Notes under the pieces: model-generated
What the model was told of the DNA's origin: nothing
Databases searched by the model: none
What the model saw: the letters and a program-made list of their open reading frames with translations, nothing else
Translations under genes and position numbers: made by a program
From: a virus
Taxonomy: Duplodnaviria > Caudoviricetes
Length of the DNA stretch: 64,000 nt
Strand: one strand, 5' to 3'
Virus record (IMG/VR): IMGVR_UViG_3300013121_000005
Span: 96,001 to 160,000 of that record
Shown: positions 1-64,000 of the stretch, in pieces
How the letters are laid out: each line of letters opens with the position of its first letter
Position numbering within the stretch: position 1 is the first letter of the stretch

Positions 1-10
1 TCGCTCATCA

Positions 11-39
11 ATAATCCTTCAATCACTCCTCTAGGGGTG
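11..39 (+). promoter_or_regulatory. candidate phage late promoter (ATCYYYYWRT-N11-GGGTG type)
   Basis: ATAATCCTTCAAT-N11-GGGTG resembles the motif before genes at 1737, 8335, 15508, 33830 and 61341. Confidence 0.4.
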
Positions 40-46
40 ATTGCTA

Positions 47-64
47 AGATGTAAATGTAGATGT
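47..64 (+). promoter_or_regulatory. AGATGT-AAATGT-AGATGT hexamer array in capsid-operon leader
   Basis: three tandem 6-nt units; the same unit type recurs at 10133, 22216 and 36347. Confidence 0.55.
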
Positions 65-102
65 GAAGAACCCAACTTTTTCCGCTCTCAGGAGAACTCA
101 AA

Positions 103-753
103 ATGAGCCTTCGCGGTCAAAGCTCGGGTGACTTCAAGGAAACGTCCGGCCGAGTTCATCTGTTTCATGTGGTTACCCGTAACTCTATGGGTGCCCTTAC
201 AGCAGATGCGTTTACCCAGGCAAATCCTGTCGTCTACACGAGCGCAAATCTCAAGAGTACCACTCTCGCCAACATTACAAAGGTTGGCGTGCTTGGTGGA
301 TCGGTCGCGTTTACGCGGCCTCAGGCAGGCAACAACCTCATTGGTGGGCCTTCGGTAACTGCGGGTCCCGTTTTCCTTGCAGGACAACGCCCCCTTGGCA
401 TCTTCCTTAATGATGCCGTGGGTAATGCCTATGAGAACACTCCCGGTCCGGCTTCCGGGCGTGGCGCTTACGTGTGCGGCTCCGGCTCCACAATTGGCGT
501 GACGATCTACGAGACCAAGATCCTTCAGGCCACGGGCCCTGGCAACGCAGGTGACAACCTCACCTACTCGGCAGGCGATCTGCTCTACGCTTCGGCGAAT
601 GGGCTCCTCACCAATAACCCCGATGACTCGTATGAGCAGCTCTTTGCGGCTGCCGCGTACGCTGCTGCATCTTGGGTTCCCACTATTGTCGGCGTTGTCA
701 AGGCAGCTCCCGACTCTAACACCCCCATGCTCGTGCTGGATCTCCGGATCTGA
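103..753 (+). CDS. head decoration / capsid cement protein
   Basis: 216 aa, AGGAG SD, immediately upstream of the major capsid gene; Gly/Ala-rich beta pattern (PLGIF..DA, YSAGDLLYASANGLLT, IVGVVKAAP) typical of beta-tulip decoration proteins. Confidence 0.7.
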   Translation: MSLRGQSSGDFKETSGRVHLFHVVTRNSMGALTADAFTQANPVVYTSANLKSTTLANITKVGVLGGSVAFTRPQAGNNLIGGPSVTAGPVFLAGQRPLGIFLNDAVGNAYENTPGPASGRGAYVCGSGSTIGVTIYETKILQATGPGNAGDNLTYSAGDLLYASANGLLTNNPDDSYEQLFAAAAYAAASWVPTIVGVVKAAPDSNTPMLVLDLRI

Positions 754-777
754 GCGGAAAGGTAAAAAGGCACGAAC

Positions 778-1650
778 ATGGTATCTAACGAAATTAAGCA
801 GCAGATCATCGGCGAGTACATCAAGACGGCCGCAGGTCGTGCGAAGCTCGCTGCTTCGATGGTCCAACCTCTTCGTAGTCGGCGTGACTACTCGGCAGTT
901 GGTCGTAAGACCTTCCTTGTTGAGCAGCTACCCGATAGCGCGATTCCAATCTACGACAAGGACCCGGATGTCACGGCCTATGTCGTTGGTGAGGAAGGCG
1001 AGAACATCCTGGCGATCCAGAAGCCGCGTCGCGTGATCTTCCCCCTGTTCGAGATCGCCTCGAACCCGGAGATCCCGCTCACGCAGATCAAGGAGCGTCG
1101 GTTCGACCTGATCGAGCGTTCGCAAGACCTTGCGAAGGCTCAGATCCAGGCGGCAGAAGACGAGCGTGTGTTCGCGGTCCTCGACAGCATCGCTGTCTCG
1201 GGCTTCGATACCCTCCCCGGCCAGACGAACCCCGACATCAACGTCGTGGCTCCGATCTCGCCGTCGGTCCTCGCGGACGCCTTCGCCGAAGTGGAGCGTC
1301 ACGACCTTCGGGTTGCCCGCATCTACATGAACGCGACGGACTACGCGGACATCCGCAAGTTCGGCCGGGACATCCTCGACATCGAGTCGCAGGCGGTCCT
1401 CCTCAAGACGGGCCTCCAGGCCACGCTTTGGGGCGCCCAGATCATCACGAGCCGCCTGGTTCCGGCCGGGTTCGTGTACATCTGTGCGGAGCCTGAGAAC
1501 TTCGGTCGGTTCCCGGTCCGTACGGAACTGACGGTCCTTTCGGCGGATGACCCGAAGGCCCGCACCATCGGCTTCTCGTGCTTCGAGAACATCGGTATCG
1601 GTGCCTTCAACCCACGTGGTCTCACGCGGTTGGTTGTCACTCGTCTCTGA
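778..1650 (+). CDS. major capsid protein (HK97 fold, short, encapsulin-sized)
   Basis: 290 aa; VGEEGE, FDLIERSQDLAKAQIQAAEDERVF long helix, IYMNATDYADIRKF, LWGAQIITSRLVPAG and ENIGIGAFNPRG fit the HK97-fold pattern; strong C/G third-position codon bias; followed by a terminator. Confidence 0.85.
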   Translation: MVSNEIKQQIIGEYIKTAAGRAKLAASMVQPLRSRRDYSAVGRKTFLVEQLPDSAIPIYDKDPDVTAYVVGEEGENILAIQKPRRVIFPLFEIASNPEIPLTQIKERRFDLIERSQDLAKAQIQAAEDERVFAVLDSIAVSGFDTLPGQTNPDINVVAPISPSVLADAFAEVERHDLRVARIYMNATDYADIRKFGRDILDIESQAVLLKTGLQATLWGAQIITSRLVPAGFVYICAEPENFGRFPVRTELTVLSADDPKARTIGFSCFENIGIGAFNPRGLTRLVVTRL

Positions 1651-1670
1651 TAGGCTGAGGGACTAAAGGT

Positions 1671-1712
1671 TAGAGGGCTACTCTGGAAACAGGGTAGCCC
1701 TCTAGCTTTTTC
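1671..1712 (+). terminator. intrinsic terminator after capsid gene
   Basis: TAGAGGGCTACTCTG-GAAA-CAGGGTAGCCCTCTA stem-loop followed by GCTTTTT. Confidence 0.9.
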
Positions 1713-1734
1713 TTCTTGTACCTTGACATGGGTA
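1711..1734 (+). promoter_or_regulatory. candidate late promoter giving a near-leaderless mRNA
   Basis: TCTTCTTGT-N11-GGTA; ATG at 1737 follows 2 nt later with no SD. Confidence 0.45.
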
Positions 1735-1736
1735 AG

Positions 1737-2339
1737 ATGCCTAACATTCTCTACCCCTCTGGTATGGTTGGTGACCTAACAATGAACCCTGGGTTACCTA
1801 TGGTGGGCGTAGGTATGGCCCCTACGCTTGTAACCCAACCCTTGCCTGGGTTGGGTTTTGCCTCAAGTGGTCTTGGAAAGACCTCTGTGTCTACGCTTAC
1901 GGGACGTCAGGGGGCTTTGGAGGTGTGGCTCACGACGGGAGCTACTGGTTCGGCTAGGTCTGTAGTTGTATTGAGTGACGGGGGGGCGAATTACCTAGAG
2001 GTTCTTTTGGACGCTAACAATAGAGTTAGCCTCATCCATAAGAATGACGCAGGGGTGACTATCGCAGCTCTAACTTCGCAGTACTCGGCTGAGGCTTCAG
2101 GGGTTCGGATGCGTCTTCGGTACACCTGGGATTCAACCAAGGCGATTGATGGTTCTCGATTCGCTTTGTTCCGTAAAAATGGGGAGGCTGCTAGTACTTG
2201 GGCAACAGACCCCACTTCAGTGTGGTCTGGGTTTTACCCTACGGTTGTCTATCTTGGGGTTGGTGGGATCGGCACCGGGACGTCTTTTAACGGGTCCATC
2301 GATAAGGTTCAGGTTGGAACTCAAGTAGTTCTGGTGTAA
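1737..2339 (+). CDS. beta-sandwich (LamG/concanavalin-like) virion-associated protein
   Basis: ORF 1716..2339, start moved to ATG 1737; GALEVW..., RYTWDS, VYLG...FNGSIDKVQV resemble LamG-like domains. Confidence 0.5.
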   Translation: MPNILYPSGMVGDLTMNPGLPMVGVGMAPTLVTQPLPGLGFASSGLGKTSVSTLTGRQGALEVWLTTGATGSARSVVVLSDGGANYLEVLLDANNRVSLIHKNDAGVTIAALTSQYSAEASGVRMRLRYTWDSTKAIDGSRFALFRKNGEAASTWATDPTSVWSGFYPTVVYLGVGGIGTGTSFNGSIDKVQVGTQVVLV

Positions 2340-2348
2340 ACAGGGGTT

Positions 2349-2894
2349 ATGCCGCCTGACAACAGTAAGTTTGTGACCCCGTTGAGTCTTCTTGCCGAAA
2401 CGCTCCATCTCTTTGGTAAGGCTGTCTCGTCAGACAGTCTCACAAAGGTTAAGTACGAGTTTTTTCATTCGGGAACAGATTTGGCATCTTTCCCTATGTG
2501 GACCTTCTCGGTCACCCTTAGGTGTCTCAAGGGTATTATTCCTCAGGAAGAGGGGAACTCTCATGAGGATACCCACTATGTGCGTACTTGGGAGGGGGAG
2601 GGGGATACAGAGTCGGAAGCCTTTGATAGTGCGGTTGCCCAAGTAAGGAGGGACCTTCATAATTATCGGCTTACCCGAGCTGCTGAGCTTGAGTACCTTA
2701 GTCAAGCGGAAGGTTTGTTGAATGCGGCAGATAAGGGTGAATGGAAGACTCCTCATCCTGGTCTTTGGCGTAGGGCTCCAGAGGATCCCCCAAAGGACGT
2801 TCTTGAGGCTCTTTGGATCCCCACCCCCCCAGAGGTAACCTCAGCTCCTCCAGAGGAGGGTTCGACTCCAAGTGAGTCCCCAGAGGCTTCGTGA
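2349..2894 (+). CDS. hypothetical protein
   Basis: 181-aa ORF in the gene-dense + strand run; acidic/Pro-rich tail. Confidence 0.6.
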   Translation: MPPDNSKFVTPLSLLAETLHLFGKAVSSDSLTKVKYEFFHSGTDLASFPMWTFSVTLRCLKGIIPQEEGNSHEDTHYVRTWEGEGDTESEAFDSAVAQVRRDLHNYRLTRAAELEYLSQAEGLLNAADKGEWKTPHPGLWRRAPEDPPKDVLEALWIPTPPEVTSAPPEEGSTPSESPEAS

Positions 2895-3089
2895 AATGAC
2901 TGCCCTTTAATGGCTCTTTGGGGTATGTCTTTGGTGATCCTCCTCTTGCCCAAAGTGCTCAGTGGAGATTTGTTTACTCTACTGTGATTTTTTTCTGGCT
3001 TAAGTGTAGTAGGTGGGTTAAATTGACCCTCTCTCGGGGGCACTCGCCTCATTGACGTCAAGATCAAAAGTAACTCAGAAGGAACCAAG

Positions 3090-3419
3090 ATGACTAAGAC
3101 TCAATTGATTGCGGATTTGGCAGCAGAGATGCCTGGAACCACCAAGACCCATGTCAGGGCATTCCTGAATGCCCTGGAGGCTGTCGCAGCGAAGACGCTC
3201 AAGGCTAAGGACGGCAAGTTCATGATCCCTGGGATTTTGAAGATTCTTGTCGTGAAGGTTAGCCCAAAGCCTGAGCGAAAGGCCCGGAACCCTGCAACAG
3301 GCGCGGTCATGACTGTTCCTGCAAAGGCCGCAGGTAAGCGACTGAAGGCCCGTTTCCTGAAGCGACTGAAGGTGGCTGCGGGGCAGATCCCTCAGCCTGA
3401 GGGTCGCAAGAAGAAGTGA
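3090..3419 (+). CDS. hup: HU/IHF-family DNA-binding protein
   Basis: MTKTQLIADLA...FMIPGILKI...RKARNPATG..MTVPAK..LKARF is the HU signature; AAGGA SD. Confidence 0.9.
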   Translation: MTKTQLIADLAAEMPGTTKTHVRAFLNALEAVAAKTLKAKDGKFMIPGILKILVVKVSPKPERKARNPATGAVMTVPAKAAGKRLKARFLKRLKVAAGQIPQPEGRKKK

Positions 3420-3436
3420 CACTCCCTAAAGGGGGC

Positions 3437-3479
3437 AAAGCAGCAACGGCTCTCTTGGACCCGTTGCTGCTTTTCATTT
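3437..3479 (+). terminator. intrinsic terminator after HU gene
   Basis: AAAGCAGCAACGG-loop-CCGTTGCTGCTTTT followed by CATTT. Confidence 0.85.
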
Positions 3480-3498
3480 AAACCACTGCTGTCAAGGG

Positions 3499-3981
3499 GT
3501 GGTTATGTCTGGTCTAATTGATCTTCCAGTTCCGGACCTGAGGGGCACGTACTTCATTTTGGTGGAGCCTGATGTAGTACGAGTTGGGTCAGGTAACCTA
3601 AGTGTTCGATGGATGCGTCGGTTACGAACTTCAACGCATCGTCGAATTGCATTGTTGGCGTGGTCAAACTACCCGCAAAAGAGCCCTCAGCTATCTTTTG
3701 GGGAGGATTGGATTACAGGGGAGTTTTTCTGGCTCTCTGCTAACCTACTTACTCACATCAACAAGTGTAGAGTTTCGGCTGGATTTCCATCTGTTGAGGA
3801 GTTTGAGCTTTGGGAGTTCGGGGTACCAATTTCACCTCAGGCTCAAGTTGTGCTTTCTGCGGAAGAACAGGCTAAACGAGGTCGGTTCCATACTCATGTA
3901 CGGTGGCATACTCACAAGCCTAACTCAGCTTGTGAGTTTTGTGTTGCCTCAGAGCCCGTAGGACCCCTGAAGTCTTTATAG
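3499..3981 (+). CDS. degenerate GIY-YIG (T5orf172/MUG113-like) endonuclease-related protein
   Basis: TYFI..PDVVRVG...R..RLRT....IALLA...GEFF fits the T5orf172 pattern; C-terminal HxRWH..CEFC metal motif. Confidence 0.5.
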   Translation: MVMSGLIDLPVPDLRGTYFILVEPDVVRVGSGNLSVRWMRRLRTSTHRRIALLAWSNYPQKSPQLSFGEDWITGEFFWLSANLLTHINKCRVSAGFPSVEEFELWEFGVPISPQAQVVLSAEEQAKRGRFHTHVRWHTHKPNSACEFCVASEPVGPLKSL

Positions 3982-4030
3982 GGCCCCTATGGGTAGTGGG
4001 GGGCTTTCTTTCCCTTCCCGCAGGAGCACT

Positions 4031-5236
4031 ATGGAGACCAATCAGATCAGATACCGTACTGGGCAACAATTGACCTTCTTGGCAACAAAGAGTTTTGCCC
4101 TCGGGAATACCGGGTATACGATTATGGAGGGGCAAGAGGTTCTCTTCGATGGTACCAATGTCGAGGTAGGGGGGAATAAGTTTTCGCTCCCTTCTCTTCG
4201 TGGGGCGGTTAGAATGGGGTGGTTGGTCCCCCCTGAGGACTATGATGCAGCGATGGACAACCCTCGTCCTGCTGTGGCTGCCAACATTCAGGTGCGTTCG
4301 GCTAATGACCTTGGTCAGAATCCTATGCAGCCTGTGAGACGAGCTGCAATTGTGACTACTGCGACGGATGAGCATGTGATCATGAATAGGGCGGCGCGGG
4401 CTGAGGCTGCTGCGGATCAAACTCATTTTGTTCGAGGGGGTCGAGGGATGGAAACCCATGCTAGTTCGGAGGGGGTTCCAGTTGCGCGAACCCTTCTGAC
4501 GCGGGCTCGATCAGAGACCCAGGTAACCCCGGATACAGTTGGTCAGGCTATTCTTGCAGCCGACAAGGTTAAGGTCCAGCCCGGACAAGGAATCTCTGAG
4601 GATGAGATGCTGCGCCGGATGTCTGAAGAGGACCGTGCCAAATATGTTGAGGAAAAAGCGCTCCGTAGGGAGGAGGTACTGAGTCGCACAAAAGACTATT
4701 CTCTGCCCCCAGCTCAGACAACCAATCTTGCGGCCTACAATAACTCAACTCAAGTTGTGGCAAGGGTCCCGCCGCAGCGAGCGAAGGTTACTGAGACGGA
4801 GGGGGCCAGGGTGTCTTTTTCTGTTGGAGGGGGCACTGAAATTGCTGACTTTACCGGTAGCTCTGAAAAGCCGCCTCAGGAGAGTATGGTTACGGCCGAG
4901 GGGATGACATTTCGGAACACCAATGGGCCAAAGGTTGCATTTCAGGCTCAAGCTCAAGTAGAGCCTAAGCCCCAAGCTGCTGAGCCTAAGCCCCAAGCTG
5001 AGGAGTCTCGGATTGACAAGGATGGGACTGCGGAGGCCAGAAAGCAGATTGCAAAGACTCTCTGCAAAGACTTTCCTGATGAGTACAGCTTTGCGGATCA
5101 TTGGAAGCGACGGCTAGCAATGATCCGGTTGCACTACGAGGGTCGATATGATGTGATTCGTGCGATTTTCGCTGCTGAGTCGGATGACTTCAAGCGAACC
5201 CTTCTTGAGGAGTTCCCCGAGGCGTTTCGTTCGTAG
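4031..5236 (+). CDS. hypothetical protein (~400 aa)
   Basis: ORF 3989..5236; AGGAG SD supports ATG 4031; contains a 21-bp EPKPQA duplication at 4961-5000. Confidence 0.7.
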   Translation: METNQIRYRTGQQLTFLATKSFALGNTGYTIMEGQEVLFDGTNVEVGGNKFSLPSLRGAVRMGWLVPPEDYDAAMDNPRPAVAANIQVRSANDLGQNPMQPVRRAAIVTTATDEHVIMNRAARAEAAADQTHFVRGGRGMETHASSEGVPVARTLLTRARSETQVTPDTVGQAILAADKVKVQPGQGISEDEMLRRMSEEDRAKYVEEKALRREEVLSRTKDYSLPPAQTTNLAAYNNSTQVVARVPPQRAKVTETEGARVSFSVGGGTEIADFTGSSEKPPQESMVTAEGMTFRNTNGPKVAFQAQAQVEPKPQAAEPKPQAEESRIDKDGTAEARKQIAKTLCKDFPDEYSFADHWKRRLAMIRLHYEGRYDVIRAIFAAESDDFKRTLLEEFPEAFRS

Positions 5237-5301
5237 CTCCTTACATATTTCTCTTGTAGCCCTGCTCATCTTGCAATGGGTATGGCTAGCAGTTTGAGGT
5301 C

Positions 5302-5340
5302 AAGGGTAGGTCTGCATAGCACAGACCTACCCTTTGTTTG
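5302..5340 (+). terminator. terminator/attenuator-like hairpin
   Basis: 13-bp perfect stem AAGGGTAGGTCTG/CAGACCTACCCTT then TGTTTG, directly before the next SD. Confidence 0.75.
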
Positions 5341-5355
5341 TCTGGAGGTAGTCAA

Positions 5356-6342
5356 GTGACCACGGAGAAAGAAGCGGGGGCTCTCGTATACCTCCAGGAG
5401 GAGCTTACAGATGCTCGTATGCGCTGTGACCAGCTCAAACGTCTTGTGGACAAGGCGGTGAGATTGATCGCAAAGTCTACTCATAGAGACCACTTCTACG
5501 AGGTGGCTGGAGACATCATTTACGGACTCCCGGACACTCTCTTTCGTTTGGACAAGGCTCTTGATGCTACGGCGCTTGCTGCTTCTCGTCTGGATTACGA
5601 GGAGCTGAAGCAGCAATTAAGGCCAGAGAAAGTTGAGGAGTTGGAATTGGCCCTTAAAGATGTTCGGATTAGGCATCTTGATCGTCGTTCTCCAAATCTT
5701 CAACCCCAACCTGTTGCCCCCCAACCTATTGCCCCCCAGAATGGAAAGTTAGCCATGTTGAGACTTGCTTCGACCAACTTCGTTTCAGCGGCGCTTCGCG
5801 GTCTTGCTGACTACATCGACGATAACCCTTCGCCTAACCGTCATGTCATCATCGGGGGCCTTCATCGGGTCAAGATGGCGCTTTCACAGACGGCTCAAGA
5901 GGCAGTAGAAGCGATGGGTCCTCTTCAGGCTTCTTCGCGTGAGGATGTCATGGAGGGTTTCAAGAAAGCTAACCCTTCTCTCTCGTCGGAACAGCTTGAA
6001 GAGATTGCGGATCATTGGGAAGCGAACAAGGATGTAGTCAAGGACAAGCAAGCTCACGTTAGCAAGCTGGCTAGCTATCCAAAGGATTGGACTATGACTC
6101 GTCGAATGAACCAGCTTTATGCTGACTTCAAGGGGGATGTGGAGAATGCCCTCAAGGACATGGAGCCCCAGCCTGGGGTTGCACGGAAGGTAAAGTTGGT
6201 TTGGGCTCCTCAGAGTTCTGGCTTTTCGTGGTTGGTTGTCAGTATGGAAGACGCCAACGGGGAAAGTAAGACATTCAAGTTGCTTCCAAGTGAGCCCAAT
6301 GTTGTCGCAGGGGACATTCTGTTCAAGTATGGGGGCTACTGA
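5356..6342 (+). CDS. putative internal head protein (multi-module)
   Basis: GGAGG SD before GTG 5356; helical modules separated by KEA, KLA, KMA and KQA motifs. Confidence 0.6.
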   Translation: MTTEKEAGALVYLQEELTDARMRCDQLKRLVDKAVRLIAKSTHRDHFYEVAGDIIYGLPDTLFRLDKALDATALAASRLDYEELKQQLRPEKVEELELALKDVRIRHLDRRSPNLQPQPVAPQPIAPQNGKLAMLRLASTNFVSAALRGLADYIDDNPSPNRHVIIGGLHRVKMALSQTAQEAVEAMGPLQASSREDVMEGFKKANPSLSSEQLEEIADHWEANKDVVKDKQAHVSKLASYPKDWTMTRRMNQLYADFKGDVENALKDMEPQPGVARKVKLVWAPQSSGFSWLVVSMEDANGESKTFKLLPSEPNVVAGDILFKYGGY

Positions 6343-6345
6343 GGC

Positions 6346-7182
6346 GTGCAAGTTCTTCGCCCACCCTACGGTACAGCGGGAGGCCCAGCGCTTTCGGAGT
6401 CCAAGCTCCCAAGCGGCGACCCTGCTGGGAAGGGGATCTCTCTTGACCCGGAGATCCCTGGGGCGGCGACGTATGCCAAACCTTCCCAGGAAGGGCCCCG
6501 GGAGCCCCCGAAGAACGACCAGTCGATGTACCATGTCGACAACGCGGACGACCTTTTGAAAGGTCAGGGGCGAGGTGACGAGATCGATCACCAGTATGCG
6601 AAGCCGAACTACAATGGGTTGGGGGTACGTCCAGATAACGACTACTCGAAGACGAAGTACCCGTATCGGGACGGCATCCCCAACCGGCACAATGCGAGCA
6701 TCATTGCTACGGTTACTCAGTTATGGCTTCTTCGGACGTCCCATGAAGTTCCAGTAGCATTCTCTGGGCCTGTTAAAGTTGCGGTTCGGCTTTCGGAGAT
6801 CGAACAAGGTCTCAACCCTAAGGTTCGTGACCGAGCAAGCACCTGTAAGGCTACCCTCAAGCGAGCAGACGTTAGAAACCTTCGTTGGATCTTCTCAGTT
6901 GATTGTGGCAATGGGCCTAAGATGGTCAGGTTGAAGGCCCAACGAAAAGGGCGGGTGGTTGCTCTTTCCAAGATGGACCTACACTTTTCTTGTTCCTGTC
7001 CTGCTTGGCGTTGGCTTGGTTCCGAGTTTCATGCCAAGGAGGAGACGTATCTTGACGGTAAGCCAAGAGGAACAGCCTCCCCTCCAGATATCAAAGATCC
7101 TCAACGTGTAAATCGGGTTTGTAAGCATGTTGCGGCAGTGCTTACTCAAGTTCGCTCGTGGGAAATTCCTACATCTAGATGA
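6346..7182 (+). CDS. SWIM zinc-finger protein with N-terminal extension
   Basis: FSCSCPAW...VCKHVAAVL = CxC...CxH SWIM motif. Confidence 0.75.
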   Translation: MQVLRPPYGTAGGPALSESKLPSGDPAGKGISLDPEIPGAATYAKPSQEGPREPPKNDQSMYHVDNADDLLKGQGRGDEIDHQYAKPNYNGLGVRPDNDYSKTKYPYRDGIPNRHNASIIATVTQLWLLRTSHEVPVAFSGPVKVAVRLSEIEQGLNPKVRDRASTCKATLKRADVRNLRWIFSVDCGNGPKMVRLKAQRKGRVVALSKMDLHFSCSCPAWRWLGSEFHAKEETYLDGKPRGTASPPDIKDPQRVNRVCKHVAAVLTQVRSWEIPTSR

Positions 7183-7195
7183 ATAGGAAAGTCAG

Positions 7196-7609
7196 ATGCC
7201 TACATATCAGATTGAATGTCTTGAGTGCGGTAAAGTTCGGGATGAGCGTCTCACCTATTCTGAGTATGATCAGGTGAAAGCTGGGACCATGGAGCTTACC
7301 TGCAACGTCTGTCACCTTCGTGCCGTCATTGGATTTACCCCCGGTAACCTTGGATTTGTTCTGAAAGAGGGGGTGTCTGGGGGGTGGGTTAGCAAGTCTG
7401 GTAAAGAGAATGCCTATCGTGCTAAGCGGCGAGAGGAGATGGCTCGGCGGGAGAGAGACCACGTTTTTAAGCCCACGCTCCAGGCTAACTACGAGGGTAT
7501 CGAAACGGGTTCGTGGAGAGAGGCTCAAGAAATGGCTCGGCGGGAGAAGGGTGAGGCGTCTGCGGCTACCTATGATCCTCTTGTTACCCAGGAAAGGGTG
7601 ACCCCATGA
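7196..7609 (+). CDS. FmdB-like zinc-ribbon protein
   Basis: MPTYQIECLECG...CNVC. Confidence 0.7.
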   Translation: MPTYQIECLECGKVRDERLTYSEYDQVKAGTMELTCNVCHLRAVIGFTPGNLGFVLKEGVSGGWVSKSGKENAYRAKRREEMARRERDHVFKPTLQANYEGIETGSWREAQEMARREKGEASAATYDPLVTQERVTP

Positions 7610-7622
7610 AGGATGGATTTAC

Positions 7623-8267
7623 ATGAGCGTCCCCCGTCGATTTTCAGTCCTCCGTAGGGCTCCTGGGCTGATTGACATCATCACGCCACTTCGTCCTGTT
7701 TCGGAAGGAGTTGAGCAGTATAGACTTAAGGCGGACACCTCTCCGACTGGTGCTTTTGCTACAACTGTGATGACGGTCCCAAGGACTGGGAAGATTGACC
7801 CAGCTTTTCAAGGACCTCAGACTGTTATCCAGCAAGGTGAGAATGTCCGGATGGTGTTCAAACCATCTGATTACACCCTTTCTGATGATGCTCTTTGGTT
7901 GAAGCTTGTTTACATCAATGCGGCAGTTGCGGAGATGGTTTCGCCTACTCCAAGTGCTCCGACATTGGTTTTGCCTCCATTCACAGGGCCCGGTCTGTTT
8001 GGGTTTACAGCCACAGCTTCCGTAGGGGCGAGTTTTGCGAACTCCCTACAAATTGATTTGCCCCGAGCTATGGAGAGTATCCGAGTGATGAACAATGATG
8101 GGGCTAACCCACTGTTCGTAGCTTTTGATGGTGGGGGTCCAGAAATCAAGATCCCAGCAGGTAAGGACCTCATTGGGTACCTTGGAAATGCTGCTTCTAT
8201 TTTTGTGCGTACCACAGGTGGACCTGCTGAGTTTACAGCTACGTTTGCTTACGCTTTCCCCCGTTAG
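7623..8267 (+). CDS. putative virion structural protein (beta-rich)
   Basis: 214 aa, beta-strand-rich, in the late cluster. Confidence 0.55.
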   Translation: MSVPRRFSVLRRAPGLIDIITPLRPVSEGVEQYRLKADTSPTGAFATTVMTVPRTGKIDPAFQGPQTVIQQGENVRMVFKPSDYTLSDDALWLKLVYINAAVAEMVSPTPSAPTLVLPPFTGPGLFGFTATASVGASFANSLQIDLPRAMESIRVMNNDGANPLFVAFDGGGPEIKIPAGKDLIGYLGNAASIFVRTTGGPAEFTATFAYAFPR

Positions 8268-8334
8268 GGGTGGATACGGTTCTCTCTCTTGATCTTCTTA
8301 TGTGCTGTGTTCGATGAACAAGGAGTGATGAGGA

Positions 8335-8964
8335 ATGCTGAGGCTCACCCATACCCAGGTTGCGCAGAGTGCGCTGTACATCCCCGATATCGATAGCGGT
8401 CTTCCTCGTAGGACTGCTCGGCGTGGCATTGGTGATCCAAAGCGGTACGAGACTGATGGTTCTGTACTGTCTGGCTCGGACAGGAGCACTAAGCCTGGTA
8501 TCAACTACAACAAGCAGAAGTGCTATGTCCCTCGGGTTAAGCCGGGGGAAACTTCAATTGCTGGGTACATTGATATCGTAGAGAGCGATGCGGTTCTGAT
8601 GTCCCAGTCTCGTGGGACAATCAAGGGCCTCCAGACGGCCGGGCACCTGACGGTCACGTCTTTTGTCTCTACCGATGTGGCTGCTCCGACTCTGACTTTG
8701 GCTGACTTTGGGGCGCCTGGAGTTGCCGACCTGACCCTCACGGGTACAAATTTCACCTCCCTTGCTCCAGACATCACTACGGTCATTATCACGGGTACTG
8801 GAGCAGTCACTCTTACTCAAGCGCAGATCATTGCAGGTGGAGGCTCAGTTGCAGCTACCTCAATTGTAATCCCTGCGGCTTTGGTACCAGGTATCAACGT
8901 CACGGTGTCTTCGGCTCAGGTTCGAGCTGATGGGCAGCTTTCTGCTGTTGTTGTGATGACGTGA
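8335..8964 (+). CDS. virion protein with C-terminal IPT/TIG-like Ig domain
   Basis: APTLT...LTLTGTNF...; C-terminal domain paralogous to that of 9353..10114. Confidence 0.6.
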   Translation: MLRLTHTQVAQSALYIPDIDSGLPRRTARRGIGDPKRYETDGSVLSGSDRSTKPGINYNKQKCYVPRVKPGETSIAGYIDIVESDAVLMSQSRGTIKGLQTAGHLTVTSFVSTDVAAPTLTLADFGAPGVADLTLTGTNFTSLAPDITTVIITGTGAVTLTQAQIIAGGGSVAATSIVIPAALVPGINVTVSSAQVRADGQLSAVVVMT

Positions 8965-8974
8965 GTGTAAAAAC

Positions 8975-9328
8975 GTGGCGCTACTTGATTTGTTGGAGCA
9001 AGAGGCGGGAGCCTTCAAGCAGGTTGACAATCGTTGGCGACCACAGAACCTTTTGTTTGAGTTGCAAATGACGGAGTTAATGAACGATATGACCCGACGA
9101 TTTCTTCGTCTGAAGGAATCGGAGAAAGAGCTGAAGACGCTCGATCGGGCTGAGTTGTTCATTAAGCACCTTCGGCGGATGGGTCTTATCCTTAAGCGTG
9201 CGAACTTCGTTCGCCGGACTAATGACCTAGCGTTCGTTCAAGCCGTTTCAGACTTCTATGCGGCTTACGGAGAGGTGTTGCGTTACCTCAAAATTGATCA
9301 GGCAAGAGGTCAGTTACAGCCCGGCTAG
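8975..9328 (+). CDS. hypothetical helical protein
   Basis: 117-aa ORF filling the gap between two structural genes. Confidence 0.55.
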   Translation: MALLDLLEQEAGAFKQVDNRWRPQNLLFELQMTELMNDMTRRFLRLKESEKELKTLDRAELFIKHLRRMGLILKRANFVRRTNDLAFVQAVSDFYAAYGEVLRYLKIDQARGQLQPG

Positions 9329-9352
9329 GGTGGTATTTCAGGAGGACTTACA

Positions 9353-10114
9353 ATGCGTGTCGCCGTTATTCGAGGGGATCTCAGCAGGGCTCTGTTCATT
9401 GCGGATGTAGAGCCGAAGTCGCAGCATGGTGCGGGCGATTCCACTAGAGGTAACTCTCGGTATGTGGGGCGTCCGAATGCTACTGCTATTCAGACCTATC
9501 TAACCGCTCAAGGGCTGGCTGCTTCGGCTACAACGCTGATCACGGCTACGGTCCCTGTAGGCGGTCCAGTGAACGTAGCGTCAGCTACAATCACTGCTGT
9601 CGCGGGTCTTGGAGGAGCTACGGCTGCTCAGGTAGCAGCTCTTCAAGAGCTTCTGGCTCCTCAGTTTGTGGAGACGGATGCTTTGAAGAAGAGCTTTCTG
9701 TATGGCAATCTTGCTGGATTTAGGTCTGCAAACTTCAATCCAGACCCTCGTCGATCGCCTGCTCTTTCAAATGGAGCGGCTATTACTTGCGTTCAAGATG
9801 ATGGGGTGACAGCATTTTCTGTCCTTCCTCCAGTTATCACGCTTGCCGACAAGGATACCCCAGTTGCTGGGGCTCTTCGTATCACGGGTACGGGTCTCGT
9901 GGCTTATGGGCTCTACCAATTGACGGTTATCCTGGAGGGGACTGGCGCGAAGAAGCTCACTCAGGCAACTATCGTTGGGGGTGGGGGCACTATCAACTCG
10001 GCGGGGACTCAAATTGACATCCCTGCGGCTCTTGTCCCAGGCATTGCTTTGACTACCACTACAGCTCGTGTCCGAGTTAACGATATGCTATCGGCAGCCG
10101 TTGCTTTGACATGA
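9353..10114 (+). CDS. virion protein with C-terminal IPT/TIG-like Ig domain
   Basis: AGGAGG SD; PVITLAD...LRITGTGL...GTGA..LTQA.I..GGG...IPAALVPGI shared with 8335..8964. Confidence 0.6.
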   Translation: MRVAVIRGDLSRALFIADVEPKSQHGAGDSTRGNSRYVGRPNATAIQTYLTAQGLAASATTLITATVPVGGPVNVASATITAVAGLGGATAAQVAALQELLAPQFVETDALKKSFLYGNLAGFRSANFNPDPRRSPALSNGAAITCVQDDGVTAFSVLPPVITLADKDTPVAGALRITGTGLVAYGLYQLTVILEGTGAKKLTQATIVGGGGTINSAGTQIDIPAALVPGIALTTTTARVRVNDMLSAAVALT

Positions 10115-10132
10115 GTTCAAGGTTTCTAATTC

Positions 10133-10163
10133 AGATGTAAACTCGTAAACTAGACCCAGATGA
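10133..10163 (+). promoter_or_regulatory. RRAY array overlapping the SD of the DUF5659-like gene
   Basis: AGATGT AAACTC GT AAACT AGACCC AGATGA; last unit overlaps the GAGG SD. Confidence 0.55.
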
Positions 10164-10170
10164 GGCTGAA

Positions 10171-10422
10171 ATGACAAAGAACTTGAAGGAGCAGCGAGAA
10201 TTCCGTACGCCAGACCTATACTTCGCGGCTTTTCTTCAGACGGCTGGAGTTGAGTTGAAGCGTACAGATCGGGAGAACGCAAGAGTCTTTTTTGTGTTCA
10301 GTACGGAAATCGCGGACATTGAGGAGTTGAAAACGGGTTGGTTCAACAATACAGCCAAAGTCGCAGCTCAACCCTATGCAAACAACGTGAAGTCTCTCAA
10401 GTCTGTATGCCATATGGGTTGA
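10171..10422 (+). CDS. small DUF5659-like protein, candidate nucleic-acid-binding regulator
   Basis: FRTPDLYFAAFL..AG..L....RENARVFFVF...ELK..WF....V....Y...VKSLK resembles the DUF5659 pattern as I recall it. Confidence 0.65.
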   Translation: MTKNLKEQREFRTPDLYFAAFLQTAGVELKRTDRENARVFFVFSTEIADIEELKTGWFNNTAKVAAQPYANNVKSLKSVCHMG

Positions 10423-10457
10423 ACCCTTGCTTTTGGTAAATCCCCAGAGGGTGAGTA

Positions 10458-11003
10458 ATGGCTGCTGTAGATATTGACGCAACTCTAGGTGGAGGCGGAA
10501 CCCTGGTAGGGGGGGCTACGGCTCTGTACGCCCTTGGTGGTTCTGCCCTAGCTGGAGGCGGAACCCTGGTAGGAGGAGCTACGGCTCTGTACGCCCTTGG
10601 TGGTTCTGCCCTAGCTGGGGGTGGAACCCTGGTAGGGGGAGCTACGGCTCTGTACGCCCTTGGTGGTTCTGCCCTAGCTGGGGGTGCAACCTTGACGGTG
10701 GACGCGAAGGTGCTGCTTAGCGCTATTCTGTCGTCAGCCGGTGCGGGGCAAGTTACAGCAGTCTTGTTCCTTTCGCAGGGGTCTTCTGTGACTTTCGCAG
10801 GGGGTGCAACGTTTGTGAACGGGGACCTTGGATGGACCCCTCATCCAAATGCCCCTCCCCCAAAGCCCGCTGTCAATGCTGCGGCCACACTCCAACAATT
10901 CATTGATTCAACAGGCTCAGGCAGGGCTGCTACTCGGACCCCACTGGCCGGAAACACTGTAGTAGATCCAAACCCCCCACGTAAACCGCCTAAGCCTCAA
11001 TGA
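10458..11003 (+). CDS. Gly/Ala-rich repeat fibre-like protein
   Basis: 3 x 21-aa repeat GGGTLVGGATALYALGGSALA. Confidence 0.65.
   Translation: MAAVDIDATLGGGGTLVGGATALYALGGSALAGGGTLVGGATALYALGGSALAGGGTLVGGATALYALGGSALAGGATLTVDAKVLLSAILSSAGAGQVTAVLFLSQGSSVTFAGGATFVNGDLGWTPHPNAPPPKPAVNAAATLQQFIDSTGSGRAATRTPLAGNTVVDPNPPRKPPKPQ
10491..10679 (+). repeat. 3 x 63-bp near-identical tandem repeat
   Basis: units start at 10491, 10554 and 10617; differences are essentially synonymous. Confidence 0.95.
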
Positions 11004-11036
11004 TTGAGGGATTATTAACCAGCAGGAGAAACGACA

Positions 11037-11435
11037 ATGACCGCGAAGACTGATTACCTTGAGGACCGTGTTCTTGACCGCGTTCTCAAGAACAACACCC
11101 AATTCACGTACACCTTCCCCGCGACTGTGTACGCGGCTCTGTTTACGGCAGACCCGACGGATACAGGTTCTCAAGCTTCGGAAGTCGCTGGGGGCTCGTA
11201 TGCCCGTCAGTCGATTACCTGGGGTACGATTTCTGCGGGTTCGGTGTCCAACTCGGGTGCCGTGACCTTCCCCGTGGCCTCTGGGTCTTGGGGTACGGTC
11301 AGCTATGTTGGGATCATGGATGCCCTTACAACAGGCAACATGTTGTACAAGGGGGCCCTTACGACTGCTAAGGCTGTAGGTATTGGGGATCAGGTGTCGT
11401 TTGGCATCGGGACCCTTACCGTTACGGAGGGCTGA
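11037..11435 (+). CDS. small phage virion/fibre-associated protein
   Basis: TDYLE..VLD.VL...VYAALFTADPTD.G..EV.GGSYARQSITW...TFP.A.G.WGTV..VGIMDA.T.GN.L is a widespread phage structural family; AGGAG SD. Confidence 0.75.
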   Translation: MTAKTDYLEDRVLDRVLKNNTQFTYTFPATVYAALFTADPTDTGSQASEVAGGSYARQSITWGTISAGSVSNSGAVTFPVASGSWGTVSYVGIMDALTTGNMLYKGALTTAKAVGIGDQVSFGIGTLTVTEG

Positions 11436-11443
11436 GGTAGCCA

Positions 11444-12157
11444 GTGCCTTTGGTTAGCGTCGAAGCGAGCCTGGTTGGGGGCTCTTCGGTCACTTCGGGG
11501 GCGTCCCTTGCGCTTCCGTTGGGATCGACCCTACCAGGCAGCTCCGATTTTGTATCCGCCTCTTTGGTCACCAGAGGGGTCGTAGCTTCCCTTAGTGGAG
11601 GCTCGACCTTCTCAGCTTCATCACTCCTGAGTATTCTGACCGTGAGCCTTGGGGGCGGGGCAACGTTCAGTCCAACAGCTACTGCAACGTTTGTGGCCCG
11701 AGCGACTGTATCGGGTGGGGCTGCTTTAACAGCCGCGATTGGTGTTGTAGTTGGCCCAGTTGCTCCAGTTCGCTACATCCCGAGTCGACAAGCACCATCG
11801 TCGAGGATGGTCTTCGACCAAGTAGACTTGTTTTTGGTGGACGGAAAAACTAGAGCCCAGGATGTCCGAATCACGGACCTGTACCTAAGGGTATACTACA
11901 ATGGGGTTCAGCTCCCTTGGGTTTTAGCTTCTGGGGCGGGTATTCCGGATGTACGAGTCGCTGCTGGAAAGGTCTATTGGACTGAGTTCTCTGCGGGATT
12001 CTATAGCATTCGATTCTTCCCAAATGCGGTTGGAATTTGGAGGGTTCTTGTAACCTATCCAACTTACGACCAAGCAGTTTCACTTACTTACGATGTGGCC
12101 CCTCAGGACTCAGCAGCAGGGAGCGTTGGGCTTCGAGCGTCGTTCCTTCGTCCGTAG
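11444..12157 (+). CDS. virion protein: Gly/Ser/Ala-rich N-terminus plus Ig-like C-terminus
   Basis: low-complexity fibre-like N half; GFYSIRFFP..VGIWRV beta domain. Confidence 0.55.
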   Translation: MPLVSVEASLVGGSSVTSGASLALPLGSTLPGSSDFVSASLVTRGVVASLSGGSTFSASSLLSILTVSLGGGATFSPTATATFVARATVSGGAALTAAIGVVVGPVAPVRYIPSRQAPSSRMVFDQVDLFLVDGKTRAQDVRITDLYLRVYYNGVQLPWVLASGAGIPDVRVAAGKVYWTEFSAGFYSIRFFPNAVGIWRVLVTYPTYDQAVSLTYDVAPQDSAAGSVGLRASFLRP

Positions 12158-12169
12158 AGGGAGGGGTAG

Positions 12170-12634
12170 ATGACTGCCACTAGCAGCCCAGGGGTGTTTC
12201 GAGTCGGGCACGTGTTTCAGCGTGGCGACTTGCCCCTCTTTGTTACAGACCTAGCAGGTAATGCAGTCACCCCGTACAAGGTGACCTTCACGATTTTCTA
12301 TCAGTCAAGTGGGGATGTCTGTGCTAGGCAGGTCGGTCCCAGTGATCGGACCCCAGTCCAGGCAGCTATAGGGGAGTACTACGTCTCTGGTGTTGCGTGT
12401 GGGCAGTCTGGCCAATGGTATGTGGAGTGGAAGCTTCAAGAGGGGGCAAGTACTTCCCTTGTGTCAGAGCGTATGGGCTTCCAAATTTTCGACTCCTCTA
12501 GACTTTCCCCAAGTACTTACATCTCGGGATCGTCTTGTGGGTGCTCTTGTGGGTGCTCTTCCCATGCAGGGTGTCAGTGGGGGTGTCGTAACCCTTGTCT
12601 TCGTACGACTTCGTGCGGAAAGTATGGGTGGTGA
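12170..12634 (+). CDS. Ig-like protein with Cys-rich tail
   Basis: N-terminal domain paralogous to the N-terminus of 12638; tail CGCSCGC..AGC..GC..PC....C. Confidence 0.6.
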   Translation: MTATSSPGVFRVGHVFQRGDLPLFVTDLAGNAVTPYKVTFTIFYQSSGDVCARQVGPSDRTPVQAAIGEYYVSGVACGQSGQWYVEWKLQEGASTSLVSERMGFQIFDSSRLSPSTYISGSSCGCSCGCSSHAGCQWGCRNPCLRTTSCGKYGW

Positions 12635-12637
12635 CCA

Positions 12638-13525
12638 ATGAGTGTTGGGTTCCTTCGAGGACAACAGCTTGGTCGGGATGACCTGAACATCTTTTTGACA
12701 AACGCATCGGGGCATCCTAGCAATGCGGCTGAGATCAGCTATGCCATCTATGACTATACGACAGGGCAGGAAGTCCTTGTGGGTTCCTCTCAAAGAACCC
12801 CTGTAAATCCGTCCATTGGGGAGTACTACGCGAGTATCATCGTCCCACTTGACGCTAACTTAGGGGACTATCGTATTCGGTGGGTCATGCGGGAGACTGT
12901 AGGGGGCCCCATTCAAACGGTTGTTCAAGAGTTTCACGTCCGGGATCGTGAAACGGTAACCCCAACGTGTTTTACGGTAGCCCAGGCTGACTTGATTCGT
13001 CGGCTTCGTATTCTCCTTCGAGACCAGAATCCTGATAAGTTCTACAAGTTTCGGCCTCCTGCTCACGAAGAAACTGTTGACCAATTCAGTCGAGTTTTTG
13101 GCTATATTTGGGAGGATGAGGAGCTTGCGGAGTACTTGGAGCAGTCTCTAGGTATGGTGATCTCAGCTCCTCCTCGAACTCCATTTAGGGATGTGGATGA
13201 CTTGGTTGTCTCACGTCCAGAGTGGAAGACGCTTCTGCTCACAGGGGGGATGTTCTGGGCCCTTCAGGCACTCCAGATTAATTGGGTTGCGGATGAGTTT
13301 GATTACTCGATTGGCGGAGTTTCTCTGACCATTGACAAGTCAAGCAAATACGAGTCCCTTAAGCAAGGAGCCTCTGACCAGTTTGACAAGCAGCTTGAGA
13401 AGGCCAAGGCCACTATTAAGTACATCAAGGGACTTCAGCAGCCCAAGTATGGGGCTGGCATTCGTTCTTCGTTCGGCCCTTATACAGGCCGTGGGACACT
13501 GACCCCTCGTAAATTTTTGGGGTAG
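12638..13525 (+). CDS. putative head-tail adaptor/neck protein with N-terminal Ig-like domain
   Basis: LIRRLRILLRD...WEDEELAEYLE...FDYSIGGVSLTIDKSSKY resembles head-completion adaptors; synteny. Confidence 0.55.
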   Translation: MSVGFLRGQQLGRDDLNIFLTNASGHPSNAAEISYAIYDYTTGQEVLVGSSQRTPVNPSIGEYYASIIVPLDANLGDYRIRWVMRETVGGPIQTVVQEFHVRDRETVTPTCFTVAQADLIRRLRILLRDQNPDKFYKFRPPAHEETVDQFSRVFGYIWEDEELAEYLEQSLGMVISAPPRTPFRDVDDLVVSRPEWKTLLLTGGMFWALQALQINWVADEFDYSIGGVSLTIDKSSKYESLKQGASDQFDKQLEKAKATIKYIKGLQQPKYGAGIRSSFGPYTGRGTLTPRKFLG

Positions 13526-13580
13526 TCCTGGTCAAGTGTGCAGTATTGCTGTGTAATTGGCTCAGCCTTAGCTTGGTAAG

Positions 13581-15041
13581 GTGCCAATCACTTGCCCCCA
13601 CTGTCAAACCCATTTTCCCAATTCCGATAGCACCAACGCCCGCCACAAGGCCGTGTGTGCGGGGTGGCAAGCCACCCTTGGGGACCGTAAGCCCCTAGCT
13701 TGTCTTTGCGGACACGAGTCCACCTCGGGAACGCAGATGAAGAGGCATCGAGTTTCCTGCCCTACCTGGAAGGCTAGGCATCGTGGCACGGTCCAAATGG
13801 CCCGGCTGGCCGAGACGCTCCAGAAAAACCATGGTGAGGGTGTCCTAAACCCGAGGCATCTTGCGAGCGCTGAAGAACAGCGAAAGGCTACCCTCAAGGA
13901 ACGCTACGGAGCCGAAAACGTTTTTTCGAGGGAGTCTTCTCTTTTCAATACCGTACAAACGTCTCTCGAAGGTAAGCGTCCTGTTTTGAAAGGACCAGAC
14001 AACCCGTTCGCGTGGCCCGAGGTTCAAGAGAAGATCCGGCAAGTCCACTTAGAGAAGCGGGGTGTTGAAAATCCTCAACAGGACCCAGAGGTCCGGGCGC
14101 GTACGCAAGCTACCAATTTGGAGCGTTGGGGAACCGAAGAGGTCCTTGCTTCACCTTTCATTCGGGAGCAGATAGTAGTTACGAACCAAGAGCGATATGG
14201 CGGCCCGGCTCCGTCATGTTCATCAGAGATTGTTGAAAAAGCTCGTCAGACGAATCTTGAACGTTGGGGTGTGGAGTGGACAGGCCAACATCCCGAGATC
14301 CGTGCTCGTCAGATGCAAACGCATCTTGAAACTTACGGGAGTCACTTCTTTGCGTCTGAAGAGGGTCGGGCCGCTGTCAAGACGGCACTCCAAGAGAAGT
14401 ACGGAGTGGACCATCCCGCCAAGATTGAAGGCTTCTGGGAGCGCATGGTGGCGACGTTCATGCGTCGATATGGAGCGGCTCATCCTCTCTTGCTGACCGA
14501 GTTTTTAGAGAAGAGACGCCTTACCTGTCAGGACCGCTTTGGAGTAGACAGCCCTCTTCAGAGCCCAGAGGTGTATGCCAGGCTAGTAGCCACGAACATC
14601 GCAAAGTATGGTTTCCCTCACCCGATGATGAATCGCGAATATGCCCTAGCTCATCTGGAGAGGATGAGGCGTCCAGGGCCAAATCTTCCCGAACGCTTGC
14701 TTGGTGCTCTTATCCCAGAGTTGTTGTATACTGGGGACGGCTCTTTCTGGCGTTGGCTCCCTCTTCTTGGTCACCACAAGAACCCAGACTTCATTCTTCC
14801 GGGTTCAGACCTTAATAATCCCAAGAAGGGGGTCATCAAGGTCGTCGAGTTGTTTGGAGACTTCTGGCATTCTCGTATGTTCACCGGGAAGGCTAATTTC
14901 GAGCACGAAGCTGAGCTGGTCTCCGCGTACGCAGATATTGGTATTGAGTGCTTGATCGTCTGGGAGAGTGCGGTTAAAAAGACTCCGAATGAGGTCCAAG
15001 CTCGTGTGAAAGAGTTTCTCAACAATAGACCTCTGGTGTAG
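13581..15041 (+). CDS. free-standing homing-endonuclease-like protein (YG-repeat array plus Vsr-like PD-(D/E)XK nuclease)
   Basis: N-terminal Cys/His fingers; about ten T.LE(R/K)(Y/W)G...P repeats; C-terminal NPDFI...VVELFGDFWH...CLIVWES. Confidence 0.75.
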   Translation: MPITCPHCQTHFPNSDSTNARHKAVCAGWQATLGDRKPLACLCGHESTSGTQMKRHRVSCPTWKARHRGTVQMARLAETLQKNHGEGVLNPRHLASAEEQRKATLKERYGAENVFSRESSLFNTVQTSLEGKRPVLKGPDNPFAWPEVQEKIRQVHLEKRGVENPQQDPEVRARTQATNLERWGTEEVLASPFIREQIVVTNQERYGGPAPSCSSEIVEKARQTNLERWGVEWTGQHPEIRARQMQTHLETYGSHFFASEEGRAAVKTALQEKYGVDHPAKIEGFWERMVATFMRRYGAAHPLLLTEFLEKRRLTCQDRFGVDSPLQSPEVYARLVATNIAKYGFPHPMMNREYALAHLERMRRPGPNLPERLLGALIPELLYTGDGSFWRWLPLLGHHKNPDFILPGSDLNNPKKGVIKVVELFGDFWHSRMFTGKANFEHEAELVSAYADIGIECLIVWESAVKKTPNEVQARVKEFLNNRPLV

Positions 15042-15081
15042 TATACTTTCTTCCGAATCCTCTTATCCCCAACCTTTTGGT

Positions 15082-15109
15082 GCCTCGATGTTGGGGCCTC
15101 GATGTTGGG
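15082..15109 (+). repeat. 14-bp perfect tandem duplication
   Basis: GCCTCGATGTTGGG x2, downstream of the endonuclease gene. Confidence 0.9.
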
Positions 15110-15143
15110 ACTCAAATCAAGATTCACCCTGGAGAAGATGAAA

Positions 15144-15482
15144 ATGTCAACTGACCAATCGCAACCGTCCGAAACGAAAAAGCTTACTGTCGAAGACCCG
15201 CTTGACCCTGATACTTTGGAGAAGTTCAAGCAACTACAGACTGCACGGCTTCAGTTGGCTGAACGTTTACTGGACCTAAAAGAGGAGGAGATTCGGCTCC
15301 TTCGGTTGGCAGGTGGCGTTGCTCAGGAGCGAACTAAGCTTTTTGAGACGGTTCTGGTCAGTCGCGGTCTCCCTCCGAACTTCCCTGTTGAAATCGATGC
15401 GGTTACTGGGAAGTTTACTCTTGTCCAGCCTCTTCCCGAGTCGGCCCCTGAGCAGGTTCCTGCGGGCGCCTCTAAGCACTGA
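15144..15482 (+). CDS. hypothetical coiled-coil protein
   Basis: ORF 15102..15482; GGAG SD supports ATG 15138 or 15144. Confidence 0.6.
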   Translation: MSTDQSQPSETKKLTVEDPLDPDTLEKFKQLQTARLQLAERLLDLKEEEIRLLRLAGGVAQERTKLFETVLVSRGLPPNFPVEIDAVTGKFTLVQPLPESAPEQVPAGASKH

Positions 15483-15506
15483 TCCCCTTATGGATCTGCC
15501 TTGGTA
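15481..15506 (+). promoter_or_regulatory. candidate late promoter (leaderless)
   Basis: GATCCCCTTAT-N11-GGTA-A-ATG(15508), no SD. Confidence 0.5.
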
Positions 15507-15507
15507 A

Positions 15508-16857
15508 ATGGCAGATGTCGGACAACGAGATCGGAAACCGGACCTAAGGGAGATTACTAAGCTTCCTTGGCCCGCACCTCCTTTGAACTTGTTCATGCTG
15601 GATGGGACACGCGGGGTCGTAGACCTTCGATGGGAGGACCCCGCGAACCTTTCCCTCAATAGTACGTTTCGGGTGCTTGGGGTTAACATCTACCGCTCAT
15701 TCGATTCGGAGTTCGGCCCATTTCATCAAATCTCTGACCTTCCGATAGGCTCAACATTCTGGCGGGACCAGACGGATAATGAGCTAGTGGTGGAGGAGGA
15801 GATTCCCTTGGGGGACTTCATTCTGTTCGGGGTGAAGTCCACGGGGTCGGATGCCCCTCGGTATGTTTTCAAGACCCTTCATTACCCCATAGTTGCAGAG
15901 GGAAGTCGTAACGTCCCCTCTAACAACCCTAGTGATGTTCGGGTTTTTGTAGATGGGGTGGAGGCTCGAATTCAAAAGGTCTCCGGGGTGACAGGGGAGA
16001 TTGAGATTGACGCGAACACGTACATTGATGTGGCGCGTCAGAAAACCTTTCCCCCAGTGGTACCTACAGCACAGAGTCGAGTGACGTGTACCTATCGATA
16101 CCCACGTAGTTTTCTCAAGACTGACTTGAATCAGCGGGTCTTCTACCGGGTTACTACGGTGGGGGTACCCGTGTCTTTTGACTTGTCTGTTCTTACGCCC
16201 CAGGATCTCCTTGAGACTCCGTTGGAGCATGCAGCGGCCACTAACACCTTCGAGATTGAGAAGCTTGACTACATTTGGAGGGAGGCCATTCGTCGTAACC
16301 GTTGGATCCTACAGCAAGGTGGGGAACGAGTTAGCGTCTTCCTGAGAAAAAATGTAGGAGTGCCGTGTCTTTGCGGCTCTTTTCATCACAAGCAGCCTCA
16401 GTCCGATTGCTTGAGTTGTTATGGGACTGGAATTTTGGGTGGGTACGAGGGGCCTTACGAAATCCTCGTAGCTCCGGATGATGCAGAGATAGCCATTCGC
16501 CAAAAGGATCTTGGGCGTATGGCTGAACATACCTATGAAGTATGGACAGGCCCAACTCCATTGTTGTGTCACCGTGATTTCATCCTGAAAATCAACGGAG
16601 ATCGGTACTCGGTAGGCCCAGTCAGAATGCCATCGAATCGAGGCAACATTCTTCAGCAACACTTTTCGATATCTTCGTTTGACGACAAGGACATTCGATA
16701 CAAAGTTCCAGTGGACCCCATTCGGCATTCTGCGGTTCAGTTTGGTCCGTCTGGGCCTGAGTTAGAAGCTAGCTCGAACATCACGAACAACCCCAACATT
16801 GGGGATGAACGTGAGATTCGTGGTCGTACGCTCGCTTGGAAGAATCAGAACTACTGA
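15508..16857 (+). CDS. neck/head-closure protein with FN3-like N-terminus and Zn finger
   Basis: PAPPLNL..VDLRW..GVNIYRS (FN3-like); CLC....DCLSCYGTG..GGY C-terminal domain of the kind seen in large-phage neck proteins. Confidence 0.55.
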   Translation: MADVGQRDRKPDLREITKLPWPAPPLNLFMLDGTRGVVDLRWEDPANLSLNSTFRVLGVNIYRSFDSEFGPFHQISDLPIGSTFWRDQTDNELVVEEEIPLGDFILFGVKSTGSDAPRYVFKTLHYPIVAEGSRNVPSNNPSDVRVFVDGVEARIQKVSGVTGEIEIDANTYIDVARQKTFPPVVPTAQSRVTCTYRYPRSFLKTDLNQRVFYRVTTVGVPVSFDLSVLTPQDLLETPLEHAAATNTFEIEKLDYIWREAIRRNRWILQQGGERVSVFLRKNVGVPCLCGSFHHKQPQSDCLSCYGTGILGGYEGPYEILVAPDDAEIAIRQKDLGRMAEHTYEVWTGPTPLLCHRDFILKINGDRYSVGPVRMPSNRGNILQQHFSISSFDDKDIRYKVPVDPIRHSAVQFGPSGPELEASSNITNNPNIGDEREIRGRTLAWKNQNY

Positions 16858-17357
16858 TGGATACTCTGGGTACCTTCTACGGAAAGCCTCTTGTTAGAGG
16901 GATTGGGGCAGCTCAAGACCGAGCCCTTAAGCTTCTACGTACAGAAGTTCTGAAGAGGGTTCGATCGAAGTTGGTCCAGTCGACCTTTTCTGACCGGGCG
17001 AAGAGGGCTTTTTCTAAAGCCTTGTCTGTGCGAATTGGTCCTTCATCTTTGACTTTGGTTGCCAAGCACCCAGCATTTGCGATGATGCTTAGAGGTCAAG
17101 CTAAGGGTCAGATGAAGTGGCTTGTGAAGGCCAAAGCTCCTATTCCTATCATTACTGAGTCCGGAGAGTTGATTTTTCGATCAGCTACCGCCCGATCTAT
17201 GCAGAATCGTAAGTGGATTCACCCTGGGAGGGGACCTCATGATTTTGTGGAGAAGGCGAAGAAGGAGTCGAAGGAAGCAATTCGGGAGCGGTTGGTAAAG
17301 GAGTTGAGGTCGGCTGCGAAACAGGCTGCTCTAGATGCTCGGCGGGGGCGTAGATGA
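16857..17357 (+). CDS. basic neck/tail-completion protein (HK97 gp10-like position)
   Basis: ATG overlaps the upstream TGA; very basic; KWIHPG...FVEKA motif. Confidence 0.5.
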   Translation: MDTLGTFYGKPLVRGIGAAQDRALKLLRTEVLKRVRSKLVQSTFSDRAKRAFSKALSVRIGPSSLTLVAKHPAFAMMLRGQAKGQMKWLVKAKAPIPIITESGELIFRSATARSMQNRKWIHPGRGPHDFVEKAKKESKEAIRERLVKELRSAAKQAALDARRGRR

Positions 17358-17983
17358 ATCCAGGTGATTTGGTTGTATGTGGGGTGGTTACAGACGTTCT
17401 TCTGGAGGACATCCGTATTTCTGTGCCAAAAGGGCATGCTGTGACAATACCTGCGGACCTGGCACTTCGTTCTATTGACCTTCACCGTCAACTTTCAGCG
17501 GGGACCATTTTTCAGCTTAACGTAAACAGCCTTCTTAGCCTCAAAGTTCGACCAGAGCCAGACGTCCCCAGGGAAGAGCAGCAGCAGGTTTCACAAGGCA
17601 GGGTCCCTTCTCAAGAGGCTTTGACGCTTCAGGCGGAGGTCAATAGGCTTCAGGCGGAGGTCAGTAGACTTCAAACTGAGAATGCTGACCTTCGAGCCTT
17701 TAACGAAAAGATCAATGCGCGGTTTGATGAAGTTGTAGGGATGCTTCGACACCAGCAGCCTTCTTCATCGTCGGCTCAAAAGGCATTGGTTTCCTCCTTG
17801 AGAGAGGAGGAAGGTAACGTTCCATTGTACATTCCAGCCCAAATCCGTCCCGAGGTAGACGCCCTGCGAATTGAAACTCAAGAGAAAACTTCGGAGTCTG
17901 CTGGGGTGAATCAAGCTGCGGGGGCACTAAAGCGGTTCAAGAGGCAGTTGGGGACGGGGGGGTCGGGGACGGGGGACCAATAA
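17354..17983 (+). CDS. hypothetical coiled-coil protein
   Basis: LQAEVNRLQAEVSRLQTEN heptads; start overlaps the upstream stop. Confidence 0.65.
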   Translation: MNPGDLVVCGVVTDVLLEDIRISVPKGHAVTIPADLALRSIDLHRQLSAGTIFQLNVNSLLSLKVRPEPDVPREEQQQVSQGRVPSQEALTLQAEVNRLQAEVSRLQTENADLRAFNEKINARFDEVVGMLRHQQPSSSSAQKALVSSLREEEGNVPLYIPAQIRPEVDALRIETQEKTSESAGVNQAAGALKRFKRQLGTGGSGTGDQ

Positions 17984-18033
17984 AGTTCTTTCGGGTAGGG
18001 GCTAACAGGAACCATCTTTAGGGAGAGACGCCA

Positions 18034-18708
18034 ATGCACACTCTTGTTCGAGCCCGAGACCTTGCCTGGAAGGTAGCTGCTGTTGTTCTTTGGAAGTACA
18101 CGGACGACGACGGCAAGGAGTTCTACCTCCCGGAGAAGAAGACCGGGACGATGAAGAGCCCCTACACGGGTAAGAGCTTCACGGTGAAGCCGGAGAAGTC
18201 GTCCCTCAGTGATGTGAGCAAGGAGCTGAAGGAGGAGGATGCCAAGGTTAAGGGGGCCCTCTTCAAGTACACGGACGACGATGGCAAGGAGTTCTACTTA
18301 CCTCAGCGGGTGACGGGCACGCTCAAGAGCCCTTACACGGGCAAGAGCTTTACGCCTAAGGCGGAGAAGTCGACCCTCAGCGATGTGGGTAAGGAGCTGA
18401 AGCAAGACGCGAAGACGAAGACGGCCACCTCCGAAGAGCAGTGGGAGCTGGCAGCCGAGATCCTTGACAAGGGGGAGGCCCACCCAGCTATTAAGGCTCT
18501 TAAAGTTCAGTACGACAAGATCCTAAGTGGTATCAAAGAGGCTGCTGAACGTTCCGCTAGGATGAAGAGGGTGGGGGTAGGTCGTACTGAGGACCCTACT
18601 CTTGTGCTTGCTCACGTCATGCCTGAGATTAAGGAGCTGGGTGAAACGGCTGAGGTTATCGCTAAGCAGATGATACAGCGATTCAAGCCGAAGAGTCCGG
18701 GTTGGTGA
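18034..18708 (+). CDS. putative internal head protein with two 57-aa repeats
   Basis: KYTDDDGKEFYLP...KSPYTGKSFT.K.EKS.LSDV.KELK x2; GGAG SD; strongly biased codons. Confidence 0.7.
   Translation: MHTLVRARDLAWKVAAVVLWKYTDDDGKEFYLPEKKTGTMKSPYTGKSFTVKPEKSSLSDVSKELKEEDAKVKGALFKYTDDDGKEFYLPQRVTGTLKSPYTGKSFTPKAEKSTLSDVGKELKQDAKTKTATSEEQWELAAEILDKGEAHPAIKALKVQYDKILSGIKEAAERSARMKRVGVGRTEDPTLVLAHVMPEIKELGETAEVIAKQMIQRFKPKSPGW
18091..18420 (+). repeat. 171-bp-period internal duplication
   Basis: units start at 18091 and 18262. Confidence 0.9.
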
Positions 18709-18713
18709 GCCAT

Positions 18714-19430
18714 ATGAAGAACCTTCTCGCATGGAAGAGTAGGTCTGCGTCTGAGATGGCGCCTCCCGCAACTTACCCAGGGATGGCTCCGCTTCCTCCC
18801 TCCAAGGGGGATGCAACCCAAGTTATTTGGCATGACCCTTCCACCTATGACCCTTACTTCCATGGGCCCCCGTATCTACCTGGGGTGCAAGGCCATCTAG
18901 ATCGGACAGCTTCAATGAAGAGCAGTGCAGAATTGGTTGTAGCGGGGCAAGAGCTTCCCGTAGCTTTGACGTTGCTACGGGCTCTTGGTGTTGTGCATCA
19001 AACTCACCACTGGCTTACTAAGGGTCCCAACTACTATGCCGACCATCTCCTGTTCGAGAGGGTTTACAGCCCCCTTGCTGAGGAGATTGATAGCCTTGCT
19101 GAAAGAGCTGTTGGGACTGGCTCTCCTTCAGTCCTTCTGCACCCCGCTATTCAAGCACGAAAGGCAGCAGAGATCGTTGAATCTCTGTGTGATGGGGTAG
19201 ACTATGAGGAAGGTGCAAACACAGAGTCCTATGTGGCTGCCAGCCTAAGAGCTGAACAGTGGTTCGTTTCTTTCATGAAGAAAGTTGCTGAATCAATGAA
19301 GGCATCCGGGACGCTTTCTCGGGGGATGGACAACCTACTTGCTGGCATTGAGGATAAGCACGAAGAGCATATCTATTTGCTTTCGCAACGACACAAGACA
19401 GCCTCTGACCCGTGGAAGATCACTGAGTAG
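18714..19430 (+). CDS. Dps/ferritin-like protein with N-terminal extension
   Basis: HQTHHWLTKGPNYYADHLLFERVY...EIDSLAER is the Dps ferroxidase pattern; C-terminal NLLAGIEDKHEEHIYLL helix. Confidence 0.8.
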   Translation: MKNLLAWKSRSASEMAPPATYPGMAPLPPSKGDATQVIWHDPSTYDPYFHGPPYLPGVQGHLDRTASMKSSAELVVAGQELPVALTLLRALGVVHQTHHWLTKGPNYYADHLLFERVYSPLAEEIDSLAERAVGTGSPSVLLHPAIQARKAAEIVESLCDGVDYEEGANTESYVAASLRAEQWFVSFMKKVAESMKASGTLSRGMDNLLAGIEDKHEEHIYLLSQRHKTASDPWKITE

Positions 19431-19448
19431 CTTGAGTAGTAATACCAG

Positions 19449-20501
19449 ATGAAAAGGAAGATGAGTATGTCAAACGAAGAATCAATGGAGCCTGGTGTTG
19501 GGCTTGATGTCGGGACGATGAACATTGTTTCCGCCCGCCAGGCGGAGGACCGAACTCAAACAAGACGAGTTCGGGACGCTTTTATCGACTTAGACGTTGA
19601 AGCTAAACGATCGCTCCGAATGTCTAAGGTGAGCTACATCGAGAAGGGGGGTCAGCTCATTGTCATTGGGGATAGTGCCCTGGACATGGCCAACCTCTTC
19701 AATCGGGAAGTTCGTCGTCCTCTTGCTAAGGGGCTTATCTCCCCTGGGGAGTTGGATGCTCAAGAAGTTCTATCCTTGATGATTTTTCAGGTTCTTGGCG
19801 AGCCTCTCCGGCATGGGGAGCATTGCTACTACAGTGTTCCTGCTGAGCCTGTTGATGTCCCGGACCAAGATGTGGCCTATCATCGTGAGGTCTTCAAGAG
19901 CATCATAGCTGAGCATGGGTACACCCCTCACCCAATGAATGAGGCTTTGGCAATTATCTACAGCCAGTGCGCTCAGGAGCAATTCTCTGGGTTGGCCATT
20001 TCGTATGGCTCAGGTATGTGCAATGTTGCTCTGTCTTACCAAACGATGATGGGGCTTGACTTTTCAATCTCTCGGGGTGGGGATTGGATTGATCTTCATG
20101 CTGCTAAGGCGTTGGGGTCTACGGCAGCTCGTATGTGCTCCATTAAGGAGAAGGGGGGTTTCAATTTGGCAAGTCCCCCGAGAGGCAATCGGGAGGCAGA
20201 GGCCCTCTCCCTTTATATCCGAAGCCTTATCTCCTACAGTTTGGAGAAGATTGCTGTCCAATTCCGGAAGGATTCAGGGAAGGTGAATCTTCCTACTCCG
20301 ATTCCATTCGTGGTAAGTGGGGGGACTACGAAGGCTGAGGGGTTCATGTCCCTTTTCGAGGAGGAATTCGCTTCAATCAGGAAGAGGGGGTTCCCCATTG
20401 AAATTTCGGAAATTCGTCGGGCTAAGGACCCTATGACAGCCGTTGCAGAAGGTCTTCTGGTTCTTGCTTTGCAAGAGGAAGAAGAGACTCGTGGGGCCTG
20501 A
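19449..20501 (+). CDS. actin-fold ATPase (MreB/FtsA/ParM superfamily)
   Basis: phosphate-1 GLDVGTMN, connect-1 NEALA, phosphate-2 ISYGSGMCN, adenosine VVSGGT, connect-2 DPMTAVAEG. Confidence 0.85.
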   Translation: MKRKMSMSNEESMEPGVGLDVGTMNIVSARQAEDRTQTRRVRDAFIDLDVEAKRSLRMSKVSYIEKGGQLIVIGDSALDMANLFNREVRRPLAKGLISPGELDAQEVLSLMIFQVLGEPLRHGEHCYYSVPAEPVDVPDQDVAYHREVFKSIIAEHGYTPHPMNEALAIIYSQCAQEQFSGLAISYGSGMCNVALSYQTMMGLDFSISRGGDWIDLHAAKALGSTAARMCSIKEKGGFNLASPPRGNREAEALSLYIRSLISYSLEKIAVQFRKDSGKVNLPTPIPFVVSGGTTKAEGFMSLFEEEFASIRKRGFPIEISEIRRAKDPMTAVAEGLLVLALQEEEETRGA

Positions 20502-21694
20502 TGTACTACTACCTGATTTCGTCTCTCAAGCGTCGTTTGATCTTGGAGCTTCAGGATAGCTTCACACGGCACCCTGTTTACAATAAGGCTGTACCCTACA
20601 TACAGAACAAGTATGCATTTGAGGAGAGGCCCCAGTTTGGCATTGTTGTCAAGGGGTCCTCTGCCAACAAGGTTCAACTGTCTAGCGAGAACTTTGTTGG
20701 GACAATTGAGAGTCATATCATGCTCTCCTATATGGAGACTCCTGCTTTCCTTGTTGAGTGGGCAAGGGAGGATTTGGCTAGGGTTCAGGAGAACAATGGG
20801 GTAATGCCAATTGCCCCTGGGGTTTACTACCTTGAGTGCCTGACAGTCCCTACCCATGCGGGGGAGTCGGGTACTTTTGTGGTAGACCCTCTTTTGTCAG
20901 TCGTGGATGAGCCGTTGCTCCTTGTGCGGTCTGGAGTTGAAACGGAAGCTGTTCTTCAAAATTCGCCCGTCGAGCAGACCTTGCGAATTTGGGAAGACCG
21001 GAGGATCCTTCTGACTGAGGGTCAGGATTACTCTGTTGACTACCTTACAAGAAGGGTGACTTTGAAGAGTCGCTTGCCCCCCGGTTCAGTCTTGACGGCT
21101 GACTATAGGTATGCAGCAGATTCCATTGGTCCAGTTGCGTGGAAGTGGAACACTGCTGACTTCAACACTCTACCTGGGGTTGTTTTGGCGTTTGGGAAGC
21201 GAGGTAAGCCTGGGGATAAAATGGCACTTGTAGTCTACGCAGATCGAGTAGACACCGCCCTAGCTTATGGTGGTAGGTCTGACGTCAGTTTCGATCTGGA
21301 TGTTATTGCCACGGACCCTAGTCAAGCGGAGGAGATGGCTGACTTCGCGACAATGGTTCTTTGGGGCGAAAAGCGTTCTCGTCTCTCTGCTGAGGGTGTC
21401 GAAGTTGTTGACGTTTCAATTGGAGGGGAGGCGGAGGAAGCGTACGATGAAACGGCCGACCACTACTACTATACAATTTCATTGTCGGTCCAATTCCAAG
21501 CGGATTGGGAGGTCCATATCCCACTTCCGCTCACAATCAGTAAGGTAGTAGCTGCAACTCGTCAGGCTGAGGAGTCTGTTACTGTGGATCGACGTGGGGG
21601 TGCTTCAAGTCTTATCCCTACTGAAGGCGGCCTGTTCTTCGCTACGACCCCAGTGCTTGTTGGGCGAAACAACTTCTACGAGAGAATCACATGA
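20501..21694 (+). CDS. putative tail terminator/completion protein
   Basis: position before sheath; SFDLDVIATD...EMAD...YYTISLSVQFQADW pattern; EGQDYSVDY..TADYRY insert domain. Confidence 0.55.
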   Translation: MYYYLISSLKRRLILELQDSFTRHPVYNKAVPYIQNKYAFEERPQFGIVVKGSSANKVQLSSENFVGTIESHIMLSYMETPAFLVEWAREDLARVQENNGVMPIAPGVYYLECLTVPTHAGESGTFVVDPLLSVVDEPLLLVRSGVETEAVLQNSPVEQTLRIWEDRRILLTEGQDYSVDYLTRRVTLKSRLPPGSVLTADYRYAADSIGPVAWKWNTADFNTLPGVVLAFGKRGKPGDKMALVVYADRVDTALAYGGRSDVSFDLDVIATDPSQAEEMADFATMVLWGEKRSRLSAEGVEVVDVSIGGEAEEAYDETADHYYYTISLSVQFQADWEVHIPLPLTISKVVAATRQAEESVTVDRRGGASSLIPTEGGLFFATTPVLVGRNNFYERIT

Positions 21695-21715
21695 AGACAG
21701 ATGGAGAGTCCCCCA

Positions 21716-22147
21716 ATGCCGAAGTATGTTTTTGAATGTCAGTTATGTTCGGTTCGTTTTGAGAGGACCTTGAGCATAGGGGAGCACCCAACGCATTCTT
21801 GCCCTAAGTGCAAGGAAGAAGCTCCTCGACTCTTTACTGGTTTCATGTTTGCTTTCGCAGCAGGTGGTTCTTCCCCCGCTAATTCGGGGGTTCATGATCA
21901 TGACTACCCTACAGCGGATAAGATTGTGGGGCGTAGCGCAGTAGAGCGTTGGGAAGAGTATCGAGAACGGGATAAGGTGAAGAGAAAAGTCCGTGAGTTG
22001 GGGGGTACAGAAGCTCTTCTTCGAGTGGATGGGGATGGATTTGTCGAGTATGACGCTATGACCCCAGATGATAAGAAGGTTCGAGAGACGGTTGTGGATT
22101 ATGCTGTCACCATGGAGCACCAACCTAAACTCGACGGGGGTCAATAA
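21716..22147 (+). CDS. FmdB-like zinc-ribbon protein
   Basis: MPKYVFECQLC..RFE......CPKC; GGAG before ATG 21716. Confidence 0.75.
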   Translation: MPKYVFECQLCSVRFERTLSIGEHPTHSCPKCKEEAPRLFTGFMFAFAAGGSSPANSGVHDHDYPTADKIVGRSAVERWEEYRERDKVKRKVRELGGTEALLRVDGDGFVEYDAMTPDDKKVRETVVDYAVTMEHQPKLDGGQ

Positions 22148-22183
22148 AGCATTGTTTTACCCCCTACGGGTAGAAGAGAACCC

Positions 22184-22329
22184 ATCCGGCTTATGGCTCG
22201 GGACTTCGAGGCACCGGATTTAGATGTACTTCAGATCAGACCCAGATAAGCCCCCTTTCGGGGGGAAGCCTTGATAAGTCGTATAGATGCAGACCCAGAT
22301 GCATAAGGCTCTGACCTGAGGAGAATCGG
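22184..22329 (+). promoter_or_regulatory. structured 5' leader of tail sheath with two RRAY arrays
   Basis: stems GGCTTAT/ATAAGCC and AGCCTT/AAGGCT enclose AGATGT/AGACCC/AGATGC arrays; CCCCC/GGGGG hairpin between them. Confidence 0.55.
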
Positions 22330-25300
22330 ATGGCTCTCGGACCGTTTGACCCGTACGTCCCCCCTGGAGTGTACAGCCGTAGTTTGACGGAGGCTAATGT
22401 AGCGTCGTTGATCGCTGGCCTTCGTATCCCAACTCTTATTGGTGTTGGCCAAGAGGAATTGGAGCAGCTTGACCTGGAAATGGTTAGGGGTTCTAGTTCT
22501 ACTTTGGACCAGAAGGTCACCAATGAGGACGTGACGGCTCGTTGGGTGGTGAGTGACGTCAACCCTCAAAACCTTGTCCTTGGGGTTAACAGTGGGGCTT
22601 TGACTCGATTCGTTGTGCGAAACTTCCCCATTGTCGATGGGCAGGGGTTTGGCCGTACAACGAATGATGTTCGGTCCGTGGCTGTCACTGTGGATGGGGT
22701 CCCAGTGGCAGTGGGTGCGGTTCGAGGGGCAACGGGAGAAATCATCCTTCAAGTCCCCCCTCCCCCCGGTGGGGTGGTGCGATGCACCTACTTCTTCCAC
22801 CGTGGGGATACAGCTTTTACGGATGATGTGTCTAGTCAGGTGACTACGACCAATGCGGAGATCACAACCCCTGGGTACGAGACCTTCGCTATCGTATCTG
22901 GCTCCAACGACATTTTCAAGATCAAGGTCAATGGGCTAGAAGCCACGGTGGTTTTTGTGGCTGCTGCGGCGGCTACGGCTTCGTCCCTCAAGACTCAAAT
23001 CGATGCAGCAGCTATCCCTGGGCTTGCAACCTCGGTATTTACTGCTAACAACGGTGCTCTTCAACTGAAGTTCTCAGCCACCACTTCGTTGGAGATTGGG
23101 GATGGTACGGCTAACGGCGTCCTTGGCTTGTCCGCAGGTCAAAAGACTGCACGTAACGTTAGTTTCCGCACCTTCCAGCGTCCCATTGTGGATGGGACCT
23201 CTGGAGGTATTACAACTACGGATACCTCCAAAGTTGTTGTTAAGGTCAATAGCGTACAGGTCATCCCTACCTCGGTAGATGGGACGAATGGCGTTGTAAC
23301 TCTGCCTACAGCCCCGCCCCCTGGGGCTGTTGTCCAGATTACGTACTTTGCCAATACCTGGCAGGATACGTTCGACTATCTCCCAAATACTTTGGTCACC
23401 AATGTGATCCGAGCTGGGATTTCGTCTGGGCGTTCGGATTACATTCAGAATCAGGACTTCGTGATCTCAAATCCGAGTCCAGATGTCTCGATTATCCATT
23501 GGGGCACCAGCTACTCTATTTCGTCAACCTTGCGGTCCCCTGGGGCAGAGCCCTTTGACGACTCACAGATTACCCCTACGCTTGTAGATGACAAGCTTTG
23601 GAATGCTTTGTGTACGAGGTACGTAGACACCTCAGTTACACCAGCAAAGACGTCTTCTACTGAGTTCTTGCTTCCTGCTGTTCCTACTACGGGCAATGGT
23701 CGGGATTCGGTCCTAGGCCAAACACTCTATAGTACGGTAACGAATAGTCGGCAGAGCAGCCTTACAACCTCTCGTCCGGATCTTGTCGTGGTTCGTGTAG
23801 GTCGAACCCTTCGGGATGCTCTTGGGCGCCCAGCAGCCAAGGTGCTTGCGGTGGACGGGCCTAATCGTAAGGTCACATTGAAGGATCCGGTCCCTCCGGA
23901 TTTCAATGCTTATGCGACATTCTACTACAATCGAATCACGGACGACACCTTCATTTTGACCAACAAGACTCCTGGTCCAATTGGGTCTGGGCAGTTTGAG
24001 GTCTTCAGCACCCTGTTCAACACGAACCTGATGCAGGTCCGGTTCGGGGTGAAGGGTGGCGGTCTGGTTGACACGGTTCAGTGGCCACGTGGTGTGGAGC
24101 AGATTCCAGATGCTTTCCATTTTGGGGGCACCCCGGTTTCTGAGACGGTCACGGTGACCTTTGGGACCTCGGCTGCTACAAGTGCCGTGTACACCAATAA
24201 GGGGGCAGGCCCCTGGTCGTTCTACACTCCGTCTTCGGCCACTTGGCGCACCATCGTCAATGGGGTGACAGTTACGACCAGCCTTGCTGTGGCGACAAGG
24301 GGTTACCTTGTCTCGCAGTTGGTGGCTCTTTCGGGTGGTGGTTTGGCTATCACTTTGGGCACCAATGACCAGTTGGAGCTTACAATTGATGGGACCAACA
24401 TTTCGGTAACTCTGCCGAATGGTGTGGCCGTTACCCCTGCGGCAATTGCAACTGCGGTCAACGCAGCGATCGACGCAAACATCGCCTTCTCTGGCACGGC
24501 TCCGAACAATCTGTTCACGCCGGTACCCAGCACGAATGCAACGTACTTTGTCCTACGTAGCTACTCAACCCCAGCGGCGCTTCCTGGGGGGTTTGACCAC
24601 AAGTCTTACGCTTCGATCCGGCAAGGTACTGCGGAAACGACGCTTGGGTTCACGACCTTCCAGCGTGCAGACGGGACTCCTACAGCGGTTAATAAGCCAG
24701 CTACGTTGCTTAGCTCGTTGGCTCAGCCCTACGCTTTTACGAGTGGCGTAGATGATACGTTCAAGGTTCGGATTGATGGTGTTGACTTCACGGTCACCAT
24801 CAACCCAGCCTCGACGACAGCAACCCTTGTAGCTGCGGACATCAATGCCGTCATTGCATCGAAGGGTGTGGCGAGCGTAGGTACGCTCGGCAACTTGAAC
24901 AAGATCCGCATTACGAGCAACTCGAACTCGGACCAGTCGTCGGTGCTCATCCTCAATGGGACGTCAAACCCAATTCTAGGCTTTAGCGAGGGAAGCTTCG
25001 CAAGCCAAACTCGGGTTGGAGTCCAAGAGGTAGTGGATCGGCTCATGGACACCGTGAACTTTGCGGTGACCACGTGGTCTCCCCCAACTCCCCTTGCAAC
25101 GGGCGCAGTGGCGTATCCTTCGACGATTGGCGGGGCCACCTACCTAACAATTGCGTCGGTGGTCGTGGGTACAACGTCTTCGATTGGATTTGCTACAGGA
25201 ACCAACTCGGCTTTCAATGTCCTTACCGGCACTCAGATTACACCTGGGACGGACGGGGATACGGGCGAGGCAGCCTACGACAACTTCGTGGTCACCTCTA

Positions 25301-26619
25301 CGAACCCAATTGGGTCGGCAGGTGTGGGTACCCCTGGGCAAACCTACACGGACGCTCGTACAGGGCTCCGGTTTACGGTTCTCCCTGCATTGGATGGGTC
25401 CTACAATACCAGTGGTTACTTTACACTGGATGTGTCCCCTACCTGGAAGGTGAACCCTTCGGTTTCGTACCTTTCGGTACCTGGTCTGGAGTTGATTGTT
25501 GCGAACACGGTTAACGTGGGAGTCAACGATACAGCTCAACTCCAAACCTTCCACCCGTCTGGGGTGGAACCTCGGAACGGGGACTTCTACTTCGTATCGT
25601 ACCGGTTTTTGAAGCAAGACTACTCGACTCGAATCTATCGTCAATTCAAGACGATCGAGGCGAACTACGGGCGTCTTTCCCCTGAGAATCGGGTTACTTT
25701 TGCAGCCTACCTCGCAATCCTCAACGGGGCTGTTCTTGTTGGGATCAAGCAGGTTCTAAAGGTCCCCAATACGAACCAAGGGAGCGATCAGTCGTTTATC
25801 GACGCGATCGGTAAACTTGCAACTCCCTTGCCGGGTAACATCAAGCCAGACATTCTGGTTCCTTTGGCTACCTCGACCGCAGTTTACTCGTATCTGACTC
25901 AACACTGCGAGGTGATGAGTAATATCCGTAACCAGTCGGAACGAATGGGCTTTATTGGTTTTGCAAGTGGCACTTCTCCAACGAATGCCCAGACGATTGC
26001 CAGGAGCCTTACGAGTCAGCGAGTGGTAGCGTTCTACCCAGATTCGGCAGTCATCACTCTTTCAAATGAAGTAGGTGAGACGTTTGAAGCTCTGGTGGAC
26101 GGTAGCTTCTTTGCAGCAGCGTTCTCGGGAGCTGCTGTAAGCCCCACTCTTGACGTCGCAACTCCTTACACCCGTCGTAGAGTTCAGGGGTTCACTCGTA
26201 TTCCACGCATTCTAGATGTGGTGGATATGAACCAGACAGCAGTGGCTGGGGTCACTCTATTGGAGGATTTGGACCCGATCATTCGAGTCCGTCAAGGTCT
26301 CACGACGAACATGACCTCGATTTTGACTCGCCTTCCAACGGTGACTCAGATTGCGGACCATGTGGGTATCAACTCGCGGTCTGTACTTGACGCCTTTGTG
26401 GGAACCAAGTTCTTGTCGAGTCGCGTAAACGAGGTTGAGGTCTCGATGACCAACCTCTTCAAGCAACTCATTCAACAAGAAATTGTTACTTCCTTCACTG
26501 GAATTTCAGCAGTTACAGATGTTGCGGACCCGACTGTCCTCAGGGCAGAGGCGTACTACCAGCCGATCTTCCCGCTCCTCTATCTGGTCTTGACTTTCAA
26601 CTTGCGAGCAAGAATCTAG
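22330..26619 (+). CDS. contractile tail sheath protein (large, with inserted domains)
   Basis: YVPPGVYSR N-terminus; C-terminal sheath domain (ERMGFIG, IRVRQGLTT, DPTVLRAEAYYQPIFPLLY..LTFNL); GAGGAG SD. Confidence 0.9.
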   Translation: MALGPFDPYVPPGVYSRSLTEANVASLIAGLRIPTLIGVGQEELEQLDLEMVRGSSSTLDQKVTNEDVTARWVVSDVNPQNLVLGVNSGALTRFVVRNFPIVDGQGFGRTTNDVRSVAVTVDGVPVAVGAVRGATGEIILQVPPPPGGVVRCTYFFHRGDTAFTDDVSSQVTTTNAEITTPGYETFAIVSGSNDIFKIKVNGLEATVVFVAAAAATASSLKTQIDAAAIPGLATSVFTANNGALQLKFSATTSLEIGDGTANGVLGLSAGQKTARNVSFRTFQRPIVDGTSGGITTTDTSKVVVKVNSVQVIPTSVDGTNGVVTLPTAPPPGAVVQITYFANTWQDTFDYLPNTLVTNVIRAGISSGRSDYIQNQDFVISNPSPDVSIIHWGTSYSISSTLRSPGAEPFDDSQITPTLVDDKLWNALCTRYVDTSVTPAKTSSTEFLLPAVPTTGNGRDSVLGQTLYSTVTNSRQSSLTTSRPDLVVVRVGRTLRDALGRPAAKVLAVDGPNRKVTLKDPVPPDFNAYATFYYNRITDDTFILTNKTPGPIGSGQFEVFSTLFNTNLMQVRFGVKGGGLVDTVQWPRGVEQIPDAFHFGGTPVSETVTVTFGTSAATSAVYTNKGAGPWSFYTPSSATWRTIVNGVTVTTSLAVATRGYLVSQLVALSGGGLAITLGTNDQLELTIDGTNISVTLPNGVAVTPAAIATAVNAAIDANIAFSGTAPNNLFTPVPSTNATYFVLRSYSTPAALPGGFDHKSYASIRQGTAETTLGFTTFQRADGTPTAVNKPATLLSSLAQPYAFTSGVDDTFKVRIDGVDFTVTINPASTTATLVAADINAVIASKGVASVGTLGNLNKIRITSNSNSDQSSVLILNGTSNPILGFSEGSFASQTRVGVQEVVDRLMDTVNFAVTTWSPPTPLATGAVAYPSTIGGATYLTIASVVVGTTSSIGFATGTNSAFNVLTGTQITPGTDGDTGEAAYDNFVVTSTNPIGSAGVGTPGQTYTDARTGLRFTVLPALDGSYNTSGYFTLDVSPTWKVNPSVSYLSVPGLELIVANTVNVGVNDTAQLQTFHPSGVEPRNGDFYFVSYRFLKQDYSTRIYRQFKTIEANYGRLSPENRVTFAAYLAILNGAVLVGIKQVLKVPNTNQGSDQSFIDAIGKLATPLPGNIKPDILVPLATSTAVYSYLTQHCEVMSNIRNQSERMGFIGFASGTSPTNAQTIARSLTSQRVVAFYPDSAVITLSNEVGETFEALVDGSFFAAAFSGAAVSPTLDVATPYTRRRVQGFTRIPRILDVVDMNQTAVAGVTLLEDLDPIIRVRQGLTTNMTSILTRLPTVTQIADHVGINSRSVLDAFVGTKFLSSRVNEVEVSMTNLFKQLIQQEIVTSFTGISAVTDVADPTVLRAEAYYQPIFPLLYLVLTFNLRARI

Positions 26620-26620
26620 C

Positions 26621-26730
26621 AGGTCAGGAGGGCAAGGGGCATCCAGCCGTGACATAGGTCCGCCGCTAAAGCGGCACCTGTCACGGCTGGTGTGCATTTT
26701 GCCTCAGACCTTGTTCGTCTTGCCCTTTCC
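26621..26730 (+). terminator. long imperfect hairpin after sheath (terminator or processing site)
   Basis: CCAGCCGTGACA/TGTCACGGCTGG core with GCCGC-TAAA-GCGGC tip, extendable to about 90 nt; ATTTT follows the core. Confidence 0.65.
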
Positions 26731-26756
26731 CGCTCCTCGGTTTGAAAGAGAGAAGC

Positions 26757-28835
26757 ATGGACGTTCTCAAAGCTCTAGTGGCGGTTCGTAAGGCTATTCG
26801 GGTTGCCACCATCCGATTGAACGAAGTTGGGGACCGGGTAGAGGTCTCGGGGCCCTATAGCGAGATGGTAGCTATCAACCCTAAACTTAAGTCTAGGGGA
26901 TTTTGGTGGGACCCCTCGAAGAAAGTTTGGTGGATCTCTAGGGGTAAGTTGACAGACCGACAGATGCAAGGGCTAAATGACCTTCTGTATGGGAAGTCTA
27001 AGAGCAAGGAAGAACCAGCAAAAGACACCACGCAGGAACTCACTGATCTGTTTGACCAAGCCGCAGGAGAGAAACTTGTTGGGTTTGACTTTGTGAAACT
27101 TCGTGGGGGGTTGACCCTCTCTGGGCGTACCTTTGACTTGACAAGGGAAATCAAGAAGGCGGGAGGCTTTTGGCGGGCTGATTCCAAAGAGTGGTGGTTC
27201 TCTGTCAGTGAGACGAATCTCGATGGTTTCAAGCTATTGTTGCGGGACCTAAAGCGTGAGTCGAAGGTTTTTGAGGGTCGTCAGAAGGATGTCCTGGACT
27301 TGGTGGGGGGCCAGGATCGGAAATGGCCCAGACTTAGAGTTTGGGTTCAAGTAAGTCCAGATGGGAAAGGTATTCCTCAAGTAGTCGTTGGGGGGGACAC
27401 TAAACCCGTGTACTTGCTAATCAAGGAGTGCCTCTCAGAGGTTCGTTTCGGAGGTTCGTCTTGGTCGGTACCTGCATTAGCAACAAGTAAAGACGAGTTG
27501 ACTAGACTCTTTTCAAAGCTTGACAAACAGGAAGCGGCTAAGGAAGAGGTTGAGGGAAAGGCCCCACAGAAGCGAGAAAACTCCCGAGGGGCCCATTGTG
27601 AACGGTGTGGAGTTTGGGTCCCTCCTGGGGAAGGCTACCTTCAACAGGAGCTGAACTCAGATGATGAGGACTTCGTGTGGAAGGTTTTCCACAAGGATGT
27701 GGAAGTCTGCAAAAAGCGTCTTGAAGAGGTGAAGCTCCAGCGGGAGTTGGCTCAAACGCAAAAGGAAGCGTTTCGGAACCTCCACAGGCTAATTGCAACT
27801 CCAGGTAACTACGTGTCTGGGAAGAACATCATCCCTCCCGGGCAAGAGATTCCGTTGTCAGGTAGTGGGTCTCGCCTTTATGGGGGAGGGACATGGCTTG
27901 TTCTAGAGCCTGATGGCCGACATGTGTGGTATGTCCAGAACAACGGCGCTGATGGGGATGATTGGGCACGGAATAATATCCAAACTGGTGGGGCTGGCGC
28001 CATTGGGTGGCGTGCGGCTGTGACAGATGAGCTTCAAGTTTTGATTGACGCTGTTTCTGGGAAGAAGACGGCTTCCTATTCCTATGATAGGACAGCGAAG
28101 TCATTTGACCTCCAGAGATGGGGCTTAGGGGGTCTTCTTCAGGGGGAGCCCGTTGTTTTGTACCACGGTACAACTCGAACCTTCAAAGCGTTTGACCTCT
28201 CGAAAAGTCGGGAGGATCTCGTCAACAAGTACTACGGCAGGGGTATTTTCTTGGTCCCCTCGAAGCGGATTGCGGAACAGTACGCCGAAGCCAATCGTAA
28301 TATCGGCTTTGACCCTTCGATTGTTGACGACTTGAAAATGCGCAACCCTGGTGCGGGCAAGTTCATGGAGGAGTTGGTTGCCCGTGGGGATGATGTTTGG
28401 GAGGACCTCACCCCTGATAAGTTAGGGGTGGAGCCTGGTGAACAATTCCAGGAGGCTGTCGTTCGGATGGTTGGAGGTGTAGACCCTAACACGATTGCGG
28501 ATGTGGCTAGGTACGTCCTCGGCAGTAAGCTCTCCCTCTCCTTCAGTGAAGAGCCAGTTCACATTTTCAACATGAGTACTGGTATGCCTGAGTACATGTA
28601 CGCGAACTTGGATGAGTTGGGTTTGGATTCAGAGGTCTATCGCCCGAAAGTTTACAAAGTGGCTGTCAAGGTAGAAAACGTTCTTGTCACAGCTAGTAAG
28701 TCTGAGGCTCGTAAGGCGCAGTCTAGGGGGTATGATTGTGTCGTTTTCCATGGTTCGGATCTTGTAGGTGGTGTCCCAGAGGTTGCGGTCTTTAGCCCCC
28801 ATAGGGTCAAGATTCTTGGTTATGAAGTGGTGTAG
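26757..28835 (+). CDS. polyvalent protein with C-terminal ADP-ribosyltransferase-like domain
   Basis: three G.T...LK..G..W....K.W-type modules, C..C..H..C finger, NNGADGDDW domain, then LYHGT..F..FD...YYGRGIFL...A.QYA...GYD.V....EVAVF. Confidence 0.7.
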   Translation: MDVLKALVAVRKAIRVATIRLNEVGDRVEVSGPYSEMVAINPKLKSRGFWWDPSKKVWWISRGKLTDRQMQGLNDLLYGKSKSKEEPAKDTTQELTDLFDQAAGEKLVGFDFVKLRGGLTLSGRTFDLTREIKKAGGFWRADSKEWWFSVSETNLDGFKLLLRDLKRESKVFEGRQKDVLDLVGGQDRKWPRLRVWVQVSPDGKGIPQVVVGGDTKPVYLLIKECLSEVRFGGSSWSVPALATSKDELTRLFSKLDKQEAAKEEVEGKAPQKRENSRGAHCERCGVWVPPGEGYLQQELNSDDEDFVWKVFHKDVEVCKKRLEEVKLQRELAQTQKEAFRNLHRLIATPGNYVSGKNIIPPGQEIPLSGSGSRLYGGGTWLVLEPDGRHVWYVQNNGADGDDWARNNIQTGGAGAIGWRAAVTDELQVLIDAVSGKKTASYSYDRTAKSFDLQRWGLGGLLQGEPVVLYHGTTRTFKAFDLSKSREDLVNKYYGRGIFLVPSKRIAEQYAEANRNIGFDPSIVDDLKMRNPGAGKFMEELVARGDDVWEDLTPDKLGVEPGEQFQEAVVRMVGGVDPNTIADVARYVLGSKLSLSFSEEPVHIFNMSTGMPEYMYANLDELGLDSEVYRPKVYKVAVKVENVLVTASKSEARKAQSRGYDCVVFHGSDLVGGVPEVAVFSPHRVKILGYEVV

Positions 28836-28868
28836 TGAGGATCTTTCTATCTCTTAGGTAGTAACAGA

Positions 28869-31800
28869 ATGAATGCACTTGAAGCTATTCGTAGAGTGAT
28901 CTCTCATCGTCCCTCCGTGGCTTCGGGGTCCGGCCCCGGCCCCGAACAAGAAGACTTGGGGGAGGTTCAGGTAGCCGAGTACGTAATTCTTCTGCTAGCG
29001 GTGGATACTTACATCCGCTATGTTGAGGAGGCTACTGGGCAAGAGGACCCGCTCGACGAAGTAATCGACAAGGGCATTCGCCTCATTAGGCTGGCAGATG
29101 CGAACTTGGACAGCATCACTGCGTTCATGTCTGGGCACTTGGCGACAGACTCTCACAAGAAGATGCTCAGTAAGTACCTTGCGATCCGTGGGACAACTTC
29201 CCAAGGGGTAGGGCGCCGGGCACTAGGTCTTCGTACGGTTCTTTCGAGGGGTGGCCCTAACACACTTCGGGGGGTTTTTGGTACTTCCAACAAGGCGCTC
29301 AAGCAGGTCCGTGAGGCCATGGCTGCGGCGATGATGGATGACCCAGATATCGCGCTTGACCAGTTTGCGAAAATCCCTCTTCCCAATATGAGGGTTCGGG
29401 GGTGGATTAAACTGGCGGCAGATACAGCCGTGTCTAAGCAACTCCCCGCAAATGTCGTGGAAGTTGGAGCTAAGGAGGCAGTTGACGAGAATGCGAAGAT
29501 TCTTGCTCAAGGCGTAGAGCAGGCAGCGGCCTCTGGGGCAAGTGCTAGCAAGGCAGCTCAAGATGAGCAGACTCGTCGACTTCAGAAGGTCCAGGAGGAA
29601 GCGACTGCGGCAGCCCAACAGGCCCTTGCGCAGTCGGGGGAGCCTGATGTCCCACTTACCAAGTCCGAGGTGGTAGGGGTGGCTGTAGCAGCGGCTACGG
29701 CTGCGTTGAGTGACCCATCAAATCCTCAAAATATCCCAGAGTCTCTACGTGGTCTCGATGATGAGCAGCGAGCAGCCGCTCTGACGGATGGGCGGGTTGG
29801 GGTTTTTGCTGGGGCTGGTTCGGGTAAGTCCACAACGCTTGTGGCTCGGGTAGCTTACCTTGTTCGGGATCGTCGAGCTACACCAAGTAAGATTCTTGTC
29901 ACTAGCTTCAACACCAAAGCGGCTTCGGAGTTGAAGGAAAAGATTGGCCGAGCTGCGGGTGGGGATGCCCTTCAGCAGATGTCGGTTGGGACGATGCACT
30001 CCCTTTTCCGTCGGTTCGTAATCGAATTCGGTACGCCAGTTGAAAAGACTTCGTTGACCGTTGGGTTCGTTCAGGGAGGAGAAAGGGTAGCTTACGCGGT
30101 TCAGAAAATTTGGGAGGAGTGCTACGGCAATAAGGAACCGCCCCCCAAGTTGAAGACTGCGACGATGAGCAAGGCCAAGTGGTCTGGGAATGATATTTCG
30201 CCTGAGATGGCAAAGAGCCAAGCGACTTCTTCGGAAGAGGAATCCCTCGCTAGGTGGTACGAAATCTACGAGGGGCTTAAGGGCACCTCTGGCGGCGATT
30301 GGCAACCTCCTTGTGTGTCGAAAGCCTACGAGAGCTTCATGGCGAAGTATCGCTCTAAGGTTTCTCGTCTTGGGGATTTCACGGATATGCTCAAAATCTT
30401 CAGGGATATCCTTAAGCGGAATCCTGCTGTGCGAGCTAAGGTCCAGGGGATGTTTGACCACATCATTGTGGACGAGGCGCAAGACCGGAATACGCTTATG
30501 TCAGACATCATCGACATGATGTCTGAGCACATTACGGACGGTTCCGACGGCAAGTCCGTGTGGATCGTCGGCGATGACAAGCAGGCCATCAACTCCTTCC
30601 AAGGCGCAAAGGCCCAGCTCTTCAAGGAGTTGTTCGACAAAGAGGGCTGGAAGACTCGTACCATTCGTACGAATTACCGCTGTGAGCCGGAGATTGTGGA
30701 CGCTGCAAATCGTCTCATTGGGAATAATGAGGGGAATGTCCCGATCCCTCAAGTTCCGGCACCCGGTCGTAAGCGGGGGGTAGGGAGCATTCAAGTTCGG
30801 AAGCCTGGAGATGAGGCGGAAGCTGCCATTGGAGTAGTTGCTGAGATTAAACAGAATCAGGTTCTTGGTGGGGACTTGACTGACAACGCGATTCTATGTC
30901 GAACCAATAAGGAGCTTCACTCTTACGAAACAGCCTGCATCATTCGAGGTATCCCTTACGCTCGTCGGGGTGCGGGTTCGTTTCTTGGATCTCCCGAGAC
31001 GGCTGCTGTGCTTGGTTATGTCCAAATGTCAACCGGTACAGATTACGAGAAGATGCAAAAGTCTCTCGGTCAGGTCATCAACAATCCAAATCGCTTCTTT
31101 TTGTCTGACTCAAAGAAGAATGCGCCTGAGGCTGTTGAGCAAGCCCTTTCTCAGTACGCTAGGATTACGAGGCGTAGTGTCAAAGAGATCAACCCCATTG
31201 AAGCCCTTGGGGACAGAACATTTGTACGACTACTAGCGGATTCCCTAGCTAAGTTCACACATACAGGTCGTGGTTTCAAGTTTGAAGAGAAAATTTACGA
31301 CTTTGCCGCAGCCCTGCAAGACCTTCGTGCGCGTGCAACGAGTGAGGATTACACGACAAAGGACCTCTTTGATGACATCCTTGGACTAGAGGGCGTCGCA
31401 ATTGTGGGCGGGAAGTTTGTCACTCAAACGTTCAGAGAGAGTCTCCAGGCTAATCTTCGTGACGCTCTAGGTAGCGAAGAAGAGAGAGTAGACGAGGGGG
31501 AGGAGGATGATGATCCTACGAAGGGTCTAGGGAACGTATCTTTCCTTTACAAGCTGGCAGAATCCGATCCAACGGATGAAGAGGACGCGATTCTTCCCCC
31601 TACGTCTCCTGTAGGATTTGCGGCGAAGATGTCTCGATATGCCAATAAGATGCGTGATCTGCGCACGGATATCGACAAGTGGAACAAGGAACAAGATGCG
31701 CTTCCTCCTGAGCAGCGTCGGCGACCACCTGGGGTGTACATTGGTACTGTACACTCGGTGAAGGGCGCACAATGGAAAACCACCTTTGTGCAGATGCCAA

Positions 31801-32165
31801 AGGGCAAGTTTCCCATTGAGATTAAGCCTAAGCCGGGGGAGCCCCCGCCTGATCCTGCCAAGGAACAGGAAAGGTGGGAGGATGAGCGTCGGCTTGCCTA
31901 CGTAGCCCTCACCCGAGCTGCCCAGAATCTACGTGTGGTTTGTCCTACGGTGGTTGGGGGTAAGGCTGCTGGGGTCAGTTCGTTCGTGTCTGAAGCTGGG
32001 TTGGTTGTGGGTGAGAATGTGCCTCGGCAAGCTCCCGATGCATCTCCAGCAGAGACTCCAGCAGGCCCGGATGAGGGTCCGGGGGCAACTCCGGATGAAG
32101 TTCTGATGGGTAAGTCAGCATCAGCGGATTGGGACTTGTATCAACACCCTTGGGGCGACGCTTAG
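28869..32165 (+). CDS. UvrD/PcrA-like SF1 helicase with ~290-aa N-terminal extension
   Basis: AGAGSGKST, FNTKAA, GTMHS, DEAQD, VGDDKQAINSFQGA, NYR, LCRTN, TVHSVKG, ERRLAYVALTRA. Confidence 0.92.
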   Translation: MNALEAIRRVISHRPSVASGSGPGPEQEDLGEVQVAEYVILLLAVDTYIRYVEEATGQEDPLDEVIDKGIRLIRLADANLDSITAFMSGHLATDSHKKMLSKYLAIRGTTSQGVGRRALGLRTVLSRGGPNTLRGVFGTSNKALKQVREAMAAAMMDDPDIALDQFAKIPLPNMRVRGWIKLAADTAVSKQLPANVVEVGAKEAVDENAKILAQGVEQAAASGASASKAAQDEQTRRLQKVQEEATAAAQQALAQSGEPDVPLTKSEVVGVAVAAATAALSDPSNPQNIPESLRGLDDEQRAAALTDGRVGVFAGAGSGKSTTLVARVAYLVRDRRATPSKILVTSFNTKAASELKEKIGRAAGGDALQQMSVGTMHSLFRRFVIEFGTPVEKTSLTVGFVQGGERVAYAVQKIWEECYGNKEPPPKLKTATMSKAKWSGNDISPEMAKSQATSSEEESLARWYEIYEGLKGTSGGDWQPPCVSKAYESFMAKYRSKVSRLGDFTDMLKIFRDILKRNPAVRAKVQGMFDHIIVDEAQDRNTLMSDIIDMMSEHITDGSDGKSVWIVGDDKQAINSFQGAKAQLFKELFDKEGWKTRTIRTNYRCEPEIVDAANRLIGNNEGNVPIPQVPAPGRKRGVGSIQVRKPGDEAEAAIGVVAEIKQNQVLGGDLTDNAILCRTNKELHSYETACIIRGIPYARRGAGSFLGSPETAAVLGYVQMSTGTDYEKMQKSLGQVINNPNRFFLSDSKKNAPEAVEQALSQYARITRRSVKEINPIEALGDRTFVRLLADSLAKFTHTGRGFKFEEKIYDFAAALQDLRARATSEDYTTKDLFDDILGLEGVAIVGGKFVTQTFRESLQANLRDALGSEEERVDEGEEDDDPTKGLGNVSFLYKLAESDPTDEEDAILPPTSPVGFAAKMSRYANKMRDLRTDIDKWNKEQDALPPEQRRRPPGVYIGTVHSVKGAQWKTTFVQMPKGKFPIEIKPKPGEPPPDPAKEQERWEDERRLAYVALTRAAQNLRVVCPTVVGGKAAGVSSFVSEAGLVVGENVPRQAPDASPAETPAGPDEGPGATPDEVLMGKSASADWDLYQHPWGDA

Positions 32166-32175
32166 AAAGACGACC

Positions 32176-32928
32176 ATGGCAGCTCAATTTACAGAAGTCA
32201 CGCTGGAAGAGATGGACAAGTTCCTTCGGCGGAGCTGGCGTGCGCTCCGCCCAAAGCAGGGTACAGAGCGGCGAGAGGTCTACTATGACCTCTCAGTGAG
32301 CCCTCATGTGGTTATCCGAGTATGGACCTCTATTGGAGTAGGGCGTGAGGTAGGAGCTGATATTGGTTCGGATGCTATCCGAATTCAGCTACTTTCTCGT
32401 AAGGGGTTTTCGCTTACAAAAGGGAAGTCCCCAATTGTCAAACGTACACAGGGGTGGCGTAACAATCTTCAAGAGCGGGTTGAGGACTACTTGGAGTTGT
32501 ATGACGACCGGGAGGAATACTTTGAGGAGCGTGCTGTAGGGGAGCGGTCGGCTCCAGCCCCTGAGCCTACTCCTCCTCGTCGTGAGCAAGAGCGGGAAGA
32601 GCGGGAAGAAGAGGAGCGGGAAGAACGTCCTTCCTCCTCTCGCCCTGAAGCCAAAGCCACCTTCACTCGGTTGAAGGATGGTTCTTGGGGGCTCAGGGTG
32701 GAAGGCAAGGTTCGGGAAGGCGATAGAGTTATCGCAGTTCGCCAGAATGGGTCTTCCCAGGTTATGACTTGCGGGACTGTTGTTTGGAGTGGCCCTGATC
32801 GGCACACCGGGAAGTACCTAACAATTACCACAATTGGTGGCTCTAAGAGAGCTAGCAGTGAAGAAGAATGTGGGTGTGAGGAATCGGACAGCGACGAGGG
32901 CTATGACTACAGCCGACGTGAGGTGTAG
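32176..32928 (+). CDS. two-domain hypothetical protein (possible nucleic-acid binder)
   Basis: IRVWTSI..R..G.DAIRI..KRTQGW..NL domain, Glu/Arg linker, ATFTRLKDGSWGLRV small beta-barrel. Confidence 0.65.
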   Translation: MAAQFTEVTLEEMDKFLRRSWRALRPKQGTERREVYYDLSVSPHVVIRVWTSIGVGREVGADIGSDAIRIQLLSRKGFSLTKGKSPIVKRTQGWRNNLQERVEDYLELYDDREEYFEERAVGERSAPAPEPTPPRREQEREEREEEEREERPSSSRPEAKATFTRLKDGSWGLRVEGKVREGDRVIAVRQNGSSQVMTCGTVVWSGPDRHTGKYLTITTIGGSKRASSEEECGCEESDSDEGYDYSRREV

Positions 32929-32940
32929 ACCTATCCTTTG

Positions 32941-33801
32941 ATGCAAGCAGTTGAGCTAACCTTTCAGGTTTTGGTAGATGCTACACATCCTTCAGTTAGG
33001 GAGGATGTGATCTCGTTCGAGACTGGGGCATCGAGGGCTCAGACGCAGGACCCAGCCCTATTCGCCTATGAGCATCATGGTCCAGAGTTTGGCCCTGGGG
33101 ATCCCGGGGCTCTTACTCGATTTTACGAGGACTTGGTGCTCGGTGTCCCCTTGCCATTGACGATGGCACTTCGAGAGGTCAGTAGGGTTGACACGGTTGT
33201 TGCGGTTGCCCTTTTTCTGTACCGAGACCTTCCAGTACACCCGACAACCCCTGGGTTTGTAGCTGCTGTAGACCTCATCCATCGCAGGGGGCCGTCCTTC
33301 TTGGGGCATGTAGGGGCGGACCTTGCTCGGTTCCTTCAGGGGCTGGAGATGTTCTTTACCCCTTCTCTCTCCAAGGAAGAGCGTGGAGAACGTCTTGGGG
33401 TGGCAGCTCAATGGATTCGAGGGTACATATTGGAAGGGGTTTTGCCTAACTTGGGCCCTAGAGCCCCAGAGGTGAGAGTCCTAGATGTGGGGACGAATGG
33501 ATTCGTTCTTGCTGAATCTATTCGTCCTGGGGTTGAAGCGTGGTCCGAGTTGTACCGACAGGGACATCTTCGAGGGGTTCTTTTAGGCCCCTTGAAGGGT
33601 GAATCCCGTGTGGTACAGGCTTCCAAGAAGAGCGAGAGAGTTCCATTTGACCTCTTTCGGGCGGCAGTTGTATTGAATGAGTTGGAGACCTTAGGGGGAG
33701 GAGATCCATCTTGGAAAGTGGAAGGGTTAACCTTGTTTAGCCCAGAGGATGGTACGGACCTCCTCGTTAGCTATCTTCTTGAGGTCTTCCTTCGAGTGTG
33801 A
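32941..33801 (+). CDS. degenerate DHH-phosphoesterase-like protein
   Basis: YEHH in place of DHH, VDTVVAV motif, AVDLIH, C-terminal DHHA-like region. Confidence 0.45.
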   Translation: MQAVELTFQVLVDATHPSVREDVISFETGASRAQTQDPALFAYEHHGPEFGPGDPGALTRFYEDLVLGVPLPLTMALREVSRVDTVVAVALFLYRDLPVHPTTPGFVAAVDLIHRRGPSFLGHVGADLARFLQGLEMFFTPSLSKEERGERLGVAAQWIRGYILEGVLPNLGPRAPEVRVLDVGTNGFVLAESIRPGVEAWSELYRQGHLRGVLLGPLKGESRVVQASKKSERVPFDLFRAAVVLNELETLGGGDPSWKVEGLTLFSPEDGTDLLVSYLLEVFLRV

Positions 33802-33802
33802 G

Positions 33803-33828
33803 GATCTTGTTGTCTAATCTTCCTGGTG
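33803..33828 (+). promoter_or_regulatory. candidate late promoter (leaderless)
   Basis: GATCTTGTTGT-N11-GGTG-C-ATG(33830), no SD. Confidence 0.5.
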
Positions 33829-33829
33829 C

Positions 33830-35521
33830 ATGGGAAGTAGAACCTTGGTCACTGTCGCAACGGATGGTTTCCGCGATTACGTGGAGTTGCCAGATGGGCG
33901 TACCCTAAATCTGGGTTCCGTTTCGGTTCTCAACTTGATAGTGAGGCTAGTGGACAGCTCGGCCGTTGCACGCAAGGCTTTGGACCTGTTTCTTGCAAAT
34001 GGGCACACAACTGTTGCCGTAGATGTGCAAGCGTTGGAGGAGCTGTTGCGCCCTAAACGAGCAAGATGGTCACATGAGAATCGTTTTATCTCACCTTGTT
34101 CTCAGACACCTCTTGACCTTGGAGCTAAGAGTTACCCCATGTCCTCTCAGGATCTATTCCTAACCAAGTTAGCGGCTCTTGATGACCTTCTATCGACCTT
34201 TGGGCAAGGCAAACCGTCCGCTGCTCAATTTGGGAAGTTAGGTTCCCTTTCACGTTCGCTTCTAGGTACGGCTATTGAGGCGGCGGTAGTGGACGAGGAC
34301 TTGAAGTTTGAATTGCAGGTGTTTCTGGACAACGAGGCCAAACTCTACAACCAGAAGAAGAGCATCATTGCTAACATCATGCGTAAGCTAAAGGCAGGGA
34401 AGTACGACCCTCGGCTGGCGCCTAAACTCTGGCTGTATTGGGTTGATGCAGGGGCTAAGTTGTATCAACAAGAGATGGACCTTAAAATTCCAAGGAATGT
34501 GCGTGAGGCGCTAGCAGAAGAGATCGCGGATAGCGAGTATCGACGTATTCAGGATGGGGAATACGGCAACTTGGCCAAGATGGCGACTGAAGAGAAGGAG
34601 TCTCGGTTTGAGGAGGGCAAGCCTGCTGACCCAACTGAGAACATGTCTCCTGAGGACGCTAAGAAATGGCGAGAGGAGCACTTGAATAACAAGGATAACT
34701 TCAAGTCTGCCGCAGAGGTTACCGCTTCTCGAACTAAGCATCTTCCTGGGGAAGATGAGGACCATACAGCTTGTGGGGAACAAGCTCGGAAGGATACGCT
34801 GGTAGATTCCGTGAAGGACGCTACTTGTTACTACTGCAAGCAGGCTTGGGAGAGGAAGCATAAGGCAGCATCTTTTGACCCTAGGTTCGCTTCTCGCTCA
34901 GCTAATGAGGCTTTTGCGACAAACTTGTTGGCTGAAATCAATTCTGCTCTTGTGGCTGTAGAGCAGAGCAAGAAGGCGAATGGGGTTCTTGCCAAGAAGG
35001 ATCTTCACACTATTTCTGAGAAGTTAGTGACCGCTCTTCAGGAAGAGTCTCCTTCAAGTCTTGGGGCAACCCTTTGGGACCTTAGGGCTAAGACAGCTAA
35101 GATTTACACTCACTTTGCTGGCGCAAAGCGAGATACGGACAGCGAAGCTCGTCACCTTAATACTGTCGTTGAAGAGGGCATTGCAGCTTTTGGGCAAGTT
35201 GTTCGTAAAGACTCTCAACTCACGCTAAAGAGGGGTTGGGAAGATACCCTCTATCCGGTAGCGGTTAAGGTTGTACAGCTCAGTAAAACGGCTGCTAACC
35301 ACTCGTTCTCGACTTTTCCTGAAGTACTCAAGGGAGCTTGGGATGCTCGCCTCCAAGTGCAGCAGCTTGATATGGCTTGTGCTAGATTGGCTAATGCTGA
35401 TTATGCAGAACTTGGGATTGATGCAGATTCCGAGAGCTTCAATCGCGCAAAGGAGGCTTTCCGAGAAGCTGAGGGAGCCCTTGGTAGGGCGCATGCTATA
35501 CTCAAGCGGATGGGGATGTGA
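33830..35521 (+). CDS. polyvalent putative internal head protein
   Basis: modules ELQVFLDNE..LYNQ..GKYD..LA.KLW.Y, FEEGKPADPTENMSPEDA and H..CG..C..C finger, separated by K/R-x-A motifs. Confidence 0.65.
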   Translation: MGSRTLVTVATDGFRDYVELPDGRTLNLGSVSVLNLIVRLVDSSAVARKALDLFLANGHTTVAVDVQALEELLRPKRARWSHENRFISPCSQTPLDLGAKSYPMSSQDLFLTKLAALDDLLSTFGQGKPSAAQFGKLGSLSRSLLGTAIEAAVVDEDLKFELQVFLDNEAKLYNQKKSIIANIMRKLKAGKYDPRLAPKLWLYWVDAGAKLYQQEMDLKIPRNVREALAEEIADSEYRRIQDGEYGNLAKMATEEKESRFEEGKPADPTENMSPEDAKKWREEHLNNKDNFKSAAEVTASRTKHLPGEDEDHTACGEQARKDTLVDSVKDATCYYCKQAWERKHKAASFDPRFASRSANEAFATNLLAEINSALVAVEQSKKANGVLAKKDLHTISEKLVTALQEESPSSLGATLWDLRAKTAKIYTHFAGAKRDTDSEARHLNTVVEEGIAAFGQVVRKDSQLTLKRGWEDTLYPVAVKVVQLSKTAANHSFSTFPEVLKGAWDARLQVQQLDMACARLANADYAELGIDADSESFNRAKEAFREAEGALGRAHAILKRMGM

Positions 35522-35569
35522 TTCACATTGGTCTTGAGTGGGTTTGATTCTTGAAAGGCGGAGTGTAAG

Positions 35570-36295
35570 ATGGGATCTCCTCGTGAATTGGATAGCTACA
35601 TTTACCGGATGGGCACTGCGCCCAACACCCGTGTTGCCGTTAGCCAGAAGAACAAGGTCTATGGCTACATGGTGGGCAAGCAGAAGTTCCAGCAGATCGG
35701 AGTGATCTCGGAGTTCGGCTTCGACGAGTCGAGGACCATTGACCCGGTTCGTGGCGTCGGCTTTGGTGATCAGGTCGCTGAGCTGGTGCCTGGCGTCACG
35801 GAGCCAATGACACTCACGCTGAACCGTACATTGCTCTACACCGTGAACATCTTTCAGGTTCTCGGGTACAAGGGTGGTGTTGAGGGTCTTGTGAGGTCGC
35901 TCCGTCATCACCGCTGGCCGTTTGACCTCAAGCAAGAGTTGGTCTTCTCCGAGATCAGCTCAAGGGATGACGTTGTGGGGGTCCCCGTTGCCCCGAAGCA
36001 AGCTGTTCAACTTCCCAGTGGGGTTCAGAACCTTGCTACCAATGCCATCAAGGCGCTTTTCACTTTCTATGAGGGCTGCTGGCTCAACAGCTACAGTGCC
36101 TCGTTTACATCGGACGCCGCGATGGTTGCTGAGAACAGCTCCGTTACGGTAACTGACATCATTGACGGGTTCTCGAACTACAGCGAGTTCATGGACACGG
36201 GGCTAGCTCCAATTGGTTCCAATGGGGCTGCTGGTGCAGGGTACTCTCTTCGGTTCTCTGGTGGGGCGTCGCCTAATACAACGGTTGGCGCGTAA
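35570..36295 (+). CDS. tail tube protein
   Basis: IGVISEF..DESR..DPVRGVG...ELVPG...LTLNRTLLY...PFDL...YEGCWLNSYS...E..SVTVTD; lies before chaperones and tape measure. Confidence 0.8.
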   Translation: MGSPRELDSYIYRMGTAPNTRVAVSQKNKVYGYMVGKQKFQQIGVISEFGFDESRTIDPVRGVGFGDQVAELVPGVTEPMTLTLNRTLLYTVNIFQVLGYKGGVEGLVRSLRHHRWPFDLKQELVFSEISSRDDVVGVPVAPKQAVQLPSGVQNLATNAIKALFTFYEGCWLNSYSASFTSDAAMVAENSSVTVTDIIDGFSNYSEFMDTGLAPIGSNGAAGAGYSLRFSGGASPNTTVGA

Positions 36296-36304
36296 CTTTA
36301 ACTA

Positions 36305-36465
36305 GAGACCTTCGGTTTCCCCCTAACAGAGAGTGGACAAGCGGTTGGATGTGGATGTAGATGTATACAGACAAACCAGACCAGATTTAGATCGGTTTCC
36401 TTCGGTTTTCACCTAGATTGAATCCAGATGTACACCTACCCCCTCCTTCCCGCTCTGTCCTTCTC
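36305..36465 (+). ncRNA. candidate structured RNA/leader with long RRAY array
   Basis: GAGAG..GGACAAGCGG (36329-36344) pairs with CCGCT-C-TGTCC-TTCTC (36450-36465) and encloses about ten GGAT/AGAT/AGAC/AAAC units; small hairpin at 36305. Confidence 0.5.
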
Positions 36466-36491
36466 CACACCCTCAACTAAGGTGCGAGAGA

Positions 36492-37685
36492 ATGGCAACC
36501 CTTTCGGCAAAGAAAATCAAAGATGCGCTCAAGAAGGCGCAGAACGTTGGGCAGGTAGAGGAATCGATTACCATCGACGGGTGTGAGATTGTTCTTCAAA
36601 GTCTCACACCGGATGGCTATGCAGCAGTCAGCACGGACATTGATGAGATTCCAGAAGGAATCGGCTACCTCAATGCATTCAAGCGCGAGCACCTAGCCCG
36701 GTCGCTTGTGGAGGTCAACGGAGTTAGTCTTCGCGGGGTGGACCTGGTTGAGGTTGAGGTTGAGGAGTTTGACCCCAAAACGCAGCAGCCTGTTCTCAAG
36801 TTGGTTAAGGTAGAACGGCATGCTTTTGTCCGGGACCATGTTATCAATACATGGGCGCGAGAAGCGATTGACGTTGCGTTTCGTAAGTTCAACGAAGTAG
36901 TGGGTAAGGCTGAAAAGCTGGCTTCTGCTGGGGTGACTTTTTCGATTCCAGATGAGACCGAGGCTGAGAAGTATCGTCGGCTCCTTGTTGAAGCTAAGGA
37001 AGTTGAAGGGTCTATCCCAGTAGAGGTCTCTACTCGAATTCGAGGGGACCTTGGGTTTATCGTCTCACCCCAACCTACGGAATATGCAGCAGCTACGGAC
37101 AGGCTGTCTAAGTTGGCGGAGCAAGAAGGGGGTAGGCCAGAGGAGCGCAAGACCGTTGAGGGGTCTTCTGATGCCTCGCAAGGGGCTCGGGTAACTCCTC
37201 CTGCCCCTTCCCCCCCTCCTCCTGCCCCTTCCCCCCCTGCTCAGGTCGAACAGGAGGTGTTGCTTGTTCGACCCGCAGTCCCTATCCCGGGTTATACCCC
37301 TCCTACCCCTGAGGAGTTGATGGCAGGGAGGCAACCTCTCAATCGGGTTCCAGTCCCAGTTCCAGTCCCAGCCTCAGTTGCTACAGCAGCAGCCCCCCCT
37401 CCTAACATTCAAGTTAAGCCAGTCCTCCCAGCCTCTGAGGCAGCTCTTCGGAGAGCGGCTGAAATTGCAGCCCTGGAGGGGGAAGTTGGAGGCGACGATC
37501 CTTCTGCCTATTCTGTTGAAGGCGGGACGTGGTTTCCTGGGCAGAACCCTGGGGGTGGAAATTCCCAGGCTATAGAGTTGTCTCGTCAGCAGCCTAAGCT
37601 AGACCCGAAAGAGGCTGAGCGTATCATTGACCAACCCCCTATAGCGGGCATTAACCCTAGATTTCGCCCTCCGCCTAGGATTTGA
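36492..37685 (+). CDS. tail assembly chaperone with Pro-rich disordered tail
   Basis: follows tube gene; IVLQSLT...LARSLVEVNG...W...ID..F pattern. Confidence 0.6.
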   Translation: MATLSAKKIKDALKKAQNVGQVEESITIDGCEIVLQSLTPDGYAAVSTDIDEIPEGIGYLNAFKREHLARSLVEVNGVSLRGVDLVEVEVEEFDPKTQQPVLKLVKVERHAFVRDHVINTWAREAIDVAFRKFNEVVGKAEKLASAGVTFSIPDETEAEKYRRLLVEAKEVEGSIPVEVSTRIRGDLGFIVSPQPTEYAAATDRLSKLAEQEGGRPEERKTVEGSSDASQGARVTPPAPSPPPPAPSPPAQVEQEVLLVRPAVPIPGYTPPTPEELMAGRQPLNRVPVPVPVPASVATAAAPPPNIQVKPVLPASEAALRRAAEIAALEGEVGGDDPSAYSVEGGTWFPGQNPGGGNSQAIELSRQQPKLDPKEAERIIDQPPIAGINPRFRPPPRI

Positions 37686-37687
37686 GA

Positions 37688-38977
37688 ATGGGTTCGTCTC
37701 AAATCAATGAGGCGATTAATCGGATAGTCCAAGGGGAGGAGGAAGCAGCCCCTCCCCTTGATGACGAAGGTATTCGTATTCCCATCTCTAAGGAGCCTGA
37801 GGTAGACCCTAAGGTATACCGGGATGTGGAGAGCCTCTTATTCCGTGGGTTCCTGACCTTTTCGGGGGAGGTCAATGGCGTTTCCTTTGTGTTCAAGTCT
37901 TTGAACCACCATGAATTTGAAACGGTCCAGTGGATTTCAGGGGCAGAGGTCGCAAACGAAAGATACTACAACACTTTTTTGGCTTTCGGCGTCTTCATGC
38001 TTGAAGGACAGAACATCCTTCTTGAGAGGGAGCGTTGGCTCCCAAGTATCATCGAGACTTTCGGCAGTCTCCCTTCTGTAGCTAAGTCTAAAATCGTTAG
38101 GTATCTCAGCGAGGTCAATAGAAGGGCGGCGAATGCGGTAATTCTGACTGAGGCGTACCAAATGGAGCCCTTTTCTAGGTTTCGGTGGGCCCAATTGCAC
38201 GGTATTGACTTGGGGTCTACTGCGGTTTCGGGGATCCCTGGGAGTGCGAATCTTGGTATGAACTTTGGGCAACTCGCATGGAGAGCCCTCAACTATTACG
38301 CGGACCTGAAAGACCGGGCAGAGCGTGAGTGGGACCACGCGAAGTTTGTGGGTGGATGTTTCGTGGGCGGTAAGGAAATCCGTAAGATTCACAACCAAGA
38401 CCAGGAACGTCGTAGGAAGGAGAAAGAGGAGAAGGCGGAGCGGAAAGACAAGCTGATCCGGCAGATCCTACTTGGGGAGGATCCCGAGAAAGAAGCTAAG
38501 GATGGGCCTGTCAGAATTGTGGCGAGGACGGTTGAGGAGTTGGCGTCTCAGTTGGAGCGTGACCTTCGAGGGGAGCGTGACTGGCACGATGAGATTGTAG
38601 CTCGGGAAGAGGAGAGGATTCGAGCTTCCATTCGGGATCGTCAGGTAAAACTTCGTCAGCTAGTTAAGTCTCGGGAGGCAGAGAGCCGTTCTTCGTTGGC
38701 GTCTTCTACTGATATGTCCGGGTTGTCGCGTGAGGAAGTGCAGGAACGCATTTTGAGACAACGCCAGCTTCAAGCTCAGCAGGCAGCGTCCCAACTTGTG
38801 TACCCTGAAATGATGGATGAACGAATGGAAGGTTTCCTGGGTAAGTACGTGGAGCCAGAGGATCATACTTATGGATCCGGTGCTGTGAAGAGCACCGTGC
38901 AACCAACCAATCGGGACCCTTCGTCGGCTCAAGAGTTACCCCCAGCACGTCCACGTGGGACCCCTTTTCGGAGATGA
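37688..38977 (+). CDS. second tail assembly chaperone-like protein
   Basis: between chaperone and tape measure; FVFKSLN..E, MN.GQ.AW..LN motifs; coiled coils. Confidence 0.55.
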   Translation: MGSSQINEAINRIVQGEEEAAPPLDDEGIRIPISKEPEVDPKVYRDVESLLFRGFLTFSGEVNGVSFVFKSLNHHEFETVQWISGAEVANERYYNTFLAFGVFMLEGQNILLERERWLPSIIETFGSLPSVAKSKIVRYLSEVNRRAANAVILTEAYQMEPFSRFRWAQLHGIDLGSTAVSGIPGSANLGMNFGQLAWRALNYYADLKDRAEREWDHAKFVGGCFVGGKEIRKIHNQDQERRRKEKEEKAERKDKLIRQILLGEDPEKEAKDGPVRIVARTVEELASQLERDLRGERDWHDEIVAREEERIRASIRDRQVKLRQLVKSREAESRSSLASSTDMSGLSREEVQERILRQRQLQAQQAASQLVYPEMMDERMEGFLGKYVEPEDHTYGSGAVKSTVQPTNRDPSSAQELPPARPRGTPFRR

Positions 38978-38980
38978 CGT

Positions 38981-41900
38981 ATGGCTTCTCGTGAGGAACT
39001 CGATCTCGCTTTCAATGTCGAGCTGAACACGCGCAAGCTTGTTACGCAGATGGCCGCTTTTGACCGGTCTATCCAGCGTACCTCAATGGACCTTGGTAAT
39101 CTGTCGAAGAAGGCTAGTGCTTTTGGGCGAAGCTACGAAGCTAACTTCAAGAGTGCCGAAGAGGCTATGGACCAGTTTCGGAAGACGGTTATTAAGAATG
39201 AGAGTCGCATTCGTAACGCCCGTCTGGATGAGGAAAAAGCTTCTACCGAGGACGAACGGAAGGCCGCCGCTGAACGGTTGAGTATTGCTGAAAAGGCTGC
39301 TAGCCAAGCTATTCGACTAGCGCGTGAAACTGCTCAGGAGTCAATCAAGCTAGCCCGGGAGTCAGCTAAAGAGGCCCAGAAGGTGTTGATCCAGTCCATG
39401 GACTTTGGGGCTCTCACTCAGGAGTTCTCGAAGGCTGCTGCAAAGACGGACTGGACAGAGTTTCGGGACAATCTTCAGAACGAGCTGAAAGAAGGTTTGG
39501 AGGAAGGGTTTGACTCCTTCAAGGGCAAGGACCTATCGGGGATCATTAAAGGGTCTGGGAAGTTCGGGTCTGCTCTTCTGAAGGGACTTGGGGCTGGGGG
39601 TGGTGCAGCTTTGGTGCGAGGTGGCGCAAAGCTGCAAGAACGTGGTGCTGATATGGGAGGGAAGGGAGGCGCTGCTCTCAAGCTCGTTGGGAGTGCGATG
39701 GGCAGGTTGGGGCCCGTCCTTGGTACCGTCGCGAAGCTGGGACCCTTGGTAGCAAGTGCTGCCTCAATTTTTGCAGCCCTGGTCAAGACTGTACTTGATG
39801 TAGAAGCGGCGGCGAAGGGGATGAACAAGGAAATCCTAGAGTCTGCGGGGGCTGCGGACATCTTGTATGAGCACGGAGGGGATGCCCAAGGGGCCTTCAA
39901 AGAGTTGGACAAGACGTTCGATAGGATTCGAGCTGACGCTACAAACATCGCCGAGAATATCAAGTTCGGCATGAAAGCCGAAGACATCATCAACGTCACT
40001 AAGGGTTTCAATCAAGCAGGGGTATCCCTTTCGTCGTTGAACAAGTCTTTCTCTAATGCTGGGAATGCAGCAGAGGTTGCTGGGGCTCAAATCCAAGGGT
40101 TTGGTGACCTTGCTCGTATGAGCTTTATCTACTCCCGGATAATGGGGGTGGGGCTTTCAGAGATTACTGAGCTACAAGGGGAGATGTTCACAGAACTGGG
40201 CATGAGTCTCTCCGGGATTCGATTGCAGTTTGCTACAATGACGAAAGATGCGACAGAGGGAGGTATTGCCACCAACAAGTTCTTCAACATCATTCGTGGT
40301 ATCTCTGCCGACCTGGCGCTTTACACAACGCGCATGGGGCAAGCTACGACAATGCTGAAGCTCCTTGGAAAGGTGATGAATCCCCGGGAAGCTCAGAAAT
40401 TCATGCAGACGGCTGTCCAGGGCCTCAAGCAGATGGGGGAGGAAGACCGTATTCGCCTCACACTTCTTGCGGGCGAGGGGAAGATGAGGGAAGTCATTAC
40501 CAAGGACTTGAACCGGAAGACGAAGCTGGCTTATGCGGATTTGGCTAGTGCCTCGGGTCAGACTCTTGAGAAGGTTTCCAGAGCGGCGGCGGCCGGAGGG
40601 GATGAGATCGAAGAGATCCTAGCGAAGGTTCCGAAGGAACAAGCTGCTGCATTCCGAAGTGCAATGGCAGAGATGAAGATGGACAAGAATGCCATGCAAA
40701 AGGGAGGGCTGGTGGGTGTTTCCGAAGCAGCCTCCAACCTTTCTGCGGCCGGATCCCTTACAGCTACTAAAGCAGCTCTTCAGCGATTCGGGGGTAACAA
40801 GAAACTTTCTGAGATGACAGGTCTTCAAGCTCTGGCAGCTCGAAAGGCATCGGGCACATCCTTGGAGCAATTCCGAAGCATGGCCAAGATGGAGCAGGCT
40901 GTAGATGAACAGAAAGAGGTAATGCGAAAAGCGTTTGAGGCGCAGAAGAGTGGATCGGTCAACGAGGAGCAAACGAAGATTCTTGCTAGGTTGGAGGCAA
41001 TCGACATCACCTCAGCGGATCAGCTTAAAGCCGCAGATGACGCTGATATCATTGCGGCAATGGACCGTACGAGTCAAGAGGCCATTGCTGCCGCTGCGGA
41101 ACAGAAGGACTATGCTGCTGAAACCGCTAAGGCTACTTCCACGGTCGCAGATAAGTTGGAAGTCGTCATTGAGGGCATCTTCGAGTACCTCTTTGTTGCC
41201 TTGAAGGATGTCCTTTCAGACTTGAACGAGTTCATCAATCTTGTTGCTGCTTACACGAGAACAGCACGACCAGAGAAGGAAACTCGGGATCGTCTTCGTG
41301 CAGGTAGAACTGCTAGTAACGGGAAGCTAATTGACGCTTTGCAGCGTGCAGCAGCAGGGGATGCGCCGGGGAATCTTGGCGACAAGTTGCGTACTGTCAT
41401 TGAGCCTGCCTTTGCAAAGGGGATGAGTCAATCTGCTGAGGAGTCCAAGAAGGCTTTTGAAACAGCCTCGGTTGAGGCCGCAAAGAAGGCGAAGGGGGCG
41501 GGTCTCACGAAAGAGGAAATGGAGGCTGCCGTTAAGAACGGGCAGGAGGCGTATAGCAAGGCGTCTGCTGAACAGCAGATGGGGGGTAAGGCGCAGAACG
41601 ATCTTTCGGAAATCGCGGCGATTGCAAGTAAGGACCTCCTCCAGAAGTCTGCTCAATTCTCGGAAATCGACACGGACAAGAAGGCCAAGTTTCAGGCTGC
41701 TTTGGGACAAGGTAGGAGCCTCTCTGGTGCCGCAAATGAGGCTGGGCTTTCTGCTAAGGACATGCAGGGGCTCATGGAGGAAACCCTTAAACGAATGAGC
41801 CCTGAAGACCTCGCACGGCTTGCGCCGAAGCTTCAGACCGTCGAAGCAGGGTTTGGAGGTATAAAGAATCGTCCTCAGCTACCTCCAGGGACTCCTGTGG

Positions 41901-42547
41901 CAGGTGGGGGGTCGTCCGCAGCCGCAGTGCCGTCCGCAGCGGGAGTAGGGGGGTCGTCTGCGTCTCCAGGGGTAGCTGTTGCTGCACCCCCTCCAACTAA
42001 GGGGGAGCAAGCAATCGTCGAGCAAATGGGGGAAGGTAACATTGATGTCGTTAGTAGCCTGAAGGATCTGTGGAGTTTGATGTCTCAGAAGGGCATCAAA
42101 CTCAACCAATCCTGGATGGATACGAAGTACAAGGATGTGATCGAGAAAGGGGCTCTTGAAGCTATTCGTAAGGGGCTAACTGAGTATGCTGTTTACACGG
42201 CAGAAGACCCTCAAAAGATCCTTGATCGAATGAAAGCGTCTGGGTTCACAGAAGTACAGGACCTGGCAAAGAAGTATGAGGATGACCGGGCTCGGCGCCT
42301 CGCAGGGAATGCTCAAGGGGGGTTGGTAACGTCTATTGGGGGAGGTCTTGCGAGGGTTGAGGCTGCCCCAGGAGAGGGTCTTGCCTCGATCGGTCCTGGG
42401 GAGCGCATTCTCCCACGAGGGGGTGGAGGCGGGGGCAATGTAGTTGTTAACGTGAATGGGATTGGGGGTGCGGATCTGGGCAACTACCTCAGGGCGAAGG
42501 TTGCAGATGCGATCTACGAGTATAAGCGTAAGGAGAAGTTCACCTAA
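38981..42547 (+). CDS. tape measure protein
   Basis: 1188 aa, Ala/Lys/Glu-rich helical; C-terminal GGLV..PGE.ILP..VVVNVNG; synteny. Confidence 0.85.
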   Translation: MASREELDLAFNVELNTRKLVTQMAAFDRSIQRTSMDLGNLSKKASAFGRSYEANFKSAEEAMDQFRKTVIKNESRIRNARLDEEKASTEDERKAAAERLSIAEKAASQAIRLARETAQESIKLARESAKEAQKVLIQSMDFGALTQEFSKAAAKTDWTEFRDNLQNELKEGLEEGFDSFKGKDLSGIIKGSGKFGSALLKGLGAGGGAALVRGGAKLQERGADMGGKGGAALKLVGSAMGRLGPVLGTVAKLGPLVASAASIFAALVKTVLDVEAAAKGMNKEILESAGAADILYEHGGDAQGAFKELDKTFDRIRADATNIAENIKFGMKAEDIINVTKGFNQAGVSLSSLNKSFSNAGNAAEVAGAQIQGFGDLARMSFIYSRIMGVGLSEITELQGEMFTELGMSLSGIRLQFATMTKDATEGGIATNKFFNIIRGISADLALYTTRMGQATTMLKLLGKVMNPREAQKFMQTAVQGLKQMGEEDRIRLTLLAGEGKMREVITKDLNRKTKLAYADLASASGQTLEKVSRAAAAGGDEIEEILAKVPKEQAAAFRSAMAEMKMDKNAMQKGGLVGVSEAASNLSAAGSLTATKAALQRFGGNKKLSEMTGLQALAARKASGTSLEQFRSMAKMEQAVDEQKEVMRKAFEAQKSGSVNEEQTKILARLEAIDITSADQLKAADDADIIAAMDRTSQEAIAAAAEQKDYAAETAKATSTVADKLEVVIEGIFEYLFVALKDVLSDLNEFINLVAAYTRTARPEKETRDRLRAGRTASNGKLIDALQRAAAGDAPGNLGDKLRTVIEPAFAKGMSQSAEESKKAFETASVEAAKKAKGAGLTKEEMEAAVKNGQEAYSKASAEQQMGGKAQNDLSEIAAIASKDLLQKSAQFSEIDTDKKAKFQAALGQGRSLSGAANEAGLSAKDMQGLMEETLKRMSPEDLARLAPKLQTVEAGFGGIKNRPQLPPGTPVAGGGSSAAAVPSAAGVGGSSASPGVAVAAPPPTKGEQAIVEQMGEGNIDVVSSLKDLWSLMSQKGIKLNQSWMDTKYKDVIEKGALEAIRKGLTEYAVYTAEDPQKILDRMKASGFTEVQDLAKKYEDDRARRLAGNAQGGLVTSIGGGLARVEAAPGEGLASIGPGERILPRGGGGGGNVVVNVNGIGGADLGNYLRAKVADAIYEYKRKEKFT

Positions 42548-43449
42548 TGCCTTATATTCGTTCGGCTAATCAGTCGAGATTCGACCCGCTGTTGAAGCCG
42601 GGGCCGGAGACGTATAGCCACGGGGCGGAGCGACGAAGTGGCTATATTCCTTTGGCTTTTCAGATCACTAGTCCGTACGACAACGCTACTTCGCTGCTTC
42701 CCCATGCTCTCATTTCTCACGTCAATCCGCAGAGTTTTGCGGAAACCTTCAACAAGAAGGTGGAGAGAATCCAGACCCGAGGGGGGTTTGTTGAACAGCA
42801 CTGGGGGGATGACCTTGGGGAGATCAGCGTAGACCAGTCAACTGGGGCATTTATCAACCTGTATACGGGTCTTTCGTCTATCCTACGACACCGAACGATT
42901 GCTTGGGATCGGTATCAGGACCTCTACGACTTGTTCCGGAATAACGGTTCTGTCTACGATCCCCATGGGAACATTGTACTCCAGGGGCATGTGTTGTTGA
43001 TGTATGACCGGGGGACTTACCTAGGTCATTTCAGGACGTTTTCGATGGAGGAGTCAGAAGAGACCCCGTTTGCCTTCAAGGTGTCCTGGACTTTTAAGGT
43101 TGTTGAGACGCTTTTCCAGGTCCCCCAGAACGCTCTTCAGGTTCCTGTGCGGCCCGCCGCTTTCCAGGCAAAGAATCAACTTCCGACGGATGCAGGTTCG
43201 ACAAATTATCAGGTTACGGCAAGGACTGAAGCAGAGAGGAAAGCGGGGGAAAAATCAGAGCGTGCCAACCAAGAGCTTCTGAATCGTGCCCAAAGCATTC
43301 AGGCGGAAGCTCAAAGTAGCACAGTGCAGGCCGCAGCTCAGGGGGCGGCTCAGACATTCCAGTCGGTTTCCTCGTTTATTAGTGGGTCGACAATCCCAAC
43401 TAAGGAGCCAACTCCTGTCGGCACTCCCGTGAAGCCAGTGAAGAGGTGA
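42547..43449 (+). CDS. baseplate tube-initiator-like protein
   Basis: VNPQSF...K..RIQTRGGFVEQHWGDDL...YLGHF.TF...E..PF tube-like fold, directly after tape measure. Confidence 0.6.
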   Translation: MPYIRSANQSRFDPLLKPGPETYSHGAERRSGYIPLAFQITSPYDNATSLLPHALISHVNPQSFAETFNKKVERIQTRGGFVEQHWGDDLGEISVDQSTGAFINLYTGLSSILRHRTIAWDRYQDLYDLFRNNGSVYDPHGNIVLQGHVLLMYDRGTYLGHFRTFSMEESEETPFAFKVSWTFKVVETLFQVPQNALQVPVRPAAFQAKNQLPTDAGSTNYQVTARTEAERKAGEKSERANQELLNRAQSIQAEAQSSTVQAAAQGAAQTFQSVSSFISGSTIPTKEPTPVGTPVKPVKR

Positions 43450-43452
43450 CCC

Positions 43453-45303
43453 TTGGATTCCTCTAAGATTCTTGACCAGATCGAGACTTCGGCAGACTAC
43501 TATGGTCCGGACATCTACGCTAAGTTACTGGGGTTTTACTCCAGTCTTACGCTTAAAGAGGACTCTCTTAGTTACGACTTCATCCCTGTTTCTGGGGTCA
43601 AGTCAAATCCGAAGCTTTTCGTAGTGGGGTTGATCCCACCTGCGGCAAATGTCTCTGGTAAGCTTTTGGACCGGTCAGCTTCAGTGGCGTCCGTTCTTGG
43701 GGCTCCAGAAGACCTAGCTACTGAGGTGGCTGCAAAGAAGGGTGCCCCTGGAGCTGGCGTGAAAGCGCCTCCTATGGGCAATGGAAGCGCTGGGGCTAGC
43801 CTTCCGGACTCCTTTTGGGACTCCTATGCTCGGATGTGTAACCGAATTGGAGCAGACCCTTATGCCCTAGCGGCTGTAATCCAAAGAGAAAGTGGTTTTC
43901 GCCCAGATGCCCAGAACAAAGTGGCTGGGAAAGACAAACCTCCTGTGGCCCAAGGGCTTCATCAGATGGTTTGGTCAACGGCTAAGAACTACATGAGCAA
44001 GGAGCAATGGGATAACCTAGCTAACACCTCGGCTGAATCCCAGCTTGAGTACGTGGAGAAGTATTTTCGGGGACGGGCTCGGGGTAAGAATGCAGCCCAG
44101 CTTTATGCCATGAATTTGGGAGGTTACCCCAACCCAGATGGGTCAGCTTATGCGAGTAAAGCGGCTCAAGCTGAGTGGATTGCAGCCCATCCTGGGGATG
44201 CTGGGAAGTTCAAGAACCCAGATTACCAGGACCTAGCTGTCAAGCAGAACCCTGGTATTGGGGATGGGCAGAAGATATTCTCGTCAGACCTTGCAAAATT
44301 CGTTGAGGGGGGCCCCCCAGCAGTGCTTCGGACGAAAATCGACGAAGCACTGAAACGGGTAGGTATTGACAAGGGGTCTCTTGAAGCCCCTCCGGTGGAG
44401 ATTAGTAGCGGAGATTGGAAAGACAAGGGTAGTTCAAACGCCTCGGAGTTCAATAAGCTTCAGGCGAAGCTTCAGGACAATAGCCTTGCAAGAGATAATC
44501 TTGGGCAGAGATTTCTTCAGGCGCAGCAAGCTGAGATTGACGTTACGCGCCAAGCACTGGACAACATGCGGAACACTCCGCCTCTTCGGCTACTGGTTAA
44601 CCCTGCGTCTTTCAAGGTTAGTAGCGAGAAAATTGCTTCAGATGGGAATTGGACTCGTGATGGGGCTGTGATTGAGTTCTGGGGGGATAACCAGGATAAG
44701 CTGGAAGCTTCAGGTCGAGTGGCTGGGTTTTTTGCGATTGACTCTAACCCCCCTGAGGAGGATTCAGAGGGTGGGCCTGGGCTTACCCGAGTCGCACGTA
44801 ACTTCAGTGCAGCCTACCATAACTTGCTATCTCTTTGGCTGCTCTACCGTAACAATGCAGGGTTGTACTTGGAAGGTTTGGATGGGACTGAGCGGGCTCG
44901 CCTTTCAATGGTGGGGTCCGTCTACATCTTCTATGATGATATCTTGTACTTAGGCTCGTTTGACAGCTTCAATCTTACTGAATCTGATGACAAGCCCTTC
45001 TCTTTGGAGTACAACTTCGAGTTCACTGTTCGGTCTACGTTTATCCTTGACCGACCGGATGACCCCAGGATTTCGTCTATGACCGCATCAGGGTCAACTC
45101 CAATGGGGAACCAGACGCTTTTCCCTCCAACTGGCGGGGAGGTGCGCTTGCCAGAAACAGGATTCCAAGAGATGATCCCAGACAATGAGGTTCGTCGTCT
45201 TTTCCCTGACCCTAGAGGTTTGTCTGGAGAGACTCTCAGTCTGGAGACTGGAGTTCAGAAGGATGCTGTTGCCCCTAGACCCGCGAAGGGGGCGAGAAAG
45301 TAG
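43453..45303 (+). CDS. lytic transglycosylase fused to tube-initiator-like domain
   Basis: LAAVIQRESGFRPDAQN..AQGLHQM (SLT motifs); C-terminal VNPASF..TRDG..EFWGD..YLGSF.SF..E..PF paralogous to the previous gene. Confidence 0.8.
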   Translation: MDSSKILDQIETSADYYGPDIYAKLLGFYSSLTLKEDSLSYDFIPVSGVKSNPKLFVVGLIPPAANVSGKLLDRSASVASVLGAPEDLATEVAAKKGAPGAGVKAPPMGNGSAGASLPDSFWDSYARMCNRIGADPYALAAVIQRESGFRPDAQNKVAGKDKPPVAQGLHQMVWSTAKNYMSKEQWDNLANTSAESQLEYVEKYFRGRARGKNAAQLYAMNLGGYPNPDGSAYASKAAQAEWIAAHPGDAGKFKNPDYQDLAVKQNPGIGDGQKIFSSDLAKFVEGGPPAVLRTKIDEALKRVGIDKGSLEAPPVEISSGDWKDKGSSNASEFNKLQAKLQDNSLARDNLGQRFLQAQQAEIDVTRQALDNMRNTPPLRLLVNPASFKVSSEKIASDGNWTRDGAVIEFWGDNQDKLEASGRVAGFFAIDSNPPEEDSEGGPGLTRVARNFSAAYHNLLSLWLLYRNNAGLYLEGLDGTERARLSMVGSVYIFYDDILYLGSFDSFNLTESDDKPFSLEYNFEFTVRSTFILDRPDDPRISSMTASGSTPMGNQTLFPPTGGEVRLPETGFQEMIPDNEVRRLFPDPRGLSGETLSLETGVQKDAVAPRPAKGARK

Positions 45304-45305
45304 CT

Positions 45306-48300
45306 ATGGCTCGCAGCCCTTACCAAGGAACGTTTCGATCGAATCATCGCCCAACGGTGGTGACGGCTCCAGATGCTATTGTCTACATCAACGGAGAGGT
45401 TGACATCATTGGGTGTTCAAGCTGTAAGAGACGATTCGATTTTGGTAAGTACATCACTTCGATTCAAGTTGACTTGAGCTTGGACAGTGTGCCTGGGAGC
45501 GCCAACATTACGATGGCCATTCCAAGGCACGTAGTAGATGAGTTCTACTTTGACGGAGTGCCCTTGGTCACTCCTATGATGGAGATCGAAATCTTCGCTA
45601 AGGGCTACTACCTTCTTGAGGGTATCCCTCAGTACTACCCCATTTTCTGGGGTTTGATTACGGAGGTCAGTGATTCTTACTCTGGGGGTGAGCACACGGT
45701 TACGCTTAACTGTGCTGATATCCTCAAGTGGTGGGAAATCTGCCGTATGAACGTCAACCCGGCGTTTACTGCTCCAGTAGGGCAGGCGGGTAAGAGCATT
45801 TTCGGCAACGTTTTCTTCGGGACAAATCCTTACGACACCATCTTCACTCTAGCTAATATGGCATTTGGGGATGTCATCGTAGGGACGGGTTCCTTAGTCA
45901 GTCTCTACAAGGAAGCTGGGCAGAAGAGTACTTTCAACACAGTGTTGGGCGATATCATGCAATACTGGGCGAGCCGGTTTTCCCGGATTCGCTCCAACCT
46001 ACTCCTCTATGGGGTGAATGGGGTTGCAGTTCGAGGGGATTCAATTGCCCAAGCGTATGAGAAGGGCAAGGCCAAAAAGGGTACTCCGTTTGCTTCTTCG
46101 GCAGTTCGATTTGCCAATGGCACAGACCCCAAAAAGAATCAAGATGCCACACAGCTCATCTTTGATCCGACAGATCCTGGGGTTACAGCTTTTCGCACTC
46201 AGTTTTCTCAGGCGGGGCAGATCAACTTCTGGCAATCCGAGTACCAGACAAAGCTGGAGATTGCGAATGCCTGTAAGGAGGCTATTGGCTTCGAGTTCTA
46301 TATGGATGTAACTGGGGATATCGTCTTTAAACCCCCGTTCTACAACCTAGATATCCTCTCGAACAAGCCAGTCTCTTGGGTTCAGGACATAGACATCATT
46401 GATTGGGACTTCTCTGAGAGTGAGGCGGAAGTCGTCACTCAGATGACGATCCAGGGTAGTTTTGGGGGGGCTACAGACTATGGGTTTGGGGAAGAAATGA
46501 CCCCTAACACGTCTGTAACGGACTACCATTTACTGAGGAAGTACGGCTGGAGACCTCATACTTACAACAGCGAGTTCATGGGGGACCCCCTCATGATGTA
46601 CTACCATGGGCTCGATATCTTGGACCGTCTCAATTCACGTCGATTCACTGGTTCAATCAATGTCCCTCTTCGACCAGAGTTGCGGTTGGGGTTCCCGATC
46701 TACGTGGCCCCCAAAGATCAAATTTGGTATATCAAAGGGATTAGCCACAACATCCAGTTTGGTGGGCGAGCAACTACCTCTATCCAACTTACCGCTCGTC
46801 GGGACAAGTTCAAAGCTCCTAAGGGGATTTCAACCCTGAAGATGACGGGTGACCTTTCGGATGCAGCGTTCCAGAAGGCTAAAGCTCAGTATGACCGATT
46901 GGTGGGAAGTGGGAAGAAGGGGTCTCCTCCTAAGCCCCCTCCACCCAAGAAAGACACGGGCCCTCAGGGACCCCCTACCATAAAGCAACTTGCTCAGAAA
47001 GCGTTCACTTTGGAGCTTGGGGATGCAGCTTCTATCCCCCCGATCAACGTAGACCCTGATAATCCAAAGTCACTGGAGCCCTATGAGCCCTTGATCCTAC
47101 GCCACCCTAAAACAGGTAGGATTGTAGGTTACCCCAATGTTGTGATGGTCTACACAAGACCTTTCGACTCTAAGCTTGCGGAGAAAGCTTACTCGGGGAT
47201 TTCAGGCGAAAAGAAACCTGGGGCTAACCCACAGATCAAGTCGGCAGTTAAAGCGAAGGTAACAGAAGCTCAGCAGAAGGAACGTACACGTAAGTTGGCT
47301 CAGTTTGTTGACGATAAGGTTGATGAGCTGATTACGAAGCATAGTCGTAACAGGTACCAATACGGGATCAACTCGGCCGGTGTCTATGTGTATGCCCATG
47401 AGACGGAAAAGGTTGTTACCCAGTTTGCCTTGATCCCTCAGAAGAACATCACAGCTACAAAGGATACCTTGGAATTGGCGGGCAAGGACAGCCCTCTTTC
47501 CGGAGGTACTGCAATGGTTCGGCCAGTATCAGATGAGCGTGGATTTGAAGTCATAGGGCACTTTCGGTATGGGCGAGGAGTAGCCCTTAGGGACGGTTCC
47601 TTGATTCTCAATGAGAACCTCAATGGAGGTAAGAATACGAAAACGAATCCCGACTTGCAATTCGCTCTTAGTGGGGAGTTGTTCGGGTCTTTAACTGCTC
47701 AGTCTCAGGGCCTCACGGCTATCGAATCAGCTTACGCAAATCCTGCGGATGCAATTGCTCGTCTCCAGCCCGAGGACCTTCAGACTGCGGCAGTTTTGGT
47801 ACCAGGAGAAGGGCAAAAGAGCCCCCAGTTTACGGACACGGGTACCAACTTCGTGAGTACTGCCCCGATGAACTCCCCCGAAAACAAGGGGCTTCCTACG
47901 AGTGTGGAGGCTGGACAACTTTCACGAGCGTTGACTCTAGCTGAAATGTCTGTCCGAGAAGACACCATCCCCAACGATGAAAAATGCGAGTGCTCTATGG
48001 GTCGAGCTGACCTCGCGTTCATCAACATTGGGTACAGCGTTAAGACTTTGGGTTCAGTAGGTCCGGATACCTCCTCACTTTTCAGTAACAACCTTGTTGC
48101 CTTGAACAACTCTACTAGTAAGTTTACAGCGCTGACTTCTCAAGCCAAGGAAGCTCAGACCAACGCTAAACAGTACGACGGGCAAATCGCTGACTTGCAG
48201 AAAAAGCTAGCCAGTGCGAGTGGATTTGGAGGAGACCCAGCACTGGCGGAAACCATCAGTAAGTCTCTAGCTGAGCTTCAAAAGAAGAAGTCTGAGCTGG

Positions 48301-48971
48301 TCCAAAATGCGGAGAAGCTGCAAGCACAGGCGAATCAGGCGGAAAAGGACAAGATTGGAGCTTATGAGGACGTGCAGGGTTCAGTAGGGCAACCTCAGAA
48401 CCCAAGTCTGAAGTTCACCAACATCCGTTCCAAGGTGGAAGAGTATCTTTACGGGCTCTACTCAGCTTTGGATGGCCCCCACCAAATCCTTGAGAATGCT
48501 TTGCGGGGAGACCCTTCAGGGGCTGACCCAGACTTCCGAACAGCCCCAGACCTTTTCACGGGTCGAGAGGGAGACCCTTCTTTTGGGGCTATTGCCCCTC
48601 CTTTTGGGTCTATGAATCGTAGCGGGCTTGGGGACCCAATTGCGACTGCTCAGCAAGGTAGTTCGGCGGCAGAGGACCTCAAGAAGAAGTTCTCTGACTT
48701 TGGGAAGGACTTGCAGAAGAACGCTGAAAAGCGGGAACTTGGCCAAGAGATTGCCAACCTGAGGGCTAAAATCGACCGTCTCCAGAAGAGGTTGCAAGAG
48801 GTTCAGGCCCAGAACCAGCCCGGTCATTCCTTCTTTGCACAGGGTACAGGTGCGCTACAGGGGCGCACTCAAGTGGGCAACACGGATACCCCTGAGAAGC
48901 TCCAAGCGGAAATCGCCAAGGCTCAGGAAGAGCTTGCTCGAAAGGAGGCTGAGCTGGCTCAGCTCGGGTGA
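45306..48971 (+). CDS. baseplate hub protein (large)
   Basis: IFWGLITEVSDSYSGG..VTLNCAD, FEFYMD..GDIVFKPP, RPELRLGFP..WYIKGISH are hub-type motifs; C-terminal coiled coils. Confidence 0.7.
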   Translation: MARSPYQGTFRSNHRPTVVTAPDAIVYINGEVDIIGCSSCKRRFDFGKYITSIQVDLSLDSVPGSANITMAIPRHVVDEFYFDGVPLVTPMMEIEIFAKGYYLLEGIPQYYPIFWGLITEVSDSYSGGEHTVTLNCADILKWWEICRMNVNPAFTAPVGQAGKSIFGNVFFGTNPYDTIFTLANMAFGDVIVGTGSLVSLYKEAGQKSTFNTVLGDIMQYWASRFSRIRSNLLLYGVNGVAVRGDSIAQAYEKGKAKKGTPFASSAVRFANGTDPKKNQDATQLIFDPTDPGVTAFRTQFSQAGQINFWQSEYQTKLEIANACKEAIGFEFYMDVTGDIVFKPPFYNLDILSNKPVSWVQDIDIIDWDFSESEAEVVTQMTIQGSFGGATDYGFGEEMTPNTSVTDYHLLRKYGWRPHTYNSEFMGDPLMMYYHGLDILDRLNSRRFTGSINVPLRPELRLGFPIYVAPKDQIWYIKGISHNIQFGGRATTSIQLTARRDKFKAPKGISTLKMTGDLSDAAFQKAKAQYDRLVGSGKKGSPPKPPPPKKDTGPQGPPTIKQLAQKAFTLELGDAASIPPINVDPDNPKSLEPYEPLILRHPKTGRIVGYPNVVMVYTRPFDSKLAEKAYSGISGEKKPGANPQIKSAVKAKVTEAQQKERTRKLAQFVDDKVDELITKHSRNRYQYGINSAGVYVYAHETEKVVTQFALIPQKNITATKDTLELAGKDSPLSGGTAMVRPVSDERGFEVIGHFRYGRGVALRDGSLILNENLNGGKNTKTNPDLQFALSGELFGSLTAQSQGLTAIESAYANPADAIARLQPEDLQTAAVLVPGEGQKSPQFTDTGTNFVSTAPMNSPENKGLPTSVEAGQLSRALTLAEMSVREDTIPNDEKCECSMGRADLAFINIGYSVKTLGSVGPDTSSLFSNNLVALNNSTSKFTALTSQAKEAQTNAKQYDGQIADLQKKLASASGFGGDPALAETISKSLAELQKKKSELVQNAEKLQAQANQAEKDKIGAYEDVQGSVGQPQNPSLKFTNIRSKVEEYLYGLYSALDGPHQILENALRGDPSGADPDFRTAPDLFTGREGDPSFGAIAPPFGSMNRSGLGDPIATAQQGSSAAEDLKKKFSDFGKDLQKNAEKRELGQEIANLRAKIDRLQKRLQEVQAQNQPGHSFFAQGTGALQGRTQVGNTDTPEKLQAEIAKAQEELARKEAELAQLG

Positions 48972-51160
48972 CCCTCATGCAACCAAAGCGCCCTATTGGT
49001 ACGGTCCCTGGTAAAGAGTTCGTTAGTGGAGATGACCAACCGTTCACCGGAACGAAGGTGGGGTTGGTTACTCGTGTTGACGAATTCCACCTGAAATGCG
49101 ACGTGAAGGTTCTCACAGGAAATGAGGAGCGTTTCGAGATCGACCTTACTCAACCGATGGCGGGCCCTCGTAGCTTCTTGGGGGGAATTCCTGAAGTCAA
49201 CTCTCTGGTTATCATCGCTTACCGACGGATCCACAAGCAAATTTACGATGCAGTGATTCTTGGCTACCTTCCAACGGGTAACTTGCTTGGGCTCCGTTTT
49301 GATCCGTTAGCCCCTTACGACCCAGGGGAAGTTGCATCGGCTGATGTAGCCGATGCAGTCAAACTTTACGGAAAGACGATTCGGTACAAGCGTATCCGAG
49401 GTCGTCCTGGCGATATCCTCGGGATGAGTGCTGCTGGGGCGGAAATGCTTCTGTCCTCCGATGTTCGTTTTTACAACCGTGCGGGTGACTTCTTTGAGTT
49501 GCGGGATGTAGATCGTACCTTTGTCTCTCAGGCTATTCATCGGGTTGAGTCGGATTCTGCGTCTTACTTGTTTTCGGGGGCCGCTCGACGTGGGGCGATG
49601 AACTTGCCTCTTGAGATTTTTCAGAAGGACAAGGACGGTAAGTCTACTCGAACCCTTAAGACCCAAGACCAGCGATACTTTGGCCGAGACGAGTTAGGCA
49701 ACGCAGGGGTTCCGCCTAACAGTACGTTTGCCAGCACCTCTACTGGGAAAGTCCTTGATCGTATCAACTTAGATGAGGAATTTCCCCCTCTTACCTATTC
49801 CAACGGGAAGCAGGTGTTCTATGCTTCCGGGAATTACGCTACCAACTTTGAGGATGCTCTGAATGGAGGTTCGGGGCGAGCTTTTACTGAGCGCCGATTG
49901 GAGATGAGGCATGACACGGATCTCCAACAGGATGTACTGGAAGAGGTCGATGGGTTTTCGATTGATCGTCCGCGAGTGTACATTGAGCAAGTCTTTGGCA
50001 CGGTCATAGGGAACGACCCATTTTCGACCCTAGGGCAGAGGCAATACGGTAGAGTTCTCAAGCCTTTGATCTTTGAGGACTTCGACCAAACGGCTGCTCC
50101 AAGTGGTTTCCAGATGACTGAGGCAGCGCGTCCCCCTAGCGTAGCGGTGGATGAAGCTCTCACGATGGGGGCCGCCTACCTTTTTTCTATCTCTCCGCCT
50201 CAGGCAGCCTCGAAGAACAAGTTTGCTGTTGCTGTAAGCAAGCAAGGAAAGCTTTTCGCTAACATTCCTGGGTCTAGTAGTGAGAACCAACTTGCCACGA
50301 ACATCTCTGCTGAGGTGAACATGGAGGGGGCTCTCAAGATGCGACTGGGGGCTGCTAGTCCAGACCGAACCTCACTTCATTTGACTTGTGAAGGGGGTGT
50401 GTTCCTTGATATTGGCGCTAATGCAGATGGGGATGTCATCACCACGAACTTCCGAGGGGCAGTAAAGAACACCTACAATGGGGGGAACAACGTTGATGAT
50501 GTCGCACATAGCGTTGACGTTCAGGGCAACTCTGAGCGAGTTGTATCTGGGAATGACAGTCATGTAGTCAACGGGGGCTACTTGATGAAAGTGGATGGGG
50601 GTTACTCTATCCAAGCCGGACGAATCAACGAGAACGCCCTAAATGGGTACACAGGTAACTACGGGGAGTGGAACATCCTTACTTCGGGTAAGGCGCAGAT
50701 TAATGTCGCTTTACTTATGTTGGAGACCATTGCTCTTGGTGGTAAAATCTCCACGATCCTAGCAGGAGCTTTGGTCCAGAACCTTGTGGCCGGAGCGATG
50801 ACCTATAACGTGTTGGCTGGGGCAACGGCCTTCAACAGCCCAGCCGGTGCTTTTGCGGTTAACGTGGGGGTTGGTGCTTTTTCGGTTGCTGTAGCTACTG
50901 GTGCCATTGGTCTTACCACGGGGGCTGGTGCGATTTCCTTGACCACGGGAGCTGGTGCGGTCGCTATAACAGGTACCCTTGCGGTCGCTATCACGGCTGG
51001 GACAGCAATCTCGTTGATATCCCCTCAGGTGCTCCTAGGGGGCCCGCCTGCTGTTCTGGGGATTGCTCGTGGACTTCCGATGCATCCTCCTGGTAGTCCG
51101 AGTCTTGATTGGTTTACGGGTTTGCCCTTGCAAGGTTCTGCTCTTATGAGAAGCGTGTAA
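48968..51160 (+). CDS. central baseplate spike (gp5/gpV-like)
   Basis: N-terminal OB-fold (VGLVTRVD..CDVKV..GGIPEVNSLV); C-terminal Gly/Ala beta-helix repeats. Confidence 0.7.
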   Translation: MTLMQPKRPIGTVPGKEFVSGDDQPFTGTKVGLVTRVDEFHLKCDVKVLTGNEERFEIDLTQPMAGPRSFLGGIPEVNSLVIIAYRRIHKQIYDAVILGYLPTGNLLGLRFDPLAPYDPGEVASADVADAVKLYGKTIRYKRIRGRPGDILGMSAAGAEMLLSSDVRFYNRAGDFFELRDVDRTFVSQAIHRVESDSASYLFSGAARRGAMNLPLEIFQKDKDGKSTRTLKTQDQRYFGRDELGNAGVPPNSTFASTSTGKVLDRINLDEEFPPLTYSNGKQVFYASGNYATNFEDALNGGSGRAFTERRLEMRHDTDLQQDVLEEVDGFSIDRPRVYIEQVFGTVIGNDPFSTLGQRQYGRVLKPLIFEDFDQTAAPSGFQMTEAARPPSVAVDEALTMGAAYLFSISPPQAASKNKFAVAVSKQGKLFANIPGSSSENQLATNISAEVNMEGALKMRLGAASPDRTSLHLTCEGGVFLDIGANADGDVITTNFRGAVKNTYNGGNNVDDVAHSVDVQGNSERVVSGNDSHVVNGGYLMKVDGGYSIQAGRINENALNGYTGNYGEWNILTSGKAQINVALLMLETIALGGKISTILAGALVQNLVAGAMTYNVLAGATAFNSPAGAFAVNVGVGAFSVAVATGAIGLTTGAGAISLTTGAGAVAITGTLAVAITAGTAISLISPQVLLGGPPAVLGIARGLPMHPPGSPSLDWFTGLPLQGSALMRSV

Positions 51161-51216
51161 ATTCGAGGGGTTTGGAGGATCGATATTCGTTCAATAATGG
51201 CGACTCAAGTAGAGTC

Positions 51217-51975
51217 ATGCCTCCTTCCTCTATTCGTCCTGAAGAGACCTACGACGCTTTTTACACCCGAGAGACCTTCACTTCGGTGGCCAAGCGTTTT
51301 GATATTGAGCGTCCAACGCTTCGTCGATGGTGGATTGCCAAGTTTGGTGCCACAGCTTACGAACGGCGGGCCAAAGCTATACTTCAGACTCCCGAGGAAA
51401 AGAAGCAAAGACTTCGAGAATATCGGGAGAGGAATAAGGAGCAGATTGCTAAGGGAAAGAAGCAATGGGTGAAACAGAATACCGAAAAGGTTAGGCTTTC
51501 CCAGAAATTCTATCGCGAGCAGCAGGGGATTGGTTACAAGACTTACTACCAACAGTACTATGCTGATAATGCTGAGAAGTTCCGAGAGTCGGCTCGGCAA
51601 TATCGGTTAGCAAATCGGGACCTGGTTCGTCGAAAGGAACGGGACTACTATCAAAAACATCCGGGCAAGCTTCTCTTGAAGTGTGCTCGCCAAAGAGCAC
51701 GAAGGTTCAAACTACCTTTCAAAATTACCCTTTTAGATATTCAGGCTTGTATCCCTTCAGATGGTTGTTGCCCTATTACTAAAGAGCCTTTTGAACGTGG
51801 TGTGGGTAAAGTAGGTCCTCGTTCAATGTCTCTGGATCGTATTGTCCCATCTCTTGGATATGTCCCTGGCAACATTGCCGTGATTAGCCACCTTGCGAAT
51901 ACAATGAAACAAAACTGTAGGGATGCCGATATATTCCGTCGTTTGGCTGACTATTTAGACCAGAAGAAGGGGTAG
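51217..51975 (+). CDS. HNH-type homing-endonuclease-like protein
   Basis: N-terminal HTH, Lys/Arg/Tyr-rich linker, CPI...SLDRIVPSLGYVPGNIAVISHLANTMK; ATG 51217 preferred over TTG 51109. Confidence 0.8.
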   Translation: MPPSSIRPEETYDAFYTRETFTSVAKRFDIERPTLRRWWIAKFGATAYERRAKAILQTPEEKKQRLREYRERNKEQIAKGKKQWVKQNTEKVRLSQKFYREQQGIGYKTYYQQYYADNAEKFRESARQYRLANRDLVRRKERDYYQKHPGKLLLKCARQRARRFKLPFKITLLDIQACIPSDGCCPITKEPFERGVGKVGPRSMSLDRIVPSLGYVPGNIAVISHLANTMKQNCRDADIFRRLADYLDQKKG

Positions 51976-52096
51976 TACCCATGCAGTATGCTAAACGCGA
52001 ACCCCTCCTTGTTACTGGCCCTACGGCTCTCCAGCTAGTACTGGAACAGGTGCGTCGGGAACGTGAGTTAGGCCGTAGAAAACAAGGTTCGTAGTA

Positions 52097-52666
52097 ATGC
52101 CCATCACACCAGCAGGTCTCATCCCTGCAATCGCAGGGGGTTTAGCCTCCGGGGGGATGCTTGGGCTGGCTGTGCCTATGGCTGCGGCTGGGATTGCAAA
52201 TGGGCTCTGCCAGTGGATCCCTCAGCTTGTGGTCCAGACAGTTGACGTGGGGTTTCTTGGGGCGGGTACGGGGTTTGTTCCCTTCGCGGTACCTCCTCCT
52301 CTTTTGACCTCAAATCTCCTTATTGCCTATGCGGCACATGGGTTAGTTGGGCCCATGGCTCCTTTGGAGGCTGTTGGGTTAGCAAACGGTTTAGCAGCAG
52401 GCTTTCTTCAAGGGTTGATAATGACCACGCATCCTGGAATCGGAACAGGTACTGCCCTAGCTCGTGTACTAGGGCCTCCTGCGTTCCCCTCTTTGATGCT
52501 AGGCTTCGCGTCGGCCGGGATTACGGGTCAGATAGCCCCTCTCAAGGCTAGTGCGATCTCTTCTGCGTTGTTGGTGTGTCTACAGGTTTTTCAAGTTCCA
52601 GTCCCGATTGTCGGCTCCCCCTCTCCTTTTACCGGAGGTGGTGTAGGTATTGGGAAGATTGTGTGA
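52097..52666 (+). CDS. hydrophobic Gly/Ala/Pro-rich baseplate protein
   Basis: 189 aa, almost no charged residues, internal two-fold repeat, downstream of spike. Confidence 0.6.
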   Translation: MPITPAGLIPAIAGGLASGGMLGLAVPMAAAGIANGLCQWIPQLVVQTVDVGFLGAGTGFVPFAVPPPLLTSNLLIAYAAHGLVGPMAPLEAVGLANGLAAGFLQGLIMTTHPGIGTGTALARVLGPPAFPSLMLGFASAGITGQIAPLKASAISSALLVCLQVFQVPVPIVGSPSPFTGGGVGIGKIV

Positions 52667-52684
52667 GAGAAAGGTAGCTGAATC

Positions 52685-55600
52685 GTGGGCTTTAGTTTGA
52701 AGGGTTACGTCCTAGAAAAGCCTAGAGTTAGCTCGGCTAACTCCCCGTTTACCCCTTCCCCTGACAATCTTGTTTCAGATTCCGGGGCCTATACAGCTAC
52801 CTATGGGACTAATGAGTTGGTCCCAGGGCGTGGGGAGTATCTTGTCGTAGTGCTCGTCGATGGAGACTTGGCGAACGCTGAGTTTGGGTGGACTAAGAAT
52901 GAAGGGGGGCTTCAACGGTTTGACTTTGATGGCTCGGAACAACGGTTTCGCCCTATGCGTGGGGCAGCTAGGCTTGAGGTTGGGACAGTTACTTCCAGTG
53001 CAAATGCAACCCGACTAAAGGTCCCTAAGCCGACAGTATCCGTGGGTGTTGGTCCGTATCGTCTGGCTCTCGGTACAGTTGGAAGTGGCCTTACGGTCCC
53101 TATTGTTACGGTACCCGATGATGGTTCGTTTGGGGCCCCTGCGGCAGGGACAGTCGAACTTTCCTTGTCAACCGGCAACCTCAATTGGAACGCTTCGGAT
53201 TTGACAGGTCCATTTCAGGGGCAGCGAGCTTTCTTTCAGCGCCAAGCTTTCTTCTCGGCTAAAGAATCTACGGGTCGACTTGGGGTTGCAACCGACACGA
53301 TTCTTTTGAACCCTATCCCTGCCACAGGGCAGTTTCCTCAACTTCGGTTTGGATTTGGCCTTCCCTTACATCCAGTCGAGAAGGCTAATGAAGCAAGCTT
53401 TTCGGCGAACCCCACTCAAGGTACGTTTGAGTGGGCGTTGGACACGGGTAGGGTAAAGTTCAACAGCTCGGATATCTCAAGTAACCCCGGGGAAGCAATT
53501 TACTACGATGGAGTGCTTCTTGGGATCCAGAAGCGGTTGCCTCGTCAAACTGTTGGTACAATCGGAGCCCCAACGCCGGTAGTGGGTCTTCCCTCAGAAG
53601 GGGGAGACCTTATTTTTCGGGCTCTTCCGCCTACTCTCCCTTCAGGGACGGCTTCGTTCCCCTCTACTACAACGGTTGTGGACGGTGCCGCTAACTTCAC
53701 TCTGAATGCTGCGGTCGGAGATATTGTGGTCCTGACTAGCGGGCCAAATGTGGGGTCTCGGCGTGCGATCACTGCGGTTACGTCGGCAACTCAGCTCCAG
53801 GTAGCCCCTCCGTTCCCTTCTGTTGTAGGTGCGAACTATACGATCCAGAGGAAAATCGTTCAATTTCCTGAGTTTGTCCGAACGACAACCCCTAGTCTGA
53901 TAGGGAAGTCTGGGCAGGTTCAGGTAAATCCTAGCTCTGGGGCACTTCAGTTTTCGTTTGCTGAGATCCTTGCCTACGGAGCTTACCAAGCAGAGGTCAT
54001 TTTTGGGGACCTTCCTGTTGAACGTGGGATTTCTCTCCGTCTCTTTCGTACGCCTGTAGACCTTGGGGCTAAGGACCCAAGTACGAAGGATGTGTCAGCT
54101 TTTTACCCAACTGTTAATGCTCGTCTTGCGGACCCTATTGTAGGGGCCCCGCTAGTGTTTCTTCCGGTTGTCCCAGTGGATGACCCTGCATACCCGATGT
54201 CGTTTGTGGTGGAGCAGGGTACTGGGAGCTTTACTGGAGCCCTTCCCAGGTTGGACGTTGCTTTTCCCCCTGGGGGCATTGGTTACACTATTGACTACGA
54301 CACAAAGCGGTTCAACTTCGCAATTCGGCGTAACAACTACGTCCTTCCAATTCAAACCCGAGTAGGGGCGGTTCAGCTAAAGGACCCCCTTGTGAATCCG
54401 GCTAATGTTACCTTGGAGCTAGACCAAGGATTGGGGTATGTGCCCCTAACTCTTGGGACAGATAGTCTGCTGGAACCCACCTCTGGGGTGGTCACGTTCG
54501 TGGAGACGATCGGCTCTAGGGTTGTCCAAGGAGCTGGGGGTCAGATCCTTTCTCTTTCGACTTTCAATGATCCTAATGCAAACTTTGCGGGGGTTCTAGT
54601 TGGGGACCAGCTCGTCATTTCCAATTCCTCGGAAAAGGGAGTGTACACGGTTACAGGCATCCCTAGCTCTGTTCAGCTTACGTTTAGTCCGGCTGCGACT
54701 TTGAACACCTCAGGGCTTTCGTATGAGATCCGGCGAGGGAAGGAGATCCTGGTCGACCGTTTCTTCCAAGAGTTGGTGTTGGTTGACCCTGGCACCAAGG
54801 TCGAGAAAATTCGTGCCCTTGGGACGATCACCAATTCTCCACGGCTCAATATCCCAGCCGCCAACGCAAGCATCTCTAGGTTCCGTCTTGGCTTGGCCTT
54901 TTTGACGACTACTACAGTGGTCCCTAATGATGGGGCGTTTACCTCCCCAGCTTTACTTCCTGCGGGTACAGTTGAGGTAAGTCAGGCAACAGGGAACCTT
55001 AACTTCAGCCAGAGTAACGTGGCAACGGGCTCTACGGTTTACTGGGCTCGTCTGTTGGTTCAGGGCAAGGAGTATCGAATTGAACCTGAGCTTGGGTTTA
55101 TCCAGGTGACGGAGAGACTTCTTGCTATGGACGAGCTGTTCCTCACCTACAGCTCGCTTCAAAACCCCGCAGTCCAAATTGAAGAGCGAGCAACCTTCTT
55201 AGTGCGGAAAGAGCTAACTACCCACCCAACAGCTACTTCGACCATCCCCTTTAACCCTCTTGGCCGAGAAGTAGCCACAAATCCTTCTCCAGTTGTTTTT
55301 CGTGGGGGTCGGCCACAGGACAGCACTCAAGTCAGTGTTAGTTCCACGCCCTCTTTGATCACTTTCTTGGCGGACAAGCTTCCAACTCCTGGAGGGAGTC
55401 CTCGGGTATCGGATACATTGCCCCATGGGGCAATTGTGCAACCGTCGGAGCGTGTGTACGTAGACTACTTCGTCTACAACGCAATAGGCGGGGAAAACAC
55501 TACGACTGTCCTCCAACCTCCAATTAATCTTGCCAAGGTTACCCTGTCAGAGGGGGCCTCAACCTTCAAAGTCAAGGGGAACAGAACAGCGAACTTTCCT

Positions 55601-58600
55601 GCGGACCATCTGCTTCGTGTTGATGGGGATCAGGTTTATATGCTTGCGGGGGCCACCTACAACGCAGGGACTAACGAAACGACGGTCACCCTAGCAGCCC
55701 CCCAGGTTTTTCGAGACTCGTTTTCCCAGCCTAAACTCTACGTAACTTCAGGGCCCGTAAGAGTTACAGCGGCATTTCTACAGCCTTCCTACTTCGCGTT
55801 GGAGATGGCATCCTATGATACGACTCCCCGGGGGATGAACAAGTTCAAGATTCAAGGGGACAAAACGGCAAGTTACAGTGCAGGGACGGTGATTAATTGG
55901 TCTTCTGCCTCCCCTTTGGTGAACGACTTTTTGCTTGTAACTGGGTCTACCTACGACGTTTCGCTTGATCGTACTGAAGTCACAACGACTCAAGCTACAG
56001 CTAGGCAGTACACTCCTGGGGTTCATGTTCTGCGGCGGTCGGTTCGATCTGTCTTGGAGGCTACAGCGCAGAGTGTACGCACAAGTACTCCACCTGCGAT
56101 CCCTCCCCCTGCTTTGACGGTTTTGGACTCGGTTGTGGTCTTTCGTCGGGTGGAAGGTCAAGCGGGGCAGGTTCTTTCCTCCCCTCAGGACTTCTCGATT
56201 GATGAGGCGGGCAAGGTTAGCTTTACTACTCCTCTTCGCCCAAACGAGGAGTTTTCCATCTTCTATACCCGGCACAGATTTGTGCAGCCGGGCCAGCTTC
56301 GAGCCTCGTATACAGCCAGCATTTCCCCAGATGCAACGAATGGCTTGGTAAATCAGACACTTACAGCTAACTTCACAACGGTATCCCCAGACGCTTTCTT
56401 CTATAGAGTTGAAACTCTTACGAATTTCCGAGGTGAGGTTGCCAGTAAGTACAAGGAGGAAGCGAAGTCGTCGGTCCCATCAGGGGGTCCTCGGACCGAC
56501 AATGCTTCTCAGCCCAAGCTATACCAGCAGGGACAGAAGTCCGTGTTTTTCGACGAGGGCTATTATTCAAACGAGGACTTGGTTGCTAGAGCGTCTCTCA
56601 AGTTCTACAATGATATCGTGAACTTTCTGGAGGATCTTCTCCAGAACATGGATGGTCGCATTGTTGGGGACTACGACGGTAGGTTCAAGTTCAACGGCAC
56701 AACAGGGACCTTGGTCTCGAATTTTGACCTGGCTAACAACCAGATTGACGATACGTTTAAGATTTCCCCCTTTCCCATTGACTTCACACCTCCTCTGCTC
56801 CCCTTCAAGTTCTTGGGGACCTACGTCAAAGCATATGAGCCCAATGCGAGGAGTCGGTTTTTCCCTACCGCTCGGACGCGCTACAATTACACGACGGTTG
56901 GGGCTGACACGTCTGCTGAGACAGGCAACCAGATGGTTGACCTTACTGCTAAGAACCTCACTGGGATTGCTCCGGTGGCGTCTAGACGGTCTCCCCGAGC
57001 AAGGGTAACGAAGGCAGCAGAGGCAGGAGCCACTTCTCTTACGGTGGATGCGACAGGGGCCATTACGACCTTGCCTGGGCCTTTTCGCCCGGCTTTCGTC
57101 AATGGGATGAAGGTTGTTGTGCGGGACCCTTCAGGAGCGTACCTTGTTAGCGAGTTGCTTCCTGCTACTGCGACAGTAAGCGGACCTACCACATTGAATT
57201 TGGCTCCAGCGGTTCCAGTTACAATCCCCGTTGGCTCGACGGTTCATTTGGCTGCTTTGGATACCGCATACCAGAAGAATTACCGCACTAGCTTCGACAT
57301 AGGGCTCGATCCAGAGAAGGGTTTTCTTCTCTTCGTCAAACCCTACCCTCCTTTCGACGGAACTTTCCCCCTCATCCCACCCGAGTTGGAGATTCAGGAC
57401 CCAAATTCCGGTGAGTTGCTACAGACCTCCTTTACGATAGCCAATTCCCGAGTGGAGCCCGAGAAATTCCCAGGGCTTTTTGGAGGAGCGTTTGATGACG
57501 ATGGGGATCAACGTCTACCCCTACTAAACCCAACCTATGTAAGGGAAACTGCCCCCACTACGGAGCCAGGGGCTAAGCCATGTTACCTGTCTACAGAGAT
57601 TTCGGCTGGCACGGATGTAGCTGCGAATGCGGTTGACCCCTTCATTGGGTTGGGATCTGGCACTCTTGATCCTACAAGGACGGTCATCACGAACGGGGTC
57701 AATTTCCCTGCCCCTGCCCCTCAAGTGGGGGACTTGGTTCGGATTTTGACTGGGTTGAATGGGGTTACAGAGTTCCGTCGAATCATCGCGGCCACTGTAA
57801 ATACGATTACAGTGGATGTGGCCTTTGCTTCTCAAGATGCAGGGTTCAATTACCTTGTCACTACAGCGGCTAACCTAGCTACAGGGTCGCTATCCCTGAT
57901 GGTCGGAGCTACTATCACTGACCTTTTGGCTAACTTTACGGTAGCAGGGGTTAAACCTGGGCACACGGTTGTCCTCACTCAAGTCCCCCATGGGGCTTAT
58001 TTGGAGCGAAGACAGGTTGCTTCTGTTTCAGCAACTCAGATCACCTTGACAGCCCCTTTCTCGAATCTTGCAGTCCCTGCAAGTTACAGGGTTCACAACC
58101 CCATCAATACCTACAGCTTTTCGGATCTTACGCCTTCGGTCTCGGGTCAACTTGCTATCCTTCAGACGAACCCTAATAGCGAGTTGAACTCGATTGACAA
58201 TGTGTACAACAGTGCATTGACAGACCGGCTGTCCCCTGCGATTGGGTCAGGAAATGCTACGGCTGCGGACACGTTAGTTGGAATTGGGGTTAACTTCGTC
58301 ACTTCTGGAGTTGCCCCAGGGGACATCCTGTATGTGCAGCCAGGGCAACCCAACAAGGGTTTCTACACAATCTCAGAAGTTGTCAACTCGACTACGGTGA
58401 AGATCAGCGATTCCCCTGGCTTTGTAAGCTTCCCTGTTGGAATGACTTTTCGGATTGGTAAGCTATTTGGGGTTCGCATCCAGACTCTTCGAGACTTGTT
58501 TGATGTCCGGGAAAACACTCTAGCGTATGTCCAAGCCCTACAGACATGGGGTCCTTTAGTGTCTACCCCGGTAGATGTGCTGGTGCCTCCTGGCGTAGTC

Positions 58601-58885
58601 GATGCAACGTACTTTGCGCGGGCCTACACCTCTGCTGATTTTGCAGCCAGAAACGGTACAGTCTCTGGGCGTAAGACTTATCTAGATACGATTGGCATTT
58701 CTACCGTTGAGAAAATCCTTTCCTCTGGGGATCGTCTGTATGATGTGCGCTACACTTGGATTGATGCCCGTATCAATCTAGAGAAGGGGATCCTTGTGCG
58801 ACAGAGCCGAGCCGTTACAGAACGACTCAAAGCTCAGGACACTATGCTCAAACAATTAATCAAGTTGCTAGCAGTGGAGAGCTAA
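52685..58885 (+). CDS. very large baseplate wedge/fibre protein
   Basis: 2066 aa, beta-rich, with repeated D..ANF...V.VGD.V.I..G...G...I..V..T.L modules. Confidence 0.7.
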   Translation: MGFSLKGYVLEKPRVSSANSPFTPSPDNLVSDSGAYTATYGTNELVPGRGEYLVVVLVDGDLANAEFGWTKNEGGLQRFDFDGSEQRFRPMRGAARLEVGTVTSSANATRLKVPKPTVSVGVGPYRLALGTVGSGLTVPIVTVPDDGSFGAPAAGTVELSLSTGNLNWNASDLTGPFQGQRAFFQRQAFFSAKESTGRLGVATDTILLNPIPATGQFPQLRFGFGLPLHPVEKANEASFSANPTQGTFEWALDTGRVKFNSSDISSNPGEAIYYDGVLLGIQKRLPRQTVGTIGAPTPVVGLPSEGGDLIFRALPPTLPSGTASFPSTTTVVDGAANFTLNAAVGDIVVLTSGPNVGSRRAITAVTSATQLQVAPPFPSVVGANYTIQRKIVQFPEFVRTTTPSLIGKSGQVQVNPSSGALQFSFAEILAYGAYQAEVIFGDLPVERGISLRLFRTPVDLGAKDPSTKDVSAFYPTVNARLADPIVGAPLVFLPVVPVDDPAYPMSFVVEQGTGSFTGALPRLDVAFPPGGIGYTIDYDTKRFNFAIRRNNYVLPIQTRVGAVQLKDPLVNPANVTLELDQGLGYVPLTLGTDSLLEPTSGVVTFVETIGSRVVQGAGGQILSLSTFNDPNANFAGVLVGDQLVISNSSEKGVYTVTGIPSSVQLTFSPAATLNTSGLSYEIRRGKEILVDRFFQELVLVDPGTKVEKIRALGTITNSPRLNIPAANASISRFRLGLAFLTTTTVVPNDGAFTSPALLPAGTVEVSQATGNLNFSQSNVATGSTVYWARLLVQGKEYRIEPELGFIQVTERLLAMDELFLTYSSLQNPAVQIEERATFLVRKELTTHPTATSTIPFNPLGREVATNPSPVVFRGGRPQDSTQVSVSSTPSLITFLADKLPTPGGSPRVSDTLPHGAIVQPSERVYVDYFVYNAIGGENTTTVLQPPINLAKVTLSEGASTFKVKGNRTANFPADHLLRVDGDQVYMLAGATYNAGTNETTVTLAAPQVFRDSFSQPKLYVTSGPVRVTAAFLQPSYFALEMASYDTTPRGMNKFKIQGDKTASYSAGTVINWSSASPLVNDFLLVTGSTYDVSLDRTEVTTTQATARQYTPGVHVLRRSVRSVLEATAQSVRTSTPPAIPPPALTVLDSVVVFRRVEGQAGQVLSSPQDFSIDEAGKVSFTTPLRPNEEFSIFYTRHRFVQPGQLRASYTASISPDATNGLVNQTLTANFTTVSPDAFFYRVETLTNFRGEVASKYKEEAKSSVPSGGPRTDNASQPKLYQQGQKSVFFDEGYYSNEDLVARASLKFYNDIVNFLEDLLQNMDGRIVGDYDGRFKFNGTTGTLVSNFDLANNQIDDTFKISPFPIDFTPPLLPFKFLGTYVKAYEPNARSRFFPTARTRYNYTTVGADTSAETGNQMVDLTAKNLTGIAPVASRRSPRARVTKAAEAGATSLTVDATGAITTLPGPFRPAFVNGMKVVVRDPSGAYLVSELLPATATVSGPTTLNLAPAVPVTIPVGSTVHLAALDTAYQKNYRTSFDIGLDPEKGFLLFVKPYPPFDGTFPLIPPELEIQDPNSGELLQTSFTIANSRVEPEKFPGLFGGAFDDDGDQRLPLLNPTYVRETAPTTEPGAKPCYLSTEISAGTDVAANAVDPFIGLGSGTLDPTRTVITNGVNFPAPAPQVGDLVRILTGLNGVTEFRRIIAATVNTITVDVAFASQDAGFNYLVTTAANLATGSLSLMVGATITDLLANFTVAGVKPGHTVVLTQVPHGAYLERRQVASVSATQITLTAPFSNLAVPASYRVHNPINTYSFSDLTPSVSGQLAILQTNPNSELNSIDNVYNSALTDRLSPAIGSGNATAADTLVGIGVNFVTSGVAPGDILYVQPGQPNKGFYTISEVVNSTTVKISDSPGFVSFPVGMTFRIGKLFGVRIQTLRDLFDVRENTLAYVQALQTWGPLVSTPVDVLVPPGVVDATYFARAYTSADFAARNGTVSGRKTYLDTIGISTVEKILSSGDRLYDVRYTWIDARINLEKGILVRQSRAVTERLKAQDTMLKQLIKLLAVES

Positions 58886-58888
58886 CCC

Positions 58889-59113
58889 ATGTCGAACGAA
58901 GAAGAGACGACCCCTGTTGCTGAGGAGCCCAAGGAGGAGCCCAAGGAGGAGCCCAAGGTGACTGAGGAGCCCAAGCCGCCCCAATGGGAGTACAAGACGG
59001 AGTTTGGGATCAATGCTCGAATGAGGGAGGTCGCCACTAAAGCGATGGAGCTTTCTGAGTTGGAGCTAGAGAACTTGCGTCGTAAACTGGATCGTCTGAC
59101 CTACGGGGGTTGA
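58889..59113 (+). CDS. small protein with EEPK repeats
   Basis: 12-bp unit GAGGAGCCCAAG x4 (58922-58975); C-terminal coiled coil. Confidence 0.6.
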   Translation: MSNEEETTPVAEEPKEEPKEEPKVTEEPKPPQWEYKTEFGINARMREVATKAMELSELELENLRRKLDRLTYGG

Positions 59114-59114
59114 A

Positions 59115-61283
59115 GTGTCGGACTGGAAGTCCTTTGCGATCAAGATTCCTGGAAAGGACCTAGTAGAGAAGGTTCGAGGCATCCTTGAGACCTTGTTGGT
59201 CTTTTTGGAGATCCTGAAGGCAATCCTTGAAACGATCTCACTCTTCCTGATTGATTTCGGTAATCCGCTGAGGGTCCTCATCGAGGCCCTGCTTACGTTG
59301 ATTCTTCAGTTGTTTGAGTCCCTCAAACGAACGGGTCTCTACGCCTACTACGACGTACCAAATCCTATAAAGGACCCTGGTTTTGATCGGTTCCGAGGAG
59401 GGTACCAAGCTTTCGTCGAGCGGTTTAAAGCATCGCTTTTCGACTCAAAGGACCCGTTTCGCCCTCAGCCAGCTCCAGGCAGTAACCAAAGTGGATTCGT
59501 ACTTATCGTGGCTGATGCTGAGAGTGTCTTCGGGATGCTCCGGCTGATCAAGATTCTCCTGCGCTTCTTTGGCAAGGAGTTCAGGTCTGCGCAGTTTGTG
59601 GCTCCAGCGAACGTGAAGGTTTTCCCGGCTGGTCAAAAGCCTGGGGCGCTCGGGGGTACGAGTGTGGACCCCATTCTTCAGGTTGCGAGTGTTTTTGGCG
59701 TAACCCTGAAAGGGTTGGCTATTGAGTGGTCTCTTGCAACCAATCAGTACCCCCCTGACCCTGGCTTTAATGACCTGGTAGCCAGCATGTCGTCGGAGTT
59801 CATTCCTCAAAAGTGGCTCATCGAGAAGACTAGCCGTTCTGGGGGTCCCGAAGTTGTTACCGCGAAGGACGAGACCAGGTTCGAGGACAAACGAGGGCGA
59901 CCCCTCAAACGAGTCAAGAAGGTTCGAGACGAAAACGGGGACTACTTCCGTAAGTTCGAGAAGTACATCGTATTAGACCCCAGTACCAATACCGAAGCGT
60001 TCTTTCTGGGCCAGCTTGGTACCTTTCGTTACATAGACACAGATGTAACGAAAGATAAGACCTACTACTATCGAGTTCGAGCTTTCAGTGGGCCTTTGGA
60101 TGTTAGCTCTGGAGGTACCCTTGATCTTCCTGACCCGGAGAAGAGTCAGGTTACAGGTGACTTGATTCAGCGGTGGCCGAGCAAGGACCGTTTGGATCCC
60201 GTGGTCATGGGAAGGCCCTCAGGAATCATCACGGGCAGAGTCCCTAACGTTCCTGCTAACTTCGATCTCATTGAAGCGCTGAAGAACACGTTCCGTATGG
60301 CATTTGCGCTGGGATTTCACCTTGAATTGAGCCCTGACGCTACATTCGACAGTAATGGGTACCCCACAAATGGGACTACCACTATCCAAATAGGTCGTGG
60401 TTCTTTGAGCAATTTGGCTGGCCCTCTAGGTCAGCTCTTCCCGGAGGTTGAACTAGCAGCTATCTTTGGGGTGGGGTTCTCGGACGCAGGTACCTCGGAA
60501 AGGGTAGAGCCTGATCCGGTTAGTGGGCAGTACCCGAATGTGGTCCACAACTACTTCAACGTGAAGGCCCAGTCTGCTCGGCTTTCCTCGATGGTGGCTC
60601 AGTCCCTTATCGAGAACAGCGGATTGTTAATTCCGCTTCGAGACCTCTATCAGGGAGCTATCCCTAAGTCGGTTTCAGGGGGCGGTTACTTCTCCAGCGG
60701 CATTACTACCATCGAGAAGATGGTTACCCAGTTCTGCCGTTTGCCGGATAACTTTCCAGCTACCTATGACCCAAAGGTCTATGAGACCTACAAGTTTGCA
60801 TACACTGACCCAGCTTCTCGGCTTAATTGCCTAGCTGTGATCAGATACATCAAGTCCTTTACGCTAGGTGGGACTCCTCCAGACTGGATCCAGGTGAGCC
60901 TCCTGAGGGATATCATCCCTTGGTCTGGGGCTATGATCTACGAACTTTTGGCTCGTATTGACGCTCTGTTAGAAGCCTTCAAGAGTGCTCTAAGCGAGCT
61001 GAAAGCCTTCATTGACTTGTTGATTCGCAAAATCGATGCTTTGGAACGGTTCGTCAAGTTCCTCATTGAAATTCTGAACTACCTTGACCTTTTCTCGGTA
61101 GGGTTCTACTTCTTGGCAGTTCCTAGCACGGATAAGGGGATCCCTGGTTGGATCGAGGCGGTGGATATGGCGGGGGGTACTCCTCCTCCATCGGGCCCAG
61201 GGGGCTATACGGCTGGAGTTGCTTTGGCTTATGCAGGGCCGAATGTGGATGTTTTTGCAACAGCTTTCAGCATCATCTTTTAG
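59115..61283 (+). CDS. baseplate-associated protein with hydrophobic helices and FN3-like segment
   Basis: N- and C-terminal amphipathic/hydrophobic helices; YIDTDV..DKTYYYRVRA. Confidence 0.6.
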   Translation: MSDWKSFAIKIPGKDLVEKVRGILETLLVFLEILKAILETISLFLIDFGNPLRVLIEALLTLILQLFESLKRTGLYAYYDVPNPIKDPGFDRFRGGYQAFVERFKASLFDSKDPFRPQPAPGSNQSGFVLIVADAESVFGMLRLIKILLRFFGKEFRSAQFVAPANVKVFPAGQKPGALGGTSVDPILQVASVFGVTLKGLAIEWSLATNQYPPDPGFNDLVASMSSEFIPQKWLIEKTSRSGGPEVVTAKDETRFEDKRGRPLKRVKKVRDENGDYFRKFEKYIVLDPSTNTEAFFLGQLGTFRYIDTDVTKDKTYYYRVRAFSGPLDVSSGGTLDLPDPEKSQVTGDLIQRWPSKDRLDPVVMGRPSGIITGRVPNVPANFDLIEALKNTFRMAFALGFHLELSPDATFDSNGYPTNGTTTIQIGRGSLSNLAGPLGQLFPEVELAAIFGVGFSDAGTSERVEPDPVSGQYPNVVHNYFNVKAQSARLSSMVAQSLIENSGLLIPLRDLYQGAIPKSVSGGGYFSSGITTIEKMVTQFCRLPDNFPATYDPKVYETYKFAYTDPASRLNCLAVIRYIKSFTLGGTPPDWIQVSLLRDIIPWSGAMIYELLARIDALLEAFKSALSELKAFIDLLIRKIDALERFVKFLIEILNYLDLFSVGFYFLAVPSTDKGIPGWIEAVDMAGGTPPPSGPGGYTAGVALAYAGPNVDVFATAFSIIF

Positions 61284-61340
61284 GGAGCCTAGGGGCATTG
61301 CGATCCCTCTTGTAAATACCCCCTGAGTAGGAGGTGGTCC

Positions 61341-62102
61341 TTGCCGTTCGAGTTCCTCGGTACCTTCAACAAGTCCCAGTTTGATAGGTTCGCGGCATAT
61401 GCGCGGGACCAACTCGCCTATGTGGACGCAAGAATTGCCCACCTGACCTATGAGCAGACTAGGGTTGGGTTTCTTCGGTTTACTTTTGATCCTGCGGGTA
61501 AGCCTACTGCGTACTCAACTGGGTCGTCGGGGTCATCTCCGACCTACATAGGTAAACTGATGGCAGCCTACGAAGCTTTGGGGGGAGATCCGTTCTTTGA
61601 CCTCCAGACTCGAACCATGGGTCAGCCAGTTTTTTACCCAAGGGGTACAGAGGTAGCTTCCAACAAGGTCATGTCAAACGGTGAACCTTTGCCAGCAAAG
61701 GGCTTGGCAGATGCCCCCTCCGCTAAGCTTATGGGGCAGATGCAAGCCTGGATGTACCAGAACTTGGAGCGCCGGGCTAAAATCGAGCGGAAGGTTCGTC
61801 GTGCACTTGATTATGCCGACCAGCTTCAAGCTGAGATTGAGGGGCTGACTCTGATCAAACGGTCTGTGGAGGTAGATGGCTCGCTGGAGAACATGATCTC
61901 CGCAGTGAACCTTTTGCTAGCTGACCCTCATTACCGAGCCCTTGGGGATGATAAGGGGGCAGACCCGTTTGGTAAGTTGGCTTACGCGCCGTACGCCTCC
62001 TATGAGCCTGGTGAGGGGCGGAATGCTCCTGATGGTCTTGTAGTCGAAAGAGTCTCTGGGGGGTACTCCATTTCGGGAGAGGGCGGCTCCACTACGCTAT
62101 GA
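61341..62102 (+). CDS. hypothetical baseplate-region protein
   Basis: AGGAGG SD before TTG; candidate late promoter at 61302-61329. Confidence 0.65.
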   Translation: MPFEFLGTFNKSQFDRFAAYARDQLAYVDARIAHLTYEQTRVGFLRFTFDPAGKPTAYSTGSSGSSPTYIGKLMAAYEALGGDPFFDLQTRTMGQPVFYPRGTEVASNKVMSNGEPLPAKGLADAPSAKLMGQMQAWMYQNLERRAKIERKVRRALDYADQLQAEIEGLTLIKRSVEVDGSLENMISAVNLLLADPHYRALGDDKGADPFGKLAYAPYASYEPGEGRNAPDGLVVERVSGGYSISGEGGSTTL

Positions 62103-63235
62103 GTTTCGATCGACAACTCGACCAACTCTGCACCCACACTGTAGTAGACGAGTTCCTTGTCGTTCAGTTGGATGGGGTGGTTCGTCCCATTCGTCCAATT
62201 GCTTCGGCCAATTCGGTCTTTGTGCGGCTTAATGGCGACTTGGAGGTACCTTCTGTAGGGGTTGACGTTCCTGCCCAATCAGGGGGGAACAAGGAAGGCC
62301 CCTTCACAATTCAAGTCGGCGTAAACGACCGTTTTGTTGTCCGGGTGAACAACAACCCTCCGCAGTCAGTCACCCTTCCAGCAGCCGTTCGACTTCCAAC
62401 TTGGAGAGTGGCGGACCAGCTTACGGAGGCTCTACAAGGAGTTCAGTTTTATGCCGACAGGAACTTCTTGCGGTTTAGGTCTAGTTTGACAGGGCCGGAT
62501 GCCACAATTTTCATCTACCCTACTAGTACGTTTGCCGTTACAGCAGGCATCAAGACCAATCGTATGTTTCGGGGTAAGCAGGTAGCCCCAGGGTGGTCTC
62601 TTGTTAGTGACCCCAGTACGCTAGCTGATCGACCAACAAGACTCATTGTCTTTGATGAGCCCCCTAAAGGATACAATGACTTTGTGGAGATTTCCTATGC
62701 CACTCAACGACAAGAGTGCCGTAGGTGCGGGGGGTTGGGAGTCGAGAATGATTGGCGTTACGGGACCGATGGGAATGTGATTGAGGTTCGCCAAGAGGCC
62801 CTTCTGATTCAAGAAATGCAGAAGGCAATCTACACCATTCGGGGTTCCAATCCGTTTCACCCATGGTATGGCACAACCATTTCTGAGCAGATTGGGGCGA
62901 AACTCTCAGTAAGGGGTCTTGTACAGAGTGCAATTACTTCTGACATCAATCGGACGTTTACTCGATGGCAGTCGATCAAGCGACAACAGGAGGAAGCTGT
63001 AGGGCAGTTTGTCTCGGATGAGGAGTTTCCTTTCTTGTTGAATTCCGTAGTGCTAGAGCAGAGTCAAAAAGATCCCACGGTTGTATTTGTGACCGTTAGT
63101 CTACAGAATCGCTCGCTCCGCCCTGTCCAACTCACAAGGGGCATTCGCCTACCTCAATCATTGGACCTTCTTGGTTCAACGGGTGGGCAGGGCATCTACC
63201 GTCAAAGTCTTAGTGACTACTCTCTGGTGAGCTGA
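62099..63235 (+). CDS. baseplate wedge/sheath initiator with gp25-like C-terminus
   Basis: LIQEMQKAIYT.RGSNPFHPWYGT.I...IG is the gp25/gpW pattern; CRRCGG finger. Confidence 0.7.
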   Translation: MSFDRQLDQLCTHTVVDEFLVVQLDGVVRPIRPIASANSVFVRLNGDLEVPSVGVDVPAQSGGNKEGPFTIQVGVNDRFVVRVNNNPPQSVTLPAAVRLPTWRVADQLTEALQGVQFYADRNFLRFRSSLTGPDATIFIYPTSTFAVTAGIKTNRMFRGKQVAPGWSLVSDPSTLADRPTRLIVFDEPPKGYNDFVEISYATQRQECRRCGGLGVENDWRYGTDGNVIEVRQEALLIQEMQKAIYTIRGSNPFHPWYGTTISEQIGAKLSVRGLVQSAITSDINRTFTRWQSIKRQQEEAVGQFVSDEEFPFLLNSVVLEQSQKDPTVVFVTVSLQNRSLRPVQLTRGIRLPQSLDLLGSTGGQGIYRQSLSDYSLVS

Positions 63236-63236
63236 A

Positions 63237-64000
63237 ATGGCAACATCCCCTCAAATCAAGTTTCGGGACGGGTCTGGTTACACTCAGGCTCTTGTCTATA
63301 CGACCAATCAAGAGGCGGTTGTAATCGAGGGGAAGGTTGATGTAAACACAGCTACGATTCAAGTATCTGTGAATGGAGCGCCTTTCGTTTCTGACCCTAC
63401 CCTTGTGACGTTCGCCCTACCGAACTTCAAAATTCCTAACCCAGACAACTATCCTGAGGGGTTGGCTCTGAGTCCTGGGCAGAACGTCGTCCTTATCCGG
63501 ACGATAGACATTGTAGGTGGGGTAAGCGGAACGTCGTCTGTTGTCGTTACCAAGCTAAGGCAGTCGGACCTCCCTCAGATTGACATTCCTTCTGGGATTC
63601 GGGTTCGTCGTCGTCGAAATTCTGTTGACATCCTTGCGGCTATCCCAAAGACGCTAACCGGCCTCTTTAATGCCCCAACTCCCAACAACTTTCGAGGGTT
63701 CAACTTTTATGCCAGTGTCACCCCAGGGGGGACTTCTGGGTACTACCGGATCAATGCCTCCGTGGTGACAACAACCTCCTCTGTCTATGAAGAGGATGCT
63801 CTTACATTTGCCACAGATAGTACAACTTGGCAGGCTCAGACTTTCGACCAGGTTCGGATTAAGGTCACGGAAGAAGATGACTATGGGAATGTCCTGAGTA
63901 CTCGGCTTGACAGGCTCTATCCTGTAGCAGAGTACACCAACCAGCTTCGCTTTTCCTCGAAGATGGAGGATGTGTCCCTAAACAACTTCATTAGTTTTAG
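63237..64000 (+). CDS. baseplate protein, partial (runs off window)
   Basis: ATG 63237 (MATSPQIKFRDGSGY...) appears open to the window end; follows the gp25-like gene; Ig-like N-terminus. Confidence 0.65.
   Translation, partial: MATSPQIKFRDGSGYTQALVYTTNQEAVVIEGKVDVNTATIQVSVNGAPFVSDPTLVTFALPNFKIPNPDNYPEGLALSPGQNVVLIRTIDIVGGVSGTSSVVVTKLRQSDLPQIDIPSGIRVRRRRNSVDILAAIPKTLTGLFNAPTPNNFRGFNFYASVTPGGTSGYYRINASVVTTTSSVYEEDALTFATDSTTWQAQTFDQVRIKVTEEDDYGNVLSTRLDRLYPVAEYTNQLRFSSKMEDVSLNNFISF

What the first reader, a model, noticed from the sequence alone, without database searches (positions are those of the whole stretch)
36305..36491. ~160-nt structured RNA between tail tube and chaperone displaying about ten repeat units in a large loop
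Seen: one of the longest non-coding gaps in a very compact region. A basal stem (36329-36344 with 36450-36465) closes a ~105-nt loop made mostly of GGAT/AGAT/AGAC units. A small hairpin precedes it (36305-36319) and no U-tract terminator is evident. Inference: a protein-loading leader, or a processed decoy RNA analogous to CsrB/RsmZ, which present many short motifs to titrate a regulator. It could set the step-down from tube to chaperone and tape-measure expression.
Basis: partly seen in the sequence, partly recalled or inferred. Interest (0 to 1): 0.7.

Follow-up and report, generated by a model that had tools for sequence, protein, structure and literature searches.

The report
Repeat-studded leader RNA of tail chaperone gene
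The gap between a jumbo phage's tail-tube-like gene and its tail assembly chaperone gene encodes a conserved, folded mRNA leader that carries about a dozen evenly spaced four-letter units and can hide or expose the chaperone's ribosome-binding site, which points to an undescribed translational control device, probably read by an unknown RNA-binding factor.

Summary
Window 36296-36491 is non-coding and lies in a 363-kb metagenomic jumbo phage, between a tube-like gene and a gene with a tail-assembly-chaperone fold.

The same gap in 56 related phage contigs matches one covariance model, always on the + strand and once per complete genome. P3 pairs the Shine-Dalgarno sequence and the first base of the AUG with an anti-SD.

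The anti-SD directly follows P1. It can pair instead with an SD-like copy 5' of P1, so the leader has two competing folds.

A second leader with the same phased units precedes the tail sheath gene. Two short arrays precede other late genes.

Best reading (about 0.45): a translational operator built like TRAP-controlled leaders, whose array is read by an unknown oligomeric or multidomain RNA-binding factor.

Rivals: a factor-independent throttle with a ribosome standby platform, a processing element or excised decoy, and DNA sites.

Rfam has no match. No known reader family was found in the phage.

The parts
35570..36295 (+). Upstream gene, 241 aa, tail-tube-like virion protein
   Evidence: tblastn matches Tunturi_5 gp329 (50% identity) and Bacillus phage G gp180 'virion structural protein', which sits between the sheath and the chaperone. 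Atlas look-alike clusters carry Phi812_tail_tube and DUF2001. The AF2 model failed (pLDDT 32), so the tube fold is not shown.
36305..36319 (+). Small hairpin after the tube stop codon, with no U tract
   Evidence: Roughly half of the relatives scored a hairpin of -8 kcal/mol or better after the stop codon (32 of 61; about 20 are compact G+C-rich stems, some others overlap P1). None is followed by a U-rich tail.
36329..36333 (+). SD-like copy (GAGAG), the 5' outer extension of P1 that can capture the anti-SD
   Evidence: In the constrained fold with the SD held free, it pairs with 36461-36465. GAGA/UCUC is conserved in all 12 close relatives.
36335..36344 (+). P1, 5' arm (GGACAAGCGG)
   Evidence: The equivalent stem covaries across 46 distinct sequences.
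36347..36393 (+). 5' array of RRAY units (GGAU, GGAU, AGAU, AUAC, AGAC, AAAC, AGAC, AGAU, AGAU) with 1-2 nt spacers
   Evidence: The 5-6 nt phasing across the family is shown.
36394..36414 (+). Variable central segment; in many relatives it is a G+C-rich hairpin
   Evidence: It is not conserved in sequence.
36415..36435 (+). 3' array (AGAU, GAAU, AGAU, ACAC)
   Evidence: This is the best-conserved block in relatives (CCAGAUGUAGAUC).
36450..36460 (+). P1, 3' arm (CCGCUCUGUCC)
36461..36471 (+). Anti-SD (UUCUCCACACC), shared between the P1 extension and hairpin P3
36481..36494 (+). SD (GGUG), spacer and AUG; forms the 3' arm of P3
   Evidence: In the minimum-energy fold of the gap plus AUG, 36481-36492 pairs with 36461-36471. 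The P3 core covaries.
36492..37685 (+). Tail assembly chaperone gene, 397 aa
   Evidence: The AF2 N-terminal domain has pLDDT about 95. Foldseek matches phage G gp182 and gp181 (E 2e-7 and 5.5e-7) and other annotated chaperones, and the HK97 chaperone 2ob9 (prob 0.96).
22148..22329 (+). Second leader of the same kind, upstream of the tail sheath gene
   Evidence: It has the same 5-6 nt phased RRAY units, and the window copy is the second-highest peak in both the window and the genome scans.

Best explanation
The gap is the 5' leader of the tail assembly chaperone mRNA and works as a translational operator with two competing folds.

The two folds:
- Fold A: a short P1 closes the repeat domain, and the pyrimidine segment right after P1 (the anti-SD) pairs with the SD and the first base of the AUG (hairpin P3). 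Initiation is blocked.
- Fold B: an SD-like copy just 5' of P1 takes the anti-SD instead. P1 lengthens and the SD is free.

The repeat domain: P1 encloses two arrays of single-stranded RRAY tetramers at 5-6 nt spacing. I infer that these are a lattice for an oligomeric or multidomain RNA-binding factor. Its binding would shift the A/B balance and so tune chaperone synthesis relative to the tube protein. This is the logic by which TRAP controls trpE translation.

The same factor would also read the sheath leader and two shorter arrays.

Shown: conservation, strand, covarying P1 and P3, the alternative pairing, and the phased units.

Inferred: that a factor binds, what it is, and whether it represses or activates.
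For: Conservation and specificity:
- The tube-like gene and the chaperone gene are adjacent in almost all of 80 related contigs, with a gap of 47-252 nt.
- Model R1, built from 16 distant relatives, finds the window's gap (E 2.7e-5) and 56 gaps in all. Every gap hit is on the + strand at this position; the only other hit is a weak antisense match over one of these gaps (E 0.13).
- In three of five complete genomes searched R1 found one clear copy, at the tube-chaperone gap; the other two, one holding a group-1 leader, gave no hit at E <= 0.1.
- It finds nothing in 690 kb of unrelated viral DNA.

Structure:
- P1 and P3 are 92.8% paired, against 34-60% when partners are slid. All 13 pairs show double changes and 0 of 500 shuffles reach this.
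- An alignment not fitted to the model gives compensatory changes at 5 P1 positions.
- Many G-U pairs fix the + strand as the folded strand.

Switch:
- P1 and P3 abut with no gap in most sequences.
- When the SD is held unpaired, P1 extends over the anti-SD in most of the 18 leaders tested (in L056 and L026 the anti-SD is already in P1 in the unconstrained fold). The cost is 0-10.7 kcal/mol.
- Anti-SD bases re-pair at long range in 65% of cases, against 33% in controls with a shuffled 5' part.

Units:
- AGAT is 5-fold and TAGAT 22-fold enriched over flanking DNA.
- 327 neighbouring units lie 5-6 nt apart, against about 23 expected.
- The median is 8 units per leader, and up to 14.

Second leader family: the sheath leader shows the same phasing (166 against 18 expected). 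In part of its relatives a 5' CAUCCGG can pair either locally or with the start codon region CGGAUG.
Against: - No binding factor is identified. S1, S21, TRAP, HutP, CsrA and KH_1 domains were not found in this genome, which is 76% complete.
- Several relatives have short leaders with few or no units yet keep P1 and P3, so the switch can exist without a large array.
- Some relatives have no element at all (gaps of 47-88 nt).
- In group 2 the P1 5' arm carries no RRAY unit, so a simple 'binding melts P1' model does not hold for every sequence.
- Within the window's closest 12 relatives the stems never vary. Covariation is seen only between subgroups.
- The single-sequence fold is not significant (z = -1.39).
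- There is no expression data.
Confidence: 0.45

Rival explanations
1. A factor-independent leader. P3 simply throttles chaperone translation to a fixed low level. The non-self-complementary purine-rich arrays act as an unstructured ribosome standby or enhancer platform, possibly through host S1, which lets 30S subunits wait for P3 to open.
For: The SD and AUG are sequestered in the minimum-energy fold. The arrays are built from units with few pairing partners. Arrays also precede genes expected to be highly expressed, such as the sheath gene and a gene next to the capsid gene, which suits an enhancer. The standby mechanism is established for structured ribosome binding sites (PMC5934652, listed; title and abstract only).
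Against: Standby needs no specific sequence. Here a specific tetramer is enriched up to 22-fold and strictly phased at 5-6 nt in two unrelated leaders. The arrays are enclosed by P1 rather than lying next to the ribosome binding site. No phage S1 was found.
Confidence: 0.22
2. An RNA processing or stability element. P1 with its extension (about 15 bp) would be a double-strand nuclease site, like the T7 intercistronic RNase III sites. Cleavage would separate the abundant tube mRNA, protected by the hairpin after its stop codon, from the chaperone mRNA. It might also release the repeat domain as a small RNA that titrates a protein.
For: About half of the relatives scored a hairpin of -8 kcal/mol or better after the tube stop (32 of 61; about 20 are compact G+C-rich stems), and none has a U tail. 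The long-range stem brackets a discrete domain. The multi-site display resembles sponge RNAs.
Against: P1 is short (6-11 contiguous base pairs) and bulged, below the roughly two helical turns usual for RNase III (general knowledge). The tight three-way link between the SD copy, the anti-SD and the SD is not needed for processing. There is one copy per genome, fused to a start codon.
Confidence: 0.12
3. DNA-level sites. The arrays would be binding sites for a DNA-binding regulator, or part of a phage late promoter region. The stems would then be incidental.
For: Some units contain GATC.
Against: Compensatory changes and G-U pairs are specific to the + strand. The units are strand-specific and co-oriented with the genes. 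A 5-6 bp spacing does not match the DNA helical repeat. No sigma-70-type promoter is found in the gap, and no conserved box lies in the central segment of the chaperone leader.
Confidence: 0.06
4. A small-molecule riboswitch, with a P1-closed aptamer whose 3' strand feeds an SD-sequestering expression platform.
For: The P1, anti-SD and SD topology is the classic riboswitch layout.
Against: The enclosed domain varies from under 60 nt to over 150 nt. It has a variable number of repeated units and a non-conserved centre. There is no fixed ligand pocket and no Rfam match.
Confidence: 0.04

Closest known systems
TRAP-controlled leaders of Bacillus subtilis (trpE, trpG/pabA, trpP)
   Same: Both have about 9-11 short single-stranded units at 5-6 nt spacing in an mRNA leader. 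In the trpE case, protein binding to the array re-folds the leader so that an anti-SD segment captures the SD (established knowledge). Here the same three parts are present: the array, a segment that holds the anti-SD, and an SD hairpin.
   Different: The units are RRAY tetramers (AGAU and similar), not GAG/UAG triplets. The arrays are split in two by a central hairpin and enclosed by a long-range stem. No TRAP homologue is found in the phage. Binding and its direction are untested.
HutP binding site in the hut leader
   Same: Both have two clusters of a repeated short unit separated by a spacer, which in hut are read by the two faces of a hexamer (established knowledge).
   Different: HutP reads UAG with 4-nt spacers and controls a terminator, not an SD. 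No HutP is found in the phage.
Phage T4 gene 32 translational operator
   Same: Both are phage mRNA leaders with a folded nucleation element and a run of repeated unstructured units leading to the ribosome binding site. In T4 these are bound cooperatively by a phage protein (established knowledge; T4 review PMC3014915, listed and not read).
   Different: The units differ (UUAAA-type there). T4 has no enclosing stem and no SD-copy/anti-SD/SD switch. The regulator here is unknown.
CsrB/RsmZ sponge RNAs
   Same: Both display many copies of a short motif on one RNA.
   Different: The sponges are independent sRNAs with their own promoter and terminator, and they carry GGA in hairpin loops for CsrA. 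This element is a cis leader fused to an SD and AUG, has different units, and has no Rfam match or CsrA.
Riboswitch expression platforms, and the phage Mu Com/mom activation
   Same: In both, alternative pairing decides whether the SD is exposed. In Mu, a small zinc-finger protein opens a sequestered start site (established knowledge).
   Different: There is no conserved ligand pocket here. The Zn-ribbon protein encoded next to the sheath leader is only a positional lead.

Membership tests
TRAP-regulated leader | 9-11 GAG/UAG triplets separated by 2-3 nt | tested here: not met
   The units are RRAY tetramers. UAG or CAG does often precede AU (TAGAT 94 times, CAGAT 90 times), but GGAU, AAAU and GAAU units lack it. 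Only the spacing of 5-6 nt matches.
TRAP-regulated leader | TRAP (PF02081) present | tested here: not met
   No match in the phage genome, which is 76% complete. The host is unknown and was not searched.
TRAP-regulated leader | Protein binding re-folds the leader to sequester the SD | not testable with these tools
   Only the competing folds are shown.
CsrB/RsmZ-type decoy sRNA | Multiple GGA motifs in hairpin loops | tested here: not met
   The units are mainly AGAU, AAAU and AGAC in joining strands.
CsrB/RsmZ-type decoy sRNA | Independent transcription unit with a terminator | tested here: not met
   No terminator-like or sigma-70-like site lies in the gap. The element runs into the SD and AUG in all relatives.
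CsrB/RsmZ-type decoy sRNA | Match to Rfam models, and CsrA present | tested here: not met
   No Rfam hit even at E up to 10 or at gathering score over the whole window. No CsrA in the phage.
Riboswitch | Conserved aptamer core of fixed architecture | tested here: not met
   The enclosed domain varies widely in length and unit number, and its centre is not conserved.
Riboswitch | The P1 3' strand competes with an expression platform | tested here: met
Intrinsic terminator | G+C-rich hairpin followed by a U tract | tested here: not met
   None of the 32 hairpins after the stop codon in relatives has a U-rich tail.
RNase III intercistronic site (T7 type) | About 20 bp of double-stranded RNA, often with an internal loop | tested here: inconclusive
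   P1 plus its extension is about 15 bp with two bulges in the window. Cleavage cannot be tested.
Tail assembly chaperone (downstream gene) | gpG-like chaperone fold, with the gene just upstream of the tape measure gene | tested here: met
   Foldseek hits to phage G gp181/182 and to HK97 2ob9. Long ORFs follow, but the tape measure identity was not tested.

The most novel reading that the evidence does not exclude
A large clade of 300-530 kb phages runs a post-transcriptional tail-assembly regulon. One phage-encoded ring-shaped or multidomain protein would read phased RRAY arrays in the leaders of the sheath, chaperone and other late genes. It would flip SD or AUG switches to set the stoichiometry or timing of tail parts. 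Candidates are a virion protein or the conserved Zn-ribbon protein next to the sheath leader. This would be a TRAP-like system with a new RNA code and a new reader.
Probability: 0.3. Interest if true: 0.85.

Novelty: new variant of a known kind. Interest (0 to 1): 0.66.

Why it matters
Little is known about how huge phages balance the very different amounts of tail tube, sheath and chaperone that they need. This leader is conserved across dozens of uncultured jumbo phages.

It combines two features seldom seen together. One is an array of short units phased as in TRAP targets. The other is a three-part switch between an SD copy, an anti-SD and the SD.

If a reader protein exists, it would be a new RNA-recognition code and a new example of translational control of virion assembly. 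The leader would also be a compact, portable regulatory part.

Even without a reader, it is a well-supported new cis-regulatory RNA family that is absent from Rfam.

Tried and rejected
- **Rfam.** Nothing credible at E up to 10 around the gap or at gathering score over the whole window.
- **Nucleotide search against GenBank phages.** No match.
- **Minus-strand RNA.** It folds better as a single sequence (z = -3.29). I rejected it because all model hits, the G-U pairs and the genes are on the + strand.
- **Hidden peptide.** Alignments show frequent 1, 2 and 4-nt indels in the arrays. Only chance ORFs overlap the gap.
- **Start-stop mini-ORFs.** AUGUAG, AUGUAA and AUGUGA are enriched, but they follow automatically from RRAU-GU-RRAU. 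The sheath arrays mostly lack AUG.
- **Dam/GATC cluster.** AGATG outnumbers AGATC, 118 to 69.
- **Antisense partner.** No cluster of complementary units is found in the genome.
- **Known reader families in the phage.** S1, S21, TRAP, HutP, CsrA and KH_1 were all absent.
- **Programmed frameshift into the next ORF.** Unlikely, because an ATG at 37688 starts that gene.
- **AF2 model of the tube-like protein.** It failed (pLDDT 32), so no fold search was possible.
- **Exact 14-mer scan of the viral collection.** It returned only chance matches, and R1 hit none of them.
- **A strict regular expression for four or more consecutive units.** It was too narrow to be useful.
- **Supplementary files of the IMG/VR structured-RNA survey (PMC10690425).** They are not held, so I could not check whether this motif is among its unnamed candidates.

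Full report
**Setting**

The window is bases 96001-160000 of a 363-kb linear IMG/VR virus record that is 76% complete. All long ORFs lie on the + strand.

The finding is the 196-nt gap 36296-36491. It lies between ORF 35570-36295 (241 aa) and ORF 36492-37685 (397 aa).

Neighbouring genes:
- The upstream protein matches Tunturiibacter phage Tunturi_5 gp329. More weakly, it matches Bacillus phage G gp180, a virion structural protein that sits between the sheath gene and the chaperone genes.
- Language-model look-alike clusters for this protein include ones carrying Phi812_tail_tube and DUF2001. Its AF2 model failed (pLDDT 32). 'Tube' is therefore a good lead, not a demonstration.
- The downstream protein folds with high confidence in its N-terminal domain. 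It matches phage G gp181 and gp182, other annotated tail assembly chaperones, and the HK97 chaperone structure 2ob9.

**The observation**

The small hairpin (36305-36319), the basal stem (36329-36344 with 36450-36465) and the absence of a U-tract terminator are all as described.

- The gap contains 13 RRAY tetramers (AGAU, GGAU, GAAU, AGAC, AAAC).
- Seven neighbouring pairs are spaced 5-6 nt apart, against 0.54 expected. None of 2000 dinucleotide shuffles reaches this.
- It is the highest value in the 64-kb window. The sheath leader at 22148-22329 comes next.
- The same two gaps are the top two peaks of a unit-density scan of the whole 363-kb genome.
- On its own, the + strand folding energy is unremarkable (z = -1.39).

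**Comparative evidence**

A protein-anchored scan found 163 related stretches, and the best 80 were kept.

- In nearly all of them the tube-like gene is followed by the chaperone homologue, after a gap of 47-252 nt.
- The gap sequences share one plan:
  - often a G+C-rich hairpin right after the stop codon, never followed by a U tail;
  - a long-range stem, P1;
  - a 5' array of units;
  - a variable central hairpin;
  - a well-conserved 3' array (consensus CCAGACCCAGAUGUAGAUC);
  - the P1 3' arm;
  - a pyrimidine anti-SD;
  - the SD and the AUG.
- I built a covariance model (R1) from 16 distant relatives that did not include the window. It finds the window's gap (E 2.7e-5) and 56 gaps in total. 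Every gap hit is on the + strand and at this position; the only other hit is a weak antisense match over one of the same gaps (E 0.13).
- In three of five complete genomes of 398-529 kb it finds one clear copy, at the tube-chaperone gap; two genomes, one of which holds a group-1 leader, gave no hit at E <= 0.1.
- It finds none in 690 kb of unrelated viral DNA.

**Structure**

- In a plain MAFFT alignment, RNAalifold predicts P1 (9 bp) followed directly by the core of hairpin P3 (CCUC with GAGG). Eight of the 13 predicted pairs show compensatory changes, for example ACAGCG/CGCUGU against GCGACG/CGUCGC.
- On the model-fitted alignment of 46 distinct sequences, 92.8% of cells pair, against 34-60% when partners are slid. 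All 13 pairs show double changes, and no shuffle reaches the observed values. That alignment leans towards the model, so I treat as the independent check.
- Frequent G-U pairs fix the + strand as the folded strand.
- Among the window's 12 closest relatives the stems never vary, so they add conservation but no covariation.

**The switch**

- In the minimum-energy fold of the gap plus AUG, 36461-36471 (UUCUCCACACC) pairs with 36481-36492. That stretch holds the SD (GGUG) and the A of the AUG.
- P1 and P3 abut with no gap in most relatives.
- When the last 22 nt are held unpaired, P1 grows outward over the anti-SD in most of the 18 leaders tested; in two (L056, L026) the anti-SD already sits in P1 in the unconstrained fold. 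It uses a 5' segment that resembles the SD region:
  - GAGAG in the window and its close relatives;
  - GGGUG against GGAUG in group 2;
  - an identical GGAGAUGA in L036.
- The energy cost of this change is 0-10.7 kcal/mol.
- Across 56 leaders, 65% of anti-SD bases re-pair at long range. In controls with a shuffled 5' part the figure is 33%.
- The leader therefore has two competing folds, one hiding the start site and one exposing it.

**The units**

- AGAT is 5-fold enriched over flanking DNA, TAGAT 22-fold and ATGTAG 29-fold.
- 327 neighbouring RRAY units lie 5 or 6 nt apart, against about 23 expected, with harmonics at 10-12 nt.
- Leaders carry a median of 8 units and up to 14, usually 5-7 in the 5' array and 3-4 in the 3' array.
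- Short variants keep P1 and P3 with few or no units. A few relatives lack the element altogether.

**Not unique to this gap**

- The 1429-aa gene at 22330-26619 is the tail sheath.
- Its 182-nt leader has the same units, and this holds across about 40 relatives. The 5-6 nt phasing is the same (166 against 18 expected).
- In a subset, a 5' CAUCCGG can pair either with a nearby CCGGAU or with the start region CGGAUG. This is again an alternative pairing that touches the start site.
- Short arrays also precede ORF 103-753, which lies next to the HK97-type capsid gene, and a DUF5659 gene at 10171.
- The arrays therefore mark several late-gene leaders. This favours a shared trans-acting reader over a device private to one gene.

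**Mechanism**

The closest working analogy is TRAP control of trpE translation. There, a protein ring binds about 11 triplets at 5-6 nt spacing, and binding re-folds the leader so that an anti-SD captures the SD. This is established knowledge, not tested here.

This leader has an array with the same spacing and the same three pairing partners. However, the unit is different and no TRAP is found. No HutP, CsrA, S1, S21 or KH_1 domain was found in the phage either.

I therefore commit to the following reading: a translational operator read by an unknown oligomeric or multidomain RNA-binding factor, at about 0.45. The sign of regulation is open.

It is encoded directly upstream of the sheath leader in 61 of 63 relatives.

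**Rivals**

- A factor-independent throttle with a standby platform (0.22).
- A processing site or excised decoy (0.12).
- DNA-level sites (0.06).
- A small-molecule riboswitch (0.04).

The reasons for and against each are given in the rival entries.

**Novelty**

- Rfam 15 has no match.
- Literature searches found no description of such a leader.
- A survey of IMG/VR reported 8495 unnamed candidate structured RNAs (PMC10690425). I could not check whether this one is among them, because its files are not held.
No note on other DNA resembles it.
- I rate it a new variant of a known kind: a protein-type translational operator with an SD switch.

Noticed in passing
window 22148-22329: Tail sheath leader with the same 5-6 nt phased RRAY arrays, conserved in about 40 relatives. 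In a subset, a 5' CAUCCGG can pair locally (CCGGAU) or with the start region CGGAUG.
   Followed up: partly
window 21701-22147: A 148-aa Zn_ribbon_8 (FmdB-like) protein, 33 bits against a cut-off of 34.4. It is encoded directly upstream of the sheath leader in 61 of 63 relatives, which makes it a positional candidate for an RNA-binding regulator.
   Followed up: partly
window 46-70 and 10128-10165: Short RRAU-GU arrays in the leaders of ORF 103-753 (next to the HK97-type capsid gene 778-1650) and of a DUF5659 gene (10171-10422).
   Followed up: partly
L085, L087, L094, L097, L099, L109, L116, L138 (relatives of the sheath gene): The first 400 residues of the sheath homologue span about 1610-1700 nt instead of 1200. 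This suggests an insertion of 400-500 nt (an intron, an intein or an extra domain) in some relatives.
   Followed up: no
window 37640-37685: The chaperone proteins end in a conserved motif, GINPRFRPPxR (near-invariant columns in A6). It recalls the short terminal tags that earlier notes describe in this genome.
   Followed up: no
window 19449-20501 and 26742-28835: A volactin-family actin-like protein (Pfam E 2.5e-72) lies in the neck/tail block. A 697-aa protein with an ART-PolyVal ADP-ribosyltransferase domain lies between the sheath and tube genes.
   Followed up: no
L011:4727-5390: One relative has a 664-nt tube-chaperone gap. The array is present at about 4786, and the rest looks like an insertion.
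   Followed up: no
window 28840-28868; sheath leaders of L092, L094, L096, L103, L138: A pyrimidine box (GATCTTTCTAT or TTCTATCTATTAGGTAG) recurs before the helicase gene and in the centre of many relatives' sheath leaders. It may be the candidate late promoter of earlier notes, lying between the two arrays.
   Followed up: partly
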